A stretch of 64,000 nt of DNA, from the NCBI GenBank assembly GCA_964248365.1, contig CAXTYC010000021.1:1-64000 (forward strand). The letters run 5' to 3'. Source of the stretch: an uncultured Chroococcidiopsis sp. (lineage in GTDB: Bacteria > Cyanobacteriota > Cyanobacteriia > Cyanobacteriales > Chroococcidiopsidaceae). The notes below the pieces were generated by a model that was not told where the DNA came from, searched no databases, and worked only from the letters and a program-made list of their open reading frames with translations. A program made the translations under genes and the position numbers. Shown one piece after another: positions 1 to 64,000 of this stretch; the first letter of the stretch is position 1, and each line of letters starts with the position of its first letter.

Positions 1-144
1 TTACCCATTGATACACTGATACTAATGTACCCCATTTATCTGCAATATGCTGTATGGAGATAATCAAACAACTGCTCTGGTAAAAACTCTTTGTGGTTTT
101 GGTGGAGCAGCAGCGATCGCCGCTCCTCCACCCATCCTCATAAA

Positions 145-1824
145 TCAACTGATTTTCATTGACTTGAGGTGATTTGTCCTCTCTTGATTTAACGAATTGT
201 TATACAAAGCGGTACGGGGGAGTACCCGTAAAATTTCTTGCACAGTCGTCAAGCCGCTAGAAACCTTTTCAATTGCCGCCGTGCGGAAAGAAGCGAAGTT
301 AATATCCCTCAGATAGCGATGTAGCTGAGTAATCGTGCCTTCATAAATGATTTCCCGCACTCGGTCATCAATATCGATCAACTCGACAACCGCCTCTCGA
401 CCCAGATAGCCAGAACCGAAGCACATCGCGCAACCACGACCTTTGCGCCAAGTTTCGGCACGAATATGATCGCGCCCTAAACCTAACACCTTCAAATCCG
501 TCTCAGTAGGTGTATAAGGTTCAGAACAGTGGGGGCAAACGCGACGTACTAATCGCTGTGCCACAATACCTAACAGCGCATCACTAAGTAAACCAGGGTC
601 TGGACCTAAATCTTTAAGTCGAGGAATCGCACCGATGGCATCATTCGTATGCAGTGTAGTAAATACCAAGTGTCCCGTCAAGGCTGCTCTGATCGCAGTC
701 TCTGCTGTTTCAGCATCCCGAATTTCCCCCACCATGATAATATCAGGGTCTTGACGCAAAATCGCACGTAAACCCGCTGCAAAAGTCATCCCTGCTTGTT
801 CATGCACCTGGGTTTGGGTAATTCTAGGCAACACATACTCAACCGGATCTTCTACTGTCACCACATTGACATGATCCTTCGCTACAACTTGCAAACTAGT
901 GTACAGGGTACTGGTTTTACCTGAACCAGTTGGACCTGTGAGGATAATCATGCCTTGTGGTTGATTTAACCACGACTTATATGTCTCTAGGGTTTTGGAG
1001 ACAAAACCTAAATTGTTAATGTTAGAAAAGGGATTTTGCCGAGGTAGCAAGCGAATCACAGCCTTTTCCCCGTTCACACAGGGAAGAGTACTAACTCGCA
1101 TATCCATTCCTAGTTCTGCCTCTTCCCCATTCGCATATTTCTCCTCAATTCGTCCATCTTGAGGGCGACGGTTTTCAGCGATGTCCATATTACACATCAC
1201 CTTGAGTGCCACTATTACTCGGCGACTGGTTTCCCCTGGCAAGGTAGTAATATCACGCAAGACACCATCAATACGATAGCGGACTCTTAAGCCGTCTATC
1301 ATTGGTTCTAGATGGATATCGCTAGCGCGGTTGCGTAATGCTCCAGAAATGATCGTTTTAATCCGATCAATCTGATCTCCTGCTTTCGACAGGTATAACT
1401 CTGTCGTTTCACTAATGTTTTCTTGCTCTAGCTGACCAGTGATTGGATTTACTAGGGGAATAGAACTGATGCGGTTAGGGTTGAGATTTTGGGTGTGAAA
1501 CCAGGTGCGGAAGCTCTTATCGGTAATTGCCAACACCTTGATCTCGCTGCCAGTACGCGCTTTGAGTTCGAGAATCACTTCGTCAGTTAGTGGTACTGGG
1601 CTACCTAAGTAGTAGCAACCACGCCACAAGAGTAAGGGAATAGCTGGGGGCAATGTACTTTTATCTGGAAAGTGTCGCAAAAATCTGCTATTGACATCCT
1701 TGTCAAGCAGAGAAGAGTTAACATTTCCTGATTCGTCCAGCAGGAGTTTTAGCGCTTCTTCGCAGCTCAGTTCATTATTTTTCAGTCGTTGCCAAGCGGA
1801 AGTAATGTTTGTGTTAGCCTGCAT
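145..1824 (-). CDS. GspE/PulE/PilB-family secretion/pilus assembly ATPase
   Basis: ASDIHLEP, RYRIDG, Walker A GPTGSGKT, TVEDPVEY, LRQDPD, GEIRD, TGHLVFTTLHTN and two CxxC pairs. Start moved to ATG 1824 (MQANTN). Confidence 0.9.
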   Translation of the reverse strand: MQANTNITSAWQRLKNNELSCEEALKLLLDESGNVNSSLLDKDVNSRFLRHFPDKSTLPPAIPLLLWRGCYYLGSPVPLTDEVILELKARTGSEIKVLAITDKSFRTWFHTQNLNPNRISSIPLVNPITGQLEQENISETTELYLSKAGDQIDRIKTIISGALRNRASDIHLEPMIDGLRVRYRIDGVLRDITTLPGETSRRVIVALKVMCNMDIAENRRPQDGRIEEKYANGEEAELGMDMRVSTLPCVNGEKAVIRLLPRQNPFSNINNLGFVSKTLETYKSWLNQPQGMIILTGPTGSGKTSTLYTSLQVVAKDHVNVVTVEDPVEYVLPRITQTQVHEQAGMTFAAGLRAILRQDPDIIMVGEIRDAETAETAIRAALTGHLVFTTLHTNDAIGAIPRLKDLGPDPGLLSDALLGIVAQRLVRRVCPHCSEPYTPTETDLKVLGLGRDHIRAETWRKGRGCAMCFGSGYLGREAVVELIDIDDRVREIIYEGTITQLHRYLRDINFASFRTAAIEKVSSGLTTVQEILRVLPRTALYNNSLNQERTNHLKSMKIS

Positions 1825-2226
1825 GATTAGTCTGTGTATGTGTGTAGGAGCATTGACAGATATTGCACGCCAACGCCTCAAGCAAAACTATGAATTGCCT
1901 AACTTGCCGACGTTTTAGGATACCATTATTTAACAAAATTACAAATTCAACTTATCCCTACCAAATTATCCCTAGCTGGGCGCGAAATCCTAGCGAAATT
2001 TTACTGTAAATTTGTTATCTTTTTATACATTATATTACTTGTTTCAGTAGAATTACAGTTGTTTTTCAGCAAAATCTTGATTGCTAGCAACATTTATTCA
2101 AATTTTTAGCTAATACTCTTTCGTTAAAATTTTTACACCTATTTAAAACAAAAGTATATTATAATACTAAAATTAATCATTAATAATTACGTATTTTTTT
2201 GGATAAATTGTTGTTATTTTGCCCAG

Positions 2227-2934
2227 CTAATGCAGCGACGGTAAAACAACTTCAAGCTCATACCAGCGTTCACGTAAGACATGGGCGAAAGCGAGTAACC
2301 CCCATTCCTCACTCCGACGATGCCCAACCGCAATAACACTTATCCCCGTCGACCTGAGGGCGTATTCGGCTGGCTGTCTTAACTGTCCCGTAATATACAA
2401 ATCAGCGCCTCGTGCTGCTGCCTCCCGTACCAGCGCCTCATTCATAGCCCCAACTACTGCTAAGCGTGAAACCTCAGTTTGCTTACCGATACGGGCTAAC
2501 TCCTGTCCACGGAAAACTTCATTTATATAACTACAGTAGCTAGTGAAACTCCCAGTCGGAATATCACCAATCATGCCAATGTGTCGTCCTTGTTTCTCCC
2601 CAAGGGGGGATAAATTTGACATACACAGCACTTCAGCCAGACGAGGATTGTAGCCCAAAGTCAAACGTTCATCAAAAGCTAGATGATAAGATACTACACC
2701 GATTTCTTGACCGAGTTGCAGGGGTTGAAGTTTCCAAGGACGATGCAAAAATAGCGCATCTAATCTTTGTTGCTCAACCCATTGTGGTAATTGCGCCCAA
2801 GGTTCCAAAGCTAAGCCCAAGCGCCTGATGGAGCGTGTTAATGGTAGATAGACACCACCCCTTTCTTCTTGCGAGTAAAGATGGATGGCAAAGAAGTGAT
2901 CCAAAAATCTGACTAAATCATCCAAACGGATCAT
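2227..2934 (-). CDS. Nif3-like dinuclear metal-centre protein
   Basis: LFLHRP, SYHLAFD, ADLYITG and GHRRSE motifs typical of the NIF3/YbgI family. Confidence 0.75.
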   Translation of the reverse strand: MIRLDDLVRFLDHFFAIHLYSQEERGGVYLPLTRSIRRLGLALEPWAQLPQWVEQQRLDALFLHRPWKLQPLQLGQEIGVVSYHLAFDERLTLGYNPRLAEVLCMSNLSPLGEKQGRHIGMIGDIPTGSFTSYCSYINEVFRGQELARIGKQTEVSRLAVVGAMNEALVREAAARGADLYITGQLRQPAEYALRSTGISVIAVGHRRSEEWGLLAFAHVLRERWYELEVVLPSLH

Positions 2935-3137
2935 GTTTCTTCCTTTGTGCCTCTACTTTCTAATACAGAACAACTCCCACCCTTTCCAGAAGCGGGAGCA
3001 GTTTTTGAGCTGGGAAAAGGGAAAAAGGGAAAGGCTAAAGGGGAAAGAGGTATTGCGGTAAAGGAGACAGAAGACAGAATATTTAATTCTTTCATCTCCC
3101 CTTGCGCCCCCCTGCCCCTTGCGCCCCCTGCTTTCTT

Positions 3138-3911
3138 CTAGCCTCTAGCCCCCTCCAGTTCTCTAGCTTGAGCTACTTCATCCGCCATTTCTGCTGGGAC
3201 ACCATCTTGTACTAAAGAAGGCATATTGCCACTGCGTTGCATCAAACCGCCGACCATTGCCAACAAAGCATTTACTTTGCGGGTGCGCCACTCATCCACG
3301 AGTTTTTGCACAACATCCGCAGGCATACGACGCATCATCGCCTCATATAGATAGCTAGCATGACCAGTTTCATCAGAGGCAATACTCAGCATTCCCTTTT
3401 TCAGGTTGCGGCTGGTTAGTTCATCCTCTGGTAACACATTAGCCATCCGCAGAAAATCTTTACTCGCGTCTAGCTCTAAAATGTATGTGCTACCCATAAA
3501 CACATTCCAGGCGATCGCTTCAGGTTTCATCTGCTCTTGAGAGTATCCCTCAAAGAAAGCTTCAAAAAAGGGGCTGCGGCGGCGCTCATTCGACTTACCT
3601 TCCGGTGTAGTCTTGGGCAAGTTCTTGAAATCAATTACTTGCTTATTAAGCTGTTTGAGGGCGTGGGCAAAAATTTGACCGTGCCTCATTTCATCCTCTG
3701 CGTGTTTAGCTAGTTTCTGTGCCAGCCATTCATCACCTTCTCTGGCTGCACGTTGACTCAGGGCTGTTAGAAAAGGCACTGATCCAGATTCTGCTAGTTG
3801 GAAACCAGCCAAGAGATTAGGGCGGGTTAAGGGATTGCGGATTTGACTTGCCATCATGTAAGCCGATGCGCCCGATCCTGCCAGGTGTAAAACATAAGTC
3901 AAAAGATTCAT
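3138..3911 (-). CDS. Ferritin-like domain protein
   Basis: Paired ExxH motifs (EDEMRH, SDETGH) in a helical protein. Confidence 0.75.
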   Translation of the reverse strand: MNLLTYVLHLAGSGASAYMMASQIRNPLTRPNLLAGFQLAESGSVPFLTALSQRAAREGDEWLAQKLAKHAEDEMRHGQIFAHALKQLNKQVIDFKNLPKTTPEGKSNERRRSPFFEAFFEGYSQEQMKPEAIAWNVFMGSTYILELDASKDFLRMANVLPEDELTSRNLKKGMLSIASDETGHASYLYEAMMRRMPADVVQKLVDEWRTRKVNALLAMVGGLMQRSGNMPSLVQDGVPAEMADEVAQARELEGARG

Positions 3912-4009
3912 GGGGATTCGTGCTTGCTGTGAGGAGTTTACAGAACTTATCGTAGGTTCCGATCTCCTATGTTAGATGCTGATTGAGCCGTTAGGGGCGC
4001 TCTTGCTAG

Positions 4010-4185
4010 AGGCTAGGGGCTAGAAAAGTATGAAGTGACCTGTGAAGTGTGAAGGGTGAAGTGACCAAGTGTGAAGTATGAAGTGTGAAGTAGGAAGTTT
4101 AACCTTCATCCTTCATCCTTTAACCTTTAACCTACCCCTTCGGGGAAGCAAGCTACATCCTTCATCCTTTTTGCCTTTCCTTGTC
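4010..4185. repeat. Short tandem heptamer repeats (STRR-like)
   Basis: GTGTGAA/GTATGAA and CCTTCAT runs. Similar runs (CCTTTTC, AGTTACC, GGGGCTA, GGTAACT, GCGCGTAA) occur near 32720, 33850-33900, 36630, 41140-41320, 45720-45880, 55630 and 56300-56400. Confidence 0.8.
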
Positions 4186-4272
4186 CCTCCTGCTAAATTC
4201 TCCTTTTGCTATTGTTGTTACAGCAATGCCGCGTTGGTATTAGATCTATTGGTGGGAAATTTGGTGATTGCA

Positions 4273-4830
4273 GTGAAACTAACCCGATTACTGCTGTGGC
4301 TGGTAGCAGTTGTTTTTATTGTGACTTTGAGTGGATGTCAAACTTTGTATGGTTCGGCTAAATACCCAGTCAAGCGAGTCAGTGACGGCGATACTTTGAC
4401 GGTAGTAGATCCGAAAGGATCTGATATTCATGTACGATTTGCTTGTGTCGATGCGCCAGAAATTCCGCATTCGGCTAAGGAAAGGGAAAGTAACAGAGCA
4501 AGGGATCGCAATCAATTTAGATGGGGTATTGAAGCTCAAGAGCGTTTGCAGCAATTAATTCATCAAGGAGGCGATCGCGTAAACTTAACCATAACCGATA
4601 GCGATCGCTATGGTCGTCAAGTTGCCGAAGTATACTTGCGCGATCGCACACTCGTTCAAGAAGTTTTGGCGCGGGAGGGATTGGTATTAGTCTTTAACCA
4701 ATACTTAAAAAATTGTCCCGATGCTACAATGGTTCAACAAGCACAAGCTCTAGCCCAGCAAGAACAGCGAGGCGTGTGGAGCGATCCTAAATTTGTCCCA
4801 CCCTGGAAGTATCGCAGTGCTAAAAGATAA
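4273..4830 (+). CDS. Thermonuclease (SNase-like) lipoprotein
   Basis: VSDGDT, VRFACVDAPE, DRYGR, RGVW and PWKYR motifs, plus an LSGC lipobox. The ORF-track extension upstream is translated heptamer repeats, so the start is placed at GTG 4273. Confidence 0.85.
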   Translation: MKLTRLLLWLVAVVFIVTLSGCQTLYGSAKYPVKRVSDGDTLTVVDPKGSDIHVRFACVDAPEIPHSAKERESNRARDRNQFRWGIEAQERLQQLIHQGGDRVNLTITDSDRYGRQVAEVYLRDRTLVQEVLAREGLVLVFNQYLKNCPDATMVQQAQALAQQEQRGVWSDPKFVPPWKYRSAKR

Positions 4831-4869
4831 AGCTGTCCCCCAACGCTTTTTTCAAAGTATTATCTGTCT

Positions 4870-6321
4870 TTACTCACCACTTAATTCATATTCCAACGCA
4901 GCTAAGTTTAAACGACTAAGCAATTCGATAGTAATAGGGCGTTTGGCATCCCAAAAAATAAAAGCTTGAAAAAATTCTTTGGCAATAGGAGAATTTAGAA
5001 TATCTGCAATATGCTGTGCTTCCTCTTGACTTTCGCACCCAATAAAATTAGAGGTATCGTCAAGAACAATTGGTTTGCCATTGTAGCTACCAATTATCTT
5101 AAATTCGAGCTTTTTATAAAATCCAGATATAGCTACCTTCCAAGGCGCAAATGAGTAGTCGCCAACACCAAATATCGAAAATTGTGGTCGGTTTTTATAT
5201 ATGGAACTTCCACGTTTATTTAACAAATGTGCGTATTTTTGAAGATAATCCCAAGTTTTAGGTGCAGTATCCTTGATTAAAGTAGGATCGTCTCGAATAG
5301 ACTTTTGTGGTACAAGCATCCATCGGATTGGAACTACAACCAATTCCTTAGCAATCTCAGAACTTTTTAGCATTGGGAAGATAAATTGATCTTCAAGTTC
5401 AATAAGTTCACCAAAACCATTACGAAACTTATTGCCTTCTTTCTTAAGCTCCATAACTTTAGCACAATCATGCTTTATGCCAGAACGCCACTTTTTGATG
5501 CTGTTTCCCTGAAGGTGTTTCCAACGCTCGTACATATCTACTGAAGCAACAAGTTTGCCGTCCCGATGTCCAATTGTTTGCTTTACCTTACTATCTTTAA
5601 TACTGTCATAAATTTGACTATCAAAATTGTGAACAAAAGGAGACAAATGGCAAATCAAAAGACAAGCATCAACAGATGCACCAAAGTAGGTAGCAGCATC
5701 AATGTGATAAATTGCCGAATTTGATAAGCTAATATTGTTTTTCCAGGCATACATAAATAGCTTACGAGCAACGGCAGTTTTGCATAGCATTGCCATTACT
5801 GCATTTCGATTATCAAGCAAATGTAGGATGCGAATTAGCATCCACTCTGATATATCAAAATTACTTTTACCTGTCATGGCATCAACACCATTGTGCTTTT
5901 GAAAATTTGATTTTTCTGGCACATTAAAGCTACCAAGAGTACTAAGCTGAGCATTCGTAACCCAAGGAGGATTACCAATAAAAAGTATTGGAATTGGTAA
6001 ATCTTCAAGTAGGGCAGACCAATCTGTATAAAAAAAGTTATTTTGTATTATTTTTACTTTATTCTTATCTAAACGGGTACTTAATTTCAACTCCACAGAT
6101 CTCACATAATCAGGGTATATGTCCAAACCAATGGCTTTTGTAGCTCTTGGAAAAGAGTCGAGAGCAGCAAAAAGAAAGCTGCCAAGTCCACACGTTGGTT
6201 CGATAATTGATGCAGGATGGAAGTCTTGTGCCACAATTTCACATACTTTTCCGGCTAATTCAGTTGGAGTTTGAAAGTCACCAAATTCTGCTATTTCTTT
6301 AGTTTTTCTCATATCTTGCAC
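4870..6321 (-). CDS. SAM-dependent amino-DNA methyltransferase (gamma-type motif order), apparently orphan
   Basis: GDFQTP, motif I EPTCGLGSF and motif IV GNPPW, followed by a C-terminal TRD-like region. Start may be ATG 6312. Confidence 0.85.
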   Translation of the reverse strand: MQDMRKTKEIAEFGDFQTPTELAGKVCEIVAQDFHPASIIEPTCGLGSFLFAALDSFPRATKAIGLDIYPDYVRSVELKLSTRLDKNKVKIIQNNFFYTDWSALLEDLPIPILFIGNPPWVTNAQLSTLGSFNVPEKSNFQKHNGVDAMTGKSNFDISEWMLIRILHLLDNRNAVMAMLCKTAVARKLFMYAWKNNISLSNSAIYHIDAATYFGASVDACLLICHLSPFVHNFDSQIYDSIKDSKVKQTIGHRDGKLVASVDMYERWKHLQGNSIKKWRSGIKHDCAKVMELKKEGNKFRNGFGELIELEDQFIFPMLKSSEIAKELVVVPIRWMLVPQKSIRDDPTLIKDTAPKTWDYLQKYAHLLNKRGSSIYKNRPQFSIFGVGDYSFAPWKVAISGFYKKLEFKIIGSYNGKPIVLDDTSNFIGCESQEEAQHIADILNSPIAKEFFQAFIFWDAKRPITIELLSRLNLAALEYELSGE

Positions 6322-6714
6322 CAGTATTTAAAAGAGGCAAGAGCCTCTATCTTGTGGTGACAAGGAACCAGGTTCCTTGGAATGAGACGTAGATTATATT
6401 TTCTCCCTGTTTTCCGCTCAAGCTACTGGTAAGCGATTTAGCTCCTTAATAAGTGAGAGCAGGCAAGATGCCTACTCCACAAGTCACCACAAGAACCCAT
6501 AAGAAATTTATCTTTTGTGGTGTGCTAATTGAATGTTTTTGAGATGACTTTACTTTTGCTGCGCTTGATTATACAATACTTATAAGATAATGGGAATATG
6601 CGCAATTTTTTTGAAAAGGGTTATATTTCCATTATTAAGTAAACTTACTAGAAGTTTAGCATTTTTCTTAGCCAGAAGTCAAAAAAAATTTTTTCAAAAT
6701 TATGTTCCAAAAAA

Positions 6715-8232
6715 CTAACTTGGTTTCACCTGCTGACGACGACGGTTTACAGGATTCATCCAGTGTTCTAAGCGGCTAAACACTTGAGAAGACAGCAGAG
6801 TTAAACATAAATAAATTACCGCAACACCAGCGTAAATTTCAAACGCCCGATAGTTTCCTGCCACAATCAGTTGCCCATTGCGGAATAACTCTCTAAACCC
6901 TATCACAGCCACCAAGCTAGTATCTTTAAGCATACTAATAAACTCATTCCCCAAAGGTGGCAGCATTCGGCGAAAAGCTTGGGGAAAGATAACATAGCGC
7001 ATAATTTGGACTGAACTCATACCCAAAGATTGGGCTGCTTCAGCTTGTCCTGACTCAATTGATTGGATACCAGCGCGAACGATTTCAGCAATGTAGGCAG
7101 CACTATTTAGACTTAAGGCAATTACTGCTGCCGACCAAGGGTTGAAACTGAAAGAGAAACCCAACTCTTGGACGAGGGCTGGGATACCGAAATAAATCAT
7201 ATAAATCTGCACCAACAACGGCGTTCCTCGGAAAAAATCTATATAAGCCCTAGCAGCCCAACGAATAGGTAGAACTTGGGAAAGTCGAGCAATACCAATT
7301 AAAGAACCTGCAATCATACCAAGAACTACAGATATAGCAGTAAGTTGCAGCGTCACCAAAGCCCCACGTAATAGTAATGGTAAAGCAGTTAAAATAACGC
7401 CCAGAGATAGACCAGAAGTAGACTGATTTTCAAAAGGTGACTTCTCCGGTAGTGGTGGCGGCTGAACTCCGAACCACTTCTGATAAAGTTGGTTATAAGT
7501 GCCATTTTTAAACACAGCTGCCAAACCCTGATTGATCAGTGTTAAATTTGGCGATCCTTTAGGCGTGGGAAAACCGAAATACTCCTCGGTTAACAATTCC
7601 CCAACCACCTTAACTCCTTGCACATCACCTGAATTGATAGCGTACAAAATCACAGGTTGATCGTGAAGTAACGCATCTACATTCCCGTTGAGCAATTCTC
7701 TAAAAGCTGTAGGCGCATCATCAAAACTACGAACTTCAGCCCCAGGAATACTTGCAGCCTTTTGTGCGCCCGTCGTACCGATTTGTACAGCAATTCGCTT
7801 ATTCTTAAGACTGTCAAAACTAGTAATATTTTGATTATTATTACGAGTAGCGATCGCCAAACCAGACTTAAAATAAGGACGCGAAAAAGAAACCACCTTA
7901 GCCCGTTCTGGGGTAATCGTCATCGCCGCCACAGCAGCATCAATAGTTTGCGCCTGTAAAGCAGGAATCATCCCAGCAAAAGGAAGATTTTGATACCTAA
8001 TCTTAAAACCAGCAACTGCGGCGATCGCATTCATCAAATCAACATCAAAACCCTGCAACTCCCCCTGCTCCGTCTGAAGCGCAAACGGAGGATAAGTACC
8101 CTCCACAGCGATTGTCAAAGTTTTACCAGCAGCAGAACCCGAATTAAAACTACACCCCCCCAGCAAAAGCAAACAACCCAAACCAACAACCAAACTAAGG
8201 CGCAACCACCGGATAAAAGTCAACTGAGCCAT
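6715..8232 (-). CDS. Polar amino-acid ABC transporter, fused substrate-binding + permease (BgtB-like)
   Basis: Lipobox LGGC, family-3 binding domain (TYPPF, GFDVDL, FSRPY), permease motifs FRGTPLL, AYIAEIVRAGI and EAA loop. Confidence 0.9.
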   Translation of the reverse strand: MAQLTFIRWLRLSLVVGLGCLLLLGGCSFNSGSAAGKTLTIAVEGTYPPFALQTEQGELQGFDVDLMNAIAAVAGFKIRYQNLPFAGMIPALQAQTIDAAVAAMTITPERAKVVSFSRPYFKSGLAIATRNNNQNITSFDSLKNKRIAVQIGTTGAQKAASIPGAEVRSFDDAPTAFRELLNGNVDALLHDQPVILYAINSGDVQGVKVVGELLTEEYFGFPTPKGSPNLTLINQGLAAVFKNGTYNQLYQKWFGVQPPPLPEKSPFENQSTSGLSLGVILTALPLLLRGALVTLQLTAISVVLGMIAGSLIGIARLSQVLPIRWAARAYIDFFRGTPLLVQIYMIYFGIPALVQELGFSFSFNPWSAAVIALSLNSAAYIAEIVRAGIQSIESGQAEAAQSLGMSSVQIMRYVIFPQAFRRMLPPLGNEFISMLKDTSLVAVIGFRELFRNGQLIVAGNYRAFEIYAGVAVIYLCLTLLSSQVFSRLEHWMNPVNRRRQQVKPS

Positions 8233-8369
8233 ATATCTGTTTCTCCCCTCTTCCCTTTGCGTCCTTTGCGTCTTGGCGGTTCGTATAACACCCTAAAACT
8301 TCTTCAACTCAACCAGGTGTAAACAAGACTACAATTAACAATACTACTTGACAGAATCTGACTTTTAGT

Positions 8370-9137
8370 ATGGATACCACAAGCGCGATCGCCTTTGAGA
8401 GTGTAGAGAAAAACTTTGGTTCCCTAAAAGTCCTAAAAGGAATCAGCGGAGAAATTCACCGAAAAGAAGTAGTAGCAGTAATTGGTTCCTCCGGCTGTGG
8501 TAAAAGTACCTTGCTGCGCTGCTTTAACCGCCTAGAGACAATTGACGGAGGACGCTTAGTAGTCAACGGTATTGATGTATCAAAACCCAATCTCAGCTAC
8601 AAAAAACTGCGCCAACTGCGGACACAAGTGGGAATGGTATTTCAGCAATTCAACTTGTTTCCCCATCTAAGTGTATTAGAGAACTTAACCCTAGCTCAAC
8701 GCCAAGTACTGGGCAGAACCAGCAAAGAAAGCGCGCAACAAGCTGGATATTACTTAGAGAAAGTCGGATTATTTGACAAAGCGGGTGCTTATCCCGAACA
8801 ACTTTCAGGCGGACAAAAACAACGGGTAGCGATCGCCCGCAGTCTCTGCATGAACCCACAGATCATGCTATTTGACGAACCAACCAGTGCTTTAGATCCT
8901 GAACTAGTCGGAGAAGTGCTGCGAGTGATGCAACAGCTAGCCGCAGATGGCATGACAATGGTTGTAGTTACCCATGAAATGCAATTTGCTAGAGAAGTAG
9001 CTAGCCGAGTCATGTTTTTACATCAAGGCTATGTCGAAGAACAAGGATCGCCTCGTGAAGTTCTCACCCATCCGCGTAGCGATCGCCTGCGTACTTTCCT
9101 AAGTCGCCTAAATACTGAACTTGGGACTAGGGGTTAG
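8370..9137 (+). CDS. Polar amino-acid ABC transporter ATP-binding subunit (BgtA/GlnQ-like)
   Basis: [38 protein letters not shown]; divergent from the fused binding/permease gene. Confidence 0.92.
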
Positions 9138-9161
9138 GATGTTAAAGCTAACAGCTAATAG

Positions 9162-9743
9162 CTAATTTTGTTTTAATGACGTAGAAAAAGCGATCGTTGC
9201 ATCATATTGATCGCTCATGTTTAGACAGGGAACAAACAAATTTAAATCTAGTTCTGGTAGGAACTCGCATCTTTTTACCTGTTCGTACCTGGTAGAGTGT
9301 AAGTGATAAATAAAGATTTGCTGCTTTTGGTAAAACCAAACTTCAGGTACACCCCAACGCCTGTATTTTTCTAACTTATTTACTCCACCACTGGTGATAA
9401 CTACTTCAATAGCAATATCTGGAATAGGCTTGACAAAATCTTGGTTATATGATTCGTCAGGCTCTCCCCTCGCTCCTTCTTCACGACTACCCAAAGTGTA
9501 ACCGCCTGTAGTATAAAACCTTCTACCTATATGACGTAGGTAAGTTTCTAGTAACAAACCCACTGTGCTTTTCAATTGTATATGTTCCCGTGAGGGAGTC
9601 ATTATATCCAGGGTTCCATCTAGATAAGTCAAACGTACTTTTGTATCTTCGAGTATTGATGCGATCGCCTCAAATTTCTCCCAAGAAATATCATAGAGAT
9701 TGATAATCGCATCAAATTTACTAGTTTCTAATTGTTCAAGCAT
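9162..9743 (-). CDS. Uma2-family (DUF820) putative endonuclease
   Basis: EPDESY, PDIAIEVV, KLEKYRRWGVPEVW. Confidence 0.85.
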   Translation of the reverse strand: MLEQLETSKFDAIINLYDISWEKFEAIASILEDTKVRLTYLDGTLDIMTPSREHIQLKSTVGLLLETYLRHIGRRFYTTGGYTLGSREEGARGEPDESYNQDFVKPIPDIAIEVVITSGGVNKLEKYRRWGVPEVWFYQKQQIFIYHLHSTRYEQVKRCEFLPELDLNLFVPCLNMSDQYDATIAFSTSLKQN

Positions 9744-10031
9744 GGCGCTGCGATTAGTAGTTGGCGTTTGACTTACGAATTATTCTAAGTACAACGACAT
9801 AAATAAACAGCAGACCGTGTGTTGTCGGAGTCTTTAGTGCATCTAGGGTTATCTAGTTTGACGTGGGCTATTTATTTAAGAGTTTCTGCTTAAAATTTTG
9901 CCCGTTAAATAATTTCTTCTACAAACAACGCTTTACCTGCAATAAAAGAATCAATATAATGGTAAATTTATCGTGCTTGGCGTTTTAATTATCCATATTT
10001 TTCCTTTCCCTAGCCCTTAGCCCCCAGCCTC

Positions 10032-10727
10032 TCACCCCTCCTTCTCTACCAACTCGACATTAAATACTTGGGCGAAAGCTTGTGCTACTTGTAAGCGTAC
10101 CTGTTGTATATTAATTTCTGGAATCCACTGCGCTAAGCTACCAACAGACTTATCAGAAATACCGCAAGGAACAATTTGTTCAAAACCTGTCAAATCTGGA
10201 CATACATTTAAAGAAAAGCCGTGCATAGTAATCCAGCGGCTAACCTTAATTCCAATCGCCGCCACCTTGCGCCCTTCTAGCCAAACTCCAGTTATACCTG
10301 GGATGCGCTCACCCTGCAAGCCATAAATCGCTAACACCCGAATTAAAACTTCTTCAAGCTGCCGTAGATACCAGTGCAAATCTTTACGATAATGTTGCAG
10401 ATTGAGTATCGGGTAGCCCACTAGCTGACCAGGGCAATGATACGTTACCTCTCCACCCCGCTCTACTCTATATACTTTTTCTTGATTTTTGTCAAGTTCA
10501 AAAAGAATAAATTCTAGACTAGCACCCTGTCCTAGAGTGTAAATTGGTGGATGTTCCAGCAAGATGAGGACATCGTGTAAATCGGGATGGTTGACACGTT
10601 CTTGCAATAAATTTTTTTGCCAATCCCAGGCAATAGGGTAGGGTATCAGTTGCTGATTATATAACCAGCATCTGCGGCAAGGCGGCTGGGCTGAATTTAT
10701 GCTGGATATCTGCTTACTCGTAATCAT
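10032..10727 (-). CDS. lipB: Lipoyl(octanoyl) transferase
   Basis: [44 protein letters not shown]. Confidence 0.95.
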
Positions 10728-11201
10728 CTAAAAAATCAAGTGTAAATTTAGGCAAATTTTATTTCTACTTTTCATCATGACATCAAGAAATGTCAAGGAA
10801 TGCAAAACATTTTGAAGAGAACGAAAATGTCGATGTTTTCCAGATTACAAAATGCTAATTTGAATGTAGGAAATCAAGGTCAGCAGGGAGGAAGCTTTTT
10901 CTAATCACGCGATCGCATACCTGCAAGTACGAAATAGCAAAAGAAGATCACAAGTAGGAAAATCCTCTTGTTTAGGAATTAATTTGGTAAATCCAAGCAG
11001 ATAGAAGCGAAATTTCAATAGGGCGTGGTTAAAAAAATAATCACATCGATTTGATTGTGGACAACTGAACAAGCCACTAGCGTTGCTTTTTAGTACGTAA
11101 AAACCGACACAAGATTGTTGCTTTAAAATCAGCGGCAGCAGTGTCGTTGCTTTCTCTTTTGGCAAAACAGATTTGGATGATATCGAAGGGGAGAATTAAA
11201 T

Positions 11202-11855
11202 ATGAAGCTTGTTATTCACGGCAAAAACATCGAAATCACTGATGCAATTCGGGAGTATGTGCATCAGAAAATTGAAAAGGCGGTTAATCACTTTCAAAAT
11301 ATGACAAATGAAGTCGATGTACATTTGTCAGTAGCCCGTAATCCCCGAATCAATCCCAGACAAGCGGCAGAAGTGACGATTTACGCCAATGGAAGCGTGA
11401 TCCGTGCCGAGGAGAGTAGCGAAAACCTATATGCTAGCATAGATTTAGTAGCAGATAAAATTGCGCGTCAACTACGCAAGTATAAAGAAAGACGACAAGA
11501 TAAAAAGACTCACGATAAGACAAGCCTCGAAACAGCAGAAACTCCCGTAGTTACAGATCTGATCGGCGATCGCACCCCAGAACTACCCACCGAAGTTGTC
11601 CGTACCAAATACTTCTCCATGCCACCAATGACAATCGAAGAAGCATTGGAACAACTACAACTAGTAGGACACGACTTTTATATGTTCCGCAATGCCCAAA
11701 CTGGGGAAATCAACGTCATTTATGAACGCAATCATGGCGGCTATGGTGTACTTCAACCGCGCAACGGACACGGACAAACCAACGGCAAGAACGGGAAAAC
11801 CGCCCAAAGTAATAATGGTACAACGGCAGAAAAGCCGCACCTAACTAAATCATAA
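11202..11855 (+). CDS. hpf: Ribosome hibernation promoting factor (long HPF / LrtA)
   Basis: [36 protein letters not shown]-terminal PMTIEEA...GHDFYMF domain. Confidence 0.95.
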
Positions 11856-11890
11856 AAGAAGTTTAAACTTGGTAAAACGCAGGCAATTGC

Positions 11891-11928
11891 AACAGGTACG
11901 CAGAGTATAAAGACTTTGCGTACCTGTT
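11891..11928 (+). terminator. Stem-loop after hpf
   Basis: AACAGGTACGCAGAGT...ACTTTGCGTACCTGTT inverted repeat shortly after the stop codon. Confidence 0.6.
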
Positions 11929-12098
11929 CTCGCGTACTTTACTCGCTAGTTTTTAGCTGTTGCAAAGTTGAGTTGCGACGCTTCAAAATGTGCTTTAAAG
12001 ATCATTTGGGAGTTGGAGATATCATTTATAGTCAAGTTGGAATAGCCCAACTACTTTAGAACACCACGATGCCAAACTACTCATTGGAGCGTTAAACA

Positions 12099-12266
12099 AT
12101 GAAAGAACTCGTGCTGTCGCTATTAGCAGGTTGGATCGTTGGCGTTCTGTTTGAGTGGTTAAAACTGCCATTGCCTGCACCACCCCTGATGGGCTTGGTT
12201 GGGGCAGCAGGAATTACGTTAGGCAGTTGGTCGTTTCAGAAAATACGCGAATTTCTACCGCATTGA
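12099..12266 (+). CDS. Small membrane protein, XapX/DUF1427-like (55 aa; not in ORF track)
   Basis: Read by hand: MKELVLSLLAGWIVGVLFEWLKLPLPAPPLMGLVGAAGITLGSWSFQKIREFLPH*. It has the characteristic P-x-PAPP motif between two hydrophobic helices and a GGAG upstream. Confidence 0.75.
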   Translation: MKELVLSLLAGWIVGVLFEWLKLPLPAPPLMGLVGAAGITLGSWSFQKIREFLPH

Positions 12267-12301
12267 TTTCAAGTCAGACGCATAGAAACGAGGTATCTGT
12301 G

Positions 12302-13276
12302 ATGCTTGCACTCCGATTCGATCGCTTCGGTTCCCCTAAAGTTCTCCAGCTTCAAGAACTTCCCACAGTCTTGAAGCCCGACGAAGTGCTAGTAAAAATT
12401 CACGCGGCAGCAATTAACCCCAGCGATGTCAAAAATATTGCAGGACACATGGAAGGAACTACACTTCCTCGCACTCCTGGTCGTGACTTTGCCGGAGTAG
12501 TCGTAGAAGGTGCAGATCTCATCGGCACTGAGGTTTGGGGAACAGGTGGAGATATTGGTTTTACCCGTGACGGTAGTCATGCACAGTACATTGTCTTACC
12601 CAAAGAAGCATTACGAGCAAAACCCCGCACCCTCTCAATGATAGAAGCTGGATCGGTGGGAGTTACCTACGTTACCGCTTGGCTAGCCATAGTAGAGGCG
12701 GCGTTGTTGAAGGCAGGTGAAACTGTGTTAGTAATTGGCTCAACCGGAGGAGTTGGCAGCGCCGGTGTGCAAATTGCTAAGTGGAAAGGGGCGAGAGTAC
12801 TAGGAACAGTGCGGCGAAAATCGGATCTTGAGTTATCGCAGCAAGCAGGAGTAGATGTGGCGATCGATTTGTCAGAACAAGACCTACGAGAAGCCGTTTT
12901 AGCTGCTACAGACGGCAAAGGAGCAAACGTCATACTCGATACAGTAGGTGGGCAGATGGTAGAAACTTGCCTAGAGGTACTTAGCCATAAAGGTCGATTG
13001 CTTGAAATTAGCGCCCCTCCTGACAACAGCCGAGTCAGCTTTGACCTGCGGGATTTCTACCATCGAGAAGCGCGATTATTGGGTGTCGATAGTCGGGTAC
13101 TAGACGTTACTGCCTGTGCTGCCATTCTCGAAGCCCTTACCCCTGGATTTGAATCGAATGCACTGGGTTCCTTAACCAAAACCGTTGAAACTTACTTGCT
13201 CGAAGACGCGGTAAAAGCCTACGAGCAAATTCTCAACAAAACAGTTCGAGGTGGGGCTGTGGTGACCCCAAAGTAA
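12302..13276 (+). CDS. MDR-family NADPH:quinone oxidoreductase / zinc-binding alcohol dehydrogenase-like
   Basis: AAAINPSD, PGRDFAGVV, GSTGGVG; start at ATG 12302 (MLALRF). Confidence 0.85.
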   Translation: MLALRFDRFGSPKVLQLQELPTVLKPDEVLVKIHAAAINPSDVKNIAGHMEGTTLPRTPGRDFAGVVVEGADLIGTEVWGTGGDIGFTRDGSHAQYIVLPKEALRAKPRTLSMIEAGSVGVTYVTAWLAIVEAALLKAGETVLVIGSTGGVGSAGVQIAKWKGARVLGTVRRKSDLELSQQAGVDVAIDLSEQDLREAVLAATDGKGANVILDTVGGQMVETCLEVLSHKGRLLEISAPPDNSRVSFDLRDFYHREARLLGVDSRVLDVTACAAILEALTPGFESNALGSLTKTVETYLLEDAVKAYEQILNKTVRGGAVVTPK

Positions 13277-13398
13277 GAGAGCAGGGGGAGCTGGGGGAGG
13301 GGGAGAATTTCACCCTTTCACCCTCACCCCTCGCCTCTGGTTCCTCTCGCCTCTCGCCTCTTACCTTTGCGTCCTTTGCGTCCTTTGCGGTTCGTTAA

Positions 13399-14181
13399 TC
13401 ATCCACACCAGCTTTGCCTTTTAGCCTCATACAACAACAAAGCAGCAGCGATCGCCACATTCAAAGACTCCACCTGAGAACACAGAGGAATTTTCACTTG
13501 CAAATCAGCCATCGCCCCCAACTCGGCTGACAACCCAGCCCCCTCATTACCCAGCAAAATTAAACTAGGACACCGCCAGTCTACCTGCCAATAACTCAAC
13601 TGGGCAGTAGGACCAGTTGCCACCACTTGCATACCCGCCTGCTGACACTCGCCCACAGTTGCCTTTAAATCTGCACTCACCGCCATAGGTAGCCGGAACC
13701 ACTGCCCAGCCGAAGCCCGTAACACCTTCGGGTTATCCAAATCCACACTATCATCACTAATCCACAAACCAGATGTACCAGCAGCCGCCGCCGTGCGAAT
13801 GATTGTACCCAGATTGCCTGGATCTTGCAATGTTTCTAGAGCTAACCCGATACCAGTATACGGCACTGCTTGCTGTTGCTCATTGCGTCGAGCTGTTGCC
13901 ACCACTCCATCTGGCTGGACGGTAGTAGCGATCGCCTGTAAAACCTCTGAACTTACATTTTCTACCCTGTGAGCTAGTTGACAAGCTTGCTGCCATAGCT
14001 TTTGATGTAATGACTGCCATTCGGGAGTACAACACACCGTTTCCAAAGGATAATTCACAGCACAAGCTTCTTCTAGCAGGTGTGTCCCTTCCAACAGAAA
14101 CACACCCTGCTGCCGCCTTTGCTTAGCAGAGTGCAATTTGCGAAAGGACTTAACTAGAGGATTTTGTAAACTTGTTAGCAT
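13399..14181 (-). CDS. TrmH/SpoU-family RNA methyltransferase
   Basis: QDPGNLGTIIRTA, LGNEGAG, ESLNVAIA. Confidence 0.92.
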   Translation of the reverse strand: MLTSLQNPLVKSFRKLHSAKQRRQQGVFLLEGTHLLEEACAVNYPLETVCCTPEWQSLHQKLWQQACQLAHRVENVSSEVLQAIATTVQPDGVVATARRNEQQQAVPYTGIGLALETLQDPGNLGTIIRTAAAAGTSGLWISDDSVDLDNPKVLRASAGQWFRLPMAVSADLKATVGECQQAGMQVVATGPTAQLSYWQVDWRCPSLILLGNEGAGLSAELGAMADLQVKIPLCSQVESLNVAIAAALLLYEAKRQSWCG

Positions 14182-14299
14182 TTGTCAGAAATTTAACTGA
14201 CAATTAGCCATAGTTGTGGTAATAATAGACTACTCATTTTACTTCACACATATAACTGATAGAAAGCTTACAGACGTTGTCTACAACGTCTCTATTTAG

Positions 14300-14381
14300 T
14301 GCGGAACCCGGGACTTGAACCCGGAAGCCTTGCGGCACATGAACCTGAATCATGCGCGTCTGCCAATTCCGCCAGTTCCGC
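14300..14381 (-). tRNA. trnL: tRNA-Leu(CAG)
   Basis: GCGGAAC/GTTCCGC acceptor stem, CATGA-TTCAGGT-TCATG anticodon arm, long variable arm, GGTTCAAGTCC T arm. Confidence 0.95.
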
Positions 14382-14673
14382 TTGCATTTTCTTCACAGGG
14401 CGCAATTTCTAATTATGACCAAACTAGTGGCTTTTGTCAAATTCCTGCAACAAATCCTCCCTAAGAGAAGCATAAACTTTTATACCAAGAGTAAAAATAC
14501 TACCAGTAAAACAAATATTTGCAAATGTAACAACTGTGTAAACACTGAAGGGTAGGCAGAAAATTTTGGGCTAGATAGGAGAATTCAACAGTTTTAATTA
14601 TTGCAATTGTCAATGTAGAATCAAGACCAACTTTGTGACTGTAAAACTACTGATTAAATAGGAGGATAGAGCC

Positions 14674-16053
14674 ATTACTACGAATCACGGCTTCATTAAC
14701 CCTCAGTCCTCACCAGAGGCATCCTCATTTCTAGAAATATGGGGCGGATACCCGTTAAAAGGTGATGTGACAATTAGCGGCGCGAAAAATGCCGCACTGG
14801 TAATCATAGGTGGAGCTTTACTATGTTCCGAAGACTGTCGAATTCGCAACGTTCCCTCACTTGTGGATGTGATGCGGATCAGTCAAGTTTTAGCAGCACT
14901 GGGAGTACAGATCAAACAACATGGGGATGTTTTAGACATCAACGCCAGTGATATTAGAAAATCCCAAGCACCTTACGAATTAGTTAGTCAACTGCGGGCA
15001 AGTTTTTTTATCATTGGTCCATTACTAGCACGATTAGGATCTGCCCAAATTCCGCTGCCTGGGGGTTGTACAATTGGAGCTAGACCTGTCGATCTGCACG
15101 TTCGTGGTTTACAAGCGATGGGTGCAGATGTTCAGATTGAGCATGGCATGGTTAATGCCTATATCACTGGTAGCAATCGCAGGTTAAAAGGAGCGAAAAT
15201 TTACCTAGACTACCCAAGCGTTGGCGCTACTGAAACATTGATGATGGCGGCGACTCTGGCAGAGGGTGAAACGACAATCGAAAACGCCGCCCAAGAACCA
15301 GAAGTAGTTGATTTAGCCAATTTCTGTAATTCGATGGGGGCGAAGATTCGAGGTGCAGGAACTGCGACAATTACCATCTCTGGTGTTAAGCGCTTGCACT
15401 CGACAGACTACTCAATTATCCCAGATCGAGTTGAAGCGGGAACGTTTTTGGTAGCAGGGGCAATCACCCACTCAGAAATCAGTTTATCACCCGTAGTACC
15501 AGATCATCTGACGGCGGTTATTACCAAGCTGCACGAGATTGGGGTGCGAGTAGTAATGGATTTCCCCGACTGCTTACGCATCCTACCTGGATACAGGTTA
15601 ACGGCAACAGACATTGAAACTATGCCTTATCCTGGTTTTCCTACAGATATGCAAGCACAGTTTATGGCTTTACTGACTCTGAGTGAAGGGGACAGTATGA
15701 TCGCTGAAACAGTATTTGAGAACCGATTGCGGCACGTAGCAGAGCTAAATCGCATGGGGGCAGATATTCGCGTTAAAGGCAATATTGCAGTTGTGCGGGG
15801 AGTGCCACTTTTATCGGGCGCACCAGTAGTAGCAACGGATTTACGGGCATCAGCAGCCCTGGTATTGGCAGGTTTGGCAGCAAAGGGCAAGACGACAATC
15901 CAAGGATTGCATCATCTTGACCGAGGATACGAGAAATTGGAGGCGAAGTTGCTGACGTTGGGAGCTAGACTCCGGCGATCGCCTTGTTCTATCCCATCGG
16001 TGGATAAATTGCAGCTAAGTAATCCAAAGTCAGTTAGTTCACCAGCGCATTGA
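14674..16053 (+). CDS. murA: UDP-N-acetylglucosamine 1-carboxyvinyltransferase
   Basis: [41 protein letters not shown]. The conserved N-terminus extends upstream of GTG 14767; proposed start is ATT 14674 after a GGAGG SD. Confidence 0.95.
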
Positions 16054-16150
16054 ACCTTTGGTTTCGTTATACTGGCTGTGAGGCGAGTAACCGGCGTTAT
16101 CTATTGTTACGCTTGTGCGATCGCTCCAATCCTTGGTTTACAGATCAGCC

Positions 16151-17026
16151 ATGTCCTCCTTCACGACTCAGTTAATTGGTCTCAAAGCCGATTCTTTTCG
16201 TCATCCGCTAGACTTACAAGCAACTAAAGCTCTCAAGCAGATACCTGGCATCGATATGCTGGTGCGAAATCTGCTAGGACAATTAGCCGAGCAATTTTTC
16301 TACGTAGAAAATATTGCTTCAAGTGTGCTAGTAGGTGAAAAACAACTGCCTGGGTATCACAAGCTGTTACTAGATGCTTGTCAAACGTTAGATTTAGAAC
16401 CGCCACAACTATATATACGTCAGCATCCGGTTCCCAACGCTTATACGTTTGCCATGCGGGGTAAGCAGCCATTCATTGTGATGCACACCTCCCTAATTGA
16501 TTTGCTCACGACCGAGGAAATTCAGGCTGTAATTGCCCACGAACTGGGTCATCTCAAATGCGATCATGGTGTTTATTTAACTTTGGTAAATTTAATTGTC
16601 TTAGCAGCTGGGCAGTTGCCTAATTTAGGCGGTATGCTAGCTAGTACGATACAATCACAAATGTTAGAGTGGGTACGCTGTGCTGAATTTACGTGCGATC
16701 GCGCTGCACTACTAGCAACCCAAGATCCTAAAGTAGTGATGTCCTTATTGATGAAACTCGCTGGTGGATCGCCAACTTTAGCACCCCAACTCAACCTAGA
16801 TGCCTTTCTCGCTCAAGCTCGTGCCTACGACAATATCGGTAACACTGAGTTAGGAGAAATGCTCAAATCAGCCCACACATCACAGCTAACTCATCCCGTA
16901 CCAGTACTACGAGCCAGAGAAATAGATCGCTGGGCTAGCAGTAAAGAATATCAAACCTTGTTGCAAAACCCACAAATGCGTTATAATAGTAAAGCTGAAC
17001 CCAAGGGCGGGTGGCGAAACTGGTAG
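16151..17026 (+). CDS. M48-family zinc metallopeptidase
   Basis: PNAYT, AHELGH, AEFTCDR, THP; start at ATG 16151. Confidence 0.9.
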   Translation: MSSFTTQLIGLKADSFRHPLDLQATKALKQIPGIDMLVRNLLGQLAEQFFYVENIASSVLVGEKQLPGYHKLLLDACQTLDLEPPQLYIRQHPVPNAYTFAMRGKQPFIVMHTSLIDLLTTEEIQAVIAHELGHLKCDHGVYLTLVNLIVLAAGQLPNLGGMLASTIQSQMLEWVRCAEFTCDRAALLATQDPKVVMSLLMKLAGGSPTLAPQLNLDAFLAQARAYDNIGNTELGEMLKSAHTSQLTHPVPVLRAREIDRWASSKEYQTLLQNPQMRYNSKAEPKGGWRNW

Positions 17027-17088
17027 ACGCACCACACTCAAAATGTGGCGACCTTACGGTCATAGGAGTTCGATTCTCCTCCTGCCCA
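17005..17088 (+). tRNA. trnL: tRNA-Leu(CAA)
   Basis: GGGCGGG/CCTGCCC acceptor stem, CCACA-CTCAAAA-TGTGG anticodon arm, variable arm, AGGAG-TTCGATT-CTCCT T arm; overlaps the 3' end of the M48 gene. Confidence 0.95.
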
Positions 17089-17120
17089 CTGGTTGAATTA
17101 CTAGCTGGAGCGTTGTAGAG

Positions 17121-17408
17121 ATGAATCAGCGACTGAAAAGATGGGAATCACCCCGTCTTGAAGGTAGAAACGACAAAGGAAGAGGCGGATCTGCCAGAGC
17201 GAGACAACTGAAGAAGCAAGAGCAGATGCTGCGGAAAAAGCTAAAAGATAGCAATCAAGGCGAAAATAACAAAAAGCAGGGGAAAGAAGAAATTCTAACC
17301 CCTGTTTTTTTATGTCTATATAACGTTACTACTTTAGATGTATGCCACCCATGCCCACCTTTTTGTTATTCTATGTTGCTGTTGATTAGAAATATGCTAT
17401 TAGCATAA
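17121..17408 (+). CDS. Small basic hypothetical protein
   Basis: GGAG SD plus ATG and a K/R-rich N-terminal half. The C-terminal part runs through a terminator-like hairpin and a repeat, so it may be readthrough. Confidence 0.4.
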   Translation: MNQRLKRWESPRLEGRNDKGRGGSARARQLKKQEQMLRKKLKDSNQGENNKKQGKEEILTPVFLCLYNVTTLDVCHPCPPFCYSMLLLIRNMLLA

Positions 17409-17607
17409 TAATGCAAGCTCGTTCTTATTTTTGTTTTACAATTACTTCCTAATCTATTCACTTACTCTTTGTAGAATTTTTATGCTTTTTTCATAGCATT
17501 GTTAATGACTCTTTATGAAGTTTCTCTACTTTTTTCATAGCATTTAACAAGGTAAGGATATTTGTTATCGCTAACTCACTTAATTATTTGGAATTTGGAA
17601 GAGAAAT

Positions 17608-17892
17608 ATGACGAAAGCTATTGCTGCTCTATCAGATGACAATAAGGATTTAAAAGTTTTGGCGGCTATTGCTGGTAGTGCTGCATCCGCAGTTGGTGCT
17701 GGTTCAATAGTAGTAGCTGAAGTTACTACAGTTTCGACTGTTGCTGCACCAGGTATTTTAGGTGCTATAGGATTGACTACAACAGCTACCGCAGTAAGTA
17801 CCGTTGCACTTCCTGTAGCAGGTGTTGTAGCTGCTGGTGGTTTACTTGCCTTTGGCGCTTATAAAGCTTATAAAACTTTTACCAAAGATTAA
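17608..17892 (+). CDS. Ala/Gly/Val-rich hydrophobic small protein
   Basis: 94-aa ORF in an AT-rich context; long amphipathic/hydrophobic stretch ending in basic AYKAYKTF. Confidence 0.6.
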   Translation: MTKAIAALSDDNKDLKVLAAIAGSAASAVGAGSIVVAEVTTVSTVAAPGILGAIGLTTTATAVSTVALPVAGVVAAGGLLAFGAYKAYKTFTKD

Positions 17893-18004
17893 GAACTAAC
17901 GCACCTACTATATTTACAATAGTTGGCAAAGCTCTGGCTGCTATACGGTCAGGGCTTTTTACTTTACCTTTTTCATCTTAAAAATAGCCCGTATAACTTG
18001 GCGA

Positions 18005-18472
18005 TCAGCTTGATTGTGCATCTTCTAAATCTTCTGCTATTGGTGGTTCTGGAAAGAAATCAGCATCTAGGATTTGATCAACTGTGTAAGGGCATTCTGG
18101 AGGAAAGAATGAAACTGGTATTTCTGTCTCATCAGATGCCCAACCACTTGCGTCTGTATATGCTTCCACTAAGATTTCTGCTATGTAAGGTTTGAGTGAC
18201 GGTTGATCCTTGAATAACCGACTAATACGCTTCCTCCCATTGCTGATCGATCCGCGCCAACTACCACTACGCATTTGTGGCTGATATTGCCACTTCAGTA
18301 AGTGGGAAATGACTACAACCAAATAGCTGTAAAGTTCGCGCTTGTTGCTCAGATGAGATCCTTCTAACTCATCAATCAGGTTGCCTATGTCCAGCTGCTC
18401 CCACTCATGCGATTTAAGGTGGTTGATTTGCTCACTCAGCCATACGCCATAGTCAGTGTCATACGTGGACAT
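18005..18472 (-). CDS. DUF29 family protein
   Basis: YDTDY..W, LD..NLIDELE, HLLKWQYQP, SW..SI...R, FPPECPY. Confidence 0.9.
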   Translation of the reverse strand: MSTYDTDYGVWLSEQINHLKSHEWEQLDIGNLIDELEGSHLSNKRELYSYLVVVISHLLKWQYQPQMRSGSWRGSISNGRKRISRLFKDQPSLKPYIAEILVEAYTDASGWASDETEIPVSFFPPECPYTVDQILDADFFPEPPIAEDLEDAQSS

Positions 18473-18796
18473 AGTGCTGTCTCCTCATGTTTTCTCCTGC
18501 TCCTCTTCCTTTTTATTATCCTTGCTAGACGACTCACTAGGTAACTTATCTTCTCCTGCTGGTAACTCATAAGGATGGCAAATAGATGGCTCAAATGCTC
18601 ACGGGAAAGAAAAAATTCTAACCCCTGTTTTTTTGTCTACCTGAGTGTTACTGTTCTAAATGATTAATGTTATGAAGTAGCTGCTTAATTAGGTGTTTTG
18701 ATAATAGCGATCGCACCAGGCAGTTGAAATACTATTAAATATAAATAATTTCTTACCAAAAATGTAGGGTGGGCATTGCCCACCTGGGAAAATCTC

Positions 18797-19336
18797 TTAA
18801 TTAGTGGGAGAAACAAGCTTACTTTCACTTTGACCTTTTATATTCCGTCTTCCCCAAGGCTTAAAAACAGAAATAGCAATGATGAATAAAAGGTATAAGA
18901 CCTGAATGATTGTGCCGATGATTACCCCTTTTGAGTCAAACATATAGAGTGGGTTCTCGAATGCTCTCAACCGTTCAATATCAGAAATTGAGGTGGCTGC
19001 ATTTGCCCAAGGGTACAGCCAGAATGTACCGAAGATAATCAGCACAAGTGTTGAAACCCACTTGACGATAACCCAGTAAAATTTTATAAACCCCCAAACT
19101 GTTAGCCAGGAAAGCAATGCACCTGTTAACAGTGAACCAATTGCCGATGGAATAACAACAAAATCATCTAACAGGTTAATGACAGCGTTGAGAGCGTGAA
19201 GTTCATCGCCATTCGGAGTATTCCTGTTATTAATTGCAATCAGAGCCATGCTTAAAACTGTTCCAGTCCAAAGGGTGGCAAAAATAATGTGGGACGACAG
19301 CAACCAGTTTTTTTGCTTCACACTTAGTTTATTCAT
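18797..19336 (-). CDS. Four-TM membrane protein (DUF2269-like)
   Basis: N-terminal His in TM1, WGFIKFYWVIVKW, C-terminal SVFKPW. Confidence 0.65.
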   Translation of the reverse strand: MNKLSVKQKNWLLSSHIIFATLWTGTVLSMALIAINNRNTPNGDELHALNAVINLLDDFVVIPSAIGSLLTGALLSWLTVWGFIKFYWVIVKWVSTLVLIIFGTFWLYPWANAATSISDIERLRAFENPLYMFDSKGVIIGTIIQVLYLLFIIAISVFKPWGRRNIKGQSESKLVSPTN

Positions 19337-19348
19337 GGGAGTCTCCTT

Positions 19349-19420
19349 TAGTATGCCACTATATAGTATGGCTCCTTACTAGTCTAAGCTGAATTGGCAT
19401 ATAGTATGGCTCCTTATTAT
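19349..19420. promoter_or_regulatory. Putative MarR operator repeats
   Basis: ATATAGTATGGCTCCTTA occurs at 19361-19378 and 19399-19416 between marR and the downstream gene; TAGTA-N8-TACTA dyad. Confidence 0.5.
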
Positions 19421-19429
19421 TTCTTTATT

Positions 19430-19939
19430 TTACGGTTCACGCATGGCAGACGTTCCATCTCGTAACTTGGCTAGCAGATCAATCAGTGTCTTCTTTTCAT
19501 CTGCGGTAAGATTAGCCATTAGATTAGTAGTGCGGCAAAAGTGATCTGGGAGCATCTCATCGAGCAACTGCTGCCCCTTTGGTGTAAGTTGAACAGTTAG
19601 CATTCGCCTATCTACTGGGTGCGGTTGACGCTTTACCCATCCGTCACGTTCTAATCCGTCAAGCAGCCCAGTAATTGTACCCCTCGTCACGCCAGCACGT
19701 TCAGCACACTCTGATGGTGTTAGTCCTTGCTCACCTGTCTGCAATAGCTGCATCAGCACGGTGAACTTCCCCATTGACAAACCATAACGCGCAAAGTGAG
19801 TATCCAGAGCTTCGTACACATCAGCAGTGGTGTTCAGAAAAGCTAAGCAAGTTTTTACTGAAGCCAAATCAAGCGCTGAGTAGCGACTGGCAAGATTTAG
19901 TAATACTTGGTCATGTGGGACAGGGCGTGGTGTGAACAT
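19430..19939 (-). CDS. MarR-family transcriptional regulator
   Basis: wHTH with TRGTITGLLDGLERDGWVKR...DRR...LT..G. Confidence 0.92.
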   Translation of the reverse strand: MFTPRPVPHDQVLLNLASRYSALDLASVKTCLAFLNTTADVYEALDTHFARYGLSMGKFTVLMQLLQTGEQGLTPSECAERAGVTRGTITGLLDGLERDGWVKRQPHPVDRRMLTVQLTPKGQQLLDEMLPDHFCRTTNLMANLTADEKKTLIDLLAKLRDGTSAMREP

Positions 19940-20185
19940 GATCTGCTACTGATTTAATTGGGAAGCTTATTATATGGTGGCTTAACTATAGAGGAGTTGA
20001 TAAGATATCACTTCTGCAAATTTGAAACAGCAAGCACAGGCAAAAGACTCCTACGCCCCTACCTCAAAAGAACACCTTTTGTGTCTCTACGATTCTCTTT
20101 TAGTCCTCTTGAGAGGACTTTCGCTATTGGTTCGTGCAAATTGATTTGCAGGCGGGTCAGTGGATAGCTAGAATATATAGAGTTT

Positions 20186-20953
20186 TCATCGCAACAAAAA
20201 TTCTTTAATCCGCTCAAACACAATTTCACGCTCAACATCCAACGAAATAGTATGATCTGACTCTTGCAACCAATAAAGTTTCTTATTCTTTGAACCCAAC
20301 TGTTGATAAATAATCCTTGCACCTTCTGGATCGACTACTGAATCTTTCACCGATTGAATAATTAACGTTGGTTCCTCAATTTGTGGTAGCAGAGGTTTAA
20401 CAATATTAATTAATTCAATCGCACTTCTAACGGCTGCTAAATTAAACGTTTTGAAAAATGCTGCTTCTGTTGCTAATTGCAGCATAGCTTTATCCACAAT
20501 TGGCAATCCTTTTAGGCGGGGAACATCAGGAATCCAATGACCGAGGGAAAATAAGTAAGCTTCTAGTCGCAATAAATAATACCACTGATGCTTAATTGCT
20601 AAAAAAGGGCTGAGTAAAACCAAGTTTTGCACTGATTGTTTAGCTGCTAAATATAAAGCTAGTGGGCAACCAGTGGAAAAACCAATAACCGAAACATTCT
20701 GATATATTTGAGCTAATTTTTGTTGAGTTTCTTCTATATGTGCATACCATTCCTGCCAAGTGGAAGCAGGCATTTTTGTAGATGGCGTATCATGACCTGG
20801 ATAATTTATCCCTTGAACACTAAAACCGTGTTGGTGGAGATATTCTCCTAATAGTTGCATTTCAAATACACCGCCTCCCAGTCCATGCAAGAGTAGACAA
20901 ACATGGTCATTTGTTGCCGATTCTAAGAAAAATGGTTGATTACTTAACTTCAT
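20186..20953 (-). CDS. Alpha/beta hydrolase (carboxylesterase-like)
   Basis: LLHG, GFSTG nucleophile elbow, D (KDSVV) and H (SDH) triad. Confidence 0.88.
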   Translation of the reverse strand: MKLSNQPFFLESATNDHVCLLLHGLGGGVFEMQLLGEYLHQHGFSVQGINYPGHDTPSTKMPASTWQEWYAHIEETQQKLAQIYQNVSVIGFSTGCPLALYLAAKQSVQNLVLLSPFLAIKHQWYYLLRLEAYLFSLGHWIPDVPRLKGLPIVDKAMLQLATEAAFFKTFNLAAVRSAIELINIVKPLLPQIEEPTLIIQSVKDSVVDPEGARIIYQQLGSKNKKLYWLQESDHTISLDVEREIVFERIKEFLLR

Positions 20954-21256
20954 ATTTTTAATATTGCTACTACAAAATATCCTATATATTCATAGTAGAT
21001 GAAGGGGTTTGCCACCCATGCCCACCATTATCAGAAAGAGTGGGCAATGCCCACCCTACTACAAAATATCTTATATATTTATAGTGATCTTTAGCTCAAA
21101 TGTGCCAATATTACTTGAGGCATAGCCTCAATATTATCGTTACCAAGCTGTAACCAGGTAACAAAGCTTGGAGCCTTCAGACTCCATCTGGGATGGTGCG
21201 TTACACTTCGTTAACGCACCCTACAGTTAACTATTTCTTTCCCTAACCCCTAGCCC

Positions 21257-23164
21257 CTACTTATACACTCGAAAATCGTGAATCGACCACCAATTATCAG
21301 CGTCCTGTTTATTCACAACTCGGATGTAACGACCGCTAACAGGGGAAGCAAAGTTGACTCTTATAATAGGAGATCCTAAACCTTGGAAAACAGGTTTGCC
21401 AAATTTATTCGGATCATTACCTACATAGACTTCAAACCGACGCGGATGATCCTGTGCTGACGAACCAGCACTGATTAAGATTGTCTTGAAGTTCTGCGGC
21501 GATCGCATATCTACCTCAAACCAATCTCCGTTTTTGATGCTGCTTCCAGAGGTATAGCGTGTTTTTGAATCGCGATCAATCGCCTTATCTTCCCATTCCG
21601 CATTCCAGCCGCTTTTCTTACTAGCTGAAGCTGTCCAATTGCTAGAATTCAATTGAGTTTTACCGTCAACAGGTGTTTTGAAAGTACCAGGACGATAAAC
21701 TAAAAACTCTGCGATCGCCCAACTAACATCTTTATCTTTTGCAAACTTTTGCGGTACAATTGTAATGTATCTGGCTTTTTGAGTCGGGAATGACACCCGC
21801 ATATTAGCCATTGCATTATTTTTTACGTTTGCAACCTGTTTTCCCTGAGATTTAGGTGAGTCAGATACAAATACTTTGTAGCTGCGAAGAAAACTGCTAT
21901 TCGCCTTGCGGGAATCCATCAAAATCTGATTAAATGACTGCTTTGAACCGAGATCGATTCGCAGCCAATCTGAAGTAGTTGGGTTTGGGATGTTAAACTG
22001 TGTGCTTGGAATGTTGTCAATTGCTAAAGCAGCATTTCCCTTTGTACTACTTGCATTCCAAGCGAAACGATTGAGAGGAATTCCCATTTTGGGTTCAGGA
22101 AGATTGTGGGTATCATCCCAAACTTTCTCCCCTAGCCATGTTAAGTTTGTGGGACGACTACCATTGGTTTTATTCACACCATCACCACTAGAGCCACCCC
22201 AAGGAGCAGTAGTAAGGGCATTATTATCCCATGACCAATAATGCCACACCAACCTACCAATTGGGCGTTTTTTTCCTACCTCTAAAACATTGCTTGTCGC
22301 TTCAGTTACATCAATGTCACCGAAAGAGTTACCCGTAGTTGCAGCATATTCACCGATAATCATTGCTAGACCTTGTTTACGAACCCGATCCACAAAGTTA
22401 TAAAGTTTATCTACATTCCAAGTCCAATTTACATAAGTATGAAGGCTAAATACAGTTCTTTTTAGTGGATCAGCCTTGAGAAGTTGCTGTCCGTATGTTA
22501 GAAAAGCACTGCTTGATTTATCGATCAAATTTGCTTTTGTAGTGCCGTTACCATCTTCGCTAGCAAAATTATAACCATCAACGACAATGATATTTTTTGC
22601 ACCTTGTTTTCTTATATCTTGAATAAGAAGCTTGTGCATATCTAACCAATACTTCTCTACTGTATTTCCGCCGCCTGGTTCGTTCATGATATTGAACCAC
22701 ACGTAAGGATTTTTCTTATAGCGAGAAGCAATCTTACGCCAAAACTGTCGCAGATCATTTATTGACGGCGAGGAAGTCTCTGTATAAAAACTTCCTGAAT
22801 GATCGTGACACTCAAGAATAATAACTGTCTTCGGACCATTAGTATTGCTAGTATAAGCCTTGATGTATTTATCAACTAGGGCATCAGAGGCATACCAATT
22901 ATTATCCCCAGATTTGAGAACTAATGCCAAGCGAACAGCATTAAATTTCCAAATGTTTTTTATATAATTGACGTGGTTAGCTGTAGACTGGTCAGACCAA
23001 ATACCGATATTTGTTCCTTTGATGAGAAAATCACGACCGTTTGGAGCTTTAATTTTAGAGCCTGAAACAGTAAATTCCTGTGCGTAACTTGGCTGAGAAT
23101 ATGCTGTGAAGATAGGAAGCAGGAATGTTAAGGCTAGTATAAGTTTAATAAAGTTTTTTTTCAT
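21257..23164 (-). CDS. Secreted GH5 glycoside hydrolase with two F5/8 type C (CBM32/discoidin) domains
   Basis: Signal peptide, GH5 NEP (WFNIMNEP) and IIGEY catalytic motifs, two repeats of W.ASAS...AID...T...W..IDL...(W)SI.EF. Confidence 0.85.
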   Translation of the reverse strand: MKKNFIKLILALTFLLPIFTAYSQPSYAQEFTVSGSKIKAPNGRDFLIKGTNIGIWSDQSTANHVNYIKNIWKFNAVRLALVLKSGDNNWYASDALVDKYIKAYTSNTNGPKTVIILECHDHSGSFYTETSSPSINDLRQFWRKIASRYKKNPYVWFNIMNEPGGGNTVEKYWLDMHKLLIQDIRKQGAKNIIVVDGYNFASEDGNGTTKANLIDKSSSAFLTYGQQLLKADPLKRTVFSLHTYVNWTWNVDKLYNFVDRVRKQGLAMIIGEYAATTGNSFGDIDVTEATSNVLEVGKKRPIGRLVWHYWSWDNNALTTAPWGGSSGDGVNKTNGSRPTNLTWLGEKVWDDTHNLPEPKMGIPLNRFAWNASSTKGNAALAIDNIPSTQFNIPNPTTSDWLRIDLGSKQSFNQILMDSRKANSSFLRSYKVFVSDSPKSQGKQVANVKNNAMANMRVSFPTQKARYITIVPQKFAKDKDVSWAIAEFLVYRPGTFKTPVDGKTQLNSSNWTASASKKSGWNAEWEDKAIDRDSKTRYTSGSSIKNGDWFEVDMRSPQNFKTILISAGSSAQDHPRRFEVYVGNDPNKFGKPVFQGLGSPIIRVNFASPVSGRYIRVVNKQDADNWWSIHDFRVYK

Positions 23165-23353
23165 GGTGTTTCGTATACACTAGATCGTAAATGATGGCAA
23201 TTCTGCTTTAATATAAGGCGATCGCCATCATTTAATAAACTTTCGTGGTTTTGTATGTATATCTAGTCGTTAAATTCCGATTTTAGATTTAAATCTCAAT
23301 CACACTTTAAAAATATTAATCAAACTACACAAATACCTTGTAGTTATTCATAG

Positions 23354-24916
23354 CTACTTGCTATATACCAACATCCGAAATGCAAGTACCCAACAGACAA
23401 TGCTTGCTAAAACAATCAGTACCCATAACAATTTTAGCAAAGCAGCAATCTGACCGAAGCGTTTTTCAGCAAGCCAAGCCCAGAAATTCCAACGAACTGC
23501 GTCTTGTAAAGCACTAGGTAATCCTTTTGAAGTATTGACTACCTCAAATTTTACAGGCTCACCTGTAGCCAGTTTGGAGAAAAAATTTGCATAGCGTAAC
23601 CGAACTTGACCTAAAGCTCCTGTTGGGCTACCATTACGAGATTTACTTATTGCATTACTGATTGCAGCCTGATATCTTTCCAAATTGTTGACTAAAGCAA
23701 TAGATGGAATTTGCAACAGAAAAAGAATGAAACCACATCCCAAGCCAAGTAACTTATATCTCGTTGTAGATAATCCTTTATAAAAGTTGGTTTTAATATA
23801 TATTAAAGTTGCCGTTCCAAAGGTTAAACAAAACAGCGGTACTAAATGTACTTGAAAACGAGCGCCATAAGTATCGTCGCCTGCCCAACTAATCCACTTA
23901 CAATAAATTAAAATTGAGGATGTAAATAAAAATAAACCCAAGATTGAGAATAATTTTAACTCCTGCTTTAAATGCTTCCAAGCAAAACAAGTGAAGATAA
24001 AACACGGTAACAGCCAAGGATTTGTCCAGATTATACCTTTATCCATTCCAATTATTGGTTCAACAATTCCGTTAACCCAATAGCCACTAAAAGATTCCTC
24101 TGCCAAATAGCCAGTTCTGAAAGGACTCCCTGTTCTAAAAAGATTGTAAGCTGCAACAATAGCGATCGCGCAAATATTTGTAATAGCAAAAGGAATTAAA
24201 ATTCGTATGTAACTAACCTGTTTCGGTTGTGTAATTTTTTTAGATAAATTTTCGTAAATGTACAAACCTGCTACTCCCAAAGGAATTGGCAACGCAGTAG
24301 GTCGAAATATAAGCGTAGCAGCGGCACAAATAGCAGAAATCCAAACATATTTGTTATTTCTATTGGATTTCCAACACAAAAAGTTATACAACGAATAAAG
24401 CAGAAGCATTGAAAGTTGAATTTCTTCTTGACCCTGCTTAGCCATTTGCCAGAATGTGCTACCAAAAATAGCAACAAATGATATAAAATAAGCAGTAAAT
24501 TTATCAAACTTTAATTTTGTAAGTATTTTTAAGCATAGCCAAAAATTGATAGCAAGGCTCAGCCAAAATACTGGAACAGACAAGATAAAATAATAAATTC
24601 GTTCTTTTAACTCAGACTTCAGGGGGAGGTTTTGTGTAAGTACAGTAGCTATAGCATCAAAAGGAAGAAAGAATATTGTTTGACCAATGCCAAATTTAGA
24701 AGTATAAGAGCCTTTTTGATCGCGGTAAGTTGACCCATTTCCGTCTTCACCAAATGACTCAACTACAAGCCTTCTTTCCGTGACAAGTTGATGTGCTACT
24801 CGCGCTCTATCTTGGGCATCAACTAGGTCTAATAAGCCCGATGCAGACCACAATGATGTTAATAGAATTGCTAAAAAGATAATTGAAGTAAGCTTTTTTT
24901 GTTTTTTGTTACTCAC
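23354..24916 (-). CDS. Polytopic membrane protein, probable GT-C-fold glycosyltransferase
   Basis: About 11-13 TM segments, acidic D after TM1, EE motif, W.G...YGARF; AT-rich. Confidence 0.55.
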   Translation of the reverse strand: MSNKKQKKLTSIIFLAILLTSLWSASGLLDLVDAQDRARVAHQLVTERRLVVESFGEDGNGSTYRDQKGSYTSKFGIGQTIFFLPFDAIATVLTQNLPLKSELKERIYYFILSVPVFWLSLAINFWLCLKILTKLKFDKFTAYFISFVAIFGSTFWQMAKQGQEEIQLSMLLLYSLYNFLCWKSNRNNKYVWISAICAAATLIFRPTALPIPLGVAGLYIYENLSKKITQPKQVSYIRILIPFAITNICAIAIVAAYNLFRTGSPFRTGYLAEESFSGYWVNGIVEPIIGMDKGIIWTNPWLLPCFIFTCFAWKHLKQELKLFSILGLFLFTSSILIYCKWISWAGDDTYGARFQVHLVPLFCLTFGTATLIYIKTNFYKGLSTTRYKLLGLGCGFILFLLQIPSIALVNNLERYQAAISNAISKSRNGSPTGALGQVRLRYANFFSKLATGEPVKFEVVNTSKGLPSALQDAVRWNFWAWLAEKRFGQIAALLKLLWVLIVLASIVCWVLAFRMLVYSK

Positions 24917-24970
24917 TTATTTTTTCTCTTAAGTATGTGATACCATTTTGTCAAAAATATGCAACACAAA

Positions 24971-25020
24971 GTAGGGTGGGCAATGCCCACCGTCAATAAT
25001 TTGGTGGGCGCCCACCCTAC
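24971..25020. repeat. GGTGGGCA[A/T]TGCCCACC REP-like palindrome family
   Basis: GTAGGGTGGGCAATGCCCACC...GCCCACCCTAC; related copies near 17343, 18763, 21009-21059, 27120-27168 and 52521. Confidence 0.75.
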
Positions 25021-25067
25021 TGCAAGATGTCTATTGAAGTTCTAACTATGTGAGAACCATTTGAAGA

Positions 25068-26945
25068 TCAAAGATTCTGCTTCAGTGAACTTTGATTATT
25101 AGAGGCAAAAGAGTACAATTTATGCCCAGTGAAACTGAGCAGAGCAACACAAGCAGCACTCACTAAACGGGCAGTGGTTGCATCCCAGTGCAAATCATTG
25201 ATCAGTAGTTGCAATAGTCCTAAATTAGCAAGTAAGCTGTTGAGAGCAACTGTTGTGAAAACAGCATATTGAGTTAGCCAGTTATTCCAGTAAACACCGA
25301 ACACAAAGCGGCGAGACAGCACAAAGTTGGTAGTTAAGCCCATAAAATAGCTGATGCACAGGGCTGAAACATACCACAAGCCCGATCGCGTTAAAATTGA
25401 GAAAACCATAACATCTACAATCGTAGCAGCGCCACCTGTGAACAGATAGCTAACAAACTGTTGAAATGCTGCGGCTGTCTGTTGTCGCCGAGAGACTCTA
25501 GCTGGTTTAGCAGCAGTAGTCTTGTCATTAGCACTGGCTTCTTCGTGATACTCACTATCAGAATTAACTGTCCATAGATCGTGCTTACCAGGTTCAAGCA
25601 CATTCTCAGCAGCTAGAATTCCCATTAATAAGCTGTGATCCTGGTTGTTGTATTTAAACGCACCGTATCGCCCTACTAGTTGCAGATTGGCAAATTGCTT
25701 TAGATAGCTTTGAATGTCTGCTAAAGCAGTTTTATAGTTACCTGCATAAATTGGGTAGGTACGCGGTAAGCGGACAACAAATCCTCCAGAAACCCTTTCG
25801 TTATGCAGTAGTCCAATTTTTCGCAGTTCTTGTTCTGCCCCAGCAATCAGTTCGGCTTCTGGCTGTTGCCACATCGGTTCACCGAAGTTGCACCAATATT
25901 CACAACACAAAGGCGTTTGATGTTGGTTTGGTAGCAGATCTGGCGACCAGTTAGCAAAGTTTGTGACTCGCCCGAACTGCACAGTCGGATCATTAATGTA
26001 AAGCCAATTATCAGGAAATAAGTTTCTTCCTTCGACGATTAAATACACCAAAATGGTGTTGCGAAACTTTAAAGATTTAGCAGATTCTATCACCTGAATA
26101 GGCGGTGGTGAGGTAATTTGCTGCACCAGCAAACTAATCGGAATTGAAGAAATTACACCGCTACAATTAACGGTATATTCTTCTCCTGTTTGGCGATTTC
26201 TCAGGGTTACATGAGTAACTTGAAAGTTGTCGTGATGTATTTGCACCACTTCTGTATTCACCAGAACTGGCTGATTATGTTCGTGCAGATAGTCAGCGAT
26301 TTTTTCATACAATTGCCCTGAACCAAGTCGGGGGAATTGAAATTGATCGATCAGTGTCTTGACTTTGCCATCGTTACCCAAAAGTGCGTTTTTTGCTGCT
26401 TTCAACAATGACAAGCCTTTAATTCTTTGTGCCGCCCAATCTGCACTAATTTCTGTGCAAGGAATGCCCCACAGCTTTTCTGTATAACCCTCAAAAAATA
26501 TTTCAAATAACCGCTTGCCAAATTTACCTTTTACCCACTCGGCAAAGTTGCGGGGATTGCGAAGAGGAAATAATTGCGCTTTGATGTAAGAAGCTATAAT
26601 TTTAGCGCTCTCAATTGGACCTACAGCGCGTAGCACTTCTGTTGCTTTGAGCGGATAGCCGAAGTATTTACCGCCATAGTAAATTCGTGTCAGACGGTTA
26701 ACTGTGACTTGATCGTCACCAAGTACTTCATCCCAAAGTTTGAGTACAGGTGCAATTTTGGTGAAAAAGCGGTGAGGTCCAAAATCGAGGATAAAATCTT
26801 GGTACTCAATGCTTTTGGCTAATCCACCTACTCTAGAATCTCTTTCTACAACTACAACTGATTTCCCTTGCTTTGTGAGTTGATAAGCGGCTGCTAACCC
26901 AGCTGGTCCTGCACCCAAAATATATAGTGGGCTAGTTTTGTTCAT
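25068..26945 (-). CDS. FAD-dependent oxidoreductase fused to a C-terminal GtrA-like domain
   Basis: GAGPAGLAAA...VERDSRVGG, DFGPHRFF, YTEKLWG, GRYGAFKYNNQDHS; C-terminal four-TM GtrA-like region. Confidence 0.85.
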   Translation of the reverse strand: MNKTSPLYILGAGPAGLAAAYQLTKQGKSVVVVERDSRVGGLAKSIEYQDFILDFGPHRFFTKIAPVLKLWDEVLGDDQVTVNRLTRIYYGGKYFGYPLKATEVLRAVGPIESAKIIASYIKAQLFPLRNPRNFAEWVKGKFGKRLFEIFFEGYTEKLWGIPCTEISADWAAQRIKGLSLLKAAKNALLGNDGKVKTLIDQFQFPRLGSGQLYEKIADYLHEHNQPVLVNTEVVQIHHDNFQVTHVTLRNRQTGEEYTVNCSGVISSIPISLLVQQITSPPPIQVIESAKSLKFRNTILVYLIVEGRNLFPDNWLYINDPTVQFGRVTNFANWSPDLLPNQHQTPLCCEYWCNFGEPMWQQPEAELIAGAEQELRKIGLLHNERVSGGFVVRLPRTYPIYAGNYKTALADIQSYLKQFANLQLVGRYGAFKYNNQDHSLLMGILAAENVLEPGKHDLWTVNSDSEYHEEASANDKTTAAKPARVSRRQQTAAAFQQFVSYLFTGGAATIVDVMVFSILTRSGLWYVSALCISYFMGLTTNFVLSRRFVFGVYWNNWLTQYAVFTTVALNSLLANLGLLQLLINDLHWDATTARLVSAACVALLSFTGHKLYSFASNNQSSLKQNL

Positions 26946-27171
26946 AGCTATAGCTAAAATTTTAAAATTTGCCTTAACAATATCCCACCCCTTTGGGATG
27001 TGACTGTCACATCAGTATATTTTCGTATAAACTTCATCAAAATTCAAACTATATGAAGTTTATATGAATTTGGATTGTGTCATACCATTTCGCTGTTAAA
27101 GCACATTAAATCAGCCGCGTTTGCCACCCATGCCCACCAAATTATTGATGGTGGGCATGGGTGGCAAACTT

Positions 27172-30060
27172 TCATCGTTCAGCCACTGGTGGCGATTCTC
27201 GCTTTAAGACAACGCGATCGCCGTAATTTAACAGCCTTTCTAGAGTAGCAAGCCGATTTTGCCACATTTGGACTTGATAGGGATTTTCCAGCGCCTGCGA
27301 TCGCATCCAAATTTGAAATCCTGACTGGAATTTATTCAGCGCAGATCTTGCCACTGTCATATTACCAGGAGAAGGTGATTTAGACAACCCATTTAAGGCG
27401 CTTTCGAGATCTTTTGCCTGGGTATTAAAGGCAGAAAGATCTCTCCCCCTAAGCCAAAGTTGGTTATTTGATAGCAGAAAATTCCATTCCTGTTGTAAGG
27501 TAGCGTAACGAACAGCAGCAGTTTGGAACGGCTGACGGTAAGGAACGAGCGCAGATGGTCTACTGTTAGTAGTGCTTTGGGTGTTATGGAAGATCTTTTG
27601 TAGTTCGTCGCTGAGATTTTCAACGGCGAATAAAGAGTAACCGCTGACAGGCAAATCTCTTACTAGCTGGATTTGATCGAAAGCCTCTAGTGTAGGCAAG
27701 TTGAGCAGGCGAATTCCTGGCAAAATCAAAGCCGAGCCTAATTTAGTTGAGGTGATCCAAGGTTGGGCAAGGCGTTGAAAGCGATAGGTATCCTTTGCAT
27801 AAGTCATGGGGACGACTAAATCGATGTCACCGCGATTTGCCCAAACTTCCCAGTGTTGTTGCAATTTTTGAATGCGATCGTGTTCCGACAGGGGAAAAAC
27901 GGCAACAGACATAATCAGATTGGGGCGCTTTTGGCGTAACCTTTGGGATGCTTCCGCGACAAAGCTATCAATTTGGCTAGTGCGAAAATCTGTCCACTTT
28001 TGCCACAGATCGCGATCGCTTGCTTTAATAGTGGTTGGATCTACTCCTGTCAGTTGTTGAAACTGTTGCCTTGCCGCTATACCATAACCGTAGGTACGAT
28101 CAGCCCCAGGATCTTGAAAAGGATAGCGAATATAGTCTAATTGCAGTCCATCGACTTGATAGCGACTGACAATTTCCTCATATAGTTGTAGTAAATACTG
28201 ACGGGCTGCTCTATTCGCCGGATCTAAAAATGGCTTGCCTTGACCTGGCGGAAACAAGCTACCACGATTATCATAACTAGCCCAGTCAGGATGAGCAGTA
28301 ATTACTGGTCCTGGGTAATCAGCTGGCGCATTTATGAGGGGATTATGACGCTTATTGCCAACAGCAAAAGTCCAAACCCAGGCGTGTAACTCCATACCCC
28401 GCTCATGAGCTAACTTTACGCCGCTAGCCAGCGGGTCCCAACCTCTAACTAAAGGGTTGAGCTGTACTGCTACTTGACTAGGATAGATGGGAAAACCAGC
28501 ATTAACTGTTTCAAAAAAGACAGTATTAATTCCTGCTGCTGCTAGACGGTCAAAAATCTTTGCTAGTCCTTGCTCTGAGCCAGCACGAACAATGCTACCT
28601 CGGTCTAACCACATTGCCCGAATTTCTGGCTGAGCCATATTCCGATCAGTTGGATATTGTTGCCATAAAAGTTGCTGTGCTTTGAGCCACTGTTGTCGAG
28701 CTGAAGTATAGTCCTTTTGGGCAATCAACTGGGGCAGAGCTTTAGCAATTTCTTTTGCCTGTGCTACAGCTTGTTCTGGAGTGAGACTTGAGAACTGAGG
28801 ACTAAGTGAAGCATTAATTTTCTCTCCCTCTGTTCCTTTTTCCCCCTCGCCTCCTCTAACTAAGGCAGCTAGTTGGGCGCTTTCTAATCGACCGATGAGC
28901 TTTTCTAGCTCTTGTTTGAGGGCGATCGCTTGTACTCCTACCAGCGGTTCTGTGGAATTGGGAGCAATTTGTAAACCTGGAGGTACTATGCGTTCGATTG
29001 GCTCGTCGGCGGGAGGTGAAGAGGCTGAGGGAGCTGGGGGAGCTGGGGGAGATGGGGGAGCTGAGGGAGCTGGGGGAGTTGAGGGAGTTGGGGAAGAATT
29101 GCTAGTTTGTAATTCTCCTGACGTGGGGCTTCTGGCTTCTGACTCCTGACTTTTGGCTCTTGACTGCTGACTTGTGGCGTGGGACGTGGGAGCAGTTGCC
29201 ATACCATTACAGTTTTTGGGTGATTCAGTTGTTGTGCTTGCTGGCAGTTGAATATACTGACTGAGTGCTGCTCGTAACCAAGCGTTATCAAACGAGACAG
29301 GTGCTACTGTATTTATTCCCCAACGCCAACCCAAAACTGTTGACCTTTCGGTTGTTATGACTGCCGCTTGGTTTTCTGTAGGCTGCCAAACCGCAGCGGG
29401 TTTACTATTCATTCCGGTTGGAATTATTACGCCCCCTGCTATCATTGCGCCGCCACCTGCCCCGCGTACCCATTGCTGAGCATTGGTACGTAGTGGTTGT
29501 AAGTTAGTAGGAGTCGTAAGAGAAAATCCCCAGTAAGCTCCCAAAAGAGAGCCTAACAGCTGACGTACTCCCGGCTGGCTCATATTGCCCACCGGACCAC
29601 TGGCAATTACCCTTCCGCCCCGACTCATCCACTCTTCTAGGGCGATCGCTTGTGCTGGTGTGACTTTCTCTACATTGGGCAAAAATACCACTGGGCGATC
29701 GCCTAGATCAGTTGCACTCGTCACAGTAGGCAGATCGATCACACAATAAGCTACCCCAGCTGTCTGTAAGCGTGATGTAATCTCTGTCCATTGCGCGGCA
29801 TTTTCCTCACTCTTGACTACTCCTAAAACCGCTGGATCTGCCCCTTGTGCTGGGAGTAGGACTAAACAAGAGGCGAGGGGCAATAGGCTTGAAACGATTT
29901 GCAAGTGTGCGCGAGAAGACACTCGACAATTGGAAAGTGAAACCGAATAATCCTTCCTTTTCCCCTTTACCGAGTCCCTTTTCCCTACCCCAGGCTTAGC
30001 CTGTACCAGTGTTGCTAGTAGAGATGAAAAATTAAATTTATTACGCATTACTATATACAA
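27172..30060 (-). CDS. Glycoside hydrolase family 10-like (GHL10/DUF187) protein
   Basis: EIRAMWLD, GINTVFFET, AHERGMELHAW, DGLQLDYIRYP; start uncertain. Confidence 0.85.
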   Translation of the reverse strand: MYIVMRNKFNFSSLLATLVQAKPGVGKRDSVKGKRKDYSVSLSNCRVSSRAHLQIVSSLLPLASCLVLLPAQGADPAVLGVVKSEENAAQWTEITSRLQTAGVAYCVIDLPTVTSATDLGDRPVVFLPNVEKVTPAQAIALEEWMSRGGRVIASGPVGNMSQPGVRQLLGSLLGAYWGFSLTTPTNLQPLRTNAQQWVRGAGGGAMIAGGVIIPTGMNSKPAAVWQPTENQAAVITTERSTVLGWRWGINTVAPVSFDNAWLRAALSQYIQLPASTTTESPKNCNGMATAPTSHATSQQSRAKSQESEARSPTSGELQTSNSSPTPSTPPAPSAPPSPPAPPAPSASSPPADEPIERIVPPGLQIAPNSTEPLVGVQAIALKQELEKLIGRLESAQLAALVRGGEGEKGTEGEKINASLSPQFSSLTPEQAVAQAKEIAKALPQLIAQKDYTSARQQWLKAQQLLWQQYPTDRNMAQPEIRAMWLDRGSIVRAGSEQGLAKIFDRLAAAGINTVFFETVNAGFPIYPSQVAVQLNPLVRGWDPLASGVKLAHERGMELHAWVWTFAVGNKRHNPLINAPADYPGPVITAHPDWASYDNRGSLFPPGQGKPFLDPANRAARQYLLQLYEEIVSRYQVDGLQLDYIRYPFQDPGADRTYGYGIAARQQFQQLTGVDPTTIKASDRDLWQKWTDFRTSQIDSFVAEASQRLRQKRPNLIMSVAVFPLSEHDRIQKLQQHWEVWANRGDIDLVVPMTYAKDTYRFQRLAQPWITSTKLGSALILPGIRLLNLPTLEAFDQIQLVRDLPVSGYSLFAVENLSDELQKIFHNTQSTTNSRPSALVPYRQPFQTAAVRYATLQQEWNFLLSNNQLWLRGRDLSAFNTQAKDLESALNGLSKSPSPGNMTVARSALNKFQSGFQIWMRSQALENPYQVQMWQNRLATLERLLNYGDRVVLKRESPPVAER

Positions 30061-31373
30061 GCCTCAATTAGCTCTTCAACTGAGCGGACTGGGATAATTG
30101 TTGTATCTAGTTTATGAGCTAATTCTTCTACTGTCATGTCATCAAGAAAACAAGAATCCCCAAGGCGTAGCATCACACCTGGCAACAAAATAGCATTGCC
30201 CAATTCCTTGCCTTGTAATTTTTCTAGCAAATCACAACCTGTCAGCAATCCAGTTACGCTGATCTCCTGACCCCAGTAATTACTACTTAGCGCCTCCATA
30301 TTTACACGTAGACCCCTAACTTGATTCAACTGGTGCAGTATGGGCGCAAATGCTTTTTCCACAGCATTGCCTACTACCCAAGTAAATTGTCGTGGCGGCT
30401 CAACTTGTTGCGGAAGACGTGAGGCGGCGGCAGCAAATTGTTTGAGGAAAGAGCGAATAGAACCTACACCATTGTCAATTTGGGGATAGTCTTCATAGTG
30501 AGATTCGGCAGGTAATTCCTCGCCTGCAATCAAAAACCATTCATCCGCTAGCCAAGCAAAATTAGAACCTAACGCCACGCGAAATTTGTTTTGGAGAGCT
30601 TGAACTTGGGATATTACTTCAACTGCTTTGTCTGGGTTGACTGGGGTTAATTCATCCTTCGATGGGCGAAATCTTGTCAAGCCTACTGGTACGACTGCAA
30701 CAGAAGACAGGGCGGGTATTTCCCCTCGATGAAATTGCGCTAAATCGAGCAAGGTACGTTCGAGATGCACACCATCGTTAATCCCAGGACAAACAACAAC
30801 CTGAGCATGAATTTGTAACCGTCGCTCCTCAAACCACCTAATTTGTGACAAAATTTCACCAGCGCGAGGATTTTTCAATAGCCGAGTTCGTATCTCTGGC
30901 TCGGTAGCATGAACAGAAACGTATAAGGGAGATAGCCGCAGCTGCTCAATTCGCTTCCATTCGCGTTGGGTAAGATTTGTCAGAGTTAGGTAAGAGCCAT
31001 AAAGAAAGCTCAGACGATAGTCGTCGTCTTTCAGGTACAAACTTTGTCGTTTACCAGGTGGCTGCTGATCAATGAAGCAAAAAGGGCAGCGATTATTACA
31101 TTGAATCAAGCCGTCAAATAAAGCGGTTTCAAATTCTAGCCCTAGATCTTCGTCGTAGTCTTTTTCTATTTCAAGCCGATGAGTTTTACCTGCTGCGTCT
31201 AAAACTTCTAGTTGCAGCACTTCATCAGCGCACAAGAACTGATAATCTATCAAGTCACGGGGTTGGCTGCCGTTAATCGCTACGATCGCATCGCCTGGTT
31301 CAAATCCAATCTCAGCTGCAATTGAATCAGGCAATACATTAGAAATTTTCGCAGGACGAATTGCTTCACTCAT
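30051..31373 (-). CDS. TIGR03279-type radical SAM-like protein with N-terminal PDZ
   Basis: PDZ-like start, CNNRCPFCFIDQ, LYLKDDDYRLSFLYGSY. Confidence 0.88.
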   Translation of the reverse strand: MSEAIRPAKISNVLPDSIAAEIGFEPGDAIVAINGSQPRDLIDYQFLCADEVLQLEVLDAAGKTHRLEIEKDYDEDLGLEFETALFDGLIQCNNRCPFCFIDQQPPGKRQSLYLKDDDYRLSFLYGSYLTLTNLTQREWKRIEQLRLSPLYVSVHATEPEIRTRLLKNPRAGEILSQIRWFEERRLQIHAQVVVCPGINDGVHLERTLLDLAQFHRGEIPALSSVAVVPVGLTRFRPSKDELTPVNPDKAVEVISQVQALQNKFRVALGSNFAWLADEWFLIAGEELPAESHYEDYPQIDNGVGSIRSFLKQFAAAASRLPQQVEPPRQFTWVVGNAVEKAFAPILHQLNQVRGLRVNMEALSSNYWGQEISVTGLLTGCDLLEKLQGKELGNAILLPGVMLRLGDSCFLDDMTVEELAHKLDTTIIPVRSVEELIEACI

Positions 31374-31750
31374 AAGTTGGCGTTTAGGCAGTCGAGCTAT
31401 AGCTATCTGCTTTTAAAATTTTCGCCCTTCCAAGCAACTACTGTCCACCAATTGGGTGAATTACAAGCTAGGGGTGAGGGGCTAGAAAAAGAGGTATTGC
31501 GGTAAAGAGGTATTGCGGTAAACTTATATCTTGCACCATCGCTCTCGACCGCAAGGAAATTAATTTCCACAGCAAGTAACTCAAGTCCATTAAAATGGAC
31601 CCGATGCCGCGAGCAATCCTCTTGAGAGGATTTGGGCTATTAGCTTTGGAATTTGAATTCAAAAGCGGGTGAACAGGCAGGTGCAATATGTGAGTAAAGG
31701 TAATTTCTCCCCAGCTCCCGTTTGCTCCCCTACTTCCTACTCCTTACTTA

Positions 31751-32704
31751 TTAGCTATTTTTCAACAATCCAGCTGCGATCGCTCCCAATATCGCCACCC
31801 CAAAGGCAAGTCGATACCAAACAAATATCCAGGTATTTTTGGTTTGGAGGTAGCGCAGCAGCCATGCGATCGCAATGTAGGAAAAAACAGCAGATGAAAT
31901 TACCCCAACTACGATTGACAATATTCCAGCTCCTGCCAATCCTGCTTTTAAAGCATCCTTTAACTCTACCAACCCTGCCAGGGTAATAGATGGGATACCC
32001 AGTAAAAACGAAAATCTAGCAGCAGCAGCCCGTTCTATACCCATAAACAACCCAGCCGTTAGCGTAGAACCGGAGCGAGAGACACCTGGAAATAAAGCTA
32101 GCGACTGAGCCAAACCCATCAAAACTCCATCCCCAATACCTAGATCCTCAAAGTTGCGCTTACGCTTGCCTAGTTTCTCTGCTAGTCCGAGTAAGATAGA
32201 CATCACAATTGAGTAGATAGCGATCGCTGCTAAACTCCGCATCGGTGATTTGTCAAAGTTGGGAACAAAAATTTTGATCAGCAACCCAAAAAAAACTATC
32301 GGTATTGTTCCCAACACTATCCCCGCGGCGAGGCGAAATTCGTGTGAGCGGTAATTTGAAGAGGCGATCGCGCGGGCTGCTCCTGTCGTAATTTGTGTCA
32401 AATCGCGCCAGAAGTACCACACAACCGCAGCAATACTACCCAGTTGAATCACAGCCGTATAAGCAACCCCAGGATCGCCCCAACCCAGCACTACTGGCAC
32501 AACTTTTAAATGAGCCGTACTGCTAATAGGCAGAAATTCAGTTACTCCTTGCACTATGCCAAGAATAAAAGATTGAAACAGGTTCATCCCAGTTACAGAT
32601 CCTGCCGAGTCTGGCACAGCAGCGAGAACCTTGAGCGGCATCACCGACCAAGCGGCGACACCTGCAACTGCTAGCCTGAACATTTGACGTTGTGATAAAG
32701 CCAT
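31751..32704 (-). CDS. uppP: Undecaprenyl-diphosphate phosphatase
   Basis: QGVTEFLPISSTAH, PGVSRSGST, AARFSFLL. Confidence 0.95.
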   Translation of the reverse strand: MALSQRQMFRLAVAGVAAWSVMPLKVLAAVPDSAGSVTGMNLFQSFILGIVQGVTEFLPISSTAHLKVVPVVLGWGDPGVAYTAVIQLGSIAAVVWYFWRDLTQITTGAARAIASSNYRSHEFRLAAGIVLGTIPIVFFGLLIKIFVPNFDKSPMRSLAAIAIYSIVMSILLGLAEKLGKRKRNFEDLGIGDGVLMGLAQSLALFPGVSRSGSTLTAGLFMGIERAAAARFSFLLGIPSITLAGLVELKDALKAGLAGAGILSIVVGVISSAVFSYIAIAWLLRYLQTKNTWIFVWYRLAFGVAILGAIAAGLLKNS

Positions 32705-33068
32705 AATTTTAATAATTCGTAAGCGCGTAAGCGCGTAAGCGCGTAATTATTTCTACTCTTGGACGGGTACTTTTAGCAAACATACCTGTAGTCTGTGTGG
32801 GTTTTAAAGCTATAGGCTCCTACACGACCATATTCTCGCTACAGCATACCTGATTAGAAATTCATAATTCATAAGCGCGTAATTCGTAATTCGTAATTTT
32901 TCTTTTCCCCTTGCGCCCCTTGCGCCCCCCTGCTCAAGATCGCTCTCTACTAGCCAGCTTGTAAAAAATTTAGATATGATAAATATGCCTTCTGGATGCC
33001 CCAAGGGGGGATACTTTGTTATGATAGATTGAATAAGATTAAGTTAAGTAACAAATATTAACAATCAA

Positions 33069-33842
33069 TTGATTAATAATACCTTGTCTTCATACACCGC
33101 TTCTGCCCCTACAATCAGCCCAGCCTCTTCTGGGACAAGGAAGGCTATTCATTTATCGGGGCTAGAGACGTTGCCCCAAACGTCTGTAAAGAATTCAAAA
33201 GTTACTGTAAAGCAAACCTGGTTAGTGTTTGCAGCAGCTGTATTTTTAGTATCTGTACCAGTGTTTATTGAAGCGCCCCTAGTGCGATCGCAGAGGCTGC
33301 TCAGTTTAGCGATGACAATTGGCTTGATATGGCTAAGTTTTAAACTCATGTCTCGCCCATCAAGCTATTTATGGGGAGATATCTTACTGGGGTTTAGCCT
33401 CAGTTGGTTAGCAGGGTCGATTTACTGGGGTTGGTTACGGTGGGAACCCTTATTACATTTACCAGTAGAAGCGATCGGTCTACCATTTGCCCTAGTGTGT
33501 TTAAAGCGAGGTTGGGGCAAGGTAGGAAACTTTTTCTATCTTGGTTCTCTACTAGGGACAGCGATCACAGATGTGTATTTTTATTTAGTTGATTTAATTC
33601 CCCACTGGCGACAAATCATGCAGGTAGAGCCAGAAAGAGTTTCACCAATTTTGCATAATGCTTTAGCGCAAGTACAAACACCTTGGGGACTAAGCTGGGC
33701 GCTGATTTTGGCAACTGTGCTGCTAACAATAGGAATTTTTCCCTTACGCTCTGGGCAGTGCCATTGGTGGGCATTTAGTGGAGCGGTGTTAAGCACAATC
33801 TTAGTAGATAGCTTATTCTGGCTAGCTGCGGCGGTGGCTTAG
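33069..33842 (+). CDS. DUF3120-family membrane protein
   Basis: FLVSVPVFIEAPLVR, WLAGSIYWGWLR, HLPVEA; conserved cyanobacterial gene upstream of psbU. Confidence 0.8.
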   Translation: MINNTLSSYTASAPTISPASSGTRKAIHLSGLETLPQTSVKNSKVTVKQTWLVFAAAVFLVSVPVFIEAPLVRSQRLLSLAMTIGLIWLSFKLMSRPSSYLWGDILLGFSLSWLAGSIYWGWLRWEPLLHLPVEAIGLPFALVCLKRGWGKVGNFFYLGSLLGTAITDVYFYLVDLIPHWRQIMQVEPERVSPILHNALAQVQTPWGLSWALILATVLLTIGIFPLRSGQCHWWAFSGAVLSTILVDSLFWLAAAVA

Positions 33843-34146
33843 TACCAAAGGGAAAAGGGAAAGGGAAATCAGTTACCAGTTACCAGTTACCAGTTAAAAA
33901 AAAAGGAAAAGGGTAAAGAGGTATTGCGGTAAAGGAAATTCGCGCATTCGAAATTGATAATTTTCCCCTTGTCCCCTTGTCCTCACGTGCGCCCCTAGCC
34001 CCTTCTTAGAGGCAATCTGAATTAGGCAAGGGTGTTTTTTCAGTCTTGATAGTAAAGCCTGATATCTAAGAGATCAATTAGCTATATATTAGTTTCTGAT
34101 ACCTGCTGTGTGCTGATTTGTGTTGGATAAAAGAGGAAAAGAAACT

Positions 34147-34587
34147 GTGAAACGATTAATACGCTTATTAACAGTATTGAGTTTGTTAGTAGGGTTTATG
34201 GGATGGCTTGGAGTGTCCCAACCTGTCTTGGCTGCAAATTTAAGCAATGTTACCTGGCGCTCAGTGCCGATTTTGGCAGTTGAATCACAAGAGACTTTGC
34301 GAAACCGAGCAGATGCCAAGCTAGCAACTGAGTTTGGGAAAAAAATCGATTTGAATAACACCAATGTAAGGGCTTTTCAGAAGTACCCTGGAATGTATCC
34401 CACCCTAGCGCGGAAAATTATTGCAAATGCTCCCTACGAGAATGTAGAGGATGTATTGAATATTCAGGGACTAAGCGATCGCCAAAAAGAAATCCTGCAA
34501 GCTAACCTAGATAACTTCGCTGTAACTGATGTTGAATCAGCCTTTACCGAAGGCGACGACCGTTATAACAACGGCATCTACAGGTAA
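34147..34587 (+). CDS. psbU: Photosystem II extrinsic protein U
   Basis: Signal peptide, [39 protein letters not shown]. Confidence 0.95.
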
Positions 34588-34616
34588 TTCACAAGTGAAT
34601 CCCTAGTTCAGTCTTC

Positions 34617-34647
34617 AACCCACCCTGTTATAGTGTGGGTTTTTTTT
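34617..34647 (+). terminator. Intrinsic terminator after psbU
   Basis: AACCCAC...GTGGGTT hairpin followed by a T-run. Confidence 0.65.
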
Positions 34648-34834
34648 ATTAAGGTTGAAATAAAGGCTGAATTATAAAGGATAAAGGGGAAAGGGTAAAG
34701 GAGACCCACGACCCACGACAGGAGACAGAATATTTAATTCTTTCATCTCCCCTTGTCGGGTTGTCCCCTTGTCGGGTTGTCCCCTCTACCCCTTGCGCCC
34801 CTTGCCCCTTGCGCCCCTCACCCCTGATACTTCC

Positions 34835-36553
34835 TTGCCTGTGATAGATAACCTCTGCCATTTTGATGTTTTAGTTGTAGGAGCTGGCGCTGCTGGACTC
34901 TATGCGGCTCTTTGTCTTCCACCTGATTTACAAGTTGGTTTGATTACCAAAGACAATCTTTCTCTATCCGCCAGTGATTGGGCGCAAGGAGGCATTGCGG
35001 CGGCGATCGCCCCTGATGATTCACCCCTGTTACACATTGAAGATACCCTCAAAGCAGGCGCTGGTTTATGCGATATTGAATCTGTCACATTTCTTGCTAA
35101 ACAAGCACCCAGCTGCATTGAGTCGTTGGTAGAAATGGGGGTGGCTTTTGATCGCCACAACAATGATTTAGCTTTGACTCTAGAGGCTGCCCATTCTCGT
35201 CGCCGTGTCCTTCACGCCGAAGATACTACTGGTCGCAAAGTAATCACAACCTTGACAGCCCGTGTATTGGAACGCCAAAATATTCAGGTAATTCCCCAAG
35301 CCTTGGCGTTAAGTTTGTGGCTGCATCCTCAAACTGGACATTGCCAAGGAATTAGCCTGGTTTATCAAGAACAAGTCATTTGGATACCAACTGGGGCAGT
35401 AGTTTTGGCAACAGGCGGCAGCGGTCAAGTCTTTGCCCAGACAACCAACCCCAGTTTAAGTACAGGCGACGGAGTAGCGATCGCTTGGCGTTCTGGAGCC
35501 ATCCTAAGGGATTTAGAATTTGTCCAGTTCCATCCCACCGCCCTCACAAAACCAGGTGCTGAGAAATTTCTCATTAGTGAAGCAGTACGCGGTGAAGGTG
35601 CGCATCTAATTGACGATCAAGGTAGGCGCTTTGTCTTTGATTACCATCCAGCCGGAGAACTCGCCCCCAGAGATGTCGTCAGTCGAGCTATTTTCAGCTA
35701 CTTACAAACCACTACAACTGATCCAGCCACTGCTCATGTTTGGTTAGATTTGCGACCCATCCCACAACAGAAAATTCGTCAGCGGTTTCCTAACATTATT
35801 CAAGTCTGTCAGCACTGGGGTATTGATGTCTTCTCTGAACCGATTCCCGTTGCTCCAGCTGCTCATTACTGGATGGGTGGAATTCTCACAGATTTGATGA
35901 ACCGCACCTCTATCCCTGGTTTGTATGCATTAGGGGAAACAGCCAGTACCGGAGTACATGGAGCAAATCGTTTAGCTAGTAATTCTCTGCTTGAATGTAT
36001 TGTATTCGGCGCACAGATGGCAAATCTAAAGGTTGAAGTCGGAAGTATCAAGGATGAAACCGAATCTAACTTCACCCTTGAGCCGAAGGCAAGGGGGAAG
36101 CAAGCTACATCTTTTATCCTTTCAAAGAGTGATTGGGAAAGCCAGCAAGCGAAGATAAAAGCCATCCGTGAAGATTTACCGCGTTTAGTATGGCAAGGCG
36201 CTGGTATTTGCCGAGAACAGAAAGCATTGGAGGCGGCGTTAGATCAGGTGATAATCTGGCAACAAGAATTTGCTGCCTTACCTCTGTCGCAATTTTTGCT
36301 GGAATTACCCCCAGCACAGCCAGCTATTTTCAACTTACCCGATACAACGCAGCAATTAAGGCTGTGGGGAGAAACCCGCAACTTGCTTGATATTGCCTAC
36401 CTAATTCTCAAAAGTGCTGCTTTTCGCACTGAAAGCCGAGGTGGGCATTACCGACTAGACTATCCTCAGCCAAACCCTAACTGGCAAGTTCATACCTTAG
36501 TGCAGCATGACAACTGGTATAAATCTCATTCTAGTGGAACCAGTGACTGGTGA
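34835..36553 (+). CDS. nadB: L-aspartate oxidase
   Basis: GAGAAGL, SDWAQGG, EAAHSRRR, QFHPT, SEAVRGEG, ELAPRD, HGANRLASNSL, ESRGGH; start approximate. Confidence 0.95.
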   Translation: MPVIDNLCHFDVLVVGAGAAGLYAALCLPPDLQVGLITKDNLSLSASDWAQGGIAAAIAPDDSPLLHIEDTLKAGAGLCDIESVTFLAKQAPSCIESLVEMGVAFDRHNNDLALTLEAAHSRRRVLHAEDTTGRKVITTLTARVLERQNIQVIPQALALSLWLHPQTGHCQGISLVYQEQVIWIPTGAVVLATGGSGQVFAQTTNPSLSTGDGVAIAWRSGAILRDLEFVQFHPTALTKPGAEKFLISEAVRGEGAHLIDDQGRRFVFDYHPAGELAPRDVVSRAIFSYLQTTTTDPATAHVWLDLRPIPQQKIRQRFPNIIQVCQHWGIDVFSEPIPVAPAAHYWMGGILTDLMNRTSIPGLYALGETASTGVHGANRLASNSLLECIVFGAQMANLKVEVGSIKDETESNFTLEPKARGKQATSFILSKSDWESQQAKIKAIREDLPRLVWQGAGICREQKALEAALDQVIIWQQEFAALPLSQFLLELPPAQPAIFNLPDTTQQLRLWGETRNLLDIAYLILKSAAFRTESRGGHYRLDYPQPNPNWQVHTLVQHDNWYKSHSSGTSDW

Positions 36554-36656
36554 CTAGTGACTAGAAGACAGCAGGGGGGCGCAAGGAGCAGGGGAGAGTG
36601 GGAGATAAATATAATTACGAATTATCCTTTTCCCTTTTCCCTTTTCCTTTTCCCCT

Positions 36657-36860
36657 TTATCTAGTTCCAGAACCCAGGCTACTAATAGGACTGCCGATGG
36701 TACTTGGTGGTTGATAGCCTTGATTTATAGCCGTACTAAAGTGGGATTGACTATTAGAGGAAACCGCTAACCCAGTTACTGTACCAACAATTCCCAAGGC
36801 AATTAGCTGCACTCCCACAACAAGTGTGACGTTAAATATAAGTTTTAAGCGAATATACAT
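36657..36860 (-). CDS. Small putatively secreted peptide ending in YQPP...GSGTR
   Basis: Basic N-terminus, hydrophobic stretch, polar linker, then a Pro/Gly C-terminal motif. Confidence 0.55.
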   Translation of the reverse strand: MYIRLKLIFNVTLVVGVQLIALGIVGTVTGLAVSSNSQSHFSTAINQGYQPPSTIGSPISSLGSGTR

Positions 36861-37170
36861 AGGTATTGCCCAATTGCTATATATAGCAGTATTTCAAATC
36901 ACATTTGTTTTTTCAGTATATTTACTTAAGCTTAATTATAAATTTACACATTTTTTACTAATACTATCCATACTAAGTTCTCACCTAGTAATAGCTGAAA
37001 TTAGCTAAGTAATAATACTTTTAACATAGTAAATATTTCTAATTCACCTGTCTAATTTAGTGTGAAATTAGAGACATCTTTTTATATCTATAGTTATATT
37101 TTTATATTTACAGAAAGCCCTTACAAGCTTAATGTTAAATTTAGATTGACTTAACATATCTTAGAACTAA

Positions 37171-37442
37171 TAGACCTCCTGCATGAATATATCTGTAAAC
37201 CCGCCCTTGCGAAATAGAGTTAAAATTGAGGTTCCTTTTGGTAAACCCTGAGCTACACCTAATGAATGAAATCGGAGTGGGGTTACAACATCTCTTGGGC
37301 AAAAATGGCGGTTTGATGATTGGAACGAGAGATTTGCCTCGAATGATTCGAGGCAAACTCTCTCGGATATCTGTTAGTGTCGCGGATCTTTGTTGAAGGA
37401 GCGCCATTTTTGTCCAGGATATCCTTCGGGGCAGGAGGTCTA
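37171..37442. mobile_element. MITE-like element with TA-bounded terminal inverted repeats
   Basis: TAGACCTCCTGC ... GCAGGAGGTCTA ends with nested internal inverted repeats; no transposase. Confidence 0.55.
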
Positions 37443-37515
37443 ATAAAATATACCTTAAGATTGAGGTGTAAAAAAGACTATTTGATAATGAAAAGAATGT
37501 TAAAGTTAATTGTAG

Positions 37516-39696
37516 TTAAGCTAACTGATAACAGTTTTTTCCCGATTGCTTAGCCTGATACATAGCTGTATCAGCTTGCTTGACTAGGCTTTCTCTAGAA
37601 GCACTGTGAATTGGGTAGACGCTAATACCAACACTGGCAGTAATTAACAAAGTCTGTCCTTCTAAAACAAAAGCCTCTGACAGCGTTGCCAAAATCTTGT
37701 TTGCCACTTGCACGGCAACTTTTACGTCTGGAATTGCTGGGAGGATGACAGTAAATTCATCACCACCCAGCCGAGAGATAATATCACTGTGGCGTAAGCA
37801 GCCAGATAGCCTTTGGGCAACAGCAATCAGCAAGCGATCGCCCCAGTCGTGTCCCAAAGTATCATTAACTTGTTTAAAACCATCCAAGTCGATAAATAAT
37901 AGACCTACTAATACTTGATTGCTTTGCGCCCAAGCTAGAGACTGATCGAGATGTTCGTAGAACAAATATCGATTGGGTAGACTTGTAAGTGCGTCATGAT
38001 GGGCAAGATAGCGCAAACGTTTTTCTGAAATTTGTAATTCGGTGTTAGACCGGACTAGCTCAGCAGTAGTACGCTTAAGTTCATCCTCCTTCCGCTTACG
38101 TTCAGTAATATCTCGAATTACCCCAACTAAAAAAAGATTACCAGCAGCATCTTTGTGTAGCGATCGCTTAGTAGCAATTAGATGAGTCTTGCCCCTCGCA
38201 TCAGTAAATTTTTCTTCGTGTTCCATAGCTAGACCGCTACTGAACACCAAATCATCTTGTTGTCGAAAAATATCCGCTTCCTGTTTAGAAAAAAACTCAG
38301 AGTCCGACTTTTCAATTAACATCTGGTACGGATAACCAATTAATTGACAATAAGCCTGGTTCAAAACAATCCATCGATATTCTTTGTTTTTGACAAAAAT
38401 TGGATCTGGAATAGTATTAATCACTCCCTGCAAAAATTCTTTGGAGCGTTTAAACTCTTCTTGCACCTGGGCAATGTAAGCACTGATCGCAGCTACGCCA
38501 CCGAACAAAGCTAGCAGCGATGGTACATAGGGCAGCCACCAACCATAGAAGAAAGCAAGATAAGAACCACCAATCAGGGCAGAGGTGGCAACCATTATAC
38601 TGAGGAATGATTGGCAAGGCGATCGCGCTCGCCAACCCACAATAGCTCCGACAAAAGCCCAGCCAACAATCCAGAAATCTTCCCAAAAGTCTGACCAAAT
38701 GTGAATTAAAGGGCGACCTTCGAGAGCAGCACTAATAATCTGACTGATAAAATTGGCGTGTAGTTCAACTCCACTAAGCGGTTGCGCTACCTGTAAAAGC
38801 TGCCTACCACTGTCAGAAGTGTAAAAAACATCCTTGAGGCTGGGAGCAGTAGAACCAATCAAAACAATGCGATCACGTATTTCTTTTGCAGGTACACGAT
38901 CAGCCAAGACATCTGCCATCGACACTTTGCGAAAGCTAGTACTTGGACGGCGAAAATTTGCCAAAATTTGATAACCACCAGCATCCGCTCGCACATAACC
39001 ACCATCATTCGGTTCAAAGCGGCGAAACACACTCGCTCCTAGCTGTAAATATTGCGGATTGTCTTTTGCTGCGTGAGGGGTAATACCTTTTGCCTGGAGA
39101 TAAATCAAAGCCAACTTCAGGTCAAAACTTTCATGCACTTTCTGTTTTGTCGTCCAATAAAGCATCCCTCGACGTACCTTGCCATCAGCATCGAGGACGA
39201 TATTATTAAAACCGACTCGATTAAGTCGGCTTAGTGTAGGTGGAGGTAAAACACCAGAACTGCTTTGATCTGCCAGTTGCTCTATCCCGATCAAATTGGG
39301 AATAGATTCTATAGCTTCGCTCAGTTCTCTATTACCAGGCGGTACGGGCAAATCTCGATAGATATCCAGACCAATAGCACCAGGTTGAGAGGAATACAAT
39401 TTTTGTAACAATTGGGCGAGCGCTGTATCTGGCAGGGGCCATTTTCCTACTTTCCATAAAGAAGCTTCATCAATTGCTACAATGACGACTCGCTCGTCTG
39501 TTGGTTCTGTTGGCAGTAGGCGAAAAAAAGAGTCCAGAGCCGCCCACTCTAAAGGCTGCATTACCCCTACCGAGCGCAAAAGTAGCAGACAAACAGCAAC
39601 TCCTCCTGCTATAATAACTGCCCAATTTTTGCGAGATAAGAGTTGCGAGAGTCTTAACCATAGCCTTTGAATACTTGTGCCTAGCTGCCCATTCAT
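37516..39696 (-). CDS. CHASE2-PAS-GGDEF diguanylate cyclase
   Basis: CHASE2 (VAIDE, IGLDIYRD, GVELHA), three TMs, PAS (IPDPIFVK), HDALTSLPNR, FIDLDGFK, RLGGDEF. Confidence 0.92.
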   Translation of the reverse strand: MNGQLGTSIQRLWLRLSQLLSRKNWAVIIAGGVAVCLLLLRSVGVMQPLEWAALDSFFRLLPTEPTDERVVIVAIDEASLWKVGKWPLPDTALAQLLQKLYSSQPGAIGLDIYRDLPVPPGNRELSEAIESIPNLIGIEQLADQSSSGVLPPPTLSRLNRVGFNNIVLDADGKVRRGMLYWTTKQKVHESFDLKLALIYLQAKGITPHAAKDNPQYLQLGASVFRRFEPNDGGYVRADAGGYQILANFRRPSTSFRKVSMADVLADRVPAKEIRDRIVLIGSTAPSLKDVFYTSDSGRQLLQVAQPLSGVELHANFISQIISAALEGRPLIHIWSDFWEDFWIVGWAFVGAIVGWRARSPCQSFLSIMVATSALIGGSYLAFFYGWWLPYVPSLLALFGGVAAISAYIAQVQEEFKRSKEFLQGVINTIPDPIFVKNKEYRWIVLNQAYCQLIGYPYQMLIEKSDSEFFSKQEADIFRQQDDLVFSSGLAMEHEEKFTDARGKTHLIATKRSLHKDAAGNLFLVGVIRDITERKRKEDELKRTTAELVRSNTELQISEKRLRYLAHHDALTSLPNRYLFYEHLDQSLAWAQSNQVLVGLLFIDLDGFKQVNDTLGHDWGDRLLIAVAQRLSGCLRHSDIISRLGGDEFTVILPAIPDVKVAVQVANKILATLSEAFVLEGQTLLITASVGISVYPIHSASRESLVKQADTAMYQAKQSGKNCYQLA

Positions 39697-39907
39697 TGCG
39701 ATCGCGCTCTATTGGAGGTATGCCAAAATTCCTATATTGCCCAAATGCCCCAGCAATACAGGAATTGATTAATGACGGCTATTTATACTAGCAAACAAAT
39801 CCAACTACATTACATAGGAATTCGGAATTTTCCCCCTCTCCCCCTATTCCCCTCTTCCCTTCTAGTCCCTAGCCCCTAGCCCCTAGCCCCTTGATCACGA
39901 TCAAGTC

Positions 39908-40882
39908 CTAAAACCTATCGGCAAAATTCTTAAAGTTGCTAGGACCTTTGTAACCTGAGATCTGGGCTAGGTTCTTCAAAGACTGAACACCGGAATATTG
40001 CTTACCGTTAATCTCCCAGGTAGGAAAACTTTGGATCTTTGCCGCTTGGCATAAGTCAGGACGCGGATCTTTGCCTTGAGGAGCGCACTCAACGCGATTA
40101 ATGTAACTATAAGCCTCTTTACCAAATAGCTGCTTTTGTTCGTGGCAGTGAGGACACCACCAAGCCACATATTCCTTTGCCCCAATTTGTTTGAGATGAC
40201 GTGCTAGGGCGATTTCTGATTCCCCAGAGGTAGTAGTGATTGCCCAACCAACTCCAGGTGTAGGCTGTCCTGATGGCTCCAAACTAGCTGTTTGTTCAGT
40301 ATTCGCCCCACCACTGACCCCTGTTGGTTTATTTACGTCAGCATAGACAGCAAGTGTACCAATCAGCGTCACCATACCCACCACAATGGCGGTAAAGAAA
40401 ATTTGCCCCATATCTTCCCAAGAACGACCAAGTAGCGTCAGTACTAATAGGCTAACCGAGAATATAGCTGACGCAACACAGTACAGACAAAGTGCTTGAA
40501 TTTTAAATAACAGCAGATAAATTAGGTAGCCGCTGAAGACTGACATGGCGATCGCCCCACACAGCAGTAGCAACCAAGTCCAATTTTCTAACTGGGAGCG
40601 CAGTTCTTTGTTTTGAGTTGATTTAACTACCAAAGGAGCTAAGGCAAACGCTGCCATACCTGCGTAAGCTAGGAAGCCAAACAGAGCCAGAGGTAGTCCG
40701 AATACCTGAGCATAGTCGCTCGAAAGTACTAAATCACAACTTTTAGTAGGACAAGCAGCAGAACTTTGTGTAAATTTGACAAAGGTTAGATAAGCTGTTG
40801 TCAGCGCTCCAAGTCCCGCGATCGCACCAATCAGCGGACGGGACCAACGATATATCCAAGGCACAGAACGTCGGCGAATCAT
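39908..40882 (-). CDS. Vitamin K epoxide reductase fused to a thioredoxin-like domain
   Basis: CPTKSC, VLSS.YA, CLYC, WCPHC, FPTW. Confidence 0.92.
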   Translation of the reverse strand: MIRRRSVPWIYRWSRPLIGAIAGLGALTTAYLTFVKFTQSSAACPTKSCDLVLSSDYAQVFGLPLALFGFLAYAGMAAFALAPLVVKSTQNKELRSQLENWTWLLLLCGAIAMSVFSGYLIYLLLFKIQALCLYCVASAIFSVSLLVLTLLGRSWEDMGQIFFTAIVVGMVTLIGTLAVYADVNKPTGVSGGANTEQTASLEPSGQPTPGVGWAITTTSGESEIALARHLKQIGAKEYVAWWCPHCHEQKQLFGKEAYSYINRVECAPQGKDPRPDLCQAAKIQSFPTWEINGKQYSGVQSLKNLAQISGYKGPSNFKNFADRF

Positions 40883-41321
40883 TGATTTAACCTGCTCTTT
40901 AAAAGCAATTAGCTGTTAGCGATTAGCTGTTAGCTTTTAGTAGTCATTTGTCATTGGTTTTGGACACACGACAAAGGACTAAAAGCTTTGTCAATAATAA
41001 CGGAAGCTTGCTGATACGCTTGAGTAACCACGCATATCCGTTATATTCATTTAATTATCCTTGATGACAAGTTTGCATTTTCACAAGTCGAAAGACAGGG
41101 CCAGAGGCGCTTAAGCGCTCTTGCGAGAGGCTAGGGGCGAGAAAAGTGTGAAGTGTGAAGTGTGAAGGTAGAAGTATGAAGTAAGAAGGGTAGGGGTAGA
41201 GGGTTTACGGGTAGGGGGAAATTACCCTTTTACCCTCTTACCCTTTTACCCTTTTACCGTTTATCCTTCAACCTTTATCCTTTATCCTTTTCCCTTTTCC
41301 CTTTTCCCTTTTCCCTTTTTT

Positions 41322-42191
41322 CTAGCCCCTAGCCCCTAATGATGAAGGCGTTACCTTTATTGCCTGGGTATTACTGCGCCGTACTGCTTCGACAAATTGG
41401 CTGACACGAATTGGATCGATCGGTTGTTCGCGGCGACCGTGACGCTTAAGTGAACTGGAAACAATAACCCCATCAGCTGCTTGCATCAGAGTAGAAATAT
41501 TTTCCCAGTTTGCCCCACTGCCAATAAATACCGGAGTTCCGTTAGCTGCTGACGAAGCTAGTTCGAGATCTTCTAGGTTGGGAGGGCTACCCGTAGACCA
41601 GCCAGACAAAATCACAGCGTCTGCTAGACCCCGTTCAATTGTATCTTGCACAGCAGTGGTAAGATTAGGGGAACCCAGAGGACGGGCGTGTTTGACTAAG
41701 ACATCAGCTAAGATTTTGACATCGCTGCCTAATTCCCGTCGATAGCGTAGCAAACTATGTGCCTGTCCCTCAATGATTCCCTGATCGGTTGCCATCACAC
41801 CTGTGAGGACATTGACGCGGATGAATTGCGCCTTTACACAGCTAGCGATCGCTATTGCACTGTGGGCATCATTACGCAAAACATTAATCCCAATCGGTAG
41901 TGTCACTAGCTGCATCAGTTGCTGCACAACTAGACTCATGGCACTGACTACGGCTGGATCTACTCGCTCCTTCGCAAAGGGCGCATCAAAAAAATTTTCT
42001 ACAATAATACCATCTACCCCACCGCAAGCCAATGCTGTAGCTTCCTGTTCTGCCCTGTCAACTACGGCTTTTAAACTTCCTCCCCAGCGAGGAGAAGTAG
42101 GCAAAGGCAGTAAATGTACAACTCCTAAGATCGGATTATGGGTTTTGAATATCTGATTTAAGTCCACGTCTTTAACAATATTTGGACGCAT
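41322..42191 (-). CDS. btpA: Photosystem I biogenesis protein BtpA
   Basis: GVVHLLPLP, VENFFDAPF, GINVLRND, DVLVKHA. Confidence 0.92.
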   Translation of the reverse strand: MRPNIVKDVDLNQIFKTHNPILGVVHLLPLPTSPRWGGSLKAVVDRAEQEATALACGGVDGIIVENFFDAPFAKERVDPAVVSAMSLVVQQLMQLVTLPIGINVLRNDAHSAIAIASCVKAQFIRVNVLTGVMATDQGIIEGQAHSLLRYRRELGSDVKILADVLVKHARPLGSPNLTTAVQDTIERGLADAVILSGWSTGSPPNLEDLELASSAANGTPVFIGSGANWENISTLMQAADGVIVSSSLKRHGRREQPIDPIRVSQFVEAVRRSNTQAIKVTPSSLGARG

Positions 42192-42375
42192 CTATAAAAG
42201 TACGTTACCAAAATCATAACTTCTTACCGTGCCTGTATTAATCAGGAAAGGGGAAAGGGGAACTTGGGTTCACTCGCGTTGTGGGGATTAGGGGCAAGGG
42301 GAAAGCGGTATTGCGGTATTGCGGTATTGCGGTAATATTAAGATGCCGTTCGAGCTACCCTTGGGGGAAACCACA

Positions 42376-42523
42376 AGAAAATTGGGCAATCGGGCGCAAA
42401 AAAGTGGACCGCTAATTTGTCAATAAGCCAGATTAATTGTAAATATGGCAACTTTTTTGCCCACTAGACTAGTTCCTGCCCTCGTCCAAACGTTAACCGC
42501 ATTTGAGGATTGCCCAATTTTCT
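42376..42523. repeat. Long inverted-repeat element
   Basis: Perfect 16-bp IR AGAAAATTGGGCAATC / GATTGCCCAATTTTCT with an inner GCAAAAAAGT / ACTTTTTTGC pair. Confidence 0.6.
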
Positions 42524-42872
42524 ATAATTTCACGATTACCCTTCATCCTTCATTGTTCATCCAAGGTTTTAAGGTTTGGATTAAGAGCAAATTAAACTAA
42601 AATATCCCCCAGCCTCCCCAGATCCAATCTTGTGCTGCGAGCGAATTCGTTTCTAAATAAAAATTTATTTTTGTAAATTATCGTAATATTTTTGAATTTA
42701 CGCTAAGATAGAGATCGCTATAATTGAGCGATTGCGTTTGAGGGCATCCCAAGCAGAGAGCCATGAGGGTGTAGTAGTGAGTGGGTAAGACCGCTTACGC
42801 GAGAGCGATCGCTACAATATCACGACCGACATACCCTATCTCTACTAAAGAACCTTATTGAACAATTACTTC

Positions 42873-44195
42873 ATGGGCAACAAGCCGACAATTGCTATTT
42901 CTCATTTAGGTTGCGAAAAAAACAGAATAGACACTGAACATATGCTAGGACTGCTCGTACAGGCAGGGTACGAGGTAGATAGCAACGAAGAATTAGCAGA
43001 CTACGTTATCGTTAATACCTGTAGTTTTATCCAAGCAGCACGGGAAGAATCTGTCCGTACTTTGGTGGAACTGGCTGAGGCTAATAAAAAGATTGTAATC
43101 ACAGGCTGCATGGCGCAGCACTTTCAGGAGCAATTACTAGAGGAACTACCAGAAGCGGTAGCCGTAGTAGGTACTGGCGATTATCACAAAATTACCAATG
43201 TGATGGCGCGGGTACAAGAGGGAGAACGAGTAAAACTTGTATCCCCAGAACCAACATATATCGCGGACGAAACTACACCGCGTTATCGTACCACGACCGA
43301 AGGTGTTGCTTACCTGCGAGTTGCTGAAGGATGTGATTATCGCTGTGCGTTTTGCATTATACCTCACCTGAGAGGAAACCAGCGATCGCGCACAATTGAA
43401 TCTATCAGCGCCGAAGCTGAACAACTAGCCAACCAGGGTGTACAGGAAATTATTCTAATTTCCCAGATCACAACCAACTATGGGCTAGATATATATGGTG
43501 AACCGAAGATAGCCGAACTACTACACGCCTTGGGTAAAGTAGATGTTCCTTGGATTCGGATGCACTACGCTTATCCGACTGGACTTACGCCAAAAGTTAT
43601 CCAGTCAATTCAACAAACGCCCAATGTTCTACCATATTTGGATCTGCCCCTACAACACTCCCACCCAGAAATTCTGCGGGCAATGAACCGCCCCTGGCAA
43701 GGACAGGTAAACGACAGTATCATTGAGCGGATTAAGAAGGCGCTACCTGGGGCAGTTTTGCGGACAACTTTTATCGTTGGGTTTCCTGGCGAGACAGATG
43801 AACATTTTGAGCATCTGATGCAGTTTGTAAAACGCCATGAATTCGATCATGTAGGTGTGTTTACGTTTTCGCCAGAAGAGGAAACCCCTGCATACTCGCT
43901 GCCAAAACAGATTCCACAAGCGGTTATGGACGCGCGGCGGGATGCTTTAATGGCAATCCAGCAACCGATTTCTCTCAAGAAAAATCAGGCAGAAGTAGGC
44001 AAGGTAGTAGATGTTCTGATTGAGCAAGAGAATCCAGAAACTGGAGAATTAGTTGGAAGATCTGCTCGTTTTTCACCCGAAGTAGATGGTTTAGTATATG
44101 TCGAGGGCGAAGCTACGTTAGGTTCAATAGTTCCAGTTAAGATTACTCACGCTCAGCCATACGATTTGTATGGTCAAGTCGTCAGCAGCAATTAG
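42873..44195 (+). CDS. rimO: Ribosomal protein S12 methylthiotransferase
   Basis: [25 protein letters not shown]-terminal TRAM with PEVDG. Confidence 0.95.
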
Positions 44196-44251
44196 CTAAG
44201 CAATAAACGCTAATCAATAAAAGACAAACAAAAAACAGATTAGGAGATTAA

Positions 44252-45724
44252 ATGAATTTGTCATTTGAAAGTCTAGGTCTTTCAGAAGCTCGGATTGGGC
44301 AATTAGAAAAACTAGGATTTACCACACCGACAAACATCCAAGCACAAGCAATTCCTCAGTTACTGGCGGGACGAGATGTTGTAGGACAATCACAAACAGG
44401 AACGGGTAAAACAGCAGCATTTTCGTTACCGATATTAGAGCAAATTGATATTGAGAAAAAGGCAGTACAAGCTCTTGTTCTTACTCCTACCCGTGAGCTA
44501 GCGGTGCAAGTTTGTACAGCGATCAAAAGTTTTGTTGGTAAACAAGATTTAAGAGTTTTGCCAATCTACGGTGGTCAATCAATCGACCGTCAGATCATGC
44601 AACTCAATCGCGGTGTGCAGATTGTTGTAGGAACACCAGGACGAGTAATAGATTTGCTAGAGCGAGGTAACTTGCAGCTAGATCAAGTCAGATTTGTCGT
44701 ACTCGATGAAGCCGATGAAATGTTGAGCATGGGCTTTATTGATGATGTCGAGAAAATTCTCGCATCTGCACCAAAAGAGCGCCAAACTGCTTTATTTTCA
44801 GCGACAATGCCGCTATCGATTCGGCTGTTGGTGAAGAGATTTTTGCGATCGCCTGTTACAGTTACTGTTGAGCAGCCTAAAGCCGCACCTGCAAAAATTA
44901 ACCAGGTGGCTTACGTAATACCGCGTAACTGGACAAAAGCCAAAGCTTTGCAGCCAATATTGGAATTGGAAGATCCAGAAACAGCTATCATATTTGTCAA
45001 AACTCGGCGAACCGCAGCTGAGTTGACCGGACAATTACAAGCCTCTGGTTACAGTGTTGACGAGTATCACGGTGATTTGACTCAACAAGCAAGAGAGCGG
45101 TTGTTATCCAGGTTCCGCAATAAGCAAGTGCGGTGGGTAATTGCTACAGATATCGCGGCGCGGGGTTTAGATGTAGATCACTTAACTCATGTGATCAACT
45201 ACGACTTGCCAGATAGTGTGGAAACCTATGTTCACCGAATTGGACGTACAGGTAGAGCGGGTAAAGAAGGAACTGCTATTTCTCTGGTGCAGCCTTTTGA
45301 GCGGCGCAAGCAGCAGCAAATTGAGCGTCATGTGCGTCTAAGTTTGAAAGTGAACTATGTTCCCACCAGAGCGCAAATAGAAGCGCGGCAACTGGAAAAA
45401 CTGCAAGTTCAGGTAAAAGAAATTTTAGCTGGGGAACGCTTGGCATCATTCTTGCCAATTGTGCGAGAGCTAAGTGAAGAGTACGATGCTCATGCGATCG
45501 CAGCAGCAGCCTTGCAAATGGCGTATGATAAAACTCGTCCAGCTTGGCTCGAATCAGATGCAGCGTTTAGCGAAGAAGAAAGACCGCATAATCCTAAACC
45601 CAACAAATTGATGAAACGCAATCAAGCTTCCGTAGACGTGGTAGCACAAGAAGAAGAAAGACACCATAGTTCAAAACCCAAGCTAGCTAAGCGTTCTGAA
45701 ACTTCTATGTCGAACAACAATTAG
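44252..45724 (+). CDS. crhR: DEAD-box RNA helicase
   Basis: Q motif, TGTGKT, PTRELA, TPGR, DEAD, SAT, ARGLD, HRIGRTGR; directly downstream of rimO as in the cyanobacterial rimO-crhR operon. Confidence 0.9.
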   Translation: MNLSFESLGLSEARIGQLEKLGFTTPTNIQAQAIPQLLAGRDVVGQSQTGTGKTAAFSLPILEQIDIEKKAVQALVLTPTRELAVQVCTAIKSFVGKQDLRVLPIYGGQSIDRQIMQLNRGVQIVVGTPGRVIDLLERGNLQLDQVRFVVLDEADEMLSMGFIDDVEKILASAPKERQTALFSATMPLSIRLLVKRFLRSPVTVTVEQPKAAPAKINQVAYVIPRNWTKAKALQPILELEDPETAIIFVKTRRTAAELTGQLQASGYSVDEYHGDLTQQARERLLSRFRNKQVRWVIATDIAARGLDVDHLTHVINYDLPDSVETYVHRIGRTGRAGKEGTAISLVQPFERRKQQQIERHVRLSLKVNYVPTRAQIEARQLEKLQVQVKEILAGERLASFLPIVRELSEEYDAHAIAAAALQMAYDKTRPAWLESDAAFSEEERPHNPKPNKLMKRNQASVDVVAQEEERHHSSKPKLAKRSETSMSNNN

Positions 45725-45880
45725 GGGCTAGGGGCTAGGGGCTAGAGGATAGGGAAAGGATGAAGTGTAAAGTGTGAAGTATGAAGGAGTCAGGAGTCAG
45801 AAGTCAGAATATTAATTCTTTGCCTTTTCCGTTCATCCTTCATCCTTCATCCTTTTTGCCTTTTCCCTTTTCCCTCTTCC

Positions 45881-46828
45881 CTAGTTAAGCCAAGGACGAG
45901 TAACTTGTTCTAGCTGAGCAATTTCATCATCACTCAATTTCCAGCCCAAGGCTCCGGCATTCTGTCGGACTTGGGCTGCTGTTTTTGCTCCTGCGATCGC
46001 CACTACGTTACCTTGGGCAATTAACCAGTTGAGGGCGACTTGAGCGATCGTGCGATCGTGCTTTTCTCCCAATTGTCGCAGTAAAGATATTACTGGGGCG
46101 TATTTTTGCAATCCTTCTTTACTAAAGCGAGTGTCTAACCGACGCGCTCCGGTGGGTGAGTCTGAGCTATCTGGTGTATATTTACCAGTCAGTAGCCCTT
46201 GTGCTAATGGACTGTAAGCCAGAATAGTTACACCTAATTGTCGAGCCGTAGCGAATATTCCGTTAGATTCGATTTGCCGAGTTATCAGGGAGTAGCGTAC
46301 TTGATTACTTGCCAACTTTACGCCACGATCTGCTAAAATTTGGTGTGCTTGCCGCATTTGCTCGGCTGAGTAGTTACTCACTCCTACTGCCTCAATTCTG
46401 CCTCGCTTTACTTCATCAGCTAAAGCATTCATCAGTGTTTGTTGGCTCATGAAGAAACTGAAAGGCCAATGTACCTGATAGAGAGTAACTCGTTCTAATC
46501 GTAAGCGTTTCAAGCTGGCTGTTAAAGCATCCGCAACAGATTGACTTGTAAAACGCCAGGGCGCAGGACCAAATTTGGTAGCAATTTGCACGGGTGTGTC
46601 GCTTTGTTGCATGAATTGCCCTAGAAATTCCTCTGATTGACCAAAACCGTAAACTTCGGCAGTGTCAAAGAAAGTGGTTCCTGTCTCCAGTGCGGCTTGA
46701 AAGGCTTCTCTTAGCTGCTTGTCGTCGTAGTCACTGCCATAATTCCAAAAAAGTTTGTCTCCCCAAGCCCATGTGCCGATGCATAAGGGTGTAACAGAGG
46801 GACCATTGTGTCCTAGTTTGAGTTCCAC
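45881..46828 (-). CDS. Aldo/keto reductase
   Basis: GTWAWG, FDTAEVYG, IATK, YQVHWP, GVSNY, AYSPLAQG. Confidence 0.92.
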   Translation of the reverse strand: MELKLGHNGPSVTPLCIGTWAWGDKLFWNYGSDYDDKQLREAFQAALETGTTFFDTAEVYGFGQSEEFLGQFMQQSDTPVQIATKFGPAPWRFTSQSVADALTASLKRLRLERVTLYQVHWPFSFFMSQQTLMNALADEVKRGRIEAVGVSNYSAEQMRQAHQILADRGVKLASNQVRYSLITRQIESNGIFATARQLGVTILAYSPLAQGLLTGKYTPDSSDSPTGARRLDTRFSKEGLQKYAPVISLLRQLGEKHDRTIAQVALNWLIAQGNVVAIAGAKTAAQVRQNAGALGWKLSDDEIAQLEQVTRPWLN

Positions 46829-47061
46829 TTTTACAGAAGTTAATTTATTTTGATATTTCTTTACTATTACAGTGTAGCTTTATAGAAAAGTCTATCTTTT
46901 GGAGTGGCTTAGAGAATTTTGGATTGATGTCACGCAAAGACGCAAAGGCGCGAAGAAGAGAAGATAAGAAGAGAAGAAAATAAGAGATTAAGGGAATTTG
47001 GGGTTTGTAGGTTTTATCTTTAGAAATACGTAGACTAAATCGTATATTCTTTTGAAGTACT

Positions 47062-48537
47062 ATGGCTGCTAGTATTCCAACTTCTGGAGCGGGTAAATCG
47101 CTTAGTTCTAAGCCAAAGCCGAAAATTAATCTACTAACTATGTTCCGGCTCGGTTTGTTTCAAATGGGGCTGGGGATAATGTCGGTTTTGACTTTGGGTG
47201 TGTTGAACCGGATCATGATTAAGGAGCTTGCGATTCCAGCTACATTTGTAGCAGGAACGATCGCTATGCATCAGTTTGTCGCTCCGTCAAGGCTGTGGTT
47301 TGGGCAGTTGTCGGATGCTAAAACGATTCGGGGTTATCACCGTACTGGTTATGTTTGGATTGGTGCGGCGTTATTTGCGATCGCTTCGTTTTTAGCTGTA
47401 CAAGTAACTTGGCGACTTGGTAGCACTTTATATAGCCAAGGTTGGACGACTCCAACTTACGGCTGGGTGGCTCTGCTGGCTGGGATTTTTGCATTATATG
47501 GGCTAGCGCTCAGTTCTAGTTCTACGCCTTTCGCTGCCTTGCTGGTGGATGTTTCCGATGAAGACAATCGTTCTAAACTTGTCGGTATCGTCTGGTCGAT
47601 GTTGATGGTGGGGATTGTGATCGGGGCAATCATTAGCTCTAAATTACTGCCAGCAGCAACAAGTTGCCAAGAGGCGACAGTAAGCACAATATCCTTATAT
47701 AATCAGCCTGAACAACTTGCAGCATTGCAAAGTTCGATTAACCGCCTATTTTTAATCCTCCCCGCTGCTGTCTTTGGGCTAGGTTTGCTGTCAACTATAG
47801 GGGTGGAAAAAAAATATTCCCGTTATGCTTCCCGTTCTACATTGGTAGACAGGGAAGATAAAATTACTCTATCGGGGGCGTTGAAAGTCCTGACTGCTAG
47901 CCGCCAAACTGGGTTATTTTTCACTTTTTTACTGGTGATGACAATCAGCCTGTTTATGCAAGAGGCTGTCATGGAACCCTATGGAGGTGAAGTATTTGGG
48001 ATGTGTGTTTCTGATACCACCCGGTTAAATGCTTTTTGGGGTACGGGGACACTACTTGGAATTAGCAGCACAGGCTTTTTAATTGTGCCTCGTTTGGGGA
48101 AACAAAAAACTGCTCAGTTAGGTTGTGTCACGGTTGCTATCAGTTTGGGATTTGTCATATTATCTGGGTTTAGTGCTAATCCTCGGATGTTACAGTCCGC
48201 ATTAGTGTTGTTCGGTTTAGCTTCTGGTGTTACGACAACAGGAGCAATTAGTTTGATGTTAGATCTAACAGCTGCCCAAACGGCTGGTACATTTATCGGT
48301 GCTTGGGGGTTAGCTCAAGCATTGGCTAGGGCTTTGGCGACAGTAAGCGGTGGAGCTATGCTAGATGTGGGTAGACAACTGTTTTCCTCGCCAGTGTTGG
48401 CTTATGGCTTGGTGTTTGCGCTGCAAGCTGTGGGAATGATTTTGGCAGTTTTGTTGCTGGGTCGAGTAAATGTGTCAGAATTTCAGACAAATGCACAACA
48501 AGCGATCGCCTCAGTGCTTGAAAGTGAACTAGACTAA
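47062..48537 (+). CDS. BCD-family (PucC-like) MFS transporter
   Basis: RLGLFQMGLG, LNRIMIKEL, HRTGY, MEPYGG, GTFIGAWGLAQA. Confidence 0.88.
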   Translation: MAASIPTSGAGKSLSSKPKPKINLLTMFRLGLFQMGLGIMSVLTLGVLNRIMIKELAIPATFVAGTIAMHQFVAPSRLWFGQLSDAKTIRGYHRTGYVWIGAALFAIASFLAVQVTWRLGSTLYSQGWTTPTYGWVALLAGIFALYGLALSSSSTPFAALLVDVSDEDNRSKLVGIVWSMLMVGIVIGAIISSKLLPAATSCQEATVSTISLYNQPEQLAALQSSINRLFLILPAAVFGLGLLSTIGVEKKYSRYASRSTLVDREDKITLSGALKVLTASRQTGLFFTFLLVMTISLFMQEAVMEPYGGEVFGMCVSDTTRLNAFWGTGTLLGISSTGFLIVPRLGKQKTAQLGCVTVAISLGFVILSGFSANPRMLQSALVLFGLASGVTTTGAISLMLDLTAAQTAGTFIGAWGLAQALARALATVSGGAMLDVGRQLFSSPVLAYGLVFALQAVGMILAVLLLGRVNVSEFQTNAQQAIASVLESELD

Positions 48538-48711
48538 TGACAACAAAGCTATTAGCTGTTAGCTAGCGCGCTGTTAGCTTTTTGTCCTTTATTAATAATT
48601 AATGACTAATGACTGCTAATCGCTAAAAAATAATCGAAGATTCTAAAAGCTACTCCTTACGTACAGACGTAGCAATGCTACTCCCTACTCCCTACTCCCT
48701 ACTCCCTATCA

Positions 48712-49518
48712 ATGACAGATTTTTGGACATCAATTCTCGATTTTGCCAATACCACTACTATCAGAGTGGGAACCCAGCTATTAAAAGATTTTGGGCAAGT
48801 GCAAGCTGACCAAAAGGCTGATGGTAGTCTAGTAACACAAGCGGATAAGTGGGCAGATCAGGTTATTCAAGATGCGATCGCTTCCACGTTTGATGGTTAT
48901 GGCATTTTAAGCGAAGAGGGCGAACACTCTTTCCCTAATACCGAGTGGTGCTGGGTGATCGATCCTCTTGATGGGACAACCAATTTTACACGCGGGATTC
49001 CCATTTGGGCAATTTCTTTGGGATTGCTTTACCGAGGTACACCCGTCTTTGGTTATGTCTATGCACCGCCACTGGCACAAAGCTTTCACGGCTTTTGGGC
49101 TGGTGATTCTGGGCTAGCAACGCCAGAAGGAGCTTTTCTCAATCACCGCCCAATTTATACCAGTGCTGATGCTCCTAGCAATAATCACTTTTTTAACCTT
49201 TGTTCCCGTAGTACTGCTGTTATCCAGCCTGGGTTTCCCTGCAAAGTTAGGATGCTAGGAGTTGCTAGCTACAACTTTCTTGCCGTCGCTGCTGGGGCAA
49301 CTCTAGGCGGTGTCGAGAGAAACCCTAAAATTTGGGATCTGGCTGCTGCTTGGGCGATCATTCAAGCAGCAGGAGGAAGCTGGATATCTCTAGATTCAGA
49401 ACCTGTGTTTCCTTTGATACCAGGCATTGATTATGGCGCTCGCTCTTTCCCTACCCTAGTCGTCAGCCGTTCTGAACTAGTGTCAGTATTTAAACCGTTT
49501 TTACAAGCTTTAGCTTAG
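48712..49518 (+). CDS. Inositol monophosphatase-family protein
   Basis: SEE, WVIDPLDGTTNF, WDLAA. Confidence 0.9.
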   Translation: MTDFWTSILDFANTTTIRVGTQLLKDFGQVQADQKADGSLVTQADKWADQVIQDAIASTFDGYGILSEEGEHSFPNTEWCWVIDPLDGTTNFTRGIPIWAISLGLLYRGTPVFGYVYAPPLAQSFHGFWAGDSGLATPEGAFLNHRPIYTSADAPSNNHFFNLCSRSTAVIQPGFPCKVRMLGVASYNFLAVAAGATLGGVERNPKIWDLAAAWAIIQAAGGSWISLDSEPVFPLIPGIDYGARSFPTLVVSRSELVSVFKPFLQALA

Positions 49519-49555
49519 GTTTCCTGTTGGCACAGAAGAAAGACAAAATTAATTC

Positions 49556-51091
49556 ATGAGTCCCCCCCAGCCTATTAATAAGTCCTCTGCAACCCATTTG
49601 AATCAACTGATTTTCAAATTCGCTCCTCAAATAGTTATTTGCAGTATTCTAATAGTACTATTAGCTACACTATATCCCTTTGATTTTTCCTTTGAAAATG
49701 GGATTTCTATTACAGAGATTATTAGTAAATTCAAACAAACAAGCACTCATTTAAGCGACCAGATAAAAAATTTATTTTTGTTCCTACCTTTAGGGTTCGG
49801 GCTAATGTGTTTATTGCAGAACACCAGGGTAAGAACAACAGCAAAACCTATTATAGTTTTGTTATTTAGTTTTAGTTTATCATTATTTGTAGAAGTTTTA
49901 CAAGCATTTACACCTTCAAGAGAACCAACGATTGCTGATATTATTAATAATACTTTTAGTGGTTTTTTAGGAGTTATCTGTTTTTATTTATGGAAATCGC
50001 AAATTATTAGTTACGTCGCCCAGGTTATAGAAAAAAATAAAGGAGTTATTTCTAATAAACAGCTTACAGCAATATTTATTGGTTACATTGCCCTAGCTTT
50101 TATCATTCCATTTGGGTTGCACAGTACTACAAATCTTAGCAATTGGAGCTTGGATTATCCCCTGCTACTGGGTAATGAAAGAACAGGTAGTAGACCTTGG
50201 CGAGGAGCTATTTCTGATGTCTATATTGCTGATAGAGCTATTTCAAAAGAAGAAGTAGCAAAGGTATTTGCTGACAAAAACTTATTAAATAATTTAGGCA
50301 ATTCTCTTGTAGCTTACTATCCCTTGCATGGTGAAGACGGCTTGGGCGATCGCACAGGAAACTTACCAAATTTAAACTGGCGAGGAAGATTTTTAAACTT
50401 TCAAGGTAGGATTGTGTTTCTGAATGCTTATCAATGGCTAGAAACAGCAGAACCTGTCACATTTTTGAACCAGCGGCTACGGATGGCAAATCAGTTTACT
50501 CTAGGAGCTACTATTGCAACTGCTAGGGCAAATCAGACACGCCCTGGTCGCATTATTTCAATTTCAAATAGTACCACCAAGCGCAATTTGTCTTTAGAGC
50601 AGCGAGACTCGAAACTAGTTGTTCGGCTCAGAACACCGCTTGGGGGAGAAAATGCAACATACATCATGAACTATGTCTTTGATGTGTTTACCGATAATAC
50701 TCCCCATCAAATAGTTATTACCTATACTGGCTCAGTGCTTCAGGTATATATAGATCAAATACAAAATTTGCATGATTTCAACTACCTTGAAATAATTCCA
50801 AAGATTGACAAATTTATGTATTATGGGCTGCTGTTTATTCCTTTAAGTATTGTGTTAGGAATTATCACAACCCTTGCTCAAGGTCGGTTTATTTTCTATC
50901 CTTTCCTTTATATTGGAATATTATTACCTTCTTTGATAGTAGAAGTTATTTTGGCAACTGACAGCGGTAGAAGCATCCTGGTAGAAAATATATTACTAGG
51001 CATATTAATTACAGCTTTTACCGTTTTGATATTAAAAATGCAAATCCCTAATGGGTTGAGAAGCACTACGCCTCATCCACCTGGAACTTAA
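49556..51091 (+). CDS. VanZ-family membrane protein with a LamG/concanavalin-like periplasmic domain
   Basis: NLFLFLPLG, VEVLQ...R...DIINN (VanZ); LLLGNE..RPW.G and FTL...RIISIS beta-sandwich. Confidence 0.7.
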   Translation: MSPPQPINKSSATHLNQLIFKFAPQIVICSILIVLLATLYPFDFSFENGISITEIISKFKQTSTHLSDQIKNLFLFLPLGFGLMCLLQNTRVRTTAKPIIVLLFSFSLSLFVEVLQAFTPSREPTIADIINNTFSGFLGVICFYLWKSQIISYVAQVIEKNKGVISNKQLTAIFIGYIALAFIIPFGLHSTTNLSNWSLDYPLLLGNERTGSRPWRGAISDVYIADRAISKEEVAKVFADKNLLNNLGNSLVAYYPLHGEDGLGDRTGNLPNLNWRGRFLNFQGRIVFLNAYQWLETAEPVTFLNQRLRMANQFTLGATIATARANQTRPGRIISISNSTTKRNLSLEQRDSKLVVRLRTPLGGENATYIMNYVFDVFTDNTPHQIVITYTGSVLQVYIDQIQNLHDFNYLEIIPKIDKFMYYGLLFIPLSIVLGIITTLAQGRFIFYPFLYIGILLPSLIVEVILATDSGRSILVENILLGILITAFTVLILKMQIPNGLRSTTPHPPGT

Positions 51092-51171
51092 GTTCCAGGT
51101 TAGCTCAAGTGCGTTCAAACGCACTCATAGAGTCAAACAAAAGATACTCACAAGCTAATAGCTAACAAGCT

Positions 51172-52134
51172 TTATTGCTGCCAAACAAAATCTGCGATCG
51201 CGTTCTTACTATCAACTGACTTATCTTTGACTGGATTCAGTAAGACGGAACGTTGAACTAATCGTTTATTTTGCAGTCTTCGCGCAACGCGGCTAGGAAT
51301 TCCATACCCGTAGATAATATGTCCTTGCCCAGCAAGCACTACTACCAGGTAATTTGGGTTAGCTTTGAGAAATTTAGTAACAGAGGCTGCCATAGTTTCA
51401 TCCCATAGTACCTGAGCTAGAAAAAATTTCTCGAAATTGGCACTATTACCATGCCCAGAATGTTGATGCAGCTTAAAAGTATTTGCTAAAAGTTGGCGAT
51501 ATGGAGCATTGTCGGTGCGAATTTCACAGAAAGGAGGAATCAATTTTCTCTGCTGCGGCGAAAGACTTTCTAAGCCAGAACGGGTAACTCGGCGTGTGAT
51601 TTCTATAGGAATATTTAATGCAATGACAGGCAGTTGTTTTTCCTGGGCGAATCGCAAGATGGGGGCGTAATATTCCCAAGGGTAGCCCCACTGGTTATAA
51701 TTGCTTTGTTCTACCAATTCTTGCTCACTCAATTTTCCTGCTAGATAGCGATTGAGGATATTTTGGTAGGGTTGCTGAAACATTTCCATTGCGATCGCTA
51801 TTTTACGATTTCGCTGCTGGAGTTCCTGAATAATTTGCAACTGTATTTTGTGATCTTCTGGGTTGTCATGAGTTTCTCCCAGATACACTACATTTGCCGA
51901 TTCTAATTCCTGTAAGGCGTTTTGCAAAGTAGTACAGATATTTTTACAAGTGATACTCTCTTCGCATTCGTAGCCCATTGCCGAAATAACTTGAGGACGG
52001 CAGGAACTAGGAATTTTCTGGGCATTAACCGAGCCAGTGCAAAATAGAATAATTCCCACACAAGCAAGCAAGATCAGTAGGCGCGTAAATGCATACACTA
52101 GCCTATTTGTCAACCGCCTAATAAACGGTTTCAT
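51172..52134 (-). CDS. ChaN-family (heme/iron-uptake-like) protein
   Basis: VYLGETHDN, AMEMF, YAPIL, AQVLWDETMA, LAGQGH; start at ATG 52134. Confidence 0.85.
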   Translation of the reverse strand: MKPFIRRLTNRLVYAFTRLLILLACVGIILFCTGSVNAQKIPSSCRPQVISAMGYECEESITCKNICTTLQNALQELESANVVYLGETHDNPEDHKIQLQIIQELQQRNRKIAIAMEMFQQPYQNILNRYLAGKLSEQELVEQSNYNQWGYPWEYYAPILRFAQEKQLPVIALNIPIEITRRVTRSGLESLSPQQRKLIPPFCEIRTDNAPYRQLLANTFKLHQHSGHGNSANFEKFFLAQVLWDETMAASVTKFLKANPNYLVVVLAGQGHIIYGYGIPSRVARRLQNKRLVQRSVLLNPVKDKSVDSKNAIADFVWQQ

Positions 52135-52477
52135 CTTCTTTGCGCCAAGCAGGGTCAACGATACAGATAAACACCAACGGTTCGTCACCACAGCTACGAA
52201 TAAATTGTCGCGCATTGGGGGGAATATATACTGCATCCCCTGGTTCTACTATTTGGGTTTCATCTTCAATATGCATTTCTCCCCTACCACTCAAAATGTA
52301 GTAAACCTCTGAAGTTTTCAGTGAGTGAGGTTGAGACGTTTCCCCAACTGCTAAAGTCGCATGAGCTAAACTGTAACGTAATGCAATTGGCTGCTTATCT
52401 GGGTGTAGTAGTTCTCGCAGACGGGTGCTGTCTCCAGCAATAAATTCAGCACAGGCGTTGAGCTTTTGCACTAGCAT
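52118..52477 (-). CDS. Cupin domain protein
   Basis: PHSL..SEVYYILSGRG, PGDAVYIPP. Confidence 0.85.
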   Translation of the reverse strand: MLVQKLNACAEFIAGDSTRLRELLHPDKQPIALRYSLAHATLAVGETSQPHSLKTSEVYYILSGRGEMHIEDETQIVEPGDAVYIPPNARQFIRSCGDEPLVFICIVDPAWRKEDETVY

Positions 52478-52571
52478 TGGCACTTTAGTAGACCATTCGT
52501 GGTATTTTATTTAGCAATTATGCCACCCATGCCCACCATTGATTAAATCTTACCCCCTTGCCCCTTTCTAC

Positions 52572-52889
52572 CTAGTAAAGCATAGGATTAGTCTTTGCTT
52601 GGTAGTCAGTGCAGTTAACCGCTTCTTCCGTGTTAGCAATTGTTGGTCGCACCGTGCATTTAAGACGGTAATCGCCTGTAAAATATTGACAATCGGCACA
52701 GGGTATTCTATGCATTTTCTCGCTTGTAGCTACACTGTCTCTAACGGCGCTATAAATGCTCCAAGTAGCAAGCGTAATTATCGTCCAGGCAGATAAAAAG
52801 CAAATTGGTACTAAAAACGGTTGGATGGTTTGAATTAGGATATATATTATTTGCAACACGGCAATTCCTTCAAACGATGTAGAATACAA
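52572..52889 (-). CDS. Conserved small membrane protein with Cys-rich C-terminus
   Basis: TM helix, then HRIPCADCQYF...LKCTVRP...C.DY. Confidence 0.65.
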   Translation of the reverse strand: MYSTSFEGIAVLQIIYILIQTIQPFLVPICFLSAWTIITLATWSIYSAVRDSVATSEKMHRIPCADCQYFTGDYRLKCTVRPTIANTEEAVNCTDYQAKTNPMLY

Positions 52890-53760
52890 ATCAACACATT
52901 AATATTTCTAGTGAAACTTAGTTTATTAACTTGCTTGCTCTCAAAATTCAGTAAAATGCATAGTTGCGTAAGATAAAACAAATCATGTTCCTATTCATAC
53001 TTATATCTTACAATCACCGAACTTGTAGACATCCATAGTAATATAACTTATGACATAATAAAATATCAAAAGTATAATTAACAAAGATAAAATTGATACA
53101 ATGCCAAAAGAATTAGCTATGATGCTAATTAGGTAGATGTATAGCAGTCATATACTGTTCACGAATGTTTTAGGATTGCTATAGATAACCTAAAAATAAT
53201 ATATCAGGACTTACGCAACATAAGTTCGCGTGTAAGGGCATGATATGCTCAGCCCCAACGCTAGAATCTACATCTCGACCTCAACGGGCATAAGTTCTAA
53301 ATTACCATCTAGCCCACTTCCCCCTTTCAAGTAGAGCCAGGGAACAAGAGAAAACGCCTCTACAAGTTAGTTTTAACCAGGTAGAGACGTAACAAGCCTT
53401 GTCTGTACAGACAGGAAGATTATTCTTGCAACAGATGTAAAAGAAAATAAATCAATCCTGCTTCATTCTAAAGGCAATACATTACCCATAAGTCTTGAAA
53501 TACACTCTAGCAGGGATTTATAGCTTATGCAAGGTTTGATAGCAGGCGCACCTCAAACTAGCAATTAGTAGTTTGAGGTATAAATAACTTGATCTCAAGA
53601 GTTGGGGTTAAATAATCACGAGAAGATTATCTTTGTTTGACTTTGCGCCTTTGCGCGGACACTTTGCCTCCTGTCGGGGAACCCGCTATCGCTTGTGTCC
53701 AAGTCTATTGCGTGACATTAACCTTTAATTTGTGAATTGCGCGCTTCCGAATTGATTTGC

Positions 53761-54291
53761 TCATTTCTTAGGAGAAATCAACATCATCATATTTCGCCCT
53801 TCTTTTTTCGGCGCTTGCTGCACTTCCCCAAATTCCCGTAAATCGGTCGCCATGCGGTTGAGCAGCGTTTCTGCCAAGTCACTGTGTTGAATCTCTCGTC
53901 CCCGAAACATGACCGTTGCTTTTACCTTGTCGCCATCCTTCAGGAAGCGCTCAGCTTGATTGACTCGCACTTTGTAGTCATGCTCTTCAATTTTGTAGCG
54001 CATCTTGACTTCTTTAACGTCAGCGGTGTGCTGCTTTTTACGGGCTTCCCGCGCTTTCTTTTCTTGCTCAAACTTATATTTGCCGTAGTCCATGATGCGG
54101 CAAACAGGCGGGTCGGCTTTATCACTGAGCAGAACTAAGTCTAGTTCTTTTTCTTCCGCTAAACGTATCGCTTCGGAGGGGGTTAAAATTCCCAACTGAG
54201 CGCCGTCAGTATCAATTACCCGAATTTTCGGGAAGCGAATTCGTTCGTTAATTTGGGGTAGGTCGCGGGGAGGTCTTCTTTTCTCTATCAC
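53761..54291 (-). CDS. infC: Translation initiation factor IF-3
   Basis: INERIR, LDLV...[31 protein letters not shown]. Confidence 0.96.
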
Positions 54292-54650
54292 AGGCGTTAT
54301 AAATCAAGGGCAACTGTTTGTTGACAAACTGGTTTTACCAGCTTGAGCGATTAATTGACGACATCAACTACCATAATCTTCAATCAGGCTGGGTAGCTTT
54401 TAGGAAGAAATAGGTATCTTTGTCTTAAATCGATAGCAAACAGCAGGCTTTCTTTGCACTTGCAATTCACGATAGCATTTTTTTTGGCGGAACTGGGGTA
54501 GGGAAATTCCTCTATTTGCGAACATTGATCGTGTAATGCTAATTGTGAACTGTCTTGTTTACCAGCATAATCATAAACTGACGCTTGTAATTGACACAAA
54601 TTGTTAAAATAAATGGGAGATTCTGTTAAAGATTTATATTAAAGGCAAGC

Positions 54651-55607
54651 GTGATTACCTCCCAGCACTGGCAGCAACGAGTCGGCAATCAAAGAGACTG
54701 GGTTTGGCGGGGCTGGCTAACTCGCTACACATACATTCGTCCCGTCCAGCCAGACCAAAACACAACACCGTTGATTTTGTTGCACGGCTTTGGTACGTCA
54801 ATTGGACACTGGCGACAAAATTTATCGGTTCTGGGTGAGCATCACACGGTTTATGCCCTAGATATGCTGGGGTTTGGCGCTTCACAGAAAGCTCCTGTCA
54901 GCTATCAAGTGGATTTGTGGGTAGAACAAGTTTATGACTTCTGGCGCACTTTTATCCGGCATCGGGTGGTATTAGTTGGCAATTCGATTGGCTCACTAGT
55001 AACGATCGCAGCTGCTGCGAAACATCCAGACATGGTGCAGGGTATAGTTATGCTCAGTCTACCCGATTTGTCAGTTCGACAGGAGGCTATACCTAAATTA
55101 TTACGTCCGGCGATCGCTACAATTGAAAATCTCGTTGCTTCGCCATTATTACTCAAAACTGTGTTTCGGTTTGTGCGACGACCAAAAGTAGTAAAACGTT
55201 GGGCTGGACTAGCTTATGCCAACAAAGATGCTGTGACAGATGAATTGGTAGATATTTTAGTCACTCCTGCTCAAGATCGAGGTTCGGCGCAAGCCTTTTC
55301 TGCCATTCTCAAAGCGATGATTGGTTCTCAATTTAGTCAGCCAGTTAAAACATTGCTGCCAAGTTTGGAGATACCCGTACTACTGATTTGGGGACAACAA
55401 GACCGAATGGTTCCCCCAGCTTTTGCGCGTCAGTTCGCTGCATATAATCCCAAAGTGCAACTTTTGACCCTAGAAAATGCTGGTCATTGTCCCCATGATG
55501 AGTGTCCAGAAGAAGTGAATGGGGCTATTTTGGCATGGATGGAAAGTCTAGCTAACTCTAATGATTCTTCTGAACTCCCAGTTCACTCTATAGTCGAACT
55601 GGGGTAA
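54651..55607 (+). CDS. Alpha/beta fold hydrolase
   Basis: LLHGFG, GNSIG, WGQQD, AGHCPHDE. Confidence 0.9.
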   Translation: MITSQHWQQRVGNQRDWVWRGWLTRYTYIRPVQPDQNTTPLILLHGFGTSIGHWRQNLSVLGEHHTVYALDMLGFGASQKAPVSYQVDLWVEQVYDFWRTFIRHRVVLVGNSIGSLVTIAAAAKHPDMVQGIVMLSLPDLSVRQEAIPKLLRPAIATIENLVASPLLLKTVFRFVRRPKVVKRWAGLAYANKDAVTDELVDILVTPAQDRGSAQAFSAILKAMIGSQFSQPVKTLLPSLEIPVLLIWGQQDRMVPPAFARQFAAYNPKVQLLTLENAGHCPHDECPEEVNGAILAWMESLANSNDSSELPVHSIVELG

Positions 55608-55703
55608 TTAGCTAGACTTACTAGACTCAGTGGTAATTGGTAGTTGGTAGTTGGTAGTTGGTAACTGGTAATTCCCCTACTCCAAAACGAACTACTCTCT
55701 TAT

Positions 55704-56063
55704 TTACCCAACCTCAACTTGGTCAGTCTCAACACTTGTTGCGCCATTGACGCTTCTCGCCACAGAAACCATTCTTTGTAGAATGTCTTGACTAGGTACT
55801 GAGCCTTTCAAAACTACCGTACCACCTGTTTGAGCAACGTATAGCGTATCAATATCATCTAAGCTAGAATCTTGATCGAATGCTAAGGCAACTCGCTTTG
55901 CCAATCCACTCTGGTCGTATTCGCCATTTAGTCCTACGCGCTCTGGAGGAATTGACTCGGCAGTAGGTGCAGGAGCGTCGCTGGTAGGTTCACTCGCAGG
56001 AGCAGGATTTACTTGTGCGTCTTCAGGCTTTTCTAAACCAAACAGTCTTTTTAGCCAACCCAT
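55704..56063 (-). CDS. BON (phospholipid-binding) domain protein
   Basis: YDQSGLAKRVALA, VVLKG.V, V.GATSV. Confidence 0.8.
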   Translation of the reverse strand: MGWLKRLFGLEKPEDAQVNPAPASEPTSDAPAPTAESIPPERVGLNGEYDQSGLAKRVALAFDQDSSLDDIDTLYVAQTGGTVVLKGSVPSQDILQRMVSVARSVNGATSVETDQVEVG

Positions 56064-56478
56064 AAATGTTTTTCCCAGTTATTTTTAACAACTCTTATTT
56101 TTAAACTGGTTTTTCCGATGAAAACACCTATCTATAAGAAGATATATTGATAAATTACTAACTATCTGAATATATTGCTAGGCATACCGTCAATTTAGCT
56201 CTTTTTAACTTTTTAAAGCTATTTTTTAATATTTCATTCTTGTTAAGTCTTCAAAACAGTGAAAAGTAGAACAGAAAAGCTTCCATTGCACAAAAGGTAA
56301 CTGGTAACTGGTAGTTGGTAGTTGGTGGTTGGTAAAGAGTAACAACGCGCCAGCTAACCGCGCGCCTGATAACTGATAACTGATAACTGGTAACTGGTAA
56401 CTGTAAAAGACTAAAATAGTAAGGCTTTAAGTAGTAAACGCCTCACGAATGACAGCGCCCTAGCTCCAGTTGGCAACA

Positions 56479-57006
56479 ATGAAACATACCCTTTCAGTTT
56501 TAGTGGAAGATGAAGCGGGAGTTCTCACCCGTATTGCAGGTTTATTTGCCCGTCGCGGCTTCAATATTGAAAGTCTGGCTGTAGGTCAAGCGGAGCAAAG
56601 TGGAGTTTCCCGAATTACGATGGTTGTGCCTGGTGATGACAGGATAATTGAACAACTGACCAAACATCTTTACAAATTAGTCAACGTCCTGAAGGTACAG
56701 GACATTACAGAAATTCCTTGCGTAGAGCGGGAATTGATGCTGTTGAAGGTAAATGCAGCCGGAGCAACTCGTTCAGAAATTGTGGAACTGGCGGGGATAT
56801 TCCGCGCACGAGTGGTAGATGTGGCTGAGGATTCGCTTACCTTGGAAGTAGTTGGCGATCCTGGTAAAATGGTAGCGATCGTGCAGGTATTACAAAAGTT
56901 TGGGCTGCGCGAAGTTGCCCGAACTGGTAAAATTGCTCTGACGCGCGAATCGGGTGTGAATACTGAGTATCTTAAGTCGCAAGAAGCAAAAGAAGTAAAA
57001 GTTTAG
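56479..57006 (+). CDS. ilvN: Acetolactate synthase small subunit
   Basis: [39 protein letters not shown]. Confidence 0.95.
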
Positions 57007-57019
57007 ATAATATCTCTAG

Positions 57020-57319
57020 ATGGCTTCGAGTTCAGAAAATAAAGAACAGCAGCATCCTCAGTACAATAGTGATCGCGCGATCGTCAATAGCCTATTGGCA
57101 GCAGCAATCACTGATTACAATTTAGCAGAACTTGCTCGTTTGCGGATTCGTTATCACGGCTTTCCTGGTGCTAGAGATATCCAAGCGGACTTGGATAAAG
57201 TAATGCTTGCATGGGGTTTGACTGAAACGACTCTTTACGAACAGACTCGCCTTCTTCATGCCAATGGCTCAGTTTATACCACTAGAGCTAGCAAATCAGA
57301 TGCAGAAGACTGGAGTTAG
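57020..57319 (+). CDS. DUF3288-family protein
   Basis: QQHPQ...DR, NLAELARLRIRY.GFPGARDIQ. Confidence 0.75.
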   Translation: MASSSENKEQQHPQYNSDRAIVNSLLAAAITDYNLAELARLRIRYHGFPGARDIQADLDKVMLAWGLTETTLYEQTRLLHANGSVYTTRASKSDAEDWS

Positions 57320-57337
57320 GGAAGGGTAAAAGCGCAC

Positions 57338-58543
57338 CTAGAGTGAATAAACAGGTAAGGTGAAGTGAAAACAACTGCCACCATCACAGGTAGAATCTAC
57401 CCAGATTTGCCCATAGTGCGCTCTAATAATCCTTTGGCATAAGGCTAGACCAATACCATAACCATCTTTAGCTTCATCTCGTTCTAGCCGAAATCGCTCT
57501 TCAAAGATGCGCTCGTGGTTTTCTTCAGGAATACCAAGACCAGTATCGCACACACTCACTTGCACTTTCTGGGTAGTACGGTGGAGACAGGAGAAGCGAA
57601 TCGTGCCACCTGCGGGGGTATACTTGATTGCATTGTCCAGAAGGTTGATCAGCACTTGCCGCACTCGTTCATGATCGGCATAGACTAAGGGCAGATCGTT
57701 AGGGATATCTGATTCTATGTGCAAAGATTTTGACATTGCGCGATCGCACACCTGAGCAAGTACATCTTGGTAGAGTGCAACTAATTCTAGCTTCTGGGGT
57801 TGAATTTGCAATTGGGCGCTAGAACCACGAGCTACCTGCAAAAGCCCTGTGATCATGCGGTCAATGGTTTTAGCTTGAGTGCGGGCTTGTTTGAATAACT
57901 GGGCGGTTAAAGCTGGTGTGAGGGGTGATTTCCCTTTTGGAGATATTATATTTGTCTCTAAGGTTTCTATAGCGATCGAAACAGCGGTTAGAGGATTGCG
58001 TAGATCATGCGCCAACATCGAGATTACCTTGTCCTTGAACTGAAGCTGTTCAAGTAACTTCTCTTGTTCCCGTTTGAGGCGAAAAATTTCATCTGAAAGT
58101 TGAATCAGTTCAACAGAATCAGCAACAGAACGAATTGGAGGTTTGGTTGCAGAAGGGATACAATGCTCGTCCAAGCTTTCTGGTAGTTCATCGTTGGGTG
58201 ATTGCAGTTGATCTTCTACCACTTGTACCCAGCGGAACCACCAATTTTTTAATTGCTCGATTAAATTACTCCCAGCAAGTGTTTGCCTGGGTTCTGGATA
58301 GATTTTGATTAAAGCAGGTGTAGCCACCAGTTTAAATTGTTCCGCTAAATAAGGCTGTTCCCCCACATCGACAATCTGCAACTCAAATGGGTAGTCAGCC
58401 TGTAAATCATTTAGGTAACGGCGAATTTGCTGAACTTGTTGTCGGGAACTTGGACGTTCATCGACAAACAGTAACAGCTGAAGCTTAGCTTCAGAAGACG
58501 TTGGCTGTTGAGAAAAAACCTGCATCCAATCTTGTTTCAGCAC
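57338..58543 (-). CDS. sasA: Circadian output histidine kinase SasA
   Basis: KaiB-like N-terminus ([18 protein letters not shown]), H-box [11 protein letters not shown] boxes. Confidence 0.92.
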
Positions 58544-58728
58544 GGGGAACCAACAGGTAACACTTGAAGAAAAGTAAAAACAGTCAATGCCGCTTAAATT
58601 AGCTTCCTCTTAAATTTAATATCAATTTTAGATTTTGCATACTATACTAACCTGCTAATACGCTATATTCCTCAGACTTATGTGAATTTGCGTTAGCGTA
58701 AGAATAATAGTATATTTACTAAATTGTT

Positions 58729-60153
58729 GTGCTGTCCTCTAAAAGTGCTAAATTGATTAGTTTAGCCGTTTTACTGACTGCGTTGACTGCTTGTGCCAAC
58801 AGTCCGAATGGCAAGAATCTTGAGCAAATCCTGGCTGCTGATCCCAAGCTGAAAGACAACCAGGTTTTTGGTACTTCTGGTGCAAGTGGGCAACCACAAG
58901 CAGTTCCTGCCAGTCCGCCATCAGGAACGCCAGCGAAGGTGGCACAGTTGCCAGCGGATTTCCCTAATGAAATTCCTAGATATCCCAATGCCCAGCTAAA
59001 GGAAGTAGCACAACCAACAAGTCAAAACCCATCGGAAAATAATAATTCTGCGTCAACGAATCAATCTCAACAGACTCGTTGGGTTAGTTCTGATCCTAGT
59101 AACTTAATTCAGAGCTTTTATATACAACAGTTTCAGGCAAATAAGTGGGAGATTTTAAATCAACCAACCACCCAAACACAAACAAACACTATACAAGCTC
59201 GTCTGAATGATTTGCACGTTACTGTATCAATCGTGCCAAATACAGGAACTGCAACTCGTCAACCTGGAGTAGTCACAGAATTTACCATTGGGTACAATCG
59301 CAACACACAAACAGCCGCTTCTCCAACCGAACCTGGCGTTGTTGGTTCTACGCCGCAAATAGCAATCGAGCGATCGCCAGCATCTGAGAACCCACAGAGT
59401 ACCACAACCAACCCTATCACAGATCTAAACAATGCACCGCAAGAGTTGCGGCAATACATTATAGACTTAGCAACCTTGGGTGTCTTGCCCGAATCTACTG
59501 GCTCTAAAAGTAACAAAACTGACATAGTAAACTCTTTTGAGCCTGGTAAAACTATCAGCCGCCGTGAGTTTGCCCGTTTGCTAGTAGCGGCAAATAATCA
59601 AATTCACGCCAACCGCCCATCCCTACAAATCCGTGCAGCATCACCAACAGCTCAGCCAGCTTTTGGGGATGTACCTACTACAGACCCAGATTTTCCAATA
59701 ATTCAGGGATTAGCTGAAGCAGGCTTAATTCCCAGTCGCTTATCGGGAGATGCAACAGCGGTTTTGTTTCGTCCAGATACGCCCCTAACGCGAGAGCAGC
59801 TAATTCTCTGGAAAGTGCCTTTAGATACCCGTCAAGCCTTACCAAATGCTTCCGTAGAAGCTGTACGAGAATCTTGGGGCTTTCAGGATGTAGCTCGAAT
59901 TGAGCCTACAGCATTACGAGCCGTCTTGGCAGATTTCCAAAATGGTGAACAGTCGAATATTCGCCGAGCGTTTGGGTATACAACGTTGTTTCAGCCAAAA
60001 AAACCAGTTACAAGGGCAGAAGCAGCAGCAGCTGTTTGGTACTTTGGTAGTGCTGGGGAGGGAATATCTGCTAGGGAGGCTCTTGGGCTAAAACAGCAAC
60101 CGAGTCAGCAAGAGCAACCAGCCGCTTCACCACAGCCATCAGCTACACCGTAG
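58729..60153 (+). CDS. S-layer homology (SLH) domain lipoprotein
   Basis: Lipobox LTAC; SLH repeats FEP...ISRREFA, FRPDTPLTREQ, FQPKKPVTRAEAA. Confidence 0.85.
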   Translation: MLSSKSAKLISLAVLLTALTACANSPNGKNLEQILAADPKLKDNQVFGTSGASGQPQAVPASPPSGTPAKVAQLPADFPNEIPRYPNAQLKEVAQPTSQNPSENNNSASTNQSQQTRWVSSDPSNLIQSFYIQQFQANKWEILNQPTTQTQTNTIQARLNDLHVTVSIVPNTGTATRQPGVVTEFTIGYNRNTQTAASPTEPGVVGSTPQIAIERSPASENPQSTTTNPITDLNNAPQELRQYIIDLATLGVLPESTGSKSNKTDIVNSFEPGKTISRREFARLLVAANNQIHANRPSLQIRAASPTAQPAFGDVPTTDPDFPIIQGLAEAGLIPSRLSGDATAVLFRPDTPLTREQLILWKVPLDTRQALPNASVEAVRESWGFQDVARIEPTALRAVLADFQNGEQSNIRRAFGYTTLFQPKKPVTRAEAAAAVWYFGSAGEGISAREALGLKQQPSQQEQPAASPQPSATP

Positions 60154-60166
60154 CTGGACTACGCCT

Positions 60167-60231
60167 GTACGGGCGGGTTTATCTCAAAATCTATGCCACC
60201 AACAAAATATGTTGGTTAAACCCGCCTCTAC
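60167..60231. repeat. GTAG-type REP-like hairpin
   Basis: GTACGGGCGGGTTTA...TAAACCCGCCTCTAC, same family as the units at 63272-63505 and 63933-63996. Confidence 0.7.
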
Positions 60232-60343
60232 GTTGGCTTTACAGAAGCTTCACATACTTATAGGACAATTATTTGATATCTTTAAACGTTAAAAGATTCA
60301 GTTAGTGCTTATAAGTTTCAAAGTTTTTTTGGAAAAAATTAAT

Positions 60344-61282
60344 ATGAAAAAACAAATTGTCACTACAGGATTTGTTTTGTTTTCTTTCATGTTGCCACTC
60401 AAGGCAACGGCGGCGACTTTTAGTCAGATTTATGTTTTTGGTGACAGCCTTTCGGATACTGGTAATTCGTTCAACGCTACAGGAATTCCCCCTAGTCCAC
60501 CCTACTTTCAAGGACGTTCTTCTAATGGTCCAGTTTGGTCAGAATATCTAGCAGATGATCTGGGATTAACCCCCCAGCAGCAAACTAATTATGCCTTTGG
60601 TGGGGCAAATAGTGGAAGCGATAACACTTTAGTTCCTGGGTTACAGGGTTTGCCTGGATTGCAGCAGCAAATTGATAGTTACAAAGCAACACATACGTCT
60701 GCTGATCCGAATGCGCTATATGCACTCTGGGCTGGTGCGAATGATTATCTTAGTGGTAGTACCACTAACCCTGCTGTACCAGTTAATAATGTATCAACGG
60801 CAGTGAATTCGCTGGCAGACTTGGGCGCTAAAAATATCATGGTGCTTAACTTGCCAGATTTAGGAAAGCTTCCAGGGACAAGCGGTAATACTCAAGTTTC
60901 TAGTGGTCTTAGTGCTTTGTCACAGGCGCATAACCAGGGCTTAGCAGCTAACTTCAATTTGTTGAGCCAACAATCCAACGTTAACATTATACCTGTTGAT
61001 GTTAATTCTTTATTTGAGCAGGCGATCGCCCAACCGCAGCAATTCGGTTTCACCAATGTCACTAACTCTTGCCTGACTCAAACTGGTGTATGTAGTAATC
61101 CAGACGAATATTTGTTCTGGGACAGCATTCATCCAACAACAGCTAGTCATGAACTAGTGGGAGATTTAGCCTTTTCATCTCTAGAGTCTAAAGCTGTTCC
61201 TGAACCTGCTGCTACTTTGGGTATATTGACAATAGGAAGTTTAGGTGTCTTAGCGCTGCACAAACGACGAGTAAAGGTTTAG
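60344..61282 (+). CDS. SGNH/GDSL hydrolase with PEP-CTERM sorting signal
   Basis: Signal peptide, FGDSLSDTGN, GANDY, FWDSIHP; C-terminal VPEP + TM + basic tail. Confidence 0.92.
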   Translation: MKKQIVTTGFVLFSFMLPLKATAATFSQIYVFGDSLSDTGNSFNATGIPPSPPYFQGRSSNGPVWSEYLADDLGLTPQQQTNYAFGGANSGSDNTLVPGLQGLPGLQQQIDSYKATHTSADPNALYALWAGANDYLSGSTTNPAVPVNNVSTAVNSLADLGAKNIMVLNLPDLGKLPGTSGNTQVSSGLSALSQAHNQGLAANFNLLSQQSNVNIIPVDVNSLFEQAIAQPQQFGFTNVTNSCLTQTGVCSNPDEYLFWDSIHPTTASHELVGDLAFSSLESKAVPEPAATLGILTIGSLGVLALHKRRVKV

Positions 61283-61315
61283 TTGCAAGTGGCAATTAAT
61301 GATATACCATAAAAA

Positions 61316-61422
61316 CGGCGGGTGCGGGACTTGAACCCGCAATCCCCAAGATGGTGGAGATGTTACCGATAACCCTAAATTCTTCGTCCCCTAAAGGCAA
61401 GGATTGAATCAGGGAACCCGCC
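61316..61422 (-). ncRNA. tRNA-like Y-RNA candidate, copy downstream of TROVE (no D arm)
   Basis: GGCGGGT/ACCCGCC acceptor stem, GCGGG-TTCAAGT-CCCGC T arm, shared core CCTTGCCTTTAGGGGACGAAGAATTTAGGGTTATCG. Confidence 0.7.
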
Positions 61423-61540
61423 ATATTTTAAGAAAGCAGGGGGATCTGGGGGAGCTGGGGTAGCTGGGGGAGAGTTATCAGTGACCAGTAACTCCTGACC
61501 AGTGACCCAATCCCAACGCCTCTAGCCCCTAGCCCCTCTT

Positions 61541-63151
61541 TCAGAGTTCGTCTGTCGCCAGCATCTGGATAATGCGAGGTATGCCAGGATCGAACCCTCC
61601 CAAATCCCAAGAAAGTGGATCTTTTGGATCTACGGGGGTAATTTGGTAAGGTGCAAGGGTAACATACACCGCCTTGATGTTGGGATTCACTTTTTCGCGG
61701 TACTTTGCTAGTGCTTGACACGGATGTTGATAACTATTTCCCCAGCTTTCAGAATCAGTCCAGAAGCAGATGACATCTGCCTTGAACTTGTTGTTAATCA
61801 TCCAGTCGTAAGCTACAGATGCATCTGTACCGCCGAAGTTTTGGTTACTAGCTTTCTTCACAGCTGAACTGAAACTATCTTTGCGGGTAATGCCCAAGTC
61901 GCGGAAGTCAGTAGCAAAACCACGAATTATATAGTTTTTCTCGGCTTTGGCTGTAGCAAGTGCCATTGTGGTAACAATCTCACAGCAACTAAGTCCTACT
62001 GACTGCACAACGCCGCAAGACATTGAACCAGAGACATCAACAGCGTGCATAAACACTTTGCCTGTTGGTTCTACAACGTCGAAAGACATCTCTAGTGCTT
62101 TTTCGAGGATGTCCACGATGCGGGGTACTGGTGTCCAGGTTTTCTGGCTACGTCCTAGCTTACCGCCAGACTGATAAGTCTTGAGTGCCTTGAGGACATC
62201 AATAGGGTGAATTCGCCCTTTACGCAGATGTTCTCTGTTGTTGAGGACAGATTCAACTCGATCTAAGTTGCCACACATATTTGCAACTTGCAATACACCT
62301 AGTTCAGTCAAGGAACCAAGGTTTCGTAGCATGGCCGTAATGGGCATTTCTAGAAATAGCAACTCCCAAGCCTGCTTGTCCATTTTAGCAACGGGTGCAG
62401 CCATTTCATGGGTTAAGCGTCCTTTGGCGATCGCTTCATGCACTTGATTCGGATTTCGCTTCAGCCACTCATACCACCAAATCTGCGCCAAAGCTTCATT
62501 TGGAATTTGGGCGGGTAATTCCTCCCAGCCTTTAATTACCCACTCAAATAGCTGTTGGTGATCATAGGTAGGTGGTTTGACATGGAACAAGCGCAAAGCA
62601 TCGCGGTGGGAAAAGTCTAGACGTTGCTGATATTTCAACAACTGATAAGCCAAACCTTTGACATCTTCCCTTGATAACCAACTTTTACCCGCCTCCCGTA
62701 CAATTTTGCCAAATCCGCGTAGAGATTTGGTGTAGTTCAGCCATTCGTAAAAGTGGATACCAGTACGGACAACTTGTGAGAAGATTTCGGTAAAAGCTTT
62801 TTTGGCTGCTGGGGAATCTCCCATCGATAGCAGTACTAAAGCGAATATCGGCGCACTGTTGTTAATGGCGCGTCCATCGCTAGCATAGAGGATTTCTTGG
62901 GCTACACGGGCAGGATCGAGAGCGATCGCTTCTCTTAAAACCGAGACAAAATCATCTGTTAATTCCTGTTTACCAGCGTAGTATGTGCTTTTTGCTGTAC
63001 CAATCAATAAGCAGCGCCGCAGCATCTGCCATATACCAGCATCAAACATGAAACCGCCAGAACGTCCCTGGATCATTTCAGCTTCCCGTCCAGGGATGGG
63101 CTGAGTTTGGGGCATACCAGTATTTTTTTTATTGAAGAATTTGTAATTCAT
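61541..63151 (-). CDS. rsr: Ro60/Rsr TROVE-domain RNA-binding protein (536 aa)
   Basis: GGFMF...LRRCLLIGT...YY, KYQQR..FSHRDALRL.H, MPITAMLRNLG, RIHP, vWA MIDAS DVSGSM, GGTD, TDSE; start at ATG 63151 (MNYKFF). Confidence 0.93.
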   Translation of the reverse strand: MNYKFFNKKNTGMPQTQPIPGREAEMIQGRSGGFMFDAGIWQMLRRCLLIGTAKSTYYAGKQELTDDFVSVLREAIALDPARVAQEILYASDGRAINNSAPIFALVLLSMGDSPAAKKAFTEIFSQVVRTGIHFYEWLNYTKSLRGFGKIVREAGKSWLSREDVKGLAYQLLKYQQRLDFSHRDALRLFHVKPPTYDHQQLFEWVIKGWEELPAQIPNEALAQIWWYEWLKRNPNQVHEAIAKGRLTHEMAAPVAKMDKQAWELLFLEMPITAMLRNLGSLTELGVLQVANMCGNLDRVESVLNNREHLRKGRIHPIDVLKALKTYQSGGKLGRSQKTWTPVPRIVDILEKALEMSFDVVEPTGKVFMHAVDVSGSMSCGVVQSVGLSCCEIVTTMALATAKAEKNYIIRGFATDFRDLGITRKDSFSSAVKKASNQNFGGTDASVAYDWMINNKFKADVICFWTDSESWGNSYQHPCQALAKYREKVNPNIKAVYVTLAPYQITPVDPKDPLSWDLGGFDPGIPRIIQMLATDEL

Positions 63152-63159
63152 TTGCTTTT

Positions 63160-63177
63160 CTCGTCCCTTTCGGGCAA
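63160..63177 (-). promoter_or_regulatory. Y-RNA-core-like hairpin in the TROVE 5' UTR
   Basis: TTGCCC-GAAA-GGGACGAG lies 8 nt before the ATG and is a compensatory variant of TTGCCT-GCAA-AGGACGA in the ncRNAs. Confidence 0.55.
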
Positions 63178-63187
63178 AAATGAAAGA

Positions 63188-63341
63188 TGGCAGGGCAGGA
63201 ATTGAACCCGCGACCAGTGGATTAACGATAACCCTCAATTCTTCGTCCTTTGCAGGCTAGGTTGTGAACTAGTAGGGGCGGGTTTAAGAAAAATACTTGT
63301 AGCCACACAGAAAATTCAGCCAAACCCGCCCCTACCTGCCA
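63188..63341 (-). ncRNA. tRNA-like Y-RNA candidate with a REP hairpin in place of the D arm
   Basis: TGGCAGG/CCTGCCA acceptor stem, GCGGG-TTCAATT-CCTGC T arm, core CCTAGCCTGCAAAGGACGAAGAATTGAGGGTTATCG. Confidence 0.6.
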
Positions 63342-63505
63342 CATGAATGGTTTTGTATAGGGGTGGGTTTAATAGAGATATCTGTAGCCACACAGAAAAT
63401 TCAGCCAAACTCGCCCCTACCTGCCACATGAATGGTTTTGTGTAGGGGTGGGTTTAATAGAGATATCTGTAGCTACACAGAAAATTCAGCCAAACCCGCC
63501 CCTAC
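63272..63505. repeat. Tandem array of three REP-like hairpins, period 85 bp
   Basis: Units start at 63272, 63357 and 63442 (GTAGGGG[C/T]GGGTTT...AAACCCGCCCCTAC) with near-identical spacers. Confidence 0.85.
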
Positions 63506-63523
63506 AGGGTTTTGGAAATAACT

Positions 63524-63696
63524 TGGTGTAGCGGGGCGGGATTTGAACCCGCGACCTCTCGAACCCTAATCGATAACCCTCATTCTTCGTCCTTTGCAGG
63601 CTAGGGAGCGAGTTTGCGGTGTAGCTGTGCTTCCCGCAAAACTCGCGTGGTGAACAAGGATGTTTTAGCGCTCTACCAAACTGAGCTACCCGCCAC
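63524..63696 (-). ncRNA. tRNA-like Y-RNA candidate with D arm, T arm and encoded CCA
   Basis: GTGGCGGG/CCCGCTAC + A + CCA; TAGCTCAGTTTGGTAGAGC D arm; GCGGG-TTCAAAT-CCCGC T arm; conserved core in place of the anticodon arm. Confidence 0.8.
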
Positions 63697-63774
63697 ATAA
63701 CAATTTTGGATGTGTAGATTTTGGATTGAATTTCTCGCTACGATGCGATCGCCTAATAGTAAGTTGAAGGAATT

Positions 63775-63919
63775 TGGTGTGGCGAGGCGGGATTCGAACC
63801 CGCGATCAAGTTTCCTCGATACTGCTTTTCGATAACCCTCAATTCGTCGTCCTTTGCAGGCAAGGTATGAATAAAGGATGTTTTGAAGTTGCGCTTTCAA
63901 CCACTCAGCCACTCGCCAC
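63775..63919 (-). ncRNA. tRNA-like Y-RNA candidate with D arm, T arm and encoded CCA
   Basis: GTGGCGAG/CTCGCCAC + A + CCA; TGGCTGAGTGGTTGAAAGC D arm; GCGGG-TTCGAAT-CCCGC T arm; core CCTTGCCTGCAAAGGACGACGAATTGAGGGTTATCG. Confidence 0.8.
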
Positions 63920-63932
63920 ATGGATTGTTTTT

Positions 63933-63996
63933 GTAGGGGCGGGTTTAATAGGGATCTGTGCGGTTACACAGAAAATTTAGAAAAACCTACCCTTAC
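63933..63996. repeat. REP-like hairpin (degenerate)
   Basis: GTAGGGGCGGGTTT...AAACCTACCCTTAC with the same ACACAGAAAATT spacer as the 85-bp array. Confidence 0.7.
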
Positions 63997-64000
63997 AGGG

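Follow-up and report, generated by a model that had tools for sequence, protein, structure and literature searches.

A conserved Y-RNA-like hairpin over the ribosome-binding region of rsr suggests autogenous control of a bacterial Ro60 protein

Introduction

In the leaders of the ribosomal-protein genes for S15, S8, L1 and L20 and of thrS, the mRNA mimics the main RNA target of the encoded protein over the initiation region, and in such mimicry operators a stable RNA titrates the repressor. For the bacterial Ro60 proteins (Rsr), published models assign to the Y RNAs the tethering of Ro60 to PNPase or the gating of the Ro60 cavity, and control has been described at the level of transcription (RtcR). 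In vertebrate Ro60, H187 is a Y-RNA contact and the bulged C of the Y RNA is the primary binding site (PMC4030889). Chen et al. 2014 (PMC4201824) described for bacteria the Rsr motif GNCGAAN0-1G, related there to the vertebrate GGUCCGA strand, and their supplement holds predicted cyanobacterial YrlAs near rsr. According to the same paper, Deinococcus Rsr free of Y RNA has activities of its own, which are inhibited by bound Y RNA. In Anabaena PCC 7120, TrcR represses translational-stress genes including rtcB (PMC10272220, PMC8421152), and the main texts of these two papers mention neither Ro60 nor TROVE.

The available text of PMC4201824 describes no leader element or autoregulation, and the available texts of 10.1101/312249, PMC12135203 and PMC7790460 describe no rsr leader element or Rsr autoregulation. 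Literature searches that covered few subscription papers returned no rsr leader element, Rsr autoregulation or Y-RNA-mimic operator. What appears to be new here is a conserved rsr leader element, probably of the known mimicry-control type; the element itself is strongly supported and its mechanism is proposed. It was analysed in a 64,000-nt stretch of DNA from an uncultured Chroococcidiopsis sp. (the window), positions beyond this stretch being given on contig G000:C21.

Results

The gene behind the hairpin (Table 1) belongs to the Ro60/Rsr family. Both the TROVE (PF05731) and the vWA_Ro60 (PF25045) domains of Pfam score above cut-off in its product, which matches over its whole length Deinococcus Rsr (2nvo, E 1.7e-66) and Xenopus Ro60 (1yvp, 1e-65); its D184, R187 and H190 correspond in the alignment to D181, R184 and H187 of Xenopus, so that the contact histidine is kept. 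The start codon at 63151, as placed by a sequence-only reading of this DNA, is backed by an N-terminus conserved among the orthologues. Since the distance from hairpin to start (-22 to -35) does not change in whole codons from leader to leader and an in-frame stop lies at most nine codons upstream in 19 of the 76 distinct leaders, the hairpin is not coding. In this genome the frame is open for 35 codons upstream of the ATG, and some database Rsr proteins are annotated as 556-564 aa long. The genome also has two rtcB genes, unlinked to rsr (G000:C20 44271-45587 and C64 7476-8567).

Read on the minus strand, positions 63180-63149 give the hairpin and the ATG exactly as the sequence-only reading had them. 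The hairpin has 17 bases, and 9 nt separate its end from the ATG (63151-63149). Its pair probabilities are predicted at 0.96-0.99, the same with up to 500 nt of the upstream array added, and U-G/U-A pairs are predicted to extend it to 63180/63158; the folding energy is ordinary (z -1.12; 28 of 200 shuffles fold equally well). The pattern TTGCCYNNNNRGGMYGR has three matches in the window, namely the rsr leader and two Y-like RNAs, whereas 100 shuffles predict 0.04. In the modelled structure, the leader hairpin has the single-nucleotide bulged helix of Y RNAs, the bulged base being A63164 in the energy model and C63163, with a G.A pair, in the family register. The loop-closing pair is C-G in the leader and T-A in the three upstream Y-like cores within the window.

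By membership, the leader hairpin is not a Y RNA: it has no tRNA domain and a partial motif, neither a T arm nor a GGTTATCG tag follows it, and Rfam gives no match over 63151-63180 at E up to 5. Its GACGAG fits the first five letters of GNCGAAN0-1G and fails at the second A (five of the seven fixed letters), and most cyanobacterial leaders carry GGCYGG where this motif would be expected, with GG at the mismatch. The lack of a tRNA scaffold, already pointed out from the letters, holds for the hairpin, but the hairpin starts only about 10 nt past the 3' end (63187) of the last tRNA-like unit. Likewise, the overlap with the ribosome-binding region that had been supposed is seen with the SD of most orthologues, but the SD of this genome is weak, its duplex amounting to -5.6 against about -9.5 kcal/mol in most Nostocales-type leaders (computed with a generic anti-SD, the genome's own 16S 3' end not being found in the assembly).

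Table 1. Features of the rsr locus. Coordinates are window positions except where G000:C21 is given.
Feature	Position	Strand	Remarks
Downstream Y-like unit without D arm	61316..61424	minus	core 61400-61384
rsr / Ro60 gene	61541..63151	minus	536 aa, TROVE + vWA; Pfam domains, structure-sequence matches
Probable ribosome-binding region	63152..63170	minus	weak SD here; orthologues mostly GGGAG/GGAGG overlapping the last hairpin pairs
Leader hairpin, Ro60-type bulged helix with GNRA loop	63161..63177	minus	TTGCCC (63177-63172), GAAA loop (63171-63168), GGGACGA (63167-63161)
Last upstream tRNA-order Y-like unit	63187..63342	minus	core 63259-63243, T arm 63211-63195; no encoded CCA
tRNA-order Y-like unit	63524..63696	minus	8-bp acceptor stem, D arm, Ro-binding arm + extra stem-loop, T arm, ACCA
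tRNA-order Y-like unit	63775..63919	minus	8-bp acceptor stem, D arm, Ro-binding arm (core 63863-63847), T arm, ACCA
Spacer palindrome	63932..64000	minus	window edge
Two further Y-like units beyond the window	G000:C21 about 64384-64239 and 64142-64011	minus
Promoter TTGACA/TACATT with TrcR-type box over the -10	G000:C21 64673-64690		upstream of the Y array

Six tRNA-like Y units flank rsr, five upstream (three in the window and two beyond it on G000:C21) and one downstream, and they have the same bulged helix as the leader hairpin. A typical unit runs through acceptor 5' strand, D arm, long arm, T arm, acceptor 3' strand and ACCA, its long arm bearing the core TTGCCT-GNRA-AGGACGA plus the GGTTATCG tag. 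In the unit at 63775..63919, which has an Rfam tRNA match of 38.8 bits, the Ro-binding arm stands at the place of the anticodon arm; the T-arm/acceptor end of the unit at 63524..63696 matches a tmRNA fragment in Rfam, and the last upstream unit (63187..63342) has a palindromic repeat in place of the D-arm region. ARAGORN detected none of the Y-like units. The Rfam YrlA match is below the gathering score and straddles the unit at 63775..63919 and the next one. In the loci shown, the first elements of an array are an acceptor strand and a D arm, the last are a T arm and an acceptor strand, and the unit downstream of rsr is solitary; from this we infer that the cyanobacterial Y-like RNAs are most likely tRNA-order units, in which the Ro-binding helix takes the position of the anticodon arm, and not permuted YrlA. 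This suggests that some cyanobacterial YrlA predictions may straddle two tRNA-order units. A comparable unit lies 3' of rsr in many orthologous loci, and the rsr genes of Armatimonadota, Chloroflexota and Myxococcota also have units of this kind beside them.

Palindromic repeats of about 70 nt (REP/MITE-like) are inserted in the spacers of the locus (window 64000-63932, 63506-63438, 63421-63353, 63334-63271 and 60229-60167), and one of them displaced the D arm of the last Y unit. The acceptor 5' strand of this unit is duplicated at 63428 and 63343. In the first Y unit, a duplicated 3' strand (G000:C21 about 64332-64300) gives two possible successive hairpins.

For the comparison of leaders, a sample of 401 genomes of the phylum gave 52 matches, 35 of them with a full-length gene of at least 67% identity; loci with a broken or partial TROVE (L043, L044), weak vWA-only matches and loci without an assigned start (L040, L041) were excluded. 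The comparison across cyanobacteria on which the sequence-only reading had staked its hairpin came out in its favor, a structural filter finding the hairpin in 29 of the 35 sampled rsr leaders, where shuffles give 0.32. Among 80 named genomes closer to this one, 79 have it (shuffles, 1.18), but these are mostly Nostoc and therefore not independent. Among the six leaders missed by the filter, L032-L034 have a variant hairpin by eye, none was seen in L024, and in L029 and L030 the hairpin sits instead about 230 nt upstream of rsr, where a short ORF has its SD and ATG just behind it. This ORF, common to both genomes, has about 60 codons (hand reading) with a hydrophobic N-terminal half and stops shortly before rsr, where the hairpin itself is lost. 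Distant rsr leaders of the same phylum had the hairpin in 0 of 5 cases.

Of the 70 distinct cyanobacterial leaders with the hairpin, 61 have the 3' end of the helix at -11 and 68 have it between -8 and -13, and in most the last two G's of the hairpin start the SD. The hairpin, like an operator, abuts or overlaps the initiation region at a conserved position. Its 13 helix positions are 79% identical to this genome (28 of 34 orthologues with hairpin) against 39% at four-fold degenerate sites, and the 5' flank is 62% identical in the same comparison. The loop is a GNRA in 57 of the 70 leaders, and the bulged pyrimidine is C in 50 of 70 cyanobacterial and all 36 other leaders, the filter having admitted C or T only. 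The hairpin is also kept in L035, which has no Y unit within 2 kb.

In the unfiltered alignment of the 35 leaders (L017 being off by one), 87.4% of the cells are paired and 12 cells are changed on both sides; 0 of 500 shuffles came up to either of these values, and every slid register pairs less. These covariation tests are inflated by relatedness, and most changes fall on two pairs, mainly one loop-closing pair. The pair tallies of the filtered set tell which pairs occur, not how often they break, the filter acting on allowed pair types. The covariation originally put forward, a single T-A to C-G change within one genome, is weak alone; the hairpin draws its support from the multi-genome comparison, in which the pairs covary. 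Two other structures were considered. A fold in which the leader pairs with the 3' strand of the last unit was not favored in folding, and a longer outer helix (TTCAT/ATGAA), though it sequesters the SD in many Nostocales-type leaders, was rejected as a core feature since it is broken without compensation and missing from the consensus fold (row L014 of that alignment was entered on the wrong strand).

A scoring model that had as its sole training set the 64 distinct Y-unit cores of 34 other loci gave this leader 21.1, rank 1 of 8,677 candidate starts in the genome, the next scores being 15.1 and 13.4; a score of at least 12 was reached by 29 of the 35 rsr leaders and by 4 of the 8,677 starts genome-wide. 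This ranking bears out the earlier claim that the hairpin is a copy of the Y-RNA core and, as far as such a model can tell, the leader copies the cognate RNA site of its protein, as in mimicry. Among the 8,677 starts we found no second gene with a convincing hairpin copy, and therefore we claim no regulon. In none of 108 leaders does the hairpin equal a Y-unit core from the same locus, and the last base of the motif is A in 428 of 469 units versus G in 65 of 70 leaders. This genome is exceptional on two counts, its leader ending in A and its SD being weak.

Outside the cyanobacteria, 80 bacterial and 80 viral loci were taken, from which 4 and 2, respectively, were removed for want of a usable start. 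The hairpin was found in 21 of 76 distinct leaders from other bacteria (Chloroflexota, Armatimonadota, Myxococcota; 1.36 in shuffles), the remaining 55 having none, and in 15 of 68 distinct viral rsr leaders (0.92 in shuffles). As a control, 4 of 671 other SD-bearing starts in the same distant loci pass a stricter filter, one of them being a Y RNA. In the 36 non-cyanobacterial leaders with the hairpin, the loops have 5 to 11 nt and the helix 3' end lies at 0 to -20; in several, the helix ends 13-20 nt ahead of the start, upstream of the SD. One phage group has a T-A for C-G swap (TTGCTC/GAGCCG), and another (L210, L213, L216, L217) has exchanged G-C for A-T; here the loop contains the SD, and the 3' strand adjoins the ATG. 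Phages L215, L247 and L254 have the hairpin and no Y unit in the 330 nt upstream, and in Sorangium the adjacent Y RNA has A-T where the leader pairs G-C. In three cultured Streptomyces phages the hairpin can be made out by eye, but it begins with A and does not pass the filter; it is absent from one Mycobacterium phage and one Gordonia phage, and a Pseudomonadota-centred sample of 401 genomes gave three rsr genes with the hairpin in none.

An exact scan across GTDB for hairpin, SD and start returned 37 loci, of which 7 lie before TROVE genes (3 of these outside the set used for pattern design) and 30 are upstream of other genes or have no long ORF. About 1,300 stretches of the whole collection match rsr patterns, and rsr is estimated at about one in 100,000 genes; with such rarity, the enrichment for TROVE is large despite the 30 loci elsewhere. 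The viral scan gave 13 of 68, 3 of them new. The element is widespread but patchy, and it is more general than the single-genome view, being present in most cyanobacteria examined, in several other phyla and in phages. On one Candidatus Binatia contig, six hairpins of the leader pattern (L294-L297, L300, L301) lie within 10 kb before paralogous genes for secreted proteins. In L198, L213, L216, L164, L204 and other leaders from outside the cyanobacteria, a complete Y RNA often comes to its end, with TTGCCC or TTGTCC as 3' strand, within 20-50 nt of the rsr start, so that the Y RNA itself could be an operator before processing.

In the promoter of the Y array, a ATACTACA box spans the -10 element as in TrcR-regulon promoters. 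The only other perfect match to ATACTACA in the genome is the published trcR promoter motif (G000:C8 27683-27700), and the small ORF behind it is probably trcR. ATACTAC or its reverse complement occurs upstream in 97 of 123 loci, a loose count with no chance control. We infer that TrcR may control the Y RNA-rsr operon. At the Chlorogloeopsis locus L120, four RNA runs, each from another study, were compared; three of them have a contig that starts at 1917-1928, at the first Y unit, and two of the three continue through rsr, the third stopping at 2356, short of the leader. These contigs, which carry no ends, strand or levels, give a weak hint that the Y units and rsr are transcribed as one operon. 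A gene resembling, by eye, the CCA-adding/poly(A) polymerase family of nucleotidyltransferases (L045 1697-2965, minus, corresponding to G000:C21 about 64696-65964) stops right at the array promoter, on the same strand.

Discussion

By the sequence comparisons, the leader element is real and under selection, has the shape of the Y-RNA helix and is tied to the start codon, not to the Y RNAs. Its position follows the start site, since the hairpin goes with the SD and ATG of the upstream ORF in L029 and L030 and the SD lies inside the loop in L210, L213, L216 and L217. Rsr very probably binds this hairpin. We consider it likely that the hairpin is a conserved copy of the Ro60-binding helix of Y RNAs placed on the ribosome-binding region of rsr, with which free Rsr would repress its own translation while the Y RNAs titrate it. 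A TrcR-type promoter that responds to translational stress would give one transcript with the Y RNAs and the rsr mRNA. The Y RNAs, once processed out, would take up new Rsr, which they may bind more tightly than the leader does because units end the motif in A and leaders in G. When the Y RNAs are saturated, surplus Rsr would bind the leader and block the initiation of translation, so that Rsr would be matched to Y RNA and free Rsr limited. The activity of Y-RNA-free Rsr in Deinococcus would be a reason for such a limit.

In its widest form, to which we lean slightly, the proposal is that Ro60/Rsr represses the translation of its own mRNA. The ribosome-binding site would be covered by a Y-RNA mimic of 17 nt, circularly permuted, which Cyanobacteriota, Chloroflexota, Armatimonadota, Myxococcota and phages have either retained or evolved anew; this mimic would set the Rsr-to-Y-RNA ratio and be the smallest natural Ro60 ligand. 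In cyanobacteria it would act under a TrcR-controlled operon of tRNA-order Y RNAs that have the Ro-binding helix for anticodon arm.

Several other explanations could be considered. Rsr bound to the leader could decide the fate of the mRNA instead of its translation, through the recruitment of PNPase or another nuclease, through processing after the last Y RNA, or by protecting the new 5' end, possibly as a positive control. Rsr and Y RNA do tether PNPase (PMC4201824), the hairpin lies about 10 nt past the 3' end of the last unit, where a processed mRNA would start, and in some phyla the helix ends upstream of the SD. However, the leader has no tRNA-like domain, and PNPase likely binds the T-arm end of Yrn1 according to PMC4201824, in which deletion of the T arm left complex assembly unchanged. 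The hairpin also keeps its distance to the start codon (-11 in 61 of 70) and not to the Y RNA, and in some phages the SD is within the loop; an action on mRNA fate seems to us rather unlikely. It is more doubtful still that a fixed hairpin, borrowed from a Y unit, acts without Rsr, by occluding the SD or stabilizing the 5' end, and so lowers the output of rsr in comparison with that of the Y RNAs on the same transcript. The 5' flanks, where they are rich in pyrimidines, often pair further into the SD (in 76 leaders, positions -14 to -8 have a mean unpaired probability of 0.35) and GNRA loops are found in 57 of 70 cyanobacterial leaders, as would suit a stabilizer, but a stabilizer would need neither the bulge, nor the G.U pairs, nor the fixed letters, all of which persist from phylum to phylum, whereas the loops differ in length and sequence. 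In several leaders, moreover, the outer extension has lost pairs that no second change restores, and the consensus fold does not include it.

The position of the hairpin at the end of a tandem array, the resemblance of the Nostocales-type 5' flank to the outer strand of the units, and an A variant of the 3' strand common to leader and array in 4 of 9 genomes with leader A could be explained by a truncated last Y unit, similar by descent or gene conversion and without function. Such a vestige would hardly show 79% versus 39% conservation, nor the systematic G versus A at the last base with 0 of 108 leaders identical to their own unit, and the hairpin is kept without a nearby array and found across phyla and in phages; these sequence comparisons already largely refute this reading, and we consider it very improbable. 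Less credible again is that the hairpin encodes part of a longer N-terminus or is released as a separate mini Y RNA. The frame open over 35 codons and the database proteins of 556-564 aa would fit a longer protein, but the non-triplet spacing (-22 to -35) and the stops at most nine codons upstream in 19 of 76 leaders speak against coding, and the excision of a mini RNA would take the SD away.

If the autogenous control proposed here is true, the leader mimic adds to Ro60 a sequence-specific role in mRNA regulation, and the Y RNAs titrate the synthesis of their own partner. The hairpin offers a one-hairpin reporter assay for Ro60-RNA recognition, which bears on whether the helix or the 5' strand alone is recognized in bacteria, a question left by PMC4201824; Chlorogloeopsis fritschii, Nostoc and the cultured Streptomyces phages are tractable hosts. 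The promoter data suggest that rsr is linked to the translational-stress (TrcR) regulon of cyanobacteria.

Compared with the described systems, the leader is close to YrlA, YrlB and Yrn1 (PMC4201824; RF02553) in having a strand of the GNCGA type with a partner strand, beside rsr, and the Rfam consensus of YrlA (5' ggCgaA / 3' cUuGuc) resembles the strands of the leader and of the cores found here. In contrast to YrlA, the two strands of leader and core follow each other in the opposite order, with a short loop between them, and unlike all three RNAs the leader has no tRNA-like domain and sits in an mRNA leader on the SD. The metazoan Y RNA (GGUCCGA with bulged C9; PMC4201824, PMC4030889) resembles the leader 3' strand RGGMYGR with its single bulged pyrimidine, and the equivalent of the contact histidine of metazoan Ro60 is kept in this Rsr, whereas the leader is circularly permuted, capped by a loop, mostly ends in G in cyanobacteria and would act in cis on the mRNA. 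The TrcR regulon of Anabaena PCC 7120 (PMC10272220, PMC8421152) has, as here, the ATACTACA box over the -10, and rtcB, part of the RtcR-controlled rsr-yrlBA-rtcBA operon of Salmonella (PMC7790460), is also present in this genome in two copies. Both systems are transcriptional layers, whereas the hairpin would act after transcription.

By analogy with the mimicry operators, the rsr leader as proposed would have its copied target overlapping the initiation region and a stable RNA as titrator; unlike in S15, S8, L1, L20 and thrS, the target mimicked would be a Y RNA and the protein a Ro60 ring.
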